DNA of 59,369 nt, filler included, from Nemertoderma westbladi (taxonomy: Eukaryota; Animalia; Xenacoelomorpha), in NCBI GenBank assembly GCA_032718475.1. It is 3 parts of 3 records of this genome, joined end to end, with 100 filler letters (N's around TTAATTAATTAA, not from the genome) between each part and the next. Parts side by side here need not be neighbours in the genome. Positions count along the whole stretch, not along the records: positions 44,941 to 59,369 come from JAUCBJ010004856.1; 2 more parts are not named here. The stretch is one strand, 5' to 3'. Within the stretch, counting starts at the first letter, position 1, and every line of letters begins with the position of its first letter. Position numbers and translations under genes: made by a program. The notes beneath the pieces were generated by a model. The model was not told the DNA's origin, did no database searches, and was given only the letters and a program-made list of their open reading frames with translations. This document shows, in pieces, positions 1 through 59,369 of the stretch.

Positions 1-249
1 TTAAATTCATGCCTTTTAATGAATTTAATAAATTGCCATTTTACGCAATTTATAAAGTTCCCAAAATTCCATTAATTAATAGATCAAGGGAGCGGAGATT
101 TATATTATTACTAGAAAGCCTGTGGCCCTTCGGGCCACAGCTTTCTAGTGCACGTGCAGATGATATATGAATATGTGTGGGAGATTTGAGAACTGCATAC
201 GGAACAGACACCATCATTAAATAAAACACCACCCCCATAAGAGATAACT

Positions 250-2310
250 GTCAAGTTTCAACTTTAGGCAGATTGTAAATAACAAAATTTCCAGAAAATG
301 ATCACTTTCAGATCCACCCTCTACCTGCGGACTGGTGAAATGCAGACGGCGCTGCAGTTTGGTAAAGATTGGGTTTATGGTGAAGTAAAATGCCTGCCTT
401 TCAAGTTTCAGCTTAAACAGATTGTAAATAACAAAATTGGTGTAGATGTTCACATTCAGACATTTCACCCTCTAGCGGTAGACTGAAGAACTGTAGACGA
501 CTCTGGGACTCCGTAAAGATACAGAATATGCTGTAGTAGACTCCTGCCAAGTTCCAGCTCAATAGGATTAAAAAGAACCAAATGGGATGAGGTGTTCACT
601 ATCAGATATTTCGCCCTCTAGCGGCAGATATGGACTGCCACCAGCGGGGATCGAACCCGCGTCTCCCGAAAAACGTTCAGTTATGCTAACCACTTAGAAC
701 TCTGTGACTCCGAAAAGGTACAGCCTATGCTGTAGTAGAAGCCTACCAAGTTTCAGTCTAAACCGTTAGTAAATAACAAGTTGGAGAAGATGTTAACTTT
801 CAGACATTTCACCCTCTAGCGGTAGACTGGGGAAGTGAATAGGATTCTGCAACCCCGTAAAGATACAGCCTATGATGTAGTAGATACCAACCAAGTTTCA
901 GCTCAAAATGATTAAAAAGAACCAAATGGGATGAGGTTTTCACTATCAGACAATTCGCCCTCTAGCGGCTGACTGTGGAACTGTAGATGACTCTACTACT
1001 CCGCAAAGATATAGCCTATGCTATAGTAGATGCCTACCAAGTTTCAGTCTAAAAGGATTGTAAATAACAAAGTTGGAGGAGATGTTAACTTTCAGACATT
1101 TCGCCCTCTAGCGGTAGACTGGGGAATTGTAGACGACTCTGCGACTCAGTAAAGATACAGCCTTTGCTGTAGTAGATGCCTACCAAGTTTCAGTCTAAAC
1201 GGATTGTAAATAACAAAGTTGGAGAAGATGTTAACTCTCAGACATTTAGCCCTCTAGCGGTAGACTGGGGAATTGTAGACGACTCTGTGACTCAGTAAAG
1301 ATACAGCCTTTGCTGTAGTAGATGCCTACCAAGTTTCAGTCTAAACGGATTGTAAATAACAAAGTTGGAGAAGATGTTAACTCTCAGACATTTCGCCCTC
1401 TAGCGGTAGACTGGGGAATTGTAGACGACTCTGCGACTCAGTAAAGATACAGCCTTTGCTGTAGTAGATGCCTACCAAGTTTCAGTCTAAACGGATTGTA
1501 AATAACAAAGTTGGAGAAGATGTTAACTCTCAGACATTTAGCCCTCTAACGGTAGACTGGGGAATTGTAGACGACTCTGCGACTCAGTAAAGATACAGCC
1601 TTTGCTGTAGTAGATGCCTACCAAGTTTCAGTCTAAACGGATTGTAAATAACAAAGTTGGAGAAGATGTTAACTTTCAGACATTTCGCCCTCTAGCGGTA
1701 GACTGGGGAATTGTAGACGACTCTGCGACTCAGTAAAGATACAGCCTTTGCTGTAGTAGATGCCTACCAAGTTTCAGTCTAAACGGATTGTAAATAACAA
1801 AGTTGGAGAAGATGTTATCTCTCAGACATTTAGCCCTCTAACGGTAGACTGGGGAATTGTAGACGACTCTGCGACTCAGTAAAGATACAGCCTTTGCTGT
1901 AGTAGATGCCTACCAAGTTTCAGTCTAAACGGATTGTAAATAACAAAGTTGGAGAAGATGTTAACTTTCAGACATTTCGCCCTCTAGCGGTAGACTGGGG
2001 AATTGTAGACGACTCTGCGACTCAGTAAAGATACAGCCATTGCTGTAGTAGATGCCTACCAAGTTTCAGTCTAAACGGATTGTAAATAACAAAGTTGGAG
2101 AAGATGTTAACTCTCAGACATTTAGCCCTCTAACGGTAGACTGGGGAACTGTGGACAACTCAGTGACTCCGGAAATATACAGCCTATGCTGCTGCTGCAG
2201 TATATAGCAACCAAGTTTCAGCTCAAAAGCATTAAAAACAACCCAATGAGATCAGGTTTTCAGTATCGAACAATTCGCCCTCTAGCGGCAGACGGTGGAA
2301 CTTCAGACGG
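250..2310. repeat. 146-bp tandem satellite inside the Helitron (homogeneous core about 1020-2160, diverged edge units)
   Basis: CAGACATTT recurs at 1093, 1239, 1385, 1531, 1677, 1823, 1969 and 2115 (period 146). Confidence 0.95.
636..708 (-). pseudogene. Degenerate tRNA-like / SINE-head sequence within one satellite unit
   Basis: Minus strand reads ...TTCTAAGTGGTTAG (A-box-like)...GCGGG-TTCGATC-CCCGC (perfect T-arm/B box)-TGGTGGCA. The D and anticodon arms are imperfect. Confidence 0.4.
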
Positions 2311-3064
2311 CTCTGAGTATTACGTTGCAACAAGTTAGGGCAAGACCTATCTAACGAGCTATAGTAAGCGAGATTTCATCGAGATTAGATGTATAATATT
2401 AGATAAAATAATAATACAGTAAGTATAGGCCTACAGAAATAATTATTTTACTTTTAATATTCATAACAGTAAAACAAAAATGTTATAAACCTCTCCTTTT
2501 CCATGCAGCCAATGATTGAGAAAGCAGAATTACTCTGAGCAATTCGCAACAGACAACCCAAACCCACCCCAATCAACACTCCAGCCTGCTTGCTCCTTAT
2601 CTGTGCCCAGCCAGCTAGCTGCGAGTTCAATAATTACCTTAACGTTGCTATGATACAGAAAACAATCCTTCCCTATTCAATACCAATAGGCCAATTCGAT
2701 CGTGCTTGGCGAATATGACATATTTATACACTATTTGGTTTTTAATCAATAAATAATCATACATATTTATATTAAACACTCGAATAAAATAAAAACTTTG
2801 TGAGAATGGGACACGGCGAATCTACTCATGTTAATTTTATACCAGATGGGATAAATGTTAGCCCTCTAAATAATTAATTACCGATAGAAGAACCGAAATA
2901 ATTCGATAAATTTCGCCCGAAAATCACGAAAATCGCCCTCTAGCGGCAGACGGGTGAACTTCAGACGACTCTGAGTATTACGTTGCAACGAGTTAGAGCG
3001 AGACCTTTCTAACGAGCTATAGCAAGCGAGATTTCATCGAGATGGGTTCGATTGTATAGCTGAT

Positions 3065-3068
<4 letters not shown>

Positions 3069-3096
<28 letters not shown>
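3069..3096. repeat. (CAGA)n microsatellite near the Helitron 5' end
   Basis: cagacagacagacagacagacagaca. Confidence 0.95.
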
Positions 3097-3760
3097 ATCG
3101 AGATTTATATATATTAGATGTGTATGCGTGTACGAAAGTCTCCCAAACATAGTCAATAGCCGATAAAATTCATAAAGTCATGTATAAAACCGAACATTGA
3201 CTATTAAAGAATACTATTAAATAACATCCCAGATCTGTATGCATTGGAACTACCCTAATTCTACCGCTAGCTTTGCATAATGTCACCATAGCAACAACCA
3301 CGCTAGAATTAGAATTGAGTTAACGAACAATAGAAAGCCTGTCCCATTGAATAGCATAGGGAATAAATAGCGCACTACTAGTATCCAAGGATACATAATA
3401 ATACAGTGACATTCTGGAAGGCATTGACTAACGGACAAATGGCCCGAATGTGTGTAATTTGTGACAAGTTGTGTGTGTGGTATTTGTGAGTTTATAGGTG
3501 AATGTTACTGCTAAGGTGTGTTTACAGTAGCTAGTCGCAATCGTAAAAGTAACCTAACTCTCCAAGGAAAACCTGAAGTACATCTAAGTCTTTGGGACGG
3601 ACAGTCGAGTGACTTGTGTCGGTTGTCGTTGTCGTTGTGCGGCTACGTCGTTGGCGAAAGTACAGCGGCGACGACACATCGGCGCTGAGGATCTCGTACT
3701 GTCCGGGGGTTAATTGGAGTAGGCAGCGACGCTCGCTAGCCTGAATATAAACTCCTTATA

Positions 3761-5072
3761 ATGTGGATAAACTCATATATAGCAGACATGATGGAGTTGA
3801 TAGCAGATGTTCTTGGTATCGGGGAGCGATATACTCTACTTTTGCAAGCGTTTGTTGATAGCTTAATACGCGGCGACGTTAGTCCAACTGCTGCGGAGGA
3901 CGATGGTCGTTATATCGAACCGCCAATGTCCCAAGAGCAGCTCGCGCGCGAGTTGGACTATAGAAAATTCGCTGCTCGATATACGCAGCGTAATGGTACG
4001 TATGTGGTCTTCTTAACTACTGGTCATCCTATCGATTTACACAATACGGACTATGTCGACTATATATCCTGCCCAGCGGAGTCGGAACCATAAACTGAAA
4101 TTCGAATGCGAAAATTCTATTCGAAATCGACTCGAAAGAAAAGACACTAAAGAAACAAATGGACGCGGTAACTCCAACGTATATTTGGAATTCTTGATAG
4201 AAGCATTGTAACAACAAATAAATATCACCCGCGTTTCCCCTACCAGACGTGCGTCTTTGGTATTATTACGATAAACGCCCTAGACCCAAATAATAAACGG
4301 AAAGACATAAACATCCATGTAAACCGAAACTTGTTGACGTATCACCTATGCTCACTCGGCTCGAACGATCCTGGAGTAAACCTACGATCATAGTCCCGGA
4401 ATACTCGGTCAAACCTCCTCATTCCTTAGTTGGACCTCAGACCTGCGATCCTGGTGGTGTCGCGGATCCTCGCGGACTGTATTCACTGTTCAAAGATCTA
4501 GTGCTACCCTAACAATTAATCGGTAACACTCCGACAGTGATTTCTAGCTAGCCGCCCATCTTACCTAGCTGGATTATGACGCAGACACCTAATATCATTA
4601 TCCAACCGTATGGTCGTCCCGTTTAACGCGATACAACCCTTCATCAAAGTGAAGGAGAGCGTTGTACGAAACGAGTTAAACGCTATTCTATAAAGATCAA
4701 AAAAGAAACCTGCGTTTGTTCAGATAAACGTAAGTTATAACAGTAAGTCCAATCGATAAACGAATTGTCTTTATCTCAGTTCGATTGTGAAATCCAGAAT
4801 CTCTAAGAAGATATCGCACTTAGACAACCCCATTCTCTGCGAGAGTTTTTAGATGAACGTATCCAGCTACGAGCGGAGGAAAATCAGCTCGAGGAGAAGC
4901 ATATCGAAACGGCGGATACCCCGACCACAATCCTACACCTTCTGATGCAATCATATTGCACCCTTCACCCAGGAGTTATGGCCCTCCTAGTAAAGTGGCT
5001 CCCCCCAAAGAGAAAAAGACTCTTGCTAGCCTCAAAAAACTGCGTAAACGCCGTCTGCGTAAGAAAGACTAA
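3761..5072 (+). pseudogene. Decayed ORF of unknown function in the 3' internal region of a family-A BEL element
   Basis: CpG-rich coding-like stretch: a 110-aa ORF (3761-4093), then broken frames ending ...LASLKKLRKRRLRKKD* (TAA 5070-5072), about 70 bp before the PPT-like GGGAGCGG and the LTR start at 5151. Confidence 0.45.
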
Positions 5073-5150
5073 CTGTTTAGAGTATCTTTATGTTTTAGAA
5101 ACTGTGATTTTTATATTTTATAGACTGAAAATCCCATTTTCTGGGAGCGG

Positions 5151-6356
5151 TGTAAAAGCTTTTACTGAATTGTCCGGTTATTTTTCCTTATTTTTCCCGT
5201 AAAGTACTCTGTAGTTGGTTTACCAGGCATAAAAAGGCCGTGTCCTTGCTGTACTGGTGTTTTAGCGGACATAAGAGCTATTTCTTCTGTATTTGTACTT
5301 TAGAGGACATAATCCGTAATTCCGTGACGTAAAAGCTCGATACTCTTGAAAACAGTGTCGCTACCATGACGACAGCTAGCAGCTGATATTGCCACGTCGA
5401 CGTTTCTTTGTTTCTCTGTTCTCTCGTTGTTCAGGTTGACCAATCAGAGCGTTTGTTGTCTTTGTGTTGGAGGTATATACAGAAACTCAGTAGTTCAGTG
5501 TTATGTTTTTGCCCAGAGCCTAAGAACCGGCTTTGGCACCTCCGTGTTTTAGTTTTTAGTCTTACACTAGTAGGTTTAATTATAAAGGGCATATATCCTT
5601 TAACTCATGGAATCACTGCTGACTGATCATACATGCTGACTGCTGAAACATTGCAAACTCATAACAATCAGTGTTTTCATTGTTGTTTTATACTGCTATT
5701 TACCGTCAGTTCTTCATAATATGGTTGATGAATAATTATATTTGGAATAACGATAAATAACCCCGAAACCCAATATTCTTGATATACCGAAGGTAAGAGA
5801 GAAGGGTTACAGATAAACGATTGTGACTTATGTTAAAGTGGTTCGAAGTGAATCTAATGTTATTTGATAGACCCTACATGAGTCAGTCTGTGTTCCTTTT
5901 ATATGTGACTAAAATCAGTGAAGATTGGCAGATTAGTGTGCAGTATTGTGCAGCATTGTGTATGAGTGAGTCTGTTAAAGAAACATTTCCTAAAGAATGT
6001 GCCATATATGTGAATTATAATTAAGCCATATCGTTGTGAGTAGTTTAAGTCATAACTCTGTTTATATAGATAAAGCGCCACGTCCTAAAGGAACTGTTAA
6101 TATTCCCGAAGGTGAATAATATTGTCAGAGATTATATAATACTGTCAGTCGAATAATACATTAGGCTTACATAGCAACAAAATTAAACCGTCGAACCCAA
6201 TCTCCCGGGAATATCCAGCGGGTGAATGGTCGCGCACGGATTGGTTTCGACTAGTGTAGTAAATCAAATACTTGTCATAGGCTAAAAAGCGATTTAATAT
6301 CTAGAAGACATCTTAATTTGGCGGGTTAAACTGCCAAAGGTCTGAAAGCGCGAACA
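5151..6356 (+). mobile_element. LTR, BEL/Pao family A (3' LTR)
   Basis: TGTAAAAG...GCGAACA, preceded by a purine tract. Homologous in inverted orientation to 22514-23769, which heads the family-A gag. Confidence 0.8.
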
Positions 6357-7034
6357 CCCCCTACCCCCCTCCCCAACCCCCACCCCCCCCCCCCCCCCCC
6401 CAATAACTTCCTTCCAGGTGCAGCATCTTGGCAGCACTAGCACCTGCTATTGCCTGGATGCTGCAGCATATATATAAATACAATAAGTCAAGTATATACA
6501 GTATAAGTGATTGTGTATTGTGAATATTCAAATGGAAGTAATTGTTGGAAAGAAATTAAATTAGAAATTAGAAATTAGGGGGGGGGGGCAGCAGAAGCCC
6601 CACGAGCATCGGCAGATAATACGCGCGGTGAGTTAAGTGAACTGTGGCACCTGACGACGGAGGATAATAGGCGGGCAACGGATATCCACGAGGCCGTACA
6701 ACCGGGCAGATGGAGGGACGTTGGTGCCGTAAGCGGCCAAACGAGAAAACGTTGAGCCCACTCGGAAGACGGAAGGAGAACAGTAGAGTTCATCCGGGAG
6801 GTCGATATGAGAACTCAAAGAAGGAGGGCATAGCGCTGAAACCAGAAGAAGTGAGGAGGAACGAGGAAACGTTGCTACGGGAAACCAGAGACATCGAGAG
6901 AGGACGGACAGTGAACCGTCGATAGTCGAACTAGAGAGAGAGAGTGCCGGTGGGGTCGTACTTCGGGAGATTGCCGTCGCCCCGGAGAAACACAACCTGG
7001 TGAAATATACCACACACCGGGAGAGGGGTACAGA

Positions 7035-8395
7035 GTGCACCGATACGAGGAGGAAACTTCCCGTCGGAAAGTAGCTGCCGATCGAGGATATGGTAGTCGC
7101 AGGGAGGAGTTCTCGGAATATTCGAGAAGATTAAACTTCGATCCGGAGGGACACAGGCAGACTGCAGGACATACTGTAGGTCTTACTGCACATACTATAG
7201 GCCATGCTGGGAGAGATAGTGTAGGCGATAGGGTAGCGCGAATGCCGGGATTGGACCCGGAGGTCGCGGCGTACATACCGGTGTGTAGGCAAGAACCTGC
7301 TAGGCCTATACTGGTACCTGCACACCAGTATGACTATAATATGCAGGGATACAATACATACCCAGGGGAGGGGGGGGGGGGGGTGGTATTGCAGATGGTG
7401 TATGAGCCCCAATATAATGACATCTACCCCAGTGCTAAATATAACATCGGCGGGGGGGGGGGGACAGGGTGACAATCCCCCATTACAGTATCCGCAATAC
7501 ACACAACCAAAATTAAAAACCCCGACCCCCTCAGATCCAAATAGATCGTGTGACACGGAGATATGGAGGGGACCGCTACCCCCAATGATATATCCTACTC
7601 AGGGAAAGTCGACGAACCCGAGGGGCGAAGCACAGCCAACGTTGAAGGAGCCTGCATCAGATCCAAATAGATCGTGTGACACAGAGATATGGAGGGAACC
7701 GCTACCCCCAATGATATATCCCACTCTGGGAAAGTCGACGAAACCGAGGGGCAAAAGCACAGCCAACGTTGAAGGAGCCTGCATCCCAACCGTCAAGCGT
7801 GCTGGAAGTTCAAGCGATGGGAATGGCAACACTCATCGACGCGCTGAAAACTAGAATTGAGCTACCACCCGTGGAGCCTTTCAAGTTTGATGGTAGCAAG
7901 CCGGAAGAATATCTACAGTTCCGGAGGATGTATAGTAATGAGATTATGACAAAAACAAGTCTATACAGGGGGGCCAGCTTACGACATCGTGAGGCAATAC
8001 CAAGGTATTGAAGGAGGATTCATGACCGCATGGAGAGCCCTGGACATGGAATTTGGCCATCCTGCGAAGATTATCCGACAAACCCTAAGGGGAATAACAT
8101 CAGGCGGACTCACAGATTACCCCATTAGCATCAAGACTTTCGCTAACAAAGTAGAGAAAGCGCTGATAGTGTTAAAGGCCCTAGATGCACCTTACGAACT
8201 CAATGCATCGAACAACATCACCACGATAGCGCAGGCACTACCGATTTGGCTAAGAAACAAATGGAGAAAGATCGCTTTCTCCACTCGAGAAAAGAAAGGT
8301 GCAGAGCAAGGGCTGGAGGAGATGTCGAACTTCCTTAACTACGAGGCAGAGCTAATAACGGATCCAGTCTATAGTGAGGACAGTCTAGGCAAGGT
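7035..8395 (+). pseudogene. gag: BEL gag (DUF1759-like), frameshifted
   Basis: ORF pieces 7035-7472, 7330-7854, 7769-8011 and 7989-8414. Frameshifts at poly-G tracts; 126-bp internal duplication (7531/7657). Zinc knuckles missing. Confidence 0.85.
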
Positions 8396-8409
8396 ACTGA
8401 AACTACCAA

Positions 8410-9853
8410 TCTAACTCTAGAGAATTCATGGAAGCCATAGAGGATAAACAACCGGAGGTAAAAATAGATAAACCTATGACGGTAAAGGAGCAGATCATGG
8501 CGGACAAGAGAATAGAATCGCAGCAGAAGGCACTAGGGATCGTATGGAACCGGGAGACAGATGAGTTAGAGTATTAACTAAGTCAGGAGGGTGCTGGGAT
8601 CCATACTAAACGAGGCTATGTGTCATACATAGCGAGGATTTACGATACACTAGGTCTAGCGTCCCCGTTGTTGGTCATGGGGTAACAAATATTGAAGAAG
8701 GTCTACAAGATTAAAGACGACTGGGACGCAGAGGTCCCAGTGGAGATGAGCAAACAGTGGGAGAAATGGACAGGGAGCCTCGAAGAAATGGGGACTTATA
8801 GTATGCCACGAGTATACTTCCCGGATGGGGACATGAGCGATTTAGAACTACATATGTTCTCCGATGCATCCCTGGAAGCATATGGTGCGGCACTTCATTT
8901 GATACAGAGGAAGGGGACTCATAAGCCCAGGCTTGCGTTTAGTAAAGCGAGGTTGACGCCACCAGATTCAGAATCAGTGCCGAAACTCAAGCTAACGACT
9001 GCGAGACTAGGAGTGAGAGCGACAGCATACTTGGTGGACACGATACCAAGTATAGTAGAGACACACTATTGGACAGATTCCATGGTAGTGTTGGGATGGT
9101 TGCATAACGAGAAGATGCGTTATCCCATATTTGTGGTGAATAGAGTGGATGGGATAAGAGCAACATCAGACTTGGAGAAGTGGCACAACTGCCCAACTGA
9201 CGAAAATCCAGCGGATCTGCTATCAAGGGGCATTGTAAGCCACGCTTTCTCGAGGAAGCAGGAGTTGTGGCAGCATAGCCCGCACTTCCTTAACGACAGG
9301 TCGAACTGGCCACTGATGAGGAAGTTAGATCCAAGTACAGAGGAAGTGACAGTGGAGGAGGAGGGAGAGGAATCAGAAGGGGAGGAAATATTTAGTCAGC
9401 TAGTGAGGGAGGTTAAGGAGGTGCCACCATAATCAAAGGCGATAGAGTTATGCGATAACCCAACAGATAGGCTGCTCAGTTACAGCTCCAGCTGGTACAA
9501 GACAAACAAGCTTGTAGCATACCTGAGGGCAATGCCAGACGGCAGTTACAGCTCCAGCTGGTACAAGACAAACAAGCTTGTAGCATACCTGAGGGCAATG
9601 CCAGACGTGCCAATGGATGAAGAAGGAGAGGGCCGTACAGGATATGGCGCCATTGCCGACCAACAGGGTGAGGCATCACGACCCACCGTTCACACACTGT
9701 GGCGTGGACATGTTCGGGCCGATTAATGTGATGCGGCATATGGAGAAACGCTACGGCATTATCTTCGTCTGCAATAATACGAGGGCAGTGGGGATAGAAC
9801 TAGCTCAGGACGCCACGGCGTCGGCATTTATTAATGCGCTGGAGAGGTTCTGA
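8410..9853 (+). pseudogene. pol: BEL pol remnant (end of RT, RNase H, partial integrase)
   Basis: Motifs SNSREFM, ALGIVWN, TKRG..S.IARIYD.LG, FSDAS, WTDS, NPADLLSRG and GVDMFGP. Stops and a 66-bp duplication (9477/9543). Protease and RT core absent. Confidence 0.9.
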
Positions 9854-10099
9854 TGGGTACAGATGTACTAACGTACATAATATATAGGTGTAGGTAGTTA
9901 CAATTATGTACGTCGGACGAGTACAAATGTACCAATGTACCTAATTTACATATGCACTATTGTGGGCACTGAGGGCGCCACGTGAGGAGTTGAGGGGGGG
10001 TATGTATGCATACCGTAGTAGAAGGGTACATAGTACCATAAATACGTAATACGCACTATTGTGGGCACTGAGGTCGCCACATGAGGAGTTGAGAGGGGG

Positions 10100-11509
10100 T
10101 ATGGCGATGGGCCAACTGATGGGACTCGTCTGCCACAAGCCGATGGACTGGAACAAGTTCAGGGAGGAATACGGAGCGGAACTTGCAAACTCACTCAAGT
10201 GGGGAGCGAGACTGGGGAAGGTTGAGCTATATCACTCTGGAAGGGAGCGATAAAGATATGTCAGAAGAGATATATCCTACACGAGGACTGGATAATGATA
10301 GGTTTACTAAACCTATTCATCACGGTGATTATTGGCAGGGAGCCAACAGCGTTTCTACTATCGGGATCACCTCTGAGCCACAGGAAAGCCTTTAAGGTGG
10401 CCCTAGAAGGTCTTGTAGACCACCCGGGGCTGAAGGGTGAGTCGGTATATTACAATACCCAACACCTGGTGGACAGAGAGGTAGACACACCGTACAAGCA
10501 ATGGGAGAAACAGGAGGCGGATAGGGTTGAGGAGAGGAGACTAGAGGAAGTCGCCAGGAGAGAGAGAAGGGAGGCAGCAGGCAGAGAGGCAGATATAAGG
10601 GGAGGGGAGTAGGAGTTCGAAGCACAAGACTTGGACGAGTTGAGGTGGGGATTGGAGACCTCGGGCGAGTTTCGGCTGTGGGGCGAACTGGGTTGGATGG
10701 AAGAGACACCGATACAGTCGACATCAGGGCTGCAAGGAATGCCGATGCCTGCGGGGTCTGAGGGCAACTTCGGAAGGAAGAGACCGAGGGAGGTAGAAGG
10801 GTGGAAGACCATGGGCGAAAACCAGGCCGGAAAGGGACACAGTGGATTAACTGGGATCCCGGGTTTGGATCCACTCCCGGCAGGGGATGAGGAGGAGGAC
10901 GAGTTTGGGGCGATGCCACCGATAGAGAGGATCGGCCACTCAGACACGGACTGGGTGGATGGGAGAGTGGTGACAGCCAGCGGGGCGAGAGCCTTCTGGG
11001 ACGCACCCGGCAAGCGGACCTGGGAGCACGGGGAGCCGGCAACGGACTTCCCGTCAAACACGATCCGACTGGGCGAGCAACCGGGACGGCACCACGGGTA
11101 GTGTTTGGAGAAACGATGCCGAGGGAGGAGGAGGACATCGATATGGGTAGGGAAGACAACGTCGAGATGTTTACCAACCAGCGGCTCCACAGACTCAGGA
11201 GGCTACGTGGAGCCAAGGACGACTTGGGGCGAGAGACAATGATAGACGGTTGCGATTACTATGGGAGACTAACCCATCACCAAAAGAACTGTCTATACTG
11301 TTACCAGAATGGGATGGCATGTCTTTACTGCCGCGAGTCTACGCACAGGATGGGCGCGTGCCCGAGGTTGCACCACAAAGTGCAAGTTTAGGGGGCACTT
11401 TGAGCGCCAGTGTGACTGGGTGGAGGACGGGGAGAAGTTTCGCATTTTCGAGGAGTGGGCCGACGTCGGAGTCATGACACGACAAAGGATGAAGGCCCAG
11501 GAGTACTAA
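10100..11509 (+). pseudogene. Accessory ORF between pol and the 3' LTR with a C-terminal Cys/His array
   Basis: Consecutive sense ORF pieces 10059-10253, 10295-10612, 10631-11101, 11101-11391 and 11309-11509. Ends CDYYGRLTHHQKNC..CLYCRESTHRMGACPRLHH/KCKFRGHFERQC. Confidence 0.6.
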
Positions 11510-11603
11510 GAGTACCAAAGAATACTAGATTGGATTCCAGCGGAATGGAAGCGCACTTAAGGTTGATGCTATCTTCTCACCGGGAAGATAGCATGGGGGG
11601 GAG

Positions 11604-12100
11604 TGTAAGCGGATTCAATTCCCTGCACTACCCAGCGGAAAATGGGCAAAGTGGCATTTTACCAATTATAGTTGAGAAGGTGACATTACTAATATAATGT
11701 CACCTAATAACCAACTTAGGCGATACACATCGCCAGCCACAAAGAAAGTTGAGAGGTCATAAACCATCTCAAAGGGACAAAGGGGCTAGCAGGGCTAGCA
11801 CGTGGGGACAGTGGCAGCAGGGAGTGGCGAGATGGAAATTAATTAGGTTAACCAATGATGGGAGGGGAAAACAGGTGATTTGAACGCATCTATTGGCCAG
11901 GCCGCTCAGTACAGTAGGAGTAATTAATATGTGTTAACAATATAACCGTTGTACTTGTTGATTATGTTTCAGTTGGTATCTGTAGAGTTGTGATACCGTC
12001 ACATGGCCTAAATCAGGCACCGTACTAAAGCAGCCTACGGTGTAGCCTAGCTAGGCCTATATCACCTTAATATACATTACACACATGACGATGTCTTACA
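11604..12100 (+). mobile_element. 3' LTR of family B
   Basis: PPT GGGGGGGAG directly precedes TGTAAG. Ends CTTACA (6-bp terminal inverted repeat). Similar 5' ends at 36656 and 54093. Confidence 0.8.
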
Positions 12101-12414
12101 TTGAAACACAAAAATAAATGTACTAACGGAATATGTACTGTACGAAATAAATACTGAACGGAACACTGTACTGTTTGTGTATATCCACTAACTTACCCGT
12201 GATTGTTGAAATGGATGTCAAGGCTATGAACCAGAGAATTAACATTCTGGTAGTTTGACGAAACGGCAACATCTGCAACATTATAATATCACTTTAATTT
12301 GCTGTATGGTACTGGCTCAGTATAATGATTGAAATACCTGATAGAATCCTTAAACTTGATGCCATTTAACTTCTAAAATTAAATTTTGGAATTCCACTAA
12401 ACATTGTGGGGAAG

Positions 12415-12955
12415 GGGAGCCGTTACCACCAAAAAGAAGATATAAAGTCAGAATAGAGAATAGAAGTCAAATCAAGAGCTTCAGATAACGGAATACATTA
12501 AAAAAAGGATGTCATACTGTACAAGATAATAAGAAGTTAGAAAACGGAAGTCAGATCAGAAAAATAAATGTACGTTGAAAAGCAGTCAATCTGGGACTAA
12601 TCTCCATCTGATTCTGAAGTTGATAGACAAAGTTCACTAAGTTGAAGATTGATAAAAAAATTAAAAAGTGTCTCATAAATTAGGTATGCAATACATTGTA
12701 TGCTATCATTCCACCGGTACCAATACCGGTAGCGGCACATCCAGAAAGGTACGATAGGCTTTCGTTGTTCTCAGCATAAGATATTTCAGAAGCATTTCTG
12801 ACTTCAATTTCTCTATTTTGACTTCTTGTTCTGACTATCGCTTTCTAACAGAGTCAAATCCTACATTTTTATGATTTCCATTAATTTTTTTCTTTATATT
12901 CTGTATTGTGAATTCACTTTGGTGGTAACGACCAAATGGCCGTTACCACCACATA
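12415..12955. mobile_element. Possible MITE remnant
   Basis: CGTTACCACCAAA at about 12421 is inverted against TTTGGTGGTAACG at about 12918. Weaker inverted similarity internally. Termini not resolved. Confidence 0.35.
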
Positions 12956-14506
12956 ATTTTTTAATTACATGGTATATTTTTTTAAATAATATAATTTATA
13001 ATTATAATTTTTTTTAACAACAAAAAGTTTCATCAGCAATAATTTGGTAATGTTAGAATAAACCTATAGTCCTACATACTTGTTCCAAAACAATTTTTAC
13101 AAAGTTCTGAACCTCGAGAATTTTCACTCAATACGTTCGTTCGTGTAACTCGGATCGCGACACTGCAAAGTGCACCTTTACATACAATGAATTATGTACA
13201 GCGATATTAATCAATTTGCATACCGTTTTAGTTCATTAGAAATGTTTAGTCTTGTTTTTTATACTTATAGTGATAAATATTATGGATTTCTATAGAATTG
13301 ACGCCTGTAATATATGTAATACGTATAGTTGCGCAGAATGTTTATACGTTGATGTAATAATAAATACGTACGGTAGTAGTAGTTGCTGTAACGAGGCGTT
13401 ATTGACGCCTCTATAACGTTATAAAGACCACAGTCTGCAAGAATCCCAAATAATGTTTATGAGTGTTAATTGGTGGTAATAATCGCCGATCATAAAATTA
13501 ATTATTAAAATTGAAAATGTTACAAATACCAATTACTTAAATTTTAAAATTTAAATGTAACAGCTTGATGGATAAATCTCTCCACAATGTGGTGTAGTTA
13601 CACATGTATATATAGTCACCATCCCATTTATATACCGTTCTAAAGTTAGGAAAGATAGGCAAGGACTACATTATTTTCACTCGACTAACCTTCAGAAACT
13701 CCTTACAAAGAGAAATGGAACGAACAATACTTGGACTGGTACCAGATGTATGTCGTGTTAATCTGAAAACTATTACGCTATCCTTAGCGACTCCGGTCGA
13801 GTGTAAATCTAGTGGAACTCGCTTCATTATTTCCTTTTAATATTCAGCGTTTGTCAACCGAAAGAGAAACTCCCTTCTCTCTTAGCGCAGTTGTTAATAC
13901 AGCTTTGGTGAACTAAAGCAATTTATTGGGAAGGAATACTCCACATCATTGGGTGTTGGGACAGTACAATAAATGCCTTAGTTTATCTGTCAAATTGAGA
14001 AGATTATAAATTATTGGAATGTCAGTGAAATATCTTAGGCTGCCTGCATACTAGCTTAATAACAGTCAAGAGTAGTGATTGGCCAGGTGTTCTTTCCTAC
14101 TGGCAAGGGAGATACAGCAGCTCTGATTTACCTGGCTTACTGGATATTCTACACCACAATCCAATATTGGAGGCAGCAGGTCATACCTATTTGCAGGGAA
14201 ATTGGCTAAATTACGAAATCGGTTATTTGTTGTATTTATATCTATGTGTATTCATATTTAATTGTCCTAATTCATAAATGGTCACTCAGAAGTTAAAATA
14301 GTCTTATATTACTTTCATTTGTTTATAAACGACTGGCAATTCAGCAATTGCAATTTCTTAGTTCATTAATTAACAATTACAGAATTATTCGCATTTTTTA
14401 TGAATTGATTAATATGCCTAATTTTGATAATAGTTTACATTTTGTATGTATAGCACCCACTGTACATAAGTAACATAAGTAACATAATAGGGCAGAGGGA
14501 GTGGCT

Positions 14507-14902
14507 GTGGCCGTACTAGAGACTTGTTTCTAGATAAGTTCCTAAATTGTAGATGACGTGGCCATCCTAGAGACTTGTTTCTAGAGAAGTGCCTAAATTG
14601 CAGATGACGTGGCCATCCTAGAGACTTATTTCTAGAGAAGTGCCTAAATTGCAGATGACGTGGCCGTCCTAGAGACTTGTTTCTAGAGAAGTGCCTAAAT
14701 TGCAGATGACGTGGCCGTCCTAGAGACTTGTTTCTAGAGAAGTGCCTAAATTGCAGATGACGTGGCCGTCCTAGAGACTTGTTTCTAGAGAAGTGCCTAA
14801 ATTGCAGATGACGTGGCCGTCCTAGAGACTTGTTTCTAGAGAAGTGCCTAAATTGCAGATGACGTGGCCGTCCTAGAGACTTGTTTCTAGAGAAGTGCCT
14901 AT
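14507..14902. repeat. 51-bp tandem repeat (about 8 copies) running into a gap
   Basis: GTGGCCGTCCTAGAGACTTGTTTCTAGAGAAGTGCCTAAATTGCAGATGAC at 14507+51n. Confidence 0.95.
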
Positions 14903-15002
14903 NNNNNNNNNNNNNNNNNNNNNNNNNNNNNNNNNNNNNNNNNNNNTTAATTAATTAANNNNNNNNNNNNNNNNNNNNNNNNNNNNNNNNNNNNNNNNNN
15001 NN
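14903..15002. other. Assembly gap with synthetic TTAATTAATTAA spacer
   Basis: N run, a 12-mer giving stops in all frames, then an N run; 100 bp total. Confidence 0.98.
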
Positions 15003-15205
15003 CGCATTAAATATAATATATACGTAATTAAGTAATAAACGCGAATATATATTGCACTAATCTACTAAATAATCGCTAAAATAACATTCTACTGAATAAA
15101 ATTAAAGAAAACGATTATAATAAAATTACATAGTAATACATACAGAAATATAAAAATAATAAAATAATATAAAATAATAGAGTCACACACCCACTCCATA
15201 TGTTG

Positions 15206-16513
15206 TTACGTTATGGAGTCCCTAGATGTTTGAAGGATTAGGGAGGTGGTCGTGGGAAGAGAATCTTGCCGTCCACAGTTTCCGGAGAGTCCTCCATTCC
15301 CTTCCGATAAACACAAACGACCGACTGGGTGATTGAGTCGCTGCATCCTGAATACAATTCCAGGTTTCCTCTTCGTCCTGGAATAGTGACGATAGAAACA
15401 TCGCTCAAAGTATATGACGGCGTCACAAAGCCGATTCCAGGAGCTATAGTGGTCCGTCGCTCTCTGCAGGAGAGGTGAGAGTCCCTGCGAGACGTCTGAT
15501 GTTCCAAAGCTCCAATCGCTCTCTCTGATCTTCATGAAGGATCCACTCGCGGTGGGGAGGCCCAGATCCACGGCGTCGTCCCTGGCAACATGTAATACCG
15601 ACAGATCTATCCCGGGTTCAAATAACTCCGATCCACCCGTCCGGGTTTCAGGTTCGACTTTCTCCGCTCCCTTGGCTGGTCTAATCTCAGTCGGAGTAAG
15701 ATGGGGAGGCCATTCATTCTCCTTACTCAGGAAGTCGGGTTCACCTAACCGGTCTATAGTATCTGTCAGTTCTTGAGGAGTTGCTCCTCTGGAAGCGATG
15801 TCCGTTGGATTAAACTTCTTGGGGCAATATCTCCATTGATCTACATTGGAGCTAAGATTGTCATTATCTGAGGAGTGTGGTGTTCCCTCAGTTGGGTCGT
15901 CTCCCTCACTAGTATCATCTTCCCATTCACTCACCTGGCAGACGCGATCTTGAAGCAGTCTTTCCCTGAGCGTTCTACGGGAAGGTCCAGTAAGGTACCA
16001 ACCTACTCTAGTTCTTACCGCATAGGTCTGTAGTGGCTGCGGTTGAGCAGGTCGTTTCTCTAATGTCTCCAGCGCCTCATGCGCGTTTTGGCCGATGAGT
16101 ATTTGCACTCCAGGATAATCAGTCTGAAATCGAGGTATGTTAAGATGTTGGATGCTCTCATCCTCGTCCCAATTATAAAGGTCTGCTTGAGTAGTAGCGA
16201 AGTTCTTTATAGCCACCATTTTCACTGACCTTATGCTATGTTCTCCTAGTTCGTCCTGGGGGGTGGACAACGCGCCTACATAATAATCAGCTGTTACTGT
16301 AGATTTCCAAACTTGCATGATTCCTGACATGTTTAGCTTGGTTCGGAACTTGGGTTGTCCAGCAAAGATGACTTCGGCTAGTTCTTTATCGATGAATGTT
16401 CCTGTGCTACCGGAGTCCAGGAGGGCGTTCACTATATAGCTCTTCTGAGGTCCGTGGACCCGTAACTGGACTACAGGAAATTCTCGGATTCCTATATTGG
16501 AAGTTGGCGCTTT
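15206..16513 (-). pseudogene. pol: BEL aspartic protease fused in frame to the end of RNase H (RT deleted)
   Basis: ALLDSGSTGTFI protease motif, ILIGQN and TRVGWYLTGP, then directly WRYCPKKFNPTDIASRG (RNase H end) and YSSWNRL. Confidence 0.88.
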
Positions 16514-19500
16514 TCAAGATGGTTGTTGATCTGAAGTAGTTAGGGTGAGGTCGCTGTCTGTGTCTTTTTCATACACGAGTGCTCGATACACTGCGGTGGT
16601 GTTTATTAGGTAACAGGATTCGTTTTGGTCGGAGAACTCGTCCGTATAGAATCCTTCCATCTCAGATTGATCAGTGTCGTTCACATCACTGAATTGGACA
16701 TGTAGTTCGGACTCACTTACCTGACTCGGGCTGTTTCGTTCGAATTCCGTGTGCAATAAGATATGATGTTTTGCGCCGCACTGTGCACACCTTGCGTCGG
16801 AGTTACAGGTTCGCCGTTGGTGTCCTCGTCTGAGGCAATTATAACACAACCGCTTATCCCACATGACTTCACGTCTCTCTGTTAATGATTTCTTTAGAAA
16901 TTCATCACATCTATTCAAATGGTGGGTCCCGTCACACAGCACACATTTCGGTTTGATGTTACTTACCTTATTTTGAGTCACATTGTGTACACTTGCCTTT
17001 TCTTCGGGCTTTCTCACCTGAATTCTCTTGGGAGACGTAGGAGGAGTTTTTCTTACCTGTTCTCTCCTGTCATTTGATCGAGACTTGAATTTACTCACCT
17101 GATCTTTAGGCATTTTATTGACATAAGATCTGTCAGTGTCTTTCCCGCTGTCCTCTCCTTGAGAAGTTTGGCTTTCACCGTCGTCGGTATAACATACTGG
17201 TATTACCCTTCTCCTAGAAACGGGTTTCTCACTTACCTTACTTTCCGCTGTCTTCTCTCTGGACTGCTTTATGAGCTGTAATTTCACCTCGCTATCCAGG
17301 AATGACATGAGATCAGCCATGGTAGGGTCTCGTTGTTGTTGTTCCATCATATATAACACTTTCTTATCCCAGCGTGTACCTACTCCACCTTTAGGTAAAG
17401 TAGAAGCCACTGCTCTAATAACCATAGTGTTCTGATACTCATGAGACTTACCCAGCCAGTCTAATTGTCTGCAGATCTCCTGGATCTCATCGGAAAACTC
17501 GATAATCCCGCTACTAATAAACTTTCGGGGCGCTACTAACTTGGCATACAAGTACCCAGCGATATTATTCCTATTACCATACCTGATGTTTAGTGTATCC
17601 CAAACTTGTCTTAATCCGTCTGGATGTCCAATAAACTTTAACGCCATTAACTTGGGAGATCCTTCCAAGCACTCGATGAGGTATCTAAGTTTTTCTCCAT
17701 TAGATAGTACAGAGTTCTGTATGTTATCTTTGTAATATTCATTAAAAGGTAACCATTTCATCTCATCTCCATTGAACTTGACGATCTCTCCAACCTTTAC
17801 CGCTTGCCGGGCTTCGGTTCTAGCCATTTGACGCGTAAAACTTTCCTGGGCCATCGTGCTATTTAATATCGAGTTATCGGTATATAAATTTCTCGGATTA
17901 TGATCCGGTCTATAGGGAATATCACTATCAACAGGTCTATAATTACCCTTAATAGGGTTCACTATAGGAGTTTCTACTTCGCTAGCAGTATAGATGCGTG
18001 TAGGCTCCACACCTTGCGCATGAGATACTTCAGACCTAATGGGTTGACACATTGTTACAGAGGGTGGTGGTATACCCTTTTGGGTATTTACTAATTTATC
18101 GCGTTCAAGCGCGATACTTTGCTGCACTTCTTGCAACTCTAGCCTACTTTCCCTTACTGTGCCCTTGAATTGCAGGACAGTCTCCTGCATCTGCCCGAGC
18201 AGGATGTCCATCCCCCGCCGTCTCTCGTCCACCCATTCGACCGCCGAAGCGGGAGTCGCCAACGTTGTAGCGGGCGGACGAGGGACAACGGGCGACAAAT
18301 TATGAATATTTCGCTCGGGGTCCAGGACCTGAACTGTCTCTGGGGCAGTTCTACGGGGCACAGGTAGCTTAGTGCTATGCAGAGGGAATTTAGAAGTAGT
18401 TTCAGGGAGCACAGGTGTATCTATCACCGAAGGGGTGATTTCAAGAACAGGCCTAATTATTTCAGGCTCATCTACTATAGTAGGGAGTCTTTCTATTTTA
18501 ATTATTTGGTCTGTGGGCTCTGTACTACCTAAGTTGGTGTTATTTAGTTGCCTTCTAACAGCTGGAGGCAAATCAGGCAATTTCTGACGGTGGAATGTTC
18601 TTTTACGTCTGCTTAGACGAGATCTATTTCCTTTGCCTTCAGTATCGGTGGTATCGCCTTCCTCAGATGATGTATATCCCTGTCTTTTGGGAGTAGATCG
18701 ATCCATCATCTGCATATTACTAGCTGTTAACTGTTTATTTATGCAGTCTTGATTCTCCTGAATGTTTTCCAATTCTAATTGGGTGGTTTCTTCAGCCGCT
18801 CTCCGTTCTGCTTCTGCCACTTTTGCCTCTGCCGCTGCCTCGGCTGCTGCCTCTGCCGATTTTGCCTCTGCCGCTGCCTCTGCCGCTTTTGCCTCTGCCG
18901 CTGCCTCTGCCGCTTTTGCCTTGGCCGCTGCCTCTGCCGCTTTTGCCTTGGCCGCTGCCTCTGCCGCTTTTGCCTTGGCCGCTGCCTCTGCCGCTTTTGC
19001 CTTGGCCGCTGCCTCTGCCGCCTTTGCCTCTGCCGCTGCCTCTGCCGCTTTTGCCTTGGCCGCTACCTCTGCCGCCTTTGCCTTGGCCGCCGCCGCCTTT
19101 CTTTCTGCTTCTGCAGCTACCACTGCTGCTTTCTTTCTGTCTTCTATACGTTTTTTCTTTACTTGTTCTTCTTGAACTCGTGTGATGCGGAGTTGTTCAT
19201 CGAATTTAGCCTGATTCGCAGCCCTCATTTCCACATCGATGGCATCCAACACAAGCTTGGTTCCTTCACTATTAGGGCTAAGTCCATCTAACCTTCTCCT
19301 CAACTCGTCATCACCTAAAAAACGTTGATAGTCTGACAGATAGATGTCAATGGCATCCCTCTTATGCGGTTTCTCTGCCGTCGATTCACTTTCCACTTGG
19401 GAAGAAATAGCGTCCGTTGATTCTCCATGGGTTGAGCGCTCCTCCAATTGAGCTTTCCACTGAGCTGCTCCTTGAACCTGGCGACTCACCCTTTGAAACC

Positions 19501-20308
19501 AAGTCTTTACGGCAACTTGCAACGACGTGTCTTGTTTTCTTTTAGAAGCCTCCTCAAAGGCGGATAAGATTAGCCTAATCCGCAAAACTCTTTCTCTAAC
19601 TTGATAAAGCAGCGATCCCTGCTCTTGAGGTCCTTGAGGTTGTTGAAACAGTTGTCTCTCTACTCGCTCCATAGAGCTGAAGAATCCCTGGGCGTATCCG
19701 GCTGCGGACCTCTTCCATACAGCTGGATCGATGGTTTCCTTGGCTACTCCCATCCGGTGTATGTCTTCCCAGGCAGCTTCTGATAAATCAAACGGGAGTC
19801 CGGGTCCGGGGAAGTTCCATTGCGACTCGACAATAGACTTCAGTTCTTCACTCGTGTATCCCGCGTAGCTATCTCTAGTTGACCGTTGACTTCTCGCCCA
19901 ATCGATCTGGTGTTCTTCCACCGCGATCAATAACCCAGCGAGCACGGCTGCAGGAAGGATGAGAAGGGGATCCGTATAAACCGCATCCGTCATCTCTGCT
20001 CCGCTCTCGGGTGTCAGCTCTACAGTATCCTCACTACTGGAGCTGCTGGGCCGCTGAGGAATAAGTTCTTGACTAACGGGTTGTTGCTGTTCCGCTGCTT
20101 CTTGGTCCCGCTTGACCTGAGCTCGGGTGCCTATGATAGACCTACGATGTTGGACCAGCCTAGGTTCTTTTATTACTACTGGAGGGATGACTTTCCTCAC
20201 AGTGGGGGGTGAACTGGACTTACGACCAGACGGTTCTACGTCTCTATCTGAGTCGCAGATAGTTACATCCAATAAACTGTCTGACAGGTTCTGCTTAGTA
20301 TCAGACAT
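16514..20308 (-). CDS. gag: BEL/Pao Gag, 1264 aa, intact
   Basis: DUF1759-like KFNGDEMKWLPF..EKLRYL..L.G. Three BEL-type knuckles: CVLCDGTHHLNRC, CYNCLRRGHQRRTC and CAQCGAKHHILLH. Long N-terminal extension with Ala/Lys/Glu repeats. Confidence 0.93.
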   Translation of the reverse strand: MSDTKQNLSDSLLDVTICDSDRDVEPSGRKSSSPPTVRKVIPPVVIKEPRLVQHRRSIIGTRAQVKRDQEAAEQQQPVSQELIPQRPSSSSSEDTVELTPESGAEMTDAVYTDPLLILPAAVLAGLLIAVEEHQIDWARSQRSTRDSYAGYTSEELKSIVESQWNFPGPGLPFDLSEAAWEDIHRMGVAKETIDPAVWKRSAAGYAQGFFSSMERVERQLFQQPQGPQEQGSLLYQVRERVLRIRLILSAFEEASKRKQDTSLQVAVKTWFQRVSRQVQGAAQWKAQLEERSTHGESTDAISSQVESESTAEKPHKRDAIDIYLSDYQRFLGDDELRRRLDGLSPNSEGTKLVLDAIDVEMRAANQAKFDEQLRITRVQEEQVKKKRIEDRKKAAVVAAEAERKAAAAKAKAAEVAAKAKAAEAAAEAKAAEAAAKAKAAEAAAKAKAAEAAAKAKAAEAAAKAKAAEAAAEAKAAEAAAEAKSAEAAAEAAAEAKVAEAERRAAEETTQLELENIQENQDCINKQLTASNMQMMDRSTPKRQGYTSSEEGDTTDTEGKGNRSRLSRRKRTFHRQKLPDLPPAVRRQLNNTNLGSTEPTDQIIKIERLPTIVDEPEIIRPVLEITPSVIDTPVLPETTSKFPLHSTKLPVPRRTAPETVQVLDPERNIHNLSPVVPRPPATTLATPASAVEWVDERRRGMDILLGQMQETVLQFKGTVRESRLELQEVQQSIALERDKLVNTQKGIPPPSVTMCQPIRSEVSHAQGVEPTRIYTASEVETPIVNPIKGNYRPVDSDIPYRPDHNPRNLYTDNSILNSTMAQESFTRQMARTEARQAVKVGEIVKFNGDEMKWLPFNEYYKDNIQNSVLSNGEKLRYLIECLEGSPKLMALKFIGHPDGLRQVWDTLNIRYGNRNNIAGYLYAKLVAPRKFISSGIIEFSDEIQEICRQLDWLGKSHEYQNTMVIRAVASTLPKGGVGTRWDKKVLYMMEQQQRDPTMADLMSFLDSEVKLQLIKQSREKTAESKVSEKPVSRRRVIPVCYTDDGESQTSQGEDSGKDTDRSYVNKMPKDQVSKFKSRSNDRREQVRKTPPTSPKRIQVRKPEEKASVHNVTQNKVSNIKPKCVLCDGTHHLNRCDEFLKKSLTERREVMWDKRLCYNCLRRGHQRRTCNSDARCAQCGAKHHILLHTEFERNSPSQVSESELHVQFSDVNDTDQSEMEGFYTDEFSDQNESCYLINTTAVYRALVYEKDTDSDLTLTTSDQQPS
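18820..19100 (-). repeat. 27-bp coding minisatellite (AEAAAKAKA)n in Gag
   Basis: CCGCTGCCTCTGCCGCTTTTGCCTTGG, about 10 copies. Confidence 0.92.
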
Positions 20309-21631
20309 GACTATGTATACCGTTGAATGTCTACTGCTGTATTACAGTCTGAGCAAGTCTAGTAACTCAGTATTAACTGCTAGCCTAGTAATTAATTACC
20401 GGTACTGCTACTCAGTGTAGCGTGATATATATAATATATTAGAATACCGGTATGCTTATAGTATATATAACTATTATTACAGACTAGGTTTATCACAGAA
20501 TACCGGTATAATTTTAGCACAAATATATATAAATATATAATAGGCCTATCGGAATACCGGTATACAGCTTACAGTTTGTAGTATATATAATTCTGGACTA
20601 GAATTAATTACAAGTACCGGTATAATTTCAGCCGAAATTTATAGAAATAAAGATAATAGGCCTATCGTAAATACCGGTATATCAATTATTTTAAATAATT
20701 GAATTTCTGAATTTTAGGGTTACTTGGTTACTTTACTTACTTTATTACCGTTATTTGAGCAGTAATCCAACTGATATTGAGACCTAATGGTTGTATGGTA
20801 GGCCTACGATTTATAAATCGTTAGATTTGATTTATAATATATATATACCCGTTTTAATGGGTTTTGTCAATGTTTGAAATAAATGTTATTATTTCTGGGG
20901 AGTAATCACTACACAAAGCGGTGCGCTTTCAATGAAGTGTTACTTATAAGACACTAAAACAAATAATTCTAATTTACCTAAGTTACTTAATACTACAAAT
21001 TACGTACAATTCGGGTTGAGATTACAATCTCTAAATAAACACAAAATTTACAAAAAAAAAAACACAAAATACGAATTTTTAGGGTAATTTTACAAGAAGT
21101 TTACAAACCAGCCTAACAAAGGGTTAGAAAACTGGTTATTACACGGACAGGGTACTACGGTATTTGAAATAATAAGTAGTAGTAAATACACTGCGTTGTC
21201 TAGATAGGAAAATGCCACCGCCTGACGACCTATAGCCGTATCGCTATAGGTTCTACGTTATGTATCACGGAGTGTTCCTACCTAGAAGTTAATAGAGCTA
21301 ATCGAATGTGCCTATCAACCACTTTACAACACAAATATAATGCCTACACTAATTATTTTCGGAAAGCACTGTACACTAAACCCTAAATTAGGTACGAGTA
21401 CTTATATAACAGATAATCAGTAGTTAAATATACTTGAACAGCTAAAAGAACCACGGCATCTGCTGGAGTGACCGATGCACAAAATCACCAGTCTTTACCT
21501 ACGCCGAGCAGCCCGTGTAGTACCGGGGTTAATTTAACTATAACGGTATGTATAACAAACACAATTACTGTAGGAGCAAACTTGGGGAATGAATGTTGCG
21601 GATAATCGCATAAACTCTGAATAATAAATAT

Positions 21632-22195
21632 TACGCTACGCGTACAAACTACTCAAACAAAATACAGACCGAACACTGACAGACTACTATCAAGCCTAAA
21701 CAAACTACGGTATATGCAGACTCCGAAATGATTAGGGAGTATGCGCTCTAACCCAGTAGTGCGACTTATTCTTTAGTTGGGGGTTTACCTTACAGCGTTC
21801 GCTGCCCCTACTGCCTAACCGTACTTAATCGGACAGATGATCTACACACGCGGCAATCCGTTCAGACCTAATAACAGCCAGACAACTATCCAGCCTACAA
21901 ATTATCTAAATAAAATTATACGCTACCCGTACAGACTTACACAAACAAAGTACAGACTAAACGATGGCAGACTACTCTCAAGCCTAAATAAACTACAGGA
22001 CATGCAGACTCCGAAATGATTAGGGAGTATGCGCTCTAACCCAGTAGTGCGACTTATTCTTTAGTTGGGGGTTTACCTTACAGCGTTCGCTGCCCCTACT
22101 TCCTAACCGTACTTAATCGGACAGGTGATCTACACACACTGCAATTCGTTCGGACTTAACAGCAATCAGACAACAGCTCAGCCTACAAATTGTCT
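21632..22195. repeat. 288-bp tandem duplication in the family-A leader
   Basis: GACTCCGAAATGATTAGGGAG at 21719 and 22007. Confidence 0.9.
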
Positions 22196-22513
22196 GTACA
22201 ATCTGATCAGGTTTACACGCCTTCTGTTCAATACTGGCCTACAAACAAATAAAACTTGACAGAAATAAGTAGAAATCTCAATAAAAAACCAGGGCTGCAG
22301 TCCCTGATTAATTATTAAGGCCTACTGGTATATAATGATCAAATCGAATAATACTGCTGTACCTGTACTGCTGTAGGTACCGGTCCGGGTGGTTAGGTAG
22401 TCAGGCCTACTGGTACCGGTTCTGGCAGTTGGGTCTACTGACCTACAGATGTACCGGTTGACCGGTACTTTCAACTTTATTGCTTACTGCAACAAAGAAT
22501 CTATATCCTTTAA

Positions 22514-23769
22514 TGTTCGCGCTTTCAGACCTTTGGCAGTTTAACCCACCAAATTAAGATGTCTTCTAGATATTAAATCAGTTTTTAGTCTATAACAAGT
22601 ATTTGATTCACTACACTAGTCGAAACCAATCCGTGCGCGACCATTCACCCGCTGGAGATTCCCGGGAGATTGGGTTCGACGGTTTAATTTTATTGCTATG
22701 TAAGCCTAATGTATTATTCGACTGACAGTATTATATAATCTCTGACAATATTATTCACCTTCGGTAATATTAACAGTTCCTTTAGGACGTGGCGCTTTAT
22801 CTATATAAACAGAGTTATGACTTAAACTACTCACAACGATATGGCTTAATTATAATTCACATATATGGCGCATTCTTTAGGAATTGCTTCTTTAACAGAC
22901 TCACTCATACACAATGCTGCACAATACTGCACACTAATCTGCCAATCTTCACTGATTTTAGTCACATATAAAAGGAACACAGGCTGACTCATGTAGGGTC
23001 TATCAAATAACATTGGATTCACTTCAAACCACTTTAACATAAGTCACAATCGTTATTGGTAACCTTTCTCTCTTACCTTCGGTATATCAAGAATATTGGG
23101 TTTCGGGGTTATTTATCGTTATTCCAAATATAATAATTCATCAACCATATTATGAAGAACTGACAGTAAATAGCAGTATAAAACAACAACTGAACACTGA
23201 TTGTTATGAGTTTGCAATGTTTCAGCAGTCAGGATGTATGATCAGTCAGCAGTATGCCGGTCCGCAGGGATTCCATGAGTCGTTAGTTAAAGGATAGGCC
23301 TATATGTCCTTGTAATTAAACCTACTAGTGTAAGACTAAAAACAGTAAAGCACAAAATACTTCCAAGCCGTTCTTTCTTTGGCTCAGGACTGAATGTAAA
23401 CACTGCACATAGGCATTGCGTCATTTCTCGGAAATTTTCTGTACAAGGAGCCACAAAAACGCTCTAATTGGCTGACTGAACTGAGAGACGCCGTAGAACA
23501 AAGGAAATCAACAGGTATGAATGTCAGCTGTTAACCGTAGTCATAGTAACTACTGTTCAAGAGTAGCTATCACCCCTTTGCGTCACGAATTGCCATAGAA
23601 TCATAAAATATGCCTTTCACAGTACACATACGGAGGAAATAGGTCTTAGATCCTCTAAAAACACCGATACAGCAATAATACGGTCTCTTACACTTATTAA
23701 ATCAACTACAGAGTATTTTAATGTAAAAGATAATAAAAATAACGGGGCAATTCAGCAAAGGCTTTTACA
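22514..23769 (-). mobile_element. 5' LTR, family A
   Basis: Minus strand TGTAAAAG...GCGAACA; matches 5151-6356. Confidence 0.85.
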
Positions 23770-24219
23770 AATTGGCAAAGATCAGCCACCTTAACGTCTG
23801 ACTATAAGGTGAGTACCGGTACCGATGTAAGTATTAATGAGCAGGTAAACTGAAAGAAACCGTTGGTACAGTATAGCACTGACTGACAGGACAGACTGAA
23901 AGAAAACTGTAGGGCCTACAGTTTTCTACAGTGTAGGCCCATATACTGTTCTGACTGACTCTAGGGGGAAATCGGACCGAAACTCAACTGGTATGGTAGG
24001 ACATACTGTACAAAGATAAAATAGTAGGTTGCGGAATCCCTGATTTCAGATATAGGCCTACTGTATCATACAGTCATATACTGTGTACGGAGTACTAACA
24101 GTAGTTCCAAGATTCCGGTAACTGAACGATTTATCCTTAGGCTTACCAGTAGGCAAAGACGCACGGCAATATAATTATTCTTTTTAGAAGGCCAGGCGTA
24201 GGTACGTACTAAAAGGTAG

Positions 24220-24810
24220 AACGATCTATAACGGGCTATAACGATCTATAACGATCTATAACGGGCTATAACTTTCTATAAACAAGCTATAACCACCTAT
24301 AACGAGCTATAATATGAAAATTTACATTAAAAAACGCCCCTTGGGTGTGTTTAACTTTTGGATTAACACGGTGGTCTGAAAAATCCCGCAGGTTAAAAAT
24401 TAGGGTAGGCCTATCTGCCTATGCCTAATTGATACTGGTAAGTTATTTTTATTGGCCTATATTGCTCACATTCCTGTATTCTATATCGACCAGAAGCTGG
24501 CAGCGGATATAGCAGGATGGAGGATAGACATAGAGATGAGAGACCTCTCCTCTGCCTGTCTGCTGCACTGTCTGAAACTCAGATAATGCAGTAGTGGCAT
24601 GCTAACTAATGCAGTAATGACTGATTTCGTGAAACCACAAAGATGAAAAGCATTCTGGCCCTATGGACTAAAAAACCAAATTGCGTAATTAAATTACGGA
24701 CTAGGATAATGAATCCATTCTAAAATAGTTTTTTTATTGTAAATTTTCAGATTATAGCTCGTTATAGGTGGTTATAGATTGTTATGGGGAAGTTATAGCC
24801 CATTATAGCC
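24220..24810. mobile_element. MITE/foldback remnant with 10-bp subrepeats in its inverted arms
   Basis: (CTATAACGGG/CTATAACGAT)n at 24221-24335 is the reverse complement of 24725-24809. Confidence 0.6.
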
Positions 24811-25110
24811 CTGCGAGCCAAGCATCCCCCTGCAGCTCCACCCCCTCAGAATCTCTACTCCAACCAGAAGACGAACTCCCAGTTTGGGTGGACACAGAAG
24901 TTACGGCCTCCCACATCGAGTCTGCTGCCCATAGATTGCATGGATGCTCCGGGCCAGCTGGTTCCGACTCAACCCGATGGGGCCACTACCTCCTCCGGTA
25001 TGGTGCCCATAGCGAACGCCTTCGCAACGCGGTTGCAGAGGTGGCGCGGTCCTTGGCAAACACCATTGTTCCGTGGGAGTTGGTGCGAGCACTGATGTCA
25101 TGTCGGTTGA
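24811..25110 (+). pseudogene. CRE-like non-LTR retrotransposon fragment (region just upstream of the RT core)
   Basis: GCSGPAGSD..W..YLLRYG.HS.RLR.AVA..AR.LAN..VPW..VRALMSCRLI resembles the CRE-clade segment before LDK.PGVRPIG. Cut by the RTE tail at 25111. Confidence 0.6.
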
Positions 25111-27080
25111 TACTACTACTAGGATTGGCATGCTGCAATGCAGCTGCATTTTTAAGAATGCTGTACCGGCTTATCGACAAAATTGCACCGCCACAACTCC
25201 GTATCACCCATGACATTTGCTAGATCATCCACATCTTCAAGGCCAGTATCCTTTAAGATGCGTCTCAATAAAGTCATGGGCTGTCCACCATTCTTATTCA
25301 TTCCATGAGGCTGCCAAAGTACAAGATTATGCACTGGCTGGTCCTCACGGCGAAAGCAATGTCCTGCAAAGCGGAGGCGATTTTGTTCTAGTGTCAAGCT
25401 TGGGGGAACCAATGAGACACCTCCAATGTTATATAGTGTCTGGTTGGAGATGTGTGCATTGAACTTGACACAATGAACCCGGCGTAGCATTCTTGTGAAT
25501 GTGCCGTCCAGAGATTTGGTATCGTCAGCAGTTAGAGCACAGCATGGACTCCCATAGAGGAGTACTGGAACTACTGCTGCTCTAAATAACCGGACCTTAA
25601 GTTTCCGCTTAATTCTCGGTGACTTCCATATCCTGGAAAGCCTATTCAAGGCTGCCCATGCCTTTCCCTTACGTATTCGAAGGTCCTCACCTGATTTCCG
25701 GATCCATGATCCCAGGTAACAGAAGTCATCCACATGCTCAAGCATACCATCTTTTGAGCTTATCTTCATCCGATCAGAGACTTGCTGAGGACTTTCAAAG
25801 TTAACTGTTAAAATTTTGGTCTTTCTGGAGTTAATAAAAAGACCAACACTAGAAGCAGCATGATCTAATGAGCTGAGGAGCCGTTGGGCTCCCTCTAGTG
25901 ATTCTGAGAGTACTCCTAAGTCATCAGCAAAGTCTAGATCAGTTAGGTACTTGGCAGGATTTCCTCGACTTCTGGAGCCAGTAGGTGGAGTTATCATCAC
26001 CCCATCATCATTATGATGATCTAAGGACATGCGTAGAACATAGCCAACAACAATTATGAACAAGAATGGTGCAAGTGTGTCTCCCTGGAGGACGCCCCAT
26101 AACACTTCAAATGGTTCTGTGTCACCGTCAACAGTAGACACAAATGTTGTCGAACCATCGTATACTGATCTGATTGCTGCAATAATTTCATCAGGAATCC
26201 ATATAATGAAAGTATGCTGAACATACGTGAGCGACAAACTGTATCAAAGGCCTTGAAGAAGTCAACAAAGATAACAGCCAGATGCCTGTCTTTCTTTTTT
26301 GATAACTCTTCAATTATCCTTCTAAGTGCCAAAATGGGCTCCATGGTCCCACGACCTTTACGGAACCCATTCTGATTTCCACGGAGCAGTCTCTCAATGG
26401 GATCCCTGATGCGATTTAATAGAATTCTATTGTATAGCATTGCAGCAATCGAGATCAATGAGATTCCCCGAAAAGAACCATAGAGTGTTAGGTTGCCCTT
26501 CTTGGGAACTGGCACCTACTTATTTGTTTTCATTTCTTGTGGGACTCTTGTTGTTCGGTACATGTCTACTATGATGGGATAGATGAGCTTTAAACACTCA
26601 GGTATTTTAAAGACCTCAGGGGGAACACCATCTACTCCACTGGCACGATTGGTCTTAATGCTCTTTGCAGCAGCCTTCACTTCTGCAAAGGAGATATCAC
26701 CAATGGGAATATCTGGGAGTACAGACTCAGACACTTTTACTTCTATAAAGTTATCAGGCAATACCCTGTCATTATTGAGGAGCTTTTAAAGTGGGCCTTC
26801 CAACCGTTGAGGCGATCGGCTGGTGATTCAGCCTTAACCTTGTTGGTTGGTTGGCTTTTTCGACCAGCAAGCAAGTTGATCGATCTCCATGCCTGGGATG
26901 ATTGCCTGCTGTCGTCAGCATCATTGATGGCGTCAACCTGTTGGTTTATTAGCTCCTGTAAATTAACAGAGTACTGCCTGTTCAGGGACCTAGATGCAGC
27001 CTTAACTGCATTCTTGGCCGCTGTAGTCTGTTTGAGTCGGGACTCTTTCTGCGCCTTGTAGAGGTCATTTCGGCATTTCT
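25111..27080 (-). mobile_element. RTE-clade LINE, 5'-truncated, disrupted RT
   Basis: PVPKKG..RGISL, QNGFRKGR, FVDF.KAFD, GVLQGDTLAPFLFII, DFADDL and RLRFAGHC. Short 3' UTR and (TAG)n tail at 25111-25122. Stop at 26516, frameshift near 26200. Confidence 0.9.
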
Positions 27081-30000
27081 GTTAGCAGTCTGCCTAACCC
27101 TGTAACCATACTGTACATATTAATTATATAAATCTAATATTTTCTAATTATTCGACAGTAGTACTTAATTATCAAGAACATAATATTTGTTAATTTTGTT
27201 TACATTTGTCTTTATGTAAATTTAGGTTATTTTCTTTAATAATTGTAATAATTAATTTGTACCTAGTTGTTTTTTGGCTGAAGATGTATATCATTATATA
27301 CGAAACTTTCCGGATCAAATTTTTTTTTCAAATCGCACTACTTGTTCTTTTCTGTTTTAAAGTATATTTTATCCGTAGTTACGACCACAAGAGACAAGAC
27401 AACGCAATACTTGCGCTTTTTCGCGAAAGTGCAACGCAAATTCAAATCGCACTGTTTGTTCTTTTCTGTTTTAAATTACGATACCCTCCTCTCCTGGGAT
27501 CACCATATCTTCGATTTTACTGTGGTTTATTAATGTTGGTCTGGGGACATATTTAACATAAAAATTACTTTTTTTATAAATGGATTTGAGCAGCGTCGGT
27601 GATATCCACGGTTTACGGGTAATTAATTTCTTTGAAATTTTTGAGGGGAAAATGTTTTTTTACATACCGCATTAAAATCAGAAAATTATTTATCAAAGCG
27701 ATCATTCAACCGATTATCCGAATCGTCATCGGACCAAGTATTAGGATTTAAGAGATCTGCCATGAAAGTAGTCTGATTAAATTTTGAATAATCATAAATT
27801 AACAGTATCGGCCCTAAAATAATTAGAATAATCGGTTAAAATCAGGAATGTGGGAAAGTGATCAGCAATTTCAGTTAAAAAAAACACTCTCATTGCCTAA
27901 TGATGAGATGATCCGATACAGTATTAGTTATAATGTTATCATCCAACAGGGATGGGGATGGACTTCTGATTCGAGTAGGTTTTGGATTCATGTAGGTGTA
28001 GGTTGAGCGTGTTTCAAAAGTGGTCACACTAAGCATTGAAATATAAATCGTTAATTATTGCATTTTTTATGATAGAATGTTGTACTGTAGATAATAGATT
28101 AAAGTGTGGGAAACCATTATTAGTAATTGTTTATCTAAGCTGATAATTCGTTTCTACTGAGCAGCCGTATAGGGAAAAAATTTAATATAATTTCAAGAAT
28201 TACAAGCAACATGGAAAAAGTATTAACAGAAGTAGTAAAAAATCCAAAGTAAGAATGTATTATGGCATATAAATTGCAATAATACAATGGCTTATGCAAA
28301 TCTCAGTTCCGTACGTTACTTTGACTTCGAATCTTTATCACAGAAGTGGTAAATGGAAAGGGAAGGCTTTGTAACCTTCAAAATTTCTAATTTATGTCAT
28401 GGTCCACAACTGTATAAAATATCAGTCCGTCATTCTGGATTCCAGCAGATTTATTTAGGTTCAAAGTTATTTTCCATACCTAACGTTTTTCCATACGTTA
28501 CTAAATTTATTAACAAATTAAAACATCTTGTAACATTTTGTTACATCGAGATTCTACTTCTTGTGGATACATGTTTTAAGGTCAAAATTTTACGGGAATT
28601 CTAAATTATTTAATAATTTTGAGACGGTTAAAGCTATACCTGTGTTATACAATTGTGCTATTTAAAAAGAGCAATATGAAATGCAGTGTATGTCGACCTA
28701 TGGTATGACTGTTGTACATGACTAACAGTGACTGGCGCAGCTCCGTGTCTTTGGTTAAAACCGGTAGAGGTTTTATTGATTGACCTACTTCTGTACTTCA
28801 TACTTCCCATAGGTACCGGGTGTTCCATAGTGATTGCCCCCCCCCCCCCCTGGCCAGCCAAAACTACCAATTTTATAGGCAATTCTTTAAACCTACCTAT
28901 CTTACTTTTCAATATTTTTTATTTAATCGCAATTTAAAAATATATAATTTATCCAGCGTTAGTCATCAGCTTTGCAGGTTGCAGCCCTGTTTAAACAGTT
29001 ATTACTTTTTACACACAAATATGTAAATAGTTATTGTTATAATTTGTCATCTTATCAGCGTTCTGATAAATTACTCGTAACGCTGCAAAGTACCACTTTG
29101 CAGCATTGCAGCCTATATGACGGAACGATGCAAATTGATCTGTAACAGTTCCGTAAGAGCTACTTTTTGATAACATAAATCATGGATACCATGGCAACAT
29201 TGTAGAGTTTTAGAACAAAAAATATATGTTATACACTATTCTAGAAATTTAAAATATAACTTTCTAGAACATATAGCTTGTTATTATTCAATTTTAAAAT
29301 AGCTAGTAATAAAAAAAATAAAGGATATTTTTTTTATTATTGTTTTTTTAGCCAATAAAAATTAATAACAATTTTCAATATTCGTTTAAATGTATTCAGA
29401 AATTTATTTAAAAATATATTTTATTTTTATTTACTAGCTATTTTATTTTAAAAAACTAGCTACGCTATGTTAGCAATTTAACAATTTTCAATATTCTATT
29501 TAAATGTGCATCCATAAAATCCTTTCTTCACATATCGAACGCTGATAAGTTGACATAATGTAACAAAATTACATACATCATTATTGTGTGCAAAGGTCAC
29601 TTTTCAGCGTAAAAGACCCTTGTTTATTTATATAAACCTCACTCGCTGCGCTCGCTTGGTACATAAATAAACTCCGGTCATCACGCTGCACGCACAGTGC
29701 TACTTTGCACACAATGATGTAAATAGTAAGTAAACCCTTGTGGAATGTGGAATTCATGAGTCGCTGTCATCTCATCAATATCATCAATCTCATCATTATA
29801 ATCTCTGTAATTATCCGCTTTTACAGGGAAAAAAAAATCCGACTATCATACTACAACTGTTATATTCACACAACAAAACAAAGAAACCATTAAATATTGC
29901 AGCTACATATTACGGGTTATTCGAGAACATGCTTCTACAGGAGAAATAGATCGTTTGTGGAAATATTCACCGCAATATACATGGTGGAGGAGGGGTAAGT

Positions 30001-31434
30001 TGTAGGATAAACAATACTAAAATACCCACCAGGAATAAAACAAATCTATGTGATGTGTGCTATATTATAACATCAAACATAGAATCCCGGATATTTTTAT
30101 ATATCAATTTGATTTTCTCTTTTTTTCTATATATTTTTTGTGCAAATATTTTCTCGCGAACCACTTCTAAGACTAAAAGGAAACTTATGCAATTTAACTT
30201 AAAAATCTAAAAATATATTTTCGGCACTAAACTCTTATTGTTTATGACCAATTTCATCGAAATAATAATTTATAAATTATAGTATAATTATTGCCATAAT
30301 ATAATAAAAATTTCACCTTTAAAAAGCCAGTATTATTCGCTACTGATGTTGGATAAGCCAATATTCAGTTGAAGTATAAACTCACTCGGAATACTGCAAA
30401 TCAGCAGTCTCCTTCGGAAAATTAAATTATAATTTAATATCACTAGTGCACGTGCTCTGCTAAACTACAGTCAAAACCAACGAAACAACAGTTGAGCAAA
30501 GATAATAGGGTTTGTGCGCGAAAAAATTGTTGGGCTAGAAACAGTGGAGTAAGGGTTTACAAAGTGCCCTGAAATGAGGAGTGGTGGTGTTTGTTTTTTA
30601 CGATGTGTTTTACGATGATTACTAAAGGTTTGCTGTGTGAGGAGTACATTTACGATTACCAATTCAGATAAATACATATGTTAAATTTCCTGTTGATCAA
30701 TATTTTCACTGTTTTCCGGGTGTTTTACAATGTTGTTCCTATGTTTTCCTATTGTTTTACTGTTTTTTTACTAGTGTTTTCCTAATTTAGAATCATCCTG
30801 TAAATGTAAAATATGCTCAGGTAACAAACCAAGGTAATACCTAGGGTAAAAAAAGTTCGTACTTTATGGTGTGGTGTGGTTAGATTTAATAGGGTTGGTG
30901 CGCTAAAAAATTGTTGGGCTAGAAACAATCGAATAAGGGTAACAGGTTTCCCTGAATCGAGTAGCGGGGTGTGTATTTTGTAAAAACACGTGGAAACGGT
31001 TGAAATGGCCGGTTTATTAATTAAGCGTGGGAAGCCAATTTTGAAAATCGGCTGTGATTGGCTGCTACATATTTGACATCACTATGCATTATGCAGTGCT
31101 CTAATATTTTTTTATATTAGTTTCTATGGAGGGTTATTATCGATTGATTCAAATACATATTAAATCTCAATCATTTCAGATGTAGCTTATATCCATTTAA
31201 AGCGGAGAGTCTTGTGCGTCTTTTAACACTACAATTACTTAAATTAATGGCTATTAACGTTGATAAAATGGTGTTTGCAATTTTTGCACACTTGGTAGAT
31301 TACCGGTCAGCCAGTATTATATTTATTGGTAGTAGGCTACTCTGCTCATTGGGATATTAAAAATGTGTACCGGTCACCATTACTGGTACAGTACAACGGA
31401 AGGTTTAATCATTTACTCAACTTAATGAATGAGG

Positions 31435-32681
31435 GGATCGAAGAGAAACTTCCCAACGGGATATAGCTGCTGATCGAGAGTACGGTTGTCGCAGGGAGGA
31501 CTTCTTGGAACATTCGAGAAGATTAAACTTCGGTCCGGATGGACACAGGCAGACTGCAGGACATACTGTAGGCCTTACTGCACATACTATAGGCCATGCT
31601 GGAAGAGATAGTGTAGGCGATAGGGTAGCGCGAATGACGGGATTATATCCGGAAGTCGCGGCATACATACCGGTAGGTAGACAAGAAGTGGATAGGCCTA
31701 TACCGGTACCTGCACACCAGTATGACTATAATATGCAGGGATATAACATATACCCAGGGGAGGGGGGAGTTATTGCCGATAGGTGTGTGGGCCCCAATAT
31801 ATTAACATCAACCCCGGTACCAAACATAACACCGGTGGGGGGGGGGGGGGGGGGGGGGCAGGGTGACATTCCCCCATTACAATATCAGCAATACAGTCAA
31901 CCGAGAATAAAAACCCCGAACCCCTTGGATCAGAACAGATCGTGCGATACGGAGATATGGAGGGGGCCGTTACCCCCCATGATATATCCGACACAGAAAA
32001 AATCAACAGGCCCGACGGGCGGACCGCACCCAAAACAGGAGAGTCTGTACAGCATCCGTCGAACCCATTGGAAGCACAGGCGATGGGTATGGCAACACTC
32101 ATTGATGCGCTTAAGACCAGGATCGAGCTACCACCAGTTGAGCCATTTAAATTCGACGGAAGCAGACCGGAAGAATACATACAATTCCGACGCATGTACA
32201 GTAATGAAATATTAACAAAAAATCTGACGCCTAAAATATTTACAAGTATACATAGGGGGCTCAGCGTACGATATCGTGAGGCAGTATCAAGGTATCAAAG
32301 GTGGCTTCACGACTGCATGGCGGGCCCTAGATAGGGAATATGGACACCCTGCCAAGATCATCCGGCAGACCTTGAGGGGAATAACATCGGGTGGCCTACA
32401 GGATAACCCTGTCAGTATAAAGGCTTTCGCAAACAAGGTCGAGAAGGCGTTAATCGTGCTAAAGACCTTGGATGCGCCATACGAGCTCAACGCATCGAAT
32501 AACATCACCACGATAGCGCAGGCACTACCAATCTGGCTACGGAACAAATGGAGGAAGATCGCCTTCTCCACTCGGGAGAAGAAAGGTGCGGAACTGGGCC
32601 TAGAGGAAATGTCGAACTTCCTCAATTACGAAGCAGAATTAATCACGGACCCAGTCTACAGCGAGGATAGTCTGGGGAAGG
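31435..32681 (+). pseudogene. gag: Second family-B BEL gag fragment
   Basis: Homologous to 7045-8395 (e.g. LKTRIELPPVEPFKFDGS, YEAELITDPVYSEDSLGK), with many synonymous differences. Confidence 0.9.
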
Positions 32682-35600
32682 CGCCGAGTTTTGGGATTTG
32701 TAAATGAGGGATTTGTAAGTCCGATATTCTGATTCAAATGTAGTCCCTTCATCAGAGGAGGTAATAAATCCGTGTTTTTTGGAAGTTGAATGACTTCTAA
32801 GTTATGCTTGAGCCGTTTATCTTTAATTATGTATCAGTTCTTATCTCGTTTGGATAGCATCCAATTCCAGTTGGGGCAATGCTTCTGATGCAGCCTTAGC
32901 AGCTGCTCTTTCTGCATCTTCTTCTACCGACCTTCTCTTTGCTGCTTCAGCTTCTCTCTTAGCTCGTCCCTACGCTGCTTCCGCTTCTCGCTTAGCTCTT
33001 TCCTCTGCCGCTTCCCCTTCTCGGTTTACTCTCTCTGCTGCTTCCACTCCTTGTTTTGCTTCCTCTTTGATTCATCTCCTCTTCACTGCCCTAGATCTTC
33101 TTGCTCTATAAAAGTTGCCTTGTCCGTTTTATCCTGTTCGGCAGCCTGCATTTCCATGTCTATTGCATCCAGGATGTGACTGGCTGCTTCACTGCGAGGG
33201 TTCAGTCCCGCTAGACGTCTTCTTAGCTCCCGATCTCCAAGGAATCATTGGTAATCCGACAAATAAATGTCGACAGCATCTTTCTTAGGTTTCCCTTTGG
33301 GTACTGCTTCTCCTTCTCCATAAGAATAGAAAATAAACGTATTAGTGGATTCCCCATACACGAGGTGATCGGCCAACTGATTTTTCCATATGGTAATTCC
33401 CTGAACCTTTTTGTTAACTCATTGAAACCATACTCGCATTGCTACCTGCGGGGAGGTATCCTGCCTTCTCTTGGAGGCTTCTTCAAATGCTGACAAAATT
33501 AGTCTAATCCTCAAGATCCGCTCCCGCACTTGGAACAGAAGTAATCCTTGTGCTTGAGGTTCCAACTGTCTTCGGAATAGTTGAGTTTCCAGTCGTCCCA
33601 GGGAGTTAAAGAATCCCTGCACATAACCGGATGCCGACCTCTTCCACACCACCAGTTCTTGGGTCTCTCAATTTACTCCCAGCTGATGTAGGCCCTCCCA
33701 AGGAACTTCGGAGAAGTTAATGGGAATTCCGGGTCTGGGAAAGTTCCATTGTGATTCCACCAAGGATTCTAGTTCCTCCCGCGAGTATCCAGAGTAATTC
33801 ACCTTAGTCGATCTCCTATTCTTTGTCCAATCAGCTAAACGCTCCTCCAAAGCCGGAAGAATTTGGATGAGCATCCCAGCAGGGAGAAAGAAGAATGGGT
33901 TGGGATCAGCTACCTCCGCTATTCTCTGATCGGTCGCTGAAGGTGTCAGTTCCTCGGTGGTACTAGAGCTGTTATCGCAGGATTGAATAGGGATTACTTG
34001 CTGGTCATTCTGACGTAGTTGCTCTGCTGCCGCAGCTTGATCTTGCTTTACCTGGGCCCTAGTGCCTATAATAGACATATGGTGCTCCACTAACCTAGGT
34101 TCTGACACAATTACTGTGGGGATAGACTTTCTTACAGTAGGTGGGTAGTTAGAACTCAGTCGGGTTCTTTCTATACTTTGATCAGGCTCACAGACTGTCT
34201 GTTCTAGTATGCTATCCGACAGGGTGTATTTTGGATCAGACATTATAAGATCTTTACTGAATACCTATTACTATAACAACAGTTAAGATACTGATCAGTA
34301 TTAACTGTCAGTCTTACAGATATATCGTATCTCTACTCTATACAATATGGGCAGACGACAATGTTTTACTACCGGTATACAATGTAGGGTATATATAGCA
34401 GTATCATAGAAGACTGATATCGAAAGCTGAGTACTGGTATATATATATTCGGCTTAAATTATATATATATATATATATAATAAGCTTACTGTCAGTACCG
34501 GTATTAACAATAATTAAACAATAACAGATCAGTCAGGTTATAGGAAATATTTTCCCTTTACTTATTACTGAGGTCAAGCAATAGGTTCAGCGTATATTTA
34601 CTTAATCGGTGTTTAACAGGCCTACGGGTTTTAAATCTGTCCTACGCCAAGCAGTCCTGAAGTAGTGACTTAGAAGAAATGCTGACAGACCACCATCAAA
34701 TCTAAAATAAACTACAATAGATGAAGTTTCCGAAATTATTAGTTAGTACGCATTCCAGACTACATGGTACGACTTATTCTTTAATCTTACCTTACAGTTT
34801 ACCTTACAGCTTGAATGCCTCCACTACATAACTAGCACTTTATCGGACAAATAACCCACAATACCGTAATCCACTTCAAATCCAACAATAATCAGGCAAC
34901 AATTCAGCCTATGAATTACTTCTACAGTCTGAGCAGGATTACACACCTTCTGCTCAATACTACACTTACAGATAAACAAAGCTGACAGAAATAAGTAAAA
35001 TCTCAATAAAAAACCATGGCTGTAGTCTCCAATTAACTAATAAGACCTAACGATTTATAATTGTCACTATCGAATTAATACTGCTATACAGTACCAGACC
35101 GTTTCTGCTAGGCCTACAGGTTACAGTCCGACTGGTACGGTAAGGTTTCATTGCCTTCGGAACAATAAAAAGAAAATAATATATTAATGTTTGCGCTTTT
35201 AGACCATTAACAGTTTAACCTGCTAATTTATATGTCTATTAATACCTGACAGCCCGTACAAATATGAACACAGCCGAAGCCAGTCTACCACAGCGTATGA
35301 CCCACCAGAGGTGGGAGACTGGATTCTATGGCAGAGAGAGCCGAAGGACACTTTGTATTATTCGATTGATCTTTACTATATAATCTCCAAAAACTATGTT
35401 TATTTTCAGTTAAATATTAACAGTTCCTTTAGGGTGCTGCGCTCTAAATACCACACAGAGATATGACTTATACTAATTACAATGGGTGGGCATGAGACGA
35501 CGCCAAATGTTTACATCCTTTAGGGGTGTATTATTAATCGTACACACTCACACTGATGACAATAGTACTGAAACACGCTACATTTGCTGACGGTCACCAA

Positions 35601-36030
35601 TTTTGCTCACATATAAAGAAAAACCTAACTCACGTACGTTGGGGACTATGAAACAGCATACACTCATACAAACCACTGTTATTTGAGATATGCAATTGTG
35701 AATAGTATTCTCCTCCGCTTACCTCAATAAATCATGAAAACAAAGAGATCTACTGGTTATTCGTAAGTATTCTCCAACTATTAACATTAATCAATATGTT
35801 ACAAATTACAATAGATTATAACAGCATAAAACAGTATATAATGTGGTGTTGCAGCAATATCAGCAGTCAGACGTCAGAAAGTCAGGATGTGTTGCAGTAT
35901 GCAAGGTATGCAAGTATGTAAACGTGAGTGCCAAGTTATTAGATTAGTGTTCTATATCTCTCTAGCCACTGGTGTTTCTGGGTGAAAAGACAGGAAGTGT
36001 ATAAGCACTCACACTGAAGGGTTGCAGTAA
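32682..36030 (-). mobile_element. Family-A-related BEL element: LTR remnant (3' end at 35188), leader, N-terminal gag (ATG 34243)
   Basis: MSDPKYTLSDSILEQTVC... aligns with the family-A Gag N-terminus, including VRERILRIRLILSAFEEASKR. LTR end GGTCTAAAAGCGCAAACA resembles family A. The LTR 5' limit is approximate. Confidence 0.82.
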
Positions 36031-36271
36031 TATTACGGCTACATCTGCTAAATATTTAACTGCATTTATCATCTTGATATACCCAGTTGGTTTCTATATA
36101 ATTACATATACTTGTTTTTTATAAGTTTCCTTCATTTTCACTTCACTTATAGATATATATTTTCCGGTATATGATATATATATATATAATTTTTGCCTAC
36201 TTTTACTAATTATGGTTTTTGTGTTTTTTCAAATTTTTACATTTGTATATATAATTTATTTAACAACTTAC

Positions 36272-36650
36272 AATGGAGTCTCATATTCTGAAGATAGCTA
36301 GTTATAATTGTAATTCAGTCCGTAGAGTGGAGTCTTGTGCAGTCATTAAAGACATGTGTAACACGGGCTGAGACATAGTATTACTTCAAGAAACGATGGT
36401 TTCAGGAACTTTCGTTATTTATGGATATGGATATCCATCCTAACTTTTTGGGCAGAAGGTTCTCTACTACAGACTACGCTGATGGGCTCTTATGTGGTAT
36501 AATTAAGGGTGGCTTGGCGTTTCTGTGGAAGAGGTCTATTGCCCATGCATTTAATGTTGATTTTAACAGTGATAGAATTCTTGGTGCTACAATTAAGATT
36601 AATAATAATGATACTCTTCTTATTTTGAATGTGTATTTACCATATGTGAT
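36272..36650 (+). pseudogene. LINE APE endonuclease N-terminal fragment
   Basis: LKIASYNCNS, DIVLLQET, KGGLAFLWK and LILNVYLPY, with stops and frameshifts. Interrupted by the LTR at 36656. Confidence 0.75.
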
Positions 36651-36655
36651 AAAGT

Positions 36656-37155
36656 TGTAAGCGGATTCAGTTCCGCAGCATTACCCTAATAAATGGGAAG
36701 TGGCACATTTTCAGTAATATGTTGGAGGTGCGAGATTGGCAATATCCAATCTCGTATCACAATCCAACACCGGGGACAACACAACCCCTAAGCCACACAA
36801 AGGGAGGTCAGAGGTCAAACCACCTCAGGAGGGAAAATAATCAACAGGGGCCAACGGGAGGGAAGCACTCCCAGAGAGGTAAGAGGCGTGAAGTAGATTA
36901 TCAGCCAATAGGGGCGGGGGAGAGCATCCACTGGATGAAAGGCCACAGCAGCGTAGGAGTGATTACATATATTGTCAATGCATATTGCCATACCGGTTCA
37001 GTTACTCAGTCATCAGCTTAAGTGCAGACCGGTGACATTTTTCTCACCATCACCAAACGTCATCAACATTCAGACACATATTGTTCTACCAGTATACCGG
37101 CTATTCAGCTATTCATGCTATTACATATATTATTATACAACACCAGGAGATAACA
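36656..37155 (+). mobile_element. 5' LTR of a family-B-related BEL element
   Basis: TGTAAGCGGATTC start, same as 11604. Ends ATAACA; followed by gag-like ORFs. Confidence 0.72.
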
Positions 37156-39192
37156 TCGAACTCCCATATTTTTCCGCAACGGCCTTGGCCAAACTGAACA
37201 AACTGAACTTGAAACTGTTGAGGGAGGCCAAAGAGGGAGAGAAGATAAATCAGGGGAAGTTGAGCCAGCGACTAGGTGAGTCGAATAAACATTTCCGATA
37301 TCTAGTTCGTTTCGGGCAGGGAGAACTGGCGAGTGAGAGAGCGAGGGGGGTCGCCACCAAACTATTCGAACTGTGGCGATCCGGTGAACTATTCTAACTG
37401 TGGCGAAGTGGTGTACGTAGGGCCGTATTTAGTGGATGCTAGGGGAATTAAGTTAGTGGGTTGGGCAGATCCGCATGAGGGCGAACCCGAGGTTAACCCT
37501 GAGGATTTGGTCTCGTCGGTTAGCGAGAACGCCAGAAAGCGGGGGAAAATTAGTAGGACAGAGCGGCGACGGGAGTCCGTCGCAACCGATAAGTCCACTA
37601 CGTCCTCCGCGAAAGCAAGAAGGGTGTTAGAGATAGATCTGGCGTGTCAATTAGACATGGTGGCGCTAGACCAGAAAGAATTAGAGAGGCAGTTGGATGA
37701 GGGAACTGCGCTGTTAGAGAAAGAGAGGGAGTTGGTGAGGGAGTGTAGATGGAGGGCCGAGAGGGTAGCGAGGAATTGTAGAGAACAAGAAGAGAGAGAG
37801 GCAGAGGAACGTAAGGAGCGAGAAAGAAGAGTAGAGGAGGAACGTAAGGAGCGAGAAACGAGAGTAGAGAAGGAATGTAAAGAGCGAGAGACGAGAGTAG
37901 AGAACGAGCATAAAGAGCGAGAGACGAGAGTAGACTCGTCGAGTAGTCTCTACTCGTAGCCTGTATTTATCGTAGTGGTAAAGTAAGCTGTGATACTTTT
38001 CTGTCGGACTGCGATAGCAATCTTTTACAAATTAGTCGCAAAAGCCATGATATTCTAATTACTGGGGATTTTAACCTAGATGCCATAAACCCATCTAGTT
38101 TCTACATCCGCTATAACAAAATCTACAATAGCCATGGTTTACATCAAATAATTAATAAGCCGACAAGAGTTACATTACATTCAAAATCAACCATTGACCA
38201 TATTTTAACCAATTCTCAAACTAATATTATACAGTCAGATGTGTTTCCAATACAGATTGGAAATGCTGATTATTTTGCGGTTTTTGCAATATTCCAAAAA
38301 AATTCTACACCTTTTCAAGATGTAATTCAGAAAGCGTAATATGTAATTCAGAACCGTAATATGTAATTCAGAAAGTGTAATATGTAATTCAGAACCGTAA
38401 TATGTAAATCAGAAAGCGTAATATGTAATTCAGAACCGTAATATGTAATTCAGAAAGTGTAATATGTAATTCAGAACCGTAATATGTAAATCAGAAAGCG
38501 TAATATGTAATTCAGAAAGCGTAAAATGTAATTCAGAAACCGTAAAATGTAATTCAGAAACTTATATAGGAATCATGTCTTTAACAGTACCTATCTCTTG
38601 GTATCTCTTGGAAACCAAATGTTCCAGAAGCTTTCTGCTATTTTATTTGTGTTAATAATAATAGAATTGGTAGTTACTTGGTAACCTGTTAATTCTAAAG
38701 GAATGTTAGTGCAATGCGTTTCATTAATCATAAACGCCTATTAATATTTATAAATCGCGTTGTTTATTGGTTCTTAGTGGAATTTAATACGCAATTAATA
38801 ACTGGCCCATGTGGATGGATTATTTTAATTATCTTTCCAACGTTAACACATTTACCAAGGAAAATTAATATTTAATTCCAGTATAATGAATTGTACTAAG
38901 TATGTTCCAAAAATCCTTATACAATCACTCATTTTTTTGCGATGACAAATATTTAAGACCATGAAATGAACTTTGATTTGTTGCATAAAATGGCATTGAA
39001 TAAATTTCTAAGTAAGAAATTTCCGTTGACTCCGAATATTTATTATATAATTATTTTAATACACTACATTATATATTGGCATGACCATAGATGAGGCCAT
39101 TAAATAAATACATAAAATTGTGTAATAAATAGCAAATGTAATGTTTGATTTGATGTTGTTTGACACCACGCTTAATTTATTTATTGGACACT

Positions 39193-39317
39193 TACATACA
39201 AACTTTCATACATACAAACTTTCATACATACTGTACAAACTTTCATACATACAAACTTTCATACATACAAACTTTCATACATACAAACTTTTATACACAT
39301 TCATACATACAAACTTT
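39193..39317. repeat. 16-bp minisatellite (CATACATACAAACTTT)n
   Basis: Direct observation, about 7 imperfect copies. Confidence 0.85.
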
Positions 39318-39516
39318 CTATTGCGGTTCTTCCACTTTTTATACTATACATTCTGGTATTGGTGTATTACAGTATTTAATTGCCGTTTTATTTATTTTTA
39401 TAATAAAATAATTCTTGTTAATGAATTTGAAATATCAGTTACGTAACCAAGATTTTTCTTCTGAAGGCGGGGATAACAAATTTGTATATGAAATTAAATA
39501 TAATATTGTCTTCCAA

Positions 39517-39777
39517 GGTTCCACCTTGGTGTTGCGGTTGCATTGAATTTACATCTCCTCGTGGTCGTGGGTTCGATGCTCACATGGGCCAGGGCAGTTT
39601 TCGTTTCGGCACGAATGCTTTAAAGGGACCAGCCATGGCGCATATCTGCCTTCCATCCTTAAATGGTATAGCTAAATGAGTACTGGAGTTTCCTCTGGAG
39701 AGTATAGTTCTGGGGGGGACCGCACTGGCGTAATCCCTGGCCTAACGGACGTAGAAAATTTACTTTACTTTACTTTT
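39517..39777 (+). mobile_element. tRNA-derived SINE with a Meta/Sauria-like central motif
   Basis: A-box TGGTGTTGCGG (39527), B-box GGTTCGATGC (39570), GCCTTCCATCCTT...TAAATGAGTAC core and (TTTAC)n tail. A related 3' fragment lies on the minus strand at about 49580-49665. Confidence 0.75.
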
Positions 39778-40434
39778 AAAAGCCACGAATGCCGAAAATT
39801 CCTGATGTGAAAGCCACGTTAAAGTTATCGGAAATGTCCACCCGTGAGTGATTTATGTATAAAAATTTAAGGTGGTTGCACACTAAAAAATTAGAAATTA
39901 CTGAATTGTTCATAAAACATCCCATCGTGAAGCAAAATTTGACGTAGATTCCAAAAATCAAGCAATCAAAAGTTATGTCCATTTTTCTGTGAAATTTTTC
40001 AAGGCGGTCCGTTATTTTTCAAATTTTGGTCCAAGTTTTGAAATATTTTTTTTCTCTTATTTCATTTTCAAAATTTACCCATTTCAAACATAATTTAATG
40101 TAAATTCCAAAAACGATAGCAAATTACCTGAATCAAATCCAATCAAAAATTGTAAGCATTAATCTGTGCACGTACTCCAAATACGGCTAAGGACGTCTGG
40201 GGCGATTTCTGATCATCGCATTTATTCGCATCCGCCTTTACAAAGGTACACATATATCAAAAACTATAAAAATATATTAACATGAAATTTTCACACACAA
40301 TGTAGCACATGTTGGGGTAAGTAGTAAGTACTTACCAAATGTTTCATCTCATATGCAAATTTGGTAATAGACATTACATTAAAAATAATCTTTTTTTTAT
40401 TTGAAATGTCTATTACTCGACTGATTTTGCAAAA

Positions 40435-40642
40435 CCTATTTGGCCCGGGCTATTTTACAACGTCATTGGCCCGGGGAGGGGGGGGGGGGGGTCACGTTTG
40501 AAATTTTTTAGATCTTCGCTCAATAATTACAATTTCCATGGTATAAGGGTTTTCGAGGTCGCTGATCGTGATAAAACTTGGTAAACATATTTCCTTTCCA
40601 AAAAAATTGATAAAATGACCCCTACTCCCGGGCCAAATAGGG
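40435..40642. mobile_element. piggyBac-like MITE
   Basis: CCTATTTGGCCCGGG ... CCCGGGCCAAATAGGG|TTAA; left TTAA damaged. Confidence 0.6.
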
Positions 40643-41565
40643 TTAATACAACTCATAGTACTGGAATGAAATATTAATTTTCCTTGGTAAAAGTATTTTG
40701 TTTGGAAAGATAATTAAATAATCCACATGGGCCAATTATTAATTGGTTATAAATTCCACTAAGAGCCAACAAACAACGTGATTTATAAATATTAATAGGC
40801 ATTTATGATTAATGAAACGCATTGCACTAACATTCCTTTAGAATTAACAGGTTACCAAGTAACTACCAATTCTATTATTATTAACACAAATAAAATAGCA
40901 GAAAGCTTCTGGAACACTTGGTTTCCAAGAGATACCAAGAGATAGGTACTGTTAAAGACATGATTCCTATATCAGTTTCTGAATTACATATTACGGTTTC
41001 TGAATTACATATTACGCTTTCTGAATTACATATTACAGTTCTGAATTACATATTACGCTTTCTGATTTACATATTACGGTTCTGAATTACATATTACACT
41101 TTCTGAATTACATATTACGGTTCTGAATTACATATTACGCTTTCTGAATTACATCTTGAAAAGGTGTAGTTATTTTCTCGATCAACCTAAAAAATTCCGT
41201 TATGACTTCTCACATTTTAACGAAGATAAGTTTCTCACTGATCTGCGCGATCGCAACTCCTGGTCATATGGTTTGCAAGACTCAGACAGCGACAAGAGCT
41301 TTGAGGCCTTTAATGATAATTTTATTAATATCACGAGAAGACATGTCCCTATGGTCGAGATTAGACCCACCGATATTTGTCGTAAACCCTGGCTTACTCA
41401 AAAGTTATTGGATAAAGTAAAAAAAAAATACAGTCTGTATAGTATCTATATTAAATATATAAGTTTAATAATATTAAAATTACTTTTAAAATTACTATTA
41501 AAAATACTAATATTAAAAATAAGTCAGCTCCCAATTTTGAGTTATATAAAAAATACCGTAACCGA

Positions 41566-43858
41566 TTGACACTGGAATTGCGAACCGCAGAGAAAAAATA
41601 TTTTTATCTTCAATTTATAAAAAACCAAGGAAATATGAAAGCCACGTGGCGACTTATAAACTCGGTTTTATCAGGATCGGCTAATCGTACATGCCCGGTT
41701 CAAATAAAAGTGGATGCCCCCCTAGAGACTGGTGTCCAGCCCGCACAAACCCCTTTACAACCGCTAATAGAGACTGCTGCCCACCCTGTCCAACCCCCTC
41801 CAGTACCCTCCCTGGAGACTGCCGCCCACCCTGTCCATGTCCAACCCCCACCAGAACCCCCCCTGGAGACTGCTGTCCACCCAGCACAACCCTCTTTACC
41901 ACACCCCCCAGAGTGTCCAGCCTGCACAATCCCTTTTACAACCGCCCCTAGAGACGGCTGTCCTCCCTGCACAACCCCCCTAGAGACTACTGTCCACCCT
42001 GCTCAACCCCCTTTACAACCATTTCTAGACACGGCTGTCCAATTCCCAATACAACCGCCCATAGAGATTGTTGTCCTCTCTTCACAACCCGTAATACAAC
42101 AGATCGAAAATACAAAACCCTCACAACCCCCAATACAACCTTCACAACCCTCAATACAAAAGGACGAAAATACGAAAATTATTTCAGATCCCATAGAAAT
42201 TGCAGAGTCATTTAACGAATTTTTTTCTTCTATCGGTCCGAAACTGGCCTCCAATATTCCGGATAGTCCGATTAACCCCATATCTTATTTAAGAGCATCA
42301 CTTCCAAACTCCTTCTCCTTATCGGAAGTTTCAAACGAGGAAGTATTGAATATAATTCATGATATTCCAGAAAACAAATCAACGAGTGATTGTTTCCCTA
42401 TTAAATTAATTAAAATAGGGGCGGGTATATTAGCATTACACTTAACTATATTAATTAATTGCTGCATACGAAATGCAGTTTATCCATCATTTATGAAAAT
42501 CGCTAAAGTAATACCAATTTATAAAGGCGGCAGCCCTCTAGACCGGACGAATTACAGACCAATTTCTATTCTAAGCATCTTTTCAAAAATTTTTGAAAAA
42601 ATAATCTACATCCAACTTCTTGGTTTCATATCGAAAAACAAAATTATTAACTTAAATCAATTTGGTTACCAGAAAAATGTATCGACGTACCATGCCCTTC
42701 TACAGTTAACAGAAAAAATTCGTCAAATCCTAGACATCAAGCATACATCCTGTGTTATATACTTAGACCTTAAAAAGGCGTTCGATACAATTGATCACAC
42801 AGATACTACTAAAAAAGCTAGAAACTTATGGTGTGAGAGGTCTGCCGCTAAAATTAATAGCTAGCTATCTGAGCAACCGTAGACAGTACGTAGCCGTTGG
42901 TAGCAATATCTCCGGTACACTGAATCTCATATGCGGTACCCCTCAAGGATCCCTGTTGAGTGTCTTATTGTTTATTATCTATATCAATGACCTACCCAAT
43001 TGTACCAGTCTTTTAGCAGTCCTTTTTGCCGACGACACGAGTTTAACCCACAGTTCTCATTCACCTGAACCACTATTAACAGAAGCTAATTTCGAACTTG
43101 AAAAAGTGTCCGACTGGTTAGTAGCCAACAAACTGTCACTAAACCTTTCAAAAACAGAGTACATGATTATATCAAACAAAAAATATTACTCCTCCAGTGC
43201 CCCAATGCTACAAATTAAAAATAAAGCAATAACCGAAACTTTGACCACTAAATACTTAGGGCTGTGGATAGATTCTGACATGTCTTGGAAGACACACACA
43301 AACTATATACACAAAAAAATATCAAAATCCATTGGAATATTTTACAAGTTACGTTATGTCCTCCCACGACAAATTTTGCGGGTACTCTACTTTACACTAA
43401 TCCATCCGTACATCTGTTATGCTCTTATTGTTTGGGGTAACACACATCATACTTTCATTCACCCGCTCAAGGTGTGCGTTAATAAGGTACTAAGAGCCAT
43501 AACATTTTCTGACTCCCGATCCTCGGCAACTCCACTCTACAAAGAGCTAGGAATTCTTCCAATTGAAAAGCTGTACATACAGCAAGTAGCTTCGGCAATG
43601 TTTGATATATCCAACAATCTCGACAAATCTAATCTGTCAAATTTATTTTCTAAGGTCTCAGAAATCCACACATATAACACGAGAGCGACAACATCAAAAA
43701 ATTACTATTTCCCCAATGTCCGTCTCGTAGTCGCGCACCGCTCATTTAAATTTCAGGGAGTCAAAATTTGGAATGACCTGCCCGAAAATATTCGGGCTTC
43801 CAAATCAAAACATACATTTACTAAACTTTTAAAAAAATACCTCCTGGAAAACGCTTAA
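41566..43858 (+). pseudogene. LINE ORF2 reverse transcriptase with a Pro-rich insert; one frameshift near 42800
   Basis: ORFs 41566-42864 and 42791-43858 join at FDTIDH/QILL. Confidence 0.9.
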
Positions 43859-44840
43859 TTAATATTACAATTGTTTATAAATATTAATAAAAATTATACT
43901 AATATGTAAAAATTAATCAACTCTTATTTCCCTTTCCTAATGGTCCATTCTTTGTGATGATCGCATTTTATTTATTTATTTTTATTTTTTGTTAAAAATT
44001 ATAATATGATTTCTCGTTTCCTAGGTTGTAATAATTGATATTATTTGATATTATTACTGTAATAACTTATAGAAATAACAAATTTGGTACACACACTTTG
44101 AATAAACATTGGAATCAGAAAATTCACGGTGGTCTTCGCTTTTCAATTCTCATAAGATTTTTTTTATCATATATCTTTTTTTCGCTTTACCTTCTATGCT
44201 ATTTCTCTTGCTTTGTCTTTCTTGGTGTGCTTCTTTTGTGCAGTAATCTTTCACTTAAAAATATCTTGTACATGTGAGTAGATTATTTTCACTCATTTTC
44301 CATACAAATATCATGGACGCGGCGCAGTCCAACTCAAATTTCGAGTATTTGCATGAAATCCACGAACTAGTGGCACGTGCTACTATGTGGATTTCATTCG
44401 AATTCGGATCCTCACCCAATAATTAAATGTATCTATATCACTTTATTTCGTGTTTGCTATCGTGCTGGTGATGGGTCTGTCGTACCATATTTTATTGGAA
44501 TTATTAAAGTTCAAGTTCAAGTAGAGAACGAGCGTAAGGAGCGAGAGACGAGAGAGATGAACGAACATAGAGAGCGAGAAGCGAGAGTAGAGAGCGAGCG
44601 TAGAGAGCGCGTGGCGAGAGAGACAGAGCTGACGAACCAGAGTTTGCGAGAGGACAGAGAGAGAGAGAGAGCGGGAAAGTGCATGCGGGATGATATGCAT
44701 GCCCGGTTAAGGGGGCTTATGCAATATCAGGCCAAACAGAAGCGCCGACTGGAACTGGCGCAGTTGGGATTATCTGAGAGTGAGGCTGGCTCGGGTAGTA
44801 TTTACGAGGAGCCAGAGGTTATGGAACCGTTTGTTAATAC

Positions 44841-44940
44841 NNNNNNNNNNNNNNNNNNNNNNNNNNNNNNNNNNNNNNNNNNNNTTAATTAATTAANNNN
44901 NNNNNNNNNNNNNNNNNNNNNNNNNNNNNNNNNNNNNNNN
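44841..44940. other. Assembly gap with synthetic TTAATTAATTAA spacer
   Basis: Same 100-bp format as 14903-15002. Confidence 0.98.
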
Positions 44941-45265
44941 ATATGCGAAGCCTTAGCATTGGGGTAGGCCTACCACTAATGATTTGTCTGTCGTTATTGT
45001 CTGTCATCGTCGTCTAATATTTTATCGCTAATAACTCGGTTATTCCATAATAAACTTAAACCAAACTTGGTACGTATGTAGACCGTCAAACGTTTAGAAA
45101 TAATCTGAAGTTTATTCAAATGTCAGACTGTCTGACAGTTTGCATTCTCAGGCCGAGAATGTCATGTAATTTTGGTGGGAACGGCGACCCACACATACAA
45201 TGAAAAAGAAGAGTTTCGGTATAATTGTTAGTTAAAACTGATTTCTGAGATGTTTCTGAATGTTG

Positions 45266-45565
45266 TTAGGGGGTAAGTGTGATGAGTATTATTTTTCGCC
45301 AACTACTGTAGTCAGGAAATTTGTTAAAAAGATAAGTTTGTGTAAGGCCGTTGACAGTTTTGTAAAACGAAATTAGACAAAATAATGGCATCCGGTCTTG
45401 AGGAGAGTGGCTGTAGGTTGCATTCCTTTTCAGTGCTACAGTAGCTAGTTTAAGGATATCAGTTCCGAGGTTGTCTAAGAGATCAGAGCAACCTACAGTA
45501 TGAGAGATGCCACACCATACAGCGCAGACGTACTCCAACTTGGTCTCATAAAACTGGTGTAGGCC
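45266..45565 (-). pseudogene. LINE RT C-terminal fragment
   Basis: RPKLEYVCAVW...FYKTVNGL...YL, a typical post-RT motif of CR1/Jockey-group LINEs. Confidence 0.6.
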
Positions 45566-45853
45566 TATATTATAAGCTAATTAAATTTTAATATAATAAG
45601 ATGAAACAGACTACTTCGATTAACGCATACTAGGGGAGTGCCCTGCCCTGAATATGTCATTATTATGTTAGTCCTTGGTAAGTATGTTATTGTGTAGACC
45701 TATTATAACTCTCTTATATTAGTTAGCTAGTGTTTTTTTTTCATTATTGTTTTACCAGGCAGCTAGTGATTTCTAATAGAACAAATAGCTATCGATTTTA
45801 TATACTGTAGGTAATTTAAAAAAAATAGGGTTTCAAATAATATTGCTGCACAA

Positions 45854-45875
45854 TTTATTAATTAATATGTTTATT
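45854..45875 (-). terminator. Two AATAAA polyadenylation signals downstream of the BAF-like ORF
   Basis: TTTATT at 45854-45859 and 45870-45875, 28-49 nt past the stop codon. Common by chance in AT-rich DNA. Confidence 0.5.
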
Positions 45876-45902
45876 GTAAATCGACTAAATTACTGGCTGG
45901 GT

Positions 45903-46994
45903 TCAAAGTGTCGGACAGCCGCAGCAAAATAAACACCTCCTCAGACAATTAAAAAATGTTTTACTAAATGAGTTGTTTGGACGGTTGCCTTTTCTCCCCC
46001 TATGAGAACATCGAAAGTTACACAGACAGTTAACCTTTGTGAGCTCTCCTGTTGTTTCACTACTGACCCCGACTTCCAGACTATCACTTTCACGTTTCTT
46101 TGTTGTCCCGATGTCTCTATGTTCCTTCACCCATTGCAATATTACATGATACCGAGTTCGATGCATTTGGGGCCCACAAATATCATGTAGATAACGATAG
46201 AACTCATCTTCATCCCCATTGAAGTCAATGAAGCGATTAACGAGCTGATAAGCGTATTTAATTCGCTTTGTTCCCAGCCGCTTGGAGAATGCTTCACCAA
46301 TCTCGGGAACCTCTATGACCTTTGTTCCCAGCCGCTTGGAGAATGCTTCACCAATCTCGGGAACCTCTATGACCTTTGTTCCCAGCCGCTTGGAGAATGC
46401 TTCACCAATCTCGGGAACCTCTATGACCTTTGTTCCCAGCCGCTTGGAGAATGCTTCACCAATCTCGGGAACCTCTATGACCTTTGTTCCCAGCCGCTTG
46501 GAGAATGCTTCACCAATCTCGGGAACCTCTATGACCTTTGTTCCCAGCCGCTTGGAGAATGCTTCACCAATCTCGGGAACCTCTATGACCTTTGTTCCCA
46601 GCCGCTTAGAGAATGCTTCACCAATCTCGGGAACCTCTATGACCTTTGTTCCCAGCCGCTTGGAGAATGCTTCACCAATCTCGGGAACCTCTATGACCTT
46701 TGTTCCCAGCCGCTTGGAGAATGCTTCACCAATCTCGGGAACCTCTATGACCTTTGTTCCCAGCCGCTTGGAGAATGCTTCACCAATCTCGGGAACCTCT
46801 ATGACCTTTGTTCCCAGCCGCTTGGAGAATGCTTCACCAATCTCGGGAACCTCTATGACCTTTGTTCCCAGCCGCTTGGAGAATGCTTCACCAATCTCGG
46901 GAACCTCTATGACCTTTGTTCCCAGCCGCTTGGAGAATGCTTCACCAATCTCGGGAACCTCTATGACCTTTGATGATTTAACTTTCTTGTACAT
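45903..46994 (-). CDS. Divergent BAF (barrier-to-autointegration factor)-like protein, 363 aa, with 13 tandem HhH-like repeats and a Cys-rich tail
   Basis: One repeat plus the unique region (VIEVPEIGEAFSKRLGTKRIKYAYQLVNRFIDFNGDEDEFYRYLHDICG) aligns without gaps to human BAF 20-68 as recalled ([49 protein letters not shown]): 17/49 identities by hand. W84 also kept. ATG to stop is intact. Confidence 0.82.
   Translation of the reverse strand: MYKKVKSSKVIEVPEIGEAFSKRLGTKVIEVPEIGEAFSKRLGTKVIEVPEIGEAFSKRLGTKVIEVPEIGEAFSKRLGTKVIEVPEIGEAFSKRLGTKVIEVPEIGEAFSKRLGTKVIEVPEIGEAFSKRLGTKVIEVPEIGEAFSKRLGTKVIEVPEIGEAFSKRLGTKVIEVPEIGEAFSKRLGTKVIEVPEIGEAFSKRLGTKVIEVPEIGEAFSKRLGTKVIEVPEIGEAFSKRLGTKRIKYAYQLVNRFIDFNGDEDEFYRYLHDICGPQMHRTRYHVILQWVKEHRDIGTTKKRESDSLEVGVSSETTGELTKVNCLCNFRCSHRGRKGNRPNNSFSKTFFNCLRRCLFCCGCPTL
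46266..46972. repeat. 54-bp coding tandem repeat, 13 copies
   Basis: Units at 46266+54n. One variant base seen (46608, synonymous Ser codon on the minus strand). Confidence 0.97.
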
Positions 46995-47116
46995 TATTAG
47001 TTCGTATTAGTTCAAAGATGAATAGATAAGATCAAATATTACCGATTATTATACAGTATATGTCCGATTTGTAAATAATTTTTCTCCTAATTGACATAGA
47101 TTGATGTGCAGTTCGA

Positions 47117-47189
47117 TTATATATAATATTTTGAATTCCAGAACTTAGTTTTGATTGGTTGATTTGAGCAATACTGTTCTTCTGATTGG
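47117..47189 (-). promoter_or_regulatory. Putative promoter: two CCAAT boxes plus a TATA-like element
   Basis: ATTGG at 47154-47158 and 47185-47189 (31 bp apart). TTATATATAA at 47117-47126, about 120 bp upstream of the ATG at 46994. Confidence 0.5.
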
Positions 47190-47569
47190 CTAAAACAAAA
47201 TGGTATTTGTTAGGCGGTTTTGGTGGTAGGTTTACCCGTTAACGCTGTTCGCGACTCTGTTCGCGACTCTGTCCGCGAATCCGCCCGCAACGCCGCCCCC
47301 GACGTTCCCACAAAACAGATCAAAGATATGGTCGTTGTGCTGTGGGATAACACGTGTAACATGGAGGAGGGCTGGCTCCAGCACCCATCGGGAGTGGCAG
47401 CGGACTTAGCCCACCCAAATACCCACCACCCCCGATCTCCGTTGGCCTCTAGCTGATGCTGGACGAAGTCACGGACCTCGTATTCGTCCACTGATAGATT
47501 TTTCGACTGAAAATTTAAATAATATTTAAAACAAATATATTTAAAGTAAATTTGTAATCTAAATTATCC

Positions 47570-47666
47570 CATTATTACGTTTTAATAATAATATAGCCAT
47601 TATTACGTTTTAATAATAATATAGCCATTATTACGTTTTAATAATAACATAGCCATTATTACGTTT
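47570..47666. repeat. 28-bp tandem repeat, about 3.5 copies
   Basis: CATTATTACGTTTTAATAATAATATAGC. Confidence 0.85.
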
Positions 47667-48044
47667 TTTGCATATTGCAAAAATTAATAAAATGTCAATA
47701 ATTATATTATTTTTAATGTAACAATTTTTTCACGAGAATGTCATATTTTTTAAGCAACTAATTGACTGCAACCCCATATTAGATGATTTCACACCAAAAA
47801 AATTTTTTAGCACAAAATATATTTTTTTGTAGCACCATTTTACATCCCCCAATTTTGAATATCTCTCACCAAAAAGCATTTAATTATTTTGGTGTTGAGT
47901 AATTGTTTTTGGTATGACTTTAAATGGTAGCCTATTTTTTATATCTTACAAACGTGGTGTTCTTCAATGTATTATTGCTACTATCAATTAATTAAAAAGT
48001 ACAATAGTGTAAGTACTGTATGTAAATGATTAGTTAAGCACCAT

Positions 48045-49191
48045 TTAGCACCTATTAGTTAAGTCCAATTGCATCTTCCGGCTGAAGAATATTGGAATCG
48101 GGACGCCGGTGTAATACTCCAGTCGTTGGTCGCTTTTGGGGATACTCGCCGTGGCCGGTAGCCCGCGGAATGCTGGGCTTTGGCGTAGTATGTTCTCACT
48201 TCGATAACCTTCTTTATATTCTGCCGGTCGCATCCCGGGCGCCCGTTTCTGGCAGTGGATCCATTCGGTCTGTTTGGCGTACCATCGGGTAAGTCGCATA
48301 GGGTCTTGTGGAATGGAAGGGGCCATTGCCACAGCTGGTCGGCAAAGAGGTGCAGGGGCGTTCGCCGGAGGAATTCCGAGGAGATCTACGGGAGTCAGAG
48401 CAACGCTGCGACCCTTTGCAACCTGTATCGCTGAGCAGGTCCGTTGGGTGCTGGTACTCAGGATCTCCGAAGACCAGTCTTCTCCCCCCGCCCCGGGAAT
48501 GGATATGGAGACAACCTCTGACATATGTCGCCGAAGTCATTCAATGCGAAGGTAGTTACTAACTCCCTAGCGGGACTACTGGAGCCAAGTGGGGTGGATA
48601 CGCCTGCTTCCGTCGCAGGTTCGGCCGAGGCAACCCGTTTGGCGGCCGGTTCGTACGCGACTTCCGGATCGAGTTGTCGCTTTGGGGTGGACAGTAGAAC
48701 ACCTTCCTGTAGCCATATTTCCTCCCCATCCGAAGATATCAGTGGTTCCTCTGCACCGAGGAGATCAGCAATCGTAGGGATGTCGAACGGTCTATTCTCG
48801 TCTCAGGATGCGATGACATAGAGCGTTTTCATCTCTCCTGGTGGAATATTCTCTACCGCTTTTAACGCGTGGTCGATAACTTCGTTCCACTCATAGTCGA
48901 TAAAGGATCTAGGAACCGCGTTAATGAGATTATCGGGAGTCTTACAGATGAACTTGGCAACTGTGTATGATTCCATTACGACGTAGATATAGTTCCGTCG
49001 ATCTGGATTCTCCTTAATTCTCCGTTTAGCACCGCGAGGTAGCCAATACCGGATTTCATCCGTCTTACCTCTCGGAATCCACGCATGAATTCTGAATTCT
49101 TGAATTCACTATTATTTTTCAGGAGCCTACAAATCCTAGCAAAAAACGAGAGGATATTGGGGTAGAAATTGTCATCCCAAAAAATATACAA
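48045..49191 (-). pseudogene. CpG-rich cluster of unidentified, partly decayed ORFs
   Basis: The TAA of ORF 49191-48976 overlaps the ATG of MESYTVAKFICKTPD... That frame has a TGA after 57 codons, then stays open to 48458. ORF 48524-48045 follows. Confidence 0.4.
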
Positions 49192-49194
49192 AGT

Positions 49195-49352
49195 AAACCA
49201 AATGTGGTTGCCCTAGCTGCTCAACTAAAAATGACACCAACCCAGCAAGCTCAATTCACTCAGGCCATTGTCAAGGAATGTGGTGGTGATGTTAGCAAAA
49301 TATCTTCATCATATGCTGTAGCAGATCGAGCTAGGCGAAATGTTAATAGGAA
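49195..49352 (+). pseudogene. Possible hAT (hATm-like) transposase fragment
   Basis: LKMTPTQQAQFTQAIVKECGGDVSKISSSYAVADRARR resembles, from memory, the segment before the HWD motif of hATm-type transposases. Confidence 0.4.
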
Positions 49353-49734
49353 GATACTACTAAGACTTGAAGCTTCAATATTACTTCCAATCGATTCATC
49401 AGTCCCGATAACCTATAAAAATGGGTTGAAATGAAAACCTTGTGGTATACTCTGAATATCGTAATTTTGAAAATGGCTTTTTAGGGATGCGATTATATAT
49501 ATGACTTTTGAGTAGAATGAGACAATGTTTAATAAGTTTGATATTTTCGAATAGCACGATTTAAAATGTACAACGAATAAAGTTTTAATCGGCCATTAGG
49601 CCAGGGATTACACACAAAGTCTCCAGTTTCCAGTGAGGCCCCCCAGAAATATACTCCCCAGAGTGATTCGAATTCAATGCAACCACTACTTCAAGGTGGA
49701 CCTAACAATTAATATTTATTATATTTTTAATATA

Positions 49735-51216
49735 CAGTCGTGGCCAAAAGTCTTGCACCAAAGTAGATTTGTAATGGGTTTTAACTACGTGTATATGAAT
49801 ATATTGAATTTAATGCGTTTTATGTCATAACCAAATAAGATAGCAGGTCACAGGACATAATGGAATGTTTCTGACTCTATTTATTCCAAGTGTGACATGT
49901 GATAGGTGTCAGTACCCACATTGGTAGGCCTACAGCTACGCCATACCTACTGCAGTACTGGTAGGTTGTTTAGATTACTGTACTACTGTGATCTTGTTGC
50001 AAGTTACTGCAATTACTAGCTGCAATGGTTAAGAAAGCTTTAATCTCATTGGAGAAACGCAGGAAGGCAGTTGCGTTGAAGGAGGAGGGCTATACAGATC
50101 GAGAAGTTGGTAAGCGTTTGGGAATCAGTCACACATCAGTTTCACGACTAGTGAGGAAGGAATGTGTTCATGGAACATTGGCGGATCGACCCCGATCTGG
50201 AAGACCACGTGTTACTTCTAAGTATACCGATAATAGAATACGGCGAGCAGCAGTGAAATCTCCAACCATCACTTCTGCTGCCATCCAGGGATCATTAGGC
50301 CTCCCTTCAACTGATAATCAGCCAAGTGTCCGCACTATTCGAAGGCGGTTGGTGGAAGAGTTCGACCTCAGGTCACATAGGGCTGCAAAGAAACCCCTTC
50401 TAACGGCGAAGAATCGAAAGGACCGATTAGAATTTTGTGAAAAGTATAAAGACTGGGGAACAGAAGATTGGGACAAAGTAATGTTTTCGGATGAAAGTAA
50501 CTTCCTGCAGTTTGGGTGAGTGGCAAAGAACGTTAGACGCCCTGTAAACGAGCGTTATAATCCACATTATATTTCGCCAACTGTTAAGAATCCTCCACAC
50601 GTCATGGTCTGGGGCGCTTTCACCTCACAAGGACGGGGGCCACTATGGTTTCTGCCAAAAGGTACCACCATGAACTCGAAAGTGTACCTGAAGATGCTGC
50701 AGGAGAAGTTGGCCACCCACATGGAAATAACAGGTGCAACAACGTTCCAGCAGGATGGTGCTCCTTGCCATACTGCTGGGATCGTGAAGAAGTGGATTGG
50801 GGATCAAGGGATCGTGCCATTAATGTGGCCAGGAAATAGCCCTGACCTCAATCCTATTGAGAACCTTTGGGTCATAATGAAGGCTAAGGTAGCACAGAAG
50901 CGCCCTAGTAGTATGGCTGAACTAATTAATATAATAAAGCGGGTGTGGGTTCTGGAGATATCACAAGATTATTGTAGAAACTTAATTCACAGTATGCCGC
51001 GCCGTATAGAGTCAGTCATCATAAATAAAGGCCTACACACTAAATACTGATACCACAGTACCTGATAACTTGCAGACTAGTATAATTGTGTTATATCTAT
51101 AATTTGAACATATATACATATATAAATACAGTTATTTATATACAAAAAACATTATTTAACTTATACTATAAAACATACCAAATTTGCGTTTGGTGCAAGA
51201 CTTTTGGCCACGACTG
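49735..51216 (+). mobile_element. Tc1 transposon, full length
   Basis: TA|CAGTCGTGGCCAAAAGTCTTGCACCAAA...TTTGGTGCAAGACTTTTGGCCACGACTG|TA: perfect 28-bp TIRs with a TA duplication. Confidence 0.97.
50025..51050 (+). pseudogene. Tc1 DD34E transposase with a single in-frame TGA (50517-50519)
   Basis: HTH region, RSGRPR, FSDES, QQDGAPCH and SPDLNPIENLW; 34 residues between the second D and the E. Confidence 0.95.
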
Positions 51217-51859
51217 TAGGTCTGTCAAACATACTTTTTTATTTTACATGAATTTGCTCAAATTTATTTAAATTTAAATTAAATATTAATATAATTATTA
51301 TGCAGTACTTGCTTGGCTTCTGAGTTCTGAACAAATTTTTTGACGAAATATTATTTTGTTTCACTTATATTTATTTAGTTATATTATAGCAGATGCCCTT
51401 TCCAAATATATTTTTTATAGAATATTATTTAGGTTTACTATTATTAACTACTGAATATGGTTTTTGTTAATTTCATTAATATTAGCATATTTAACTAACT
51501 ACTAATTACTATATTTAGCTAGTATAAAAAAGTTTGTGTATTTTCAAAATGTTGGCTACGAGCTTCATAAGTACCGACAACCTCTAAGGTACGTACTGAA
51601 CCTATAAGGTACGTATGTACTGGAGACCAGAGACAAACTTAAGTTAGGTTATGAACACCTAAGACAAACTTAAATTAGTTAAATTAGGTACTGAACACCA
51701 GAGACAAACGTAAATTAGGTATTACAGGAAAAACAACTTTGTTCCATTCTTCGGTCCAACAACATTCTTTGATTATAATCAATTACTGACAAATAGTATT
51801 GCAATACTCTATTTACTATTTACTCTATTTCTATTTACAATACTCTATTTACTAAGTTC

Positions 51860-52976
51860 AGAATCTTTGAAAGTTTTCAGCTTGGCTGCTGGTGGCCTTT
51901 CTTCTGTGGCTTTCTTCCGAACAATATGTGCATGCTACTTAAGACTTTGCTTCTGTATTCGAAATATGCAGTGCATACATACGGTACGTGCAGACCTCGC
52001 AGCGACAAGCATTTATACGTATTTGGGTTTTTATAGATCACATCTGCGTTTTATCGCTCCTGGCTTACGAAGTCAGTTTGTCTTAGCACCTCCCCTTTGG
52101 GAGGCCATATTCCTTCAATAAGTGCTGTTGCTTACTACAACTTAGGTTTTACCCTTCCTGGGTAATGATGCCAGTCCCAGATTATGTGTTCAGTGGGTCT
52201 ATCTGGGGTCCGATTTCCCAGTTGTTTTGGTGGCCATTGTGATGCTGGGAGTAGAGGCGGTCGTAGCGGCAGGTGAGTCTTCGTATTTCACGCTTTATAA
52301 CCATTTACGACATGGAGTAGTCAAACTTCCATAAAATGATCTTCAACTCTACTCCTCGCCATCAAAACATCATCATCAACATTCAAATTTCTGGTTATCA
52401 TCAGCCAGGTAGGTGTACTGAGCTACCAGACCGGATGAATATTTCGCTATGGAGTGGGAGATCATATTTAGGCAAACTAATCACTCAAAGGAAAGTACAA
52501 CTTCGTTATTCCAGTGCTCTGCCAGAAATGGCAACCATGCCTCAAAGAATAACTATTATACAGTGTTGTAGAAACCACTATAGCACCGTATGCCTGGCCC
52601 AGGCTGTTAATTAATAATAATAAGTTAATTGTTGAGGGGTGTTATCATATTGTCTTATTTACATTGTATATTTAATACACCGCGTCACTCACCCCAACTG
52701 CGTGGCCTTGCAGACCCTCATTGCTGGGTTTATTCACCCCCGCTCCTCCCTGCACAACTGCATGGCCTCGCAGGCTCTCATTGTATGGATATATTATTTT
52801 AAATTATGATTATATAAAACTCAGAACAGATGCATTATATATTTTTCTATAAACCTGCGAAAATTTGGAAAGTTTTGATAAAATTATCATTACTTTTTAG
52901 TGTATAATAAACTGTTGGGCATATTATGCCCAACCCCAGGTGGAATCTCGGACAAAAGAGCCCAGGTGGAATAGGG
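51860..52976 (-). mobile_element. Possible piggyBac remnant
   Basis: Minus-strand TTAA|CCCTATT terminus at 52976. Degenerate HHYP...KRRC...CRCEVC resembles the piggyBac Cys-rich C-terminus. Confidence 0.35.
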
Positions 52977-53038
52977 TTAAAGAAGGATTATGTAGAACTT
53001 TTAACAAAACTAACATCTTTATAATTGTTCATATCAAA

Positions 53039-53495
53039 TCTCAATGTGAGGATTTTCCTGTTTGCCTGAAATTAATTGAAACAGTTTATCAATCAGTGGC
53101 TTATATTAAGTTTTATATAACTCTCAATGTGTATGATTTTCCTATTTGCCTGAAATTAATTTAAACAGTTTATCAATCAGTGGCTTATATTAAGTTTTAT
53201 ATAACTCTCAATGTGTAGGATTTTCCTGTTTGCCTGAAATTAATTTAAACAGTTTATCAATCAGTGGCTTATATTAAGTTTTATATAACTCTTAATGTGT
53301 AGGATTTTCCTGTTTGCCTGAAATTAATTTAAACAGTTTATCAATCAGTGGCTTATAATAAGTTTTATATAACTATCAATGTGTAGGATTTTCCTGTTTG
53401 CCTGAAATTAATTTAAACAGTTTATCAATCAGTGGCTTATATTAAGTTTTATATAACTCTCAATGTGTAGGATTTTCCTGTTTGCCTGAAATTAA
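53039..53495. repeat. 84-bp tandem repeat, about 5.4 copies
   Basis: CAATGTG-type unit starts at 53040, 53123, 53207, 53291, 53375 and 53459. Confidence 0.95.
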
Positions 53496-53617
53496 CTTTT
53501 TACCAATAACCCCATAACAAAACTTTTAGTTAGGTGGAATGCTGTTAGGTTTAGGTTATGGTTAGGTTTGTTTACGCGTCCCCGCCGTGTGTAAAAGAGT
53601 TATTATGGTTCTTCCGA

Positions 53618-54093
53618 TGTTATTGATATATATGTCAGTATGTATATGTTACATGAGATAACTGAGTTAGCACAATTGATGACTAAATAGGCCTAATTAT
53701 ACGGTAATATTGATGGATGATTGTGGCGGCGACGGTAACAAAAGTCACCGTTCTGCCCTAACTGTACTGAGATGACTGAGTGAATGAAATGACACAGCAA
53801 CTGGTAATATATTGCACTGGTTGGCCATATTACGTTACTCAGCGGATGCCTGCCCCCCATTGGCTAATAACTCACTTCTCGCCCTCCCATCTCTCTGGGA
53901 GTGTTTCTCCCCCGCTACTGTTATTCTCTCTCTGTTGGAGTCATAACCTCTGACCCCCATTGAGTGTGTTTCCTTGGGGTTTGTCGCCCCGCTTATTGGG
54001 GTGATACGAGGTTGATTGGCACTCAACCTCGTACTCCCAATATTGCTTAAATCTAACTTTGTGGGGTGATTGGCGGAATTGAATTCGCTAACA
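53618..54093 (-). mobile_element. Family-B-related LTR
   Basis: Minus strand TGTTAGCGAATTCAATTCC...ATAACA. Shares GGTCAGAGGT, CACTCCCAGAGAG and AGCCAAT blocks with 36656-37155. Confidence 0.72.
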
Positions 54094-55188
54094 AAAATTC
54101 ACCAGTTTTTAACCCTATTTTTGGCACTTTTTTTGAGACGTTTTTTGAAAATTACATTTCATTAAAGATGAATTGTAACATATCTATTTTTGATTTACAC
54201 CAGTTTTTTGGTGTTAGCAATTGGATGGAATTTATATAAAATGATTTAGAAATTTCAAACTTGTTTTTTTCGGCGGGTGCTAAATTTTGGTGCCAGCACG
54301 AAATTTTGAAATATGTCAATTTTGTAAATTGATTGTTTGAAACTTGTTTTTTATGCAATTTGGGTTTTTTGGGGTACTGGTTTCGATGAAGTATATACGA
54401 GTTGCACCAAGCGTATCAAACTTGTATTTTTCAGTGCTGTGTGCAAATTTTGGTGCTAGCACGAAATTTTGAACAAAAAAAATTAGAATAAAAAAATTAT
54501 ATGCTAAATTATTAAACTGAATATTTATTAATTTTTTATTACATTTATTAAGTATGTATGACTCATCATAACATATTAACGTTATTTTACATTAAAATAT
54601 AACCATATAATATAACCAACCAATTTTATAAATTTATTTTAATGTCGCGTATACTTCGCTAATGTTTATAATGTTTAACTTTAATGTTTTACTAATGTTT
54701 AATTATTTAAGGTTGCGGTTAATGGTTGCGAGGTCCCATATGCACTAATAATTCTTAATTAACCAGTAGATTTTTAAACTGATATATCTTGTAAGGCACC
54801 AATTGACATCAAACAGACAGACAACAGAGAACCAATTTCCCACAACAATATTCTCAGAATTAAAACTTTATCTACAAACAGACCGAGCCAGTGTGGACCG
54901 AACCGTATTTACAACATACATTTAGTAAAGCCCACAAAGGAACTGCGTGATTGACATGTCTTTTATGAGACACACGTAAGCCGGCCTGCCCAGCTTATGT
55001 ATTTCAACCCATTAACTCAAGAGCCCAAGCAACAGACAGAGGCCCATTCGCCATGTGGTGCCTCACTCAACCAGAGTCCCGTACAGGAAGAGTAATGCTG
55101 AGTATGGCACAGTTGAAAATCAACCTAACTCAAACCATGGCGCCAGACTCTATATATACATATAACATATACATACTGTAGTATTCTG

Positions 55189-55661
55189 TACTACTACTAC
55201 TAGGATCGGCATGCTGCATTGAAGCTGCATTTTTAAGAATGCTGTGCCGGCTTGTCAACAAAATTGCACCGCCACAACTCCCTATCACCCATGACATTTG
55301 CTAGATCATCCGCATCTTTAAGGCCAGTGTCCTTTAAGATGCGTCTCAAGAAAGTCATGGGCTGTCCAGCATGCTTATTCACTCCATGAGGCTGCCAAAG
55401 TACAAGATTATGCACTGGCTGGTCCTCACGGCGAAAGCAATGTCCTGCAAAGCGGAGGCGATTTTGTTCTAGTGTCAAGCTTGGGGGAACCAATGAGACA
55501 CCTCCAATGTTATATAGTGTCTGGTTGGAGATGTGTGCATTGTACTTGACACAATGAACCCGGCGTAGCATTCTTGTAAATATCCATCCAGAGATTTGGT
55601 GTCCTCAGCAGTTAGAGCCCAGCATGGACTCCCGTAGAGGAGTACTGGAACTACTGCTGCT
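55189..55661 (-). mobile_element. 5'-truncated second copy of the RTE LINE
   Basis: Near-identical to 25111-25581, including the (TAG)n tail. Confidence 0.93.
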
Positions 55662-56419
55662 ATTATTGCATTTAATTAATTTATAAATGTTAATGTGTTT
55701 AATCAATTTATCTACGTAATTATGATAATACTCAAAGAAAGGCCTACTCCATCGAAGAAAGATTTCCACACATGATAAACCACTAAATGTTTTTTGCCTT
55801 TGGCTCATACAAACTATGTCTATAAACTACAGTTCTTGACCGTAGACGAAGGCCCCACACACCCAGGTCGATGGTCCGAACAGGACAAAGATCCCAAAAA
55901 TAGACCAGGACGGCCAGTTTTGGAACTTCGCCCCTTTCGGACCTTGGACCCAATTTATTATATACTTTATGAATAGTTATTTATTTCCCTTATAGGTGGT
56001 ACAATTGTATATATTTTATTATGTTTCAGGGACAGCGTGCACTCGAATATCAGCAACCCGAACCTTCCTCCTTAACCTACAGTTTTGGCACAAAATTATT
56101 CAAACTAGCCGGACATGCAGACAAACATAGCTCTACCCCACATCTCAATCAAACAAGCACACGATTATTTGATTGGATGCATAAGAATTTGGATGAATAA
56201 GAATGCCATTCGCATTCCCTGATTGGTTAAGGGATCATGTTGCATACGAAGAGGGTATGACCTGCTGTCTTCATAAAGGTATTGAAAACGATCAACATCA
56301 CAGATTAAACATCACTTATGATTCCATAACACTCGCTGATACTATTCCATAGGAACAAACTTAAATTTGTGTTACAACATTATATTTCCAACACAACAGA
56401 ACCACTATAAATAAGAATC

Positions 56420-56600
56420 ATGCCACACTCACGAGAATGGAAGCGGGATTTGGGTTGTCATAATGTAGCGTGGGTAAATGCACAAAATATTAAGTGCACA
56501 GAGGAAGGGCTTGAAAACCAAAAAATATTATTTACTGGCGACTCACACACAAAAAGATTGCTACGGGAATTCATGGGGAATAACGATAACTTGTTCGTTT
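56420..56600 (+). pseudogene. Possible fragment of an SGNH/PC-esterase (NXPE-like) gene
   Basis: W....GC...KC..GLENQKILFTGDSH.KRL resembles the GDS block of PC-esterase/NXPE proteins. In-frame stop just upstream; no further exons recognised. Confidence 0.35.
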
Positions 56601-56924
56601 CGTTGATTATTATATTATATTAAAATATTGATTGCATATAATTATAAAAGTAACAAAATATATTTCAATGGCTAAGGGCCAACATTGTCAATAATCCTAA
56701 AACAGTAATACTACTATATGATATAACTCTGTAAATACCTATAAAATTGAGATGTGATTGTATGATAATATAATAATAGGCCTACAACAGTACCGGTACC
56801 AACATACGTAATGCAGTAACACATAGTGTACGGTAAATAAACTATATAAAGCACAACCTACATGTATGCAATATTGTATGACTCCCCCCCCCCCCCCTCC
56901 CCCCCGGCCCGCCCATGTTTATTT

Positions 56925-58550
56925 CTATATTTTTTTAATTTTGTTTAGGAATCCTCCGCCTTCAAGTACCGCTACGCTTAAATGGTCAACCTCTACTGAT
57001 AGCCTTTTATTGATTGCCCGTGGGCCTAGTGATTTAATGTATAAACTTTCCAAAATCAGCCTACCGTATAAGTCCGTGACCCTACCTATAACTGACGCCC
57101 GATCCCATGCTGGTATGTGTCCTGTTTCTATGTGGTGCGCTGACAGTTCAGAGGCTTTAGGCCTACGGTGCCGTATGTCACTCTCGTGCTGCTCGAGGCG
57201 GATGTCCAGACTGTACTTGGTCTGGCCAATGTATGTGTCTCCACAACAGCACGGTATCTGATATACGACATTTCTAGGGGGGCATCTGGGTTTATGTCCC
57301 CGTAGCAAGTAGGACCTAAGTTTCCTTCCTGTTACTGTATATGTCCCAATGTCGTATTTTGTACAAAGGCGTTCTAATGGTTCTGTCAACCCTTTAATGT
57401 ATGGTAGTCCTATATTTATGTCAGAGCGTGGTCGCTTGGTGGTTATCTCCTCCCTGGGTCTAGATTTATCAAATATTTTATTGACCTTACGTTGCGAATT
57501 ATAAATGATACGTGTGGGGTACCCATTGGATTTTAGAGTTTCTGCTAATTCCGATTGTGTGCGCCCCCTAGCTTCTAGGTTGGAACATAGTCTGTTAGTT
57601 CTATAAAATAATCCACTGCATACGCTGCTTTTTATCTTAGGGTGATGATTAGAATTAAAATTTAAATAACGGTTGGAATGTGTAGGTTTATGATACACTG
57701 TGGTAGATAATGCACCATTATTTAATGTCACTAAGGTATCCAAAAAAGGTAATTGCCCGTTATGATTTTGCTTATCGACAGTAAATTGAACATCACAATG
57801 GAGGCTATTGATATTAGATAGTAAGATATCTATTTGATTAATATTGACAATGCACCAAGTGTCGTCGACATACCTAAACCAAGTTTCAGGCAAAAAACCC
57901 AATGTGCGGGCTCTGTCTTCTAAGCTAAACATAAATAGACAACACAATATGGGGGAAATGGGGTTTCCCATCGGCAGCCCCTTGACTTGTTCATAAATGC
58001 AATCGCCGTAAGAAAAGGCACTCTGTTCTAGAACCATATGTAACAAAATACGAAAAGTATCTACTGAGATACCTGTACGTTCCGTAAAGTCGGAATCATT
58101 TAGTACAATATCTACTGCACATTTTTCGGCTTCCCCTTTGGGAATGTTACCGAACATATTGATAACATCGAATGAAACCTGTATTGTGTCATCTCCTGGA
58201 TTAATGGATTCTAATTTGTCTACAAAGTCAACCGAGTTCTTAATAAATGATTCACCATGACTAGCGTAAAATGCTAATATATTGGCAACATATCGTGCAG
58301 TCTCACCATTAGGGGCATTAACATATGAAACTATGTTTCGCAATGGGGTTCCCTCCTTGTGTACCTTTGGATTCCCATAGGTGTAAGGTAACGAGGAGTA
58401 GTGGGCGCCCAGTTGCGTACGTAATTTATGTTTAATGCTTCCTGAGTCAACTAACGATTTCAAAGTTGCATTAACACGTCTCTCGTATTTACCTACGGGG
58501 TTGCTAGGTAACTTACAAAATTGCGATTCGTCACCTAAAATATTTTCAGT
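56925..58550 (-). mobile_element. Penelope-like element (RT plus GIY-YIG endonuclease), 5'-truncated, open frame
   Basis: YGNPKVHK, VSFDVINMF, GLPMGNPISP, FRYVDD, LPFLD, KPTHSNRYL; GIY-YIG NVVYQIPC..YIGQT..RL..H, HH..TGH, LESLYI. Confidence 0.95.
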
Positions 58551-59369
58551 AACCGCTCCACGTTGGGTACTGGCACTCCAGCCAGAATAACCAAAAAGCG
58601 ATCCACTCTAAGAAGTACCAGTACTGGTAATCCTGTGACCAGTAGCGCAAGTGCAATATCACAAGTGCAATTATTCCCTAGAAGTTCACCCATAATACCT
58701 GTAGTTAAGATCCAGACACCTAAACGAAATAAACGTATACTGGTAGCCAATAAAGCTAAAGATAATGCAAATTGTCTGCAGCCTATACAAAAACGAGACC
58801 GTGGCTGGAAAATATTGACAGTGCCTGTAACAGAAGTAGGAAGTATAGAATCTTCAGCTAACGACCATTCTAATACAGCATCCACTCGACGTAAGAATGT
58901 TGGCCAGAAAGAAAAGCATCACCGTGGCCAATTGTCTTGGGATGATCTGAGTAAAAACCCCATTACATCAAGAGCACTATCGCAGTTCATTTCGAAATTT
59001 AAAGATAGTGAAAGAAAGCGAATCAGTCGTTTTGGTGCCTGAACTGGGAAGAAAGCAGGGGTTATTGCAATGTTCAATTTTTCGGGTAACATTGAAATCA
59101 TTAATAGTGGGAATAGTGGATTTGAGGAACTAATTGCAGCCATTCAGAAGCATGGTTAAGTGGGGTGAATTTTGTGAAAATGAGTTAGTAAACACAGCGT
59201 CGGAAGTGCCAGGACCATCTAAAGTGCATAAAACAGTCGCCACTGAAACAATTTTATCCCCTGCTATAACAAAGGCAAAGGCAAGGAAAGGCAAAATCAG
59301 AAGCCTCACCTCTGCAAATCGTTGTATGGTGTGCAAGCGGTACTACCAGTCACCAGAGGATAAAAGGTT
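58551..59369 (+). pseudogene. Unidentified decayed ORF ending in a CxxC start (RCMVCKRYY)
   Basis: ORF 58563-59042 continues in coding-like sequence with stops to the window end. Confidence 0.35.

Follow-up and report, generated by a model that had tools for sequence, protein, structure and literature searches.

The protein BAF is small and conserved, and the G25E mutant is in standard use as a dead and dominant-negative form of it. For the human protein, one study (PMC2173821) reports that the mutants 6E, 25E, 27E and 46E lose DNA binding and that 25E does not form normal dimers. According to the same text, residues 51, 53 and 54 are required for emerin binding, Gly47 is an interface residue and, with reference to Haraguchi 2001, G25E blocks nuclear reassembly in cells. 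A BAF paralog with weaker DNA binding, BAF-L (BANF2), is described as a proposed BAF regulator in two further reports (PMC13443024; PMC8877947). This paralog is 53% similar to BAF, enriched in testis and pancreas, and heterodimerises with BAF.

Here we analyzed a stretch of 59,369 nucleotides of the Nemertoderma westbladi assembly GCA_032718475.1 (here referred to as the window). The window is eukaryotic and transposon-rich, with a Pao-type element, several RT fragments and a Tc1-type element. It carries an ORF which consists of 9 aa, 13 copies of an 18-aa unit (VIEVPEIGEAFSKRLGTK) and a further 120 aa. This layout had been given in a preliminary description of the DNA and was borne out by ORF reading and TRF; the terms intact and intronless, which were used there as well, describe the ORF at the DNA level. 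An in-frame stop is located five codons upstream of the ATG. On the plus strand the array is spanned by two long frames, of 242 and 260 aa, which were set aside as antisense of the repeat. The coordinates of all features are summarized in Table 1. We favour, with belief and doubt about equal, the reading that the ORF is one member of a BAF-derived family which is multicopy, changes fast and has a predicted loss of DNA bridging, and that the array is a very young minisatellite, likely carried as a passenger.

Table 1. Features of the BAF-derived locus and its spacers, in positions of the window
Feature	Position	Strand	Basis or remark
Multicopy cassette as far as traceable	44941..47250	.	Run contigs; downstream end at or beyond the spacer
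Upstream cassette edge	47242..47250	.	Contigs diverge into several sequences; locus-level depth by 47290
Promoter-like CCAAT (47189), CCAAT (47158) and TATA (47125/47123)	47117..47189	minus	Motif search
BAF-derived ORF, 363 aa	45903..46994	minus	ORF reading, Pfam SAM_BAF and human BAF alignment
ATG and 9 N-terminal codons	46968..46994	minus	Equivalent of human residues 11-19, inferred by ungapped extension
13 x 54-bp in-frame array	46266..46967 (units descend from 46967)	minus	TRF; unit junction present in three of the four runs
Glu codon at the human Gly25 position, one per unit (13 of 13)	46302..46304 (last unit)	minus	Human BAF alignment
BAF-like domain (last unit and next helices, aa 226-290), without BAF helix 1	46125..46319	minus	SAM_BAF profile about 20-86/88, human BAF alignment, helical model
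73-aa tail without family match, low model confidence	45903..46124	minus	6-, 9- and 1-bp indels among copies
Pair of AATAAA poly(A)-type signals, beginning 28 nt past the stop	45854..45875	minus	Motif search
Spacers, 44 N + TTAATTAATTAA + 44 N	44841-44940, 14903-15002		Separate distinct contigs

By profile the ORF belongs to the BAF domain family, a homology that rests on sequence. The preliminary description had recognized the ORF as BAF-derived and had named the Pfam BAF profile as the check. The profile SAM_BAF (PF02961) scored 29.4 bits (E 1.2e-6) for the last unit plus tail and 40.6 bits for the whole ORF, with a further score of 30.7 bits, all above the gathering cut-off of 25. With phmmer, query residues 6-56 aligned to human BAF 25-75 (1CI4) without gaps at E 5.8e-4 and with 17 identities by hand count, and BAF made up seven of the eight matches listed. 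Both results confirmed the assignment. The claim that the repeat covers the helix-hairpin-helix (HhH) region held as well, the unit being the equivalent of human BAF 20-37, which we take to be this motif. Pfam matches of the full ORF to Bac_DnaA_C and NIBRIN_BRCT_II were rejected; they are sums of 13 sub-threshold repeats with no stretch that passes.

The single-sequence AlphaFold model of the domain was helical with a mean pLDDT of 51.6. In a Foldseek search with this model BAF chains were found at rank 2 and at ranks 4-8, with rmsd values of 1.7-2.1 A over 47-48 residues at a non-significant E of about 5. VIA-align placed BAF at rank 9 (Z 4.3, rmsd 2.8, 55 aligned), and an uninformative homodimer prediction, run without alignment, scored 0.00. 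The top three Atlas clusters were SAM_BAF at 0.88, which is under the reliable range, and one 50%-virus cluster at 0.85 is a lead only. The C-terminal CPTL of the tail resembles a prenylation motif; we gave it no weight because the tail frame varies among copies.

Comparison with human BAF (BANF1; PDB 1CI4, 6GHD, 7ABM, 9J8M) showed that Gly27, Lys32, Ala42-Tyr43, Asp55-Glu56-Asp57, Cys67-Gly68 and Arg75 are kept in the ORF. The domain retains the hydrophobic core together with the A-Y, D-E-D and C-G motifs, and the array unit contains Gly27 and Lys32, its position 33 being basic as well. What sets the ORF apart from BAF are the 73-aa extra tail, the multicopy state and, in the present copy, the N-terminal array. 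Furthermore, three defining residue sets fail, and the ORF is therefore not a canonical BAF. The Gly25-x-Gly27 DNA-backbone motif has Glu at 25 with Gly at 27. Human BAF residues 1-10 are without counterpart, so that Lys6, helix 1 and the phosphorylated Thr2/Thr3/Ser4 are missing; an upstream exon may supply helix 1. In the human BAF alignment Gly47 is replaced by Asn, and Val51/Lys53/Lys54 by Asp/Asn/Gly. By analogy with the human mutants, loss of DNA bridging is predicted for the BAF-derived family, where the G25E effects were measured in human BAF and the present domain, about one third identical to it, may differ.

Relatives of the domain were scarce. Among 1.84 billion representatives only three matches were obtained at E<=0.001 (P0001-P0003; ENA, Logan). 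Each of these has two whole BAF domains which are 28-34% identical to the ORF domain; BAF domains thus occur in tandem. In these proteins it is the whole domain that is repeated, and Gly25 is retained, whereas the ORF repeats an 18-aa part with Glu, and the partial-HhH array is absent from all three of these matches. A KYAYQ stretch is common to P0001 and the ORF protein. Word-indexed protein searches returned no match for the BAF-like domain, nor for the shorter P0003 relatives. Pattern searches gave five matches in viral contigs and 591 in metagenome contigs with no confirmed relative in either set, and the viral fold library gave no match at E<=0.001. We found no report of such a BAF-derived family or of a partial-HhH array in the literature covered, which excludes subscription journals and supplements. 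BAF-L/BANF2 is comparable as a divergent BAF paralog; the analogy is one of function only, and orthology is not claimed.

The ORF belongs to a multicopy gene family, a property which had been overlooked in the preliminary description. Four DNA runs with one organism label were available from three samples and three studies (X1-X4; X2 and X3 represent one sample). Relative to locus-specific contigs, single contigs of the 3' flank had a depth of 7.5x, 13x and 22x in X1, X2 and X3, and those of the 5' flank of 6x and 17x in X1 and X3; since depth is not copy number, we read multicopy only as several. The cassette contains, in this order, CCAAT-CCAAT-TATA, the ORF, AATAAA and more than 900 bp of common 3' flank past the poly(A) signal. 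The CCAAT boxes are separated by 31 bp, and their arrangement with a TATA box is unique in the window; it occurred in 4 of 10000 shuffles, for a pattern picked post hoc. Because the promoter and the long 3' flank are common to copies, these have probably spread as DNA and not as retrocopies. The cassette would have been copied through DNA-level duplication; retroposition of mRNA, which would not carry a promoter or a long 3' flank, was discarded as the route.

One paralog could be followed in X4 on a contig of 427 nt (depth 119.8), which runs from the 5' flank through one unit into the tail. Its letters 72-197 map to 47039-46914 and letters 144-413 to 46319-46045. Six differences over 46914-47039 were all accounted for and none is located in the Glu codon, while the equivalents of Lys32 and Lys33 are Glu and Trp. 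Glu at position 25 was fully checked in this one paralog contig only; as this one-unit copy keeps Glu, the residue predates the array, at least for the X4 copy. A further contig of X3 (139 nt) has one unit as well, with only 25 nt on its 5' side, below the bar of 31 letters.

The promoter-like segment 47068-47250 is common to genomic copies which diverge into other downstream sequence at 47068, and it is possibly used by another gene. A high-copy dispersed repeat, unrelated to the gene, is located inside the cassette near 45000-45130. Additionally, depth spikes were found at 45962-46053 and at about 46098-46145, with values of up to about 26000 in X3; each has one loose end and no joint listed. 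They hint at tandem arrays (about 78 and 46 bp) which arose independently from the gene tail in other copies.

The existence of the array, for which the preliminary description had suggested a check against reads, was established from the same runs. Run contigs were mapped to one-unit stretches of the window. A contig joint stepping back by 54 bases was present in X1, X2 and X3, that is in three of four runs and two of the three studies; a unit-to-unit junction was not found in the X4 contigs. As the junction occurs in three of the runs and in two studies, the tandem repeat is no assembly artefact. The independent data support at least two units, and 13 is the count of the assembly. The near-identity of the units is the only point in favour of an artefact, to which we assign virtually no probability: the junction contigs refute it for the existence of the repeat, and what rests on the assembly is the number of units. 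The listed junction contig had about 31-32x the depth of locus-specific contigs in X1 and X3 and 0.4x in X2; here, too, depth is not copy number, and the same-sample runs X2 and X3 disagree for the flank (13x and 22x) as well as for this contig (0.4x and 32x).

TRF described the array with a period of 54, 13.1 copies, 99% matches and a score of 1407. Twelve of the 13 units are identical and unit 7 has a single synonymous change. The one difference in 702 nt within the array compares with 5 in 54 when the unit is set against the X4 paralog, so that expansion or homogenisation of the array is much younger than the family. A 5-bp microhomology, CAAAG, is shared between the unit end and the 5' flank at the array start. 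Microhomology is a typical seed of tandem duplication. In this respect, and in its near-identical units with a length divisible by 3, the array is like known coding minisatellites. It may have arisen by a 54-bp duplication at CAAAG followed by expansion through slippage or unequal crossing-over, and it would be tolerated because the frame is kept and other gene copies exist. The array is therefore likely a very young in-frame minisatellite and a tolerated passenger; alternatively, it could be a young adaptation. In the single-sequence AlphaFold prediction, which is weak, the array had a pLDDT of about 30 and no secondary structure, and the N-terminal extension derived from it is probably unstructured according to this model. 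Other near-perfect minisatellites in the window were found at 14507-14901 (51 bp x 7.7, 97%) and 53031-53495 (84 bp x 5.5, 96%), and a 146 bp x 10 tandem array at 699-2315.

Each 54-bp unit starts with GT and finishes with AG. Units join at AAG/GT and a second AG/GT is located inside the unit, which gives the duplicated AG/GT of tandem-duplication introns. The array might thus be spliced out as a new intron of this type, and the copy would yield an ordinary 147-aa protein. That introns can be gained when an AGGT segment is tandemly duplicated is documented (PMC3443670). However, the array differs from such introns by its weak splice signals. The donor sequence, GTCATA, bears little resemblance to GTRAG, pyrimidines make up 6 of 17 acceptor positions and there is no branch-like match, judged by a consensus which may not be that of the host. 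In view of these signals we consider splicing of the array quite improbable.

The preliminary description had proposed a multivalent DNA binder. In this reading the array would be a multivalent helix-hairpin-helix module under selection, which binds chromatin, foreign DNA or many partners. The unit closely matches the HhH region and retains Gly27 and Lys32 as well as the basic character of position 33, the frame is kept, and the lone difference between units is synonymous. The junction reaches about 31x the locus depth in X1 and X3, from two studies. Nevertheless, the DNA-binding part of the proposal is not supported. Glu is found at the Gly25 position in 13 of 13 units, a change which in human BAF leads to loss of DNA binding and of normal dimers (PMC2173821); the unit is neutral (3 K/R and 3 D/E, net zero), the array is near-invariant, and one-unit paralogs occur. 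Units without divergence hold no record of selection on the array. No confident fold was predicted for it (AlphaFold, weak), it was not found in the X4 sample, and there are the hints of other arrays, of about 78 and 46 bp, from other gene parts in other copies. Taken together we regard a selected multivalent module as very improbable. The decoy idea, likewise raised in the preliminary description, would concern the family as a whole, not the array.

The differences between copies bear on whether the family is a coding one. The coding indels listed or deduced measure 6, 9 and 9 bp, while in the flanks 2 of 16 indels have a length divisible by 3, with a post hoc Fisher p of 0.003-0.03 depending on counting, among the matches listed (12 of 26 indel rows). 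Those of 6 and 9 bp in the ORF come from the same contigs, and the frame pattern is broken near aa 318 by two deletions of 1 bp. The 14 in-ORF substitutions listed comprise nine non-synonymous and five synonymous changes, and purifying selection is therefore not indicated. This ratio, the 1-bp deletions in the tail, the alteration of all main BAF functional sites and the repeat-rich surroundings are what would be seen if the cassette were dead or silent cargo, i.e. a BAF pseudogene in segmental duplications or in a non-autonomous element with the array and residue changes as decay. Yet promoter motif, ATG, open frame and AATAAA are all present, indels within the first 310 codons keep the frame, and the hydrophobic core is retained along with the A-Y, D-E-D and C-G motifs. 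We therefore rate silent cargo as possible, if rather unlikely.

The cassette might also be a selfish mobile element with a dominant-negative BAF mimic, which disturbs BAF in the germline or early embryo and thereby gains transmission or shields its own DNA. It is multicopy, has a sharp upstream edge with several different flanks and a compact autonomous promoter, and carries a natural equivalent of G25E, the change that blocks nuclear reassembly in human cells (Haraguchi 2001, as cited in PMC2173821). On the other hand, a search of the window gave no long inverted repeat at 47242-47250 and thus no terminal inverted repeat pairing with this edge, and the other cassette end lies beyond the assembly spacer. 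The edge itself may belong to a separate repeat, because the upstream 180 bp or so are also present in copies which continue differently. There is no relative among the viral or metagenome contigs. Since the emerin-contact residues are altered as well, a BAF mimic has no evident target. On balance such an element is improbable. The same low probability applies to a more far-reaching version, in which a mobile cassette spreads the first BAF antagonist encoded by a selfish element (G25E equivalent under its own CCAAT-CCAAT-TATA promoter) and some copies amplify the disabled hairpin as a multivalent decoy.

The gene had been placed inside retroelement debris, which is a loose description. Promoter-like and poly(A) signals belong to the gene itself, and the closest elements identified around it are a Tc1-type DNA transposon and, across the spacer 44841-44940, from which the gene is about 960 bp away, a LINE-type RT fragment. 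The transposon (49733-51218) is flanked by TA and has perfect 30-bp terminal inverted repeats, and its transposase is broken by one in-frame stop near 50517-50519. No Rfam match was obtained across 44941-49732. Directly upstream of the cassette, broken GC-richer frames were found at 48045-49212 (minus) which had no Pfam, protein (word-indexed) or Atlas match.

Further repeats are present elsewhere in the window. An inverted repeat pair of about 540 bp (38305-38899 / 40643-41169, 90% identity) carries 21/41-bp arrays in each arm and is foldback-like. A 1275-aa Pao-type gag-like frame (DUF1759) is located at 16514-20341 (minus) and includes, at 18824-19094, a repeat of 27 bp x 10 which codes for Ala/Lys/Glu. 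In the whole window TAGGCCTA occurs 17 times, compared with 0.78 occurrences expected from base composition.

Under the favoured reading of a multicopy BAF-derived family, its product would be a BAF-fold protein-interaction module which modulates the host BAF pathway without DNA binding, by analogy with what is proposed for vertebrate BAF-L. The array is probably a snapshot of the birth of a coding minisatellite in a redundant gene. It is the family, more than the array, that is worth following. If it naturally carries a G25E-type change, the BAF fold would have been reused without DNA binding, and the family would allow the role of BAF-derived modulators or mimics to be tested in germline or transposon conflict.
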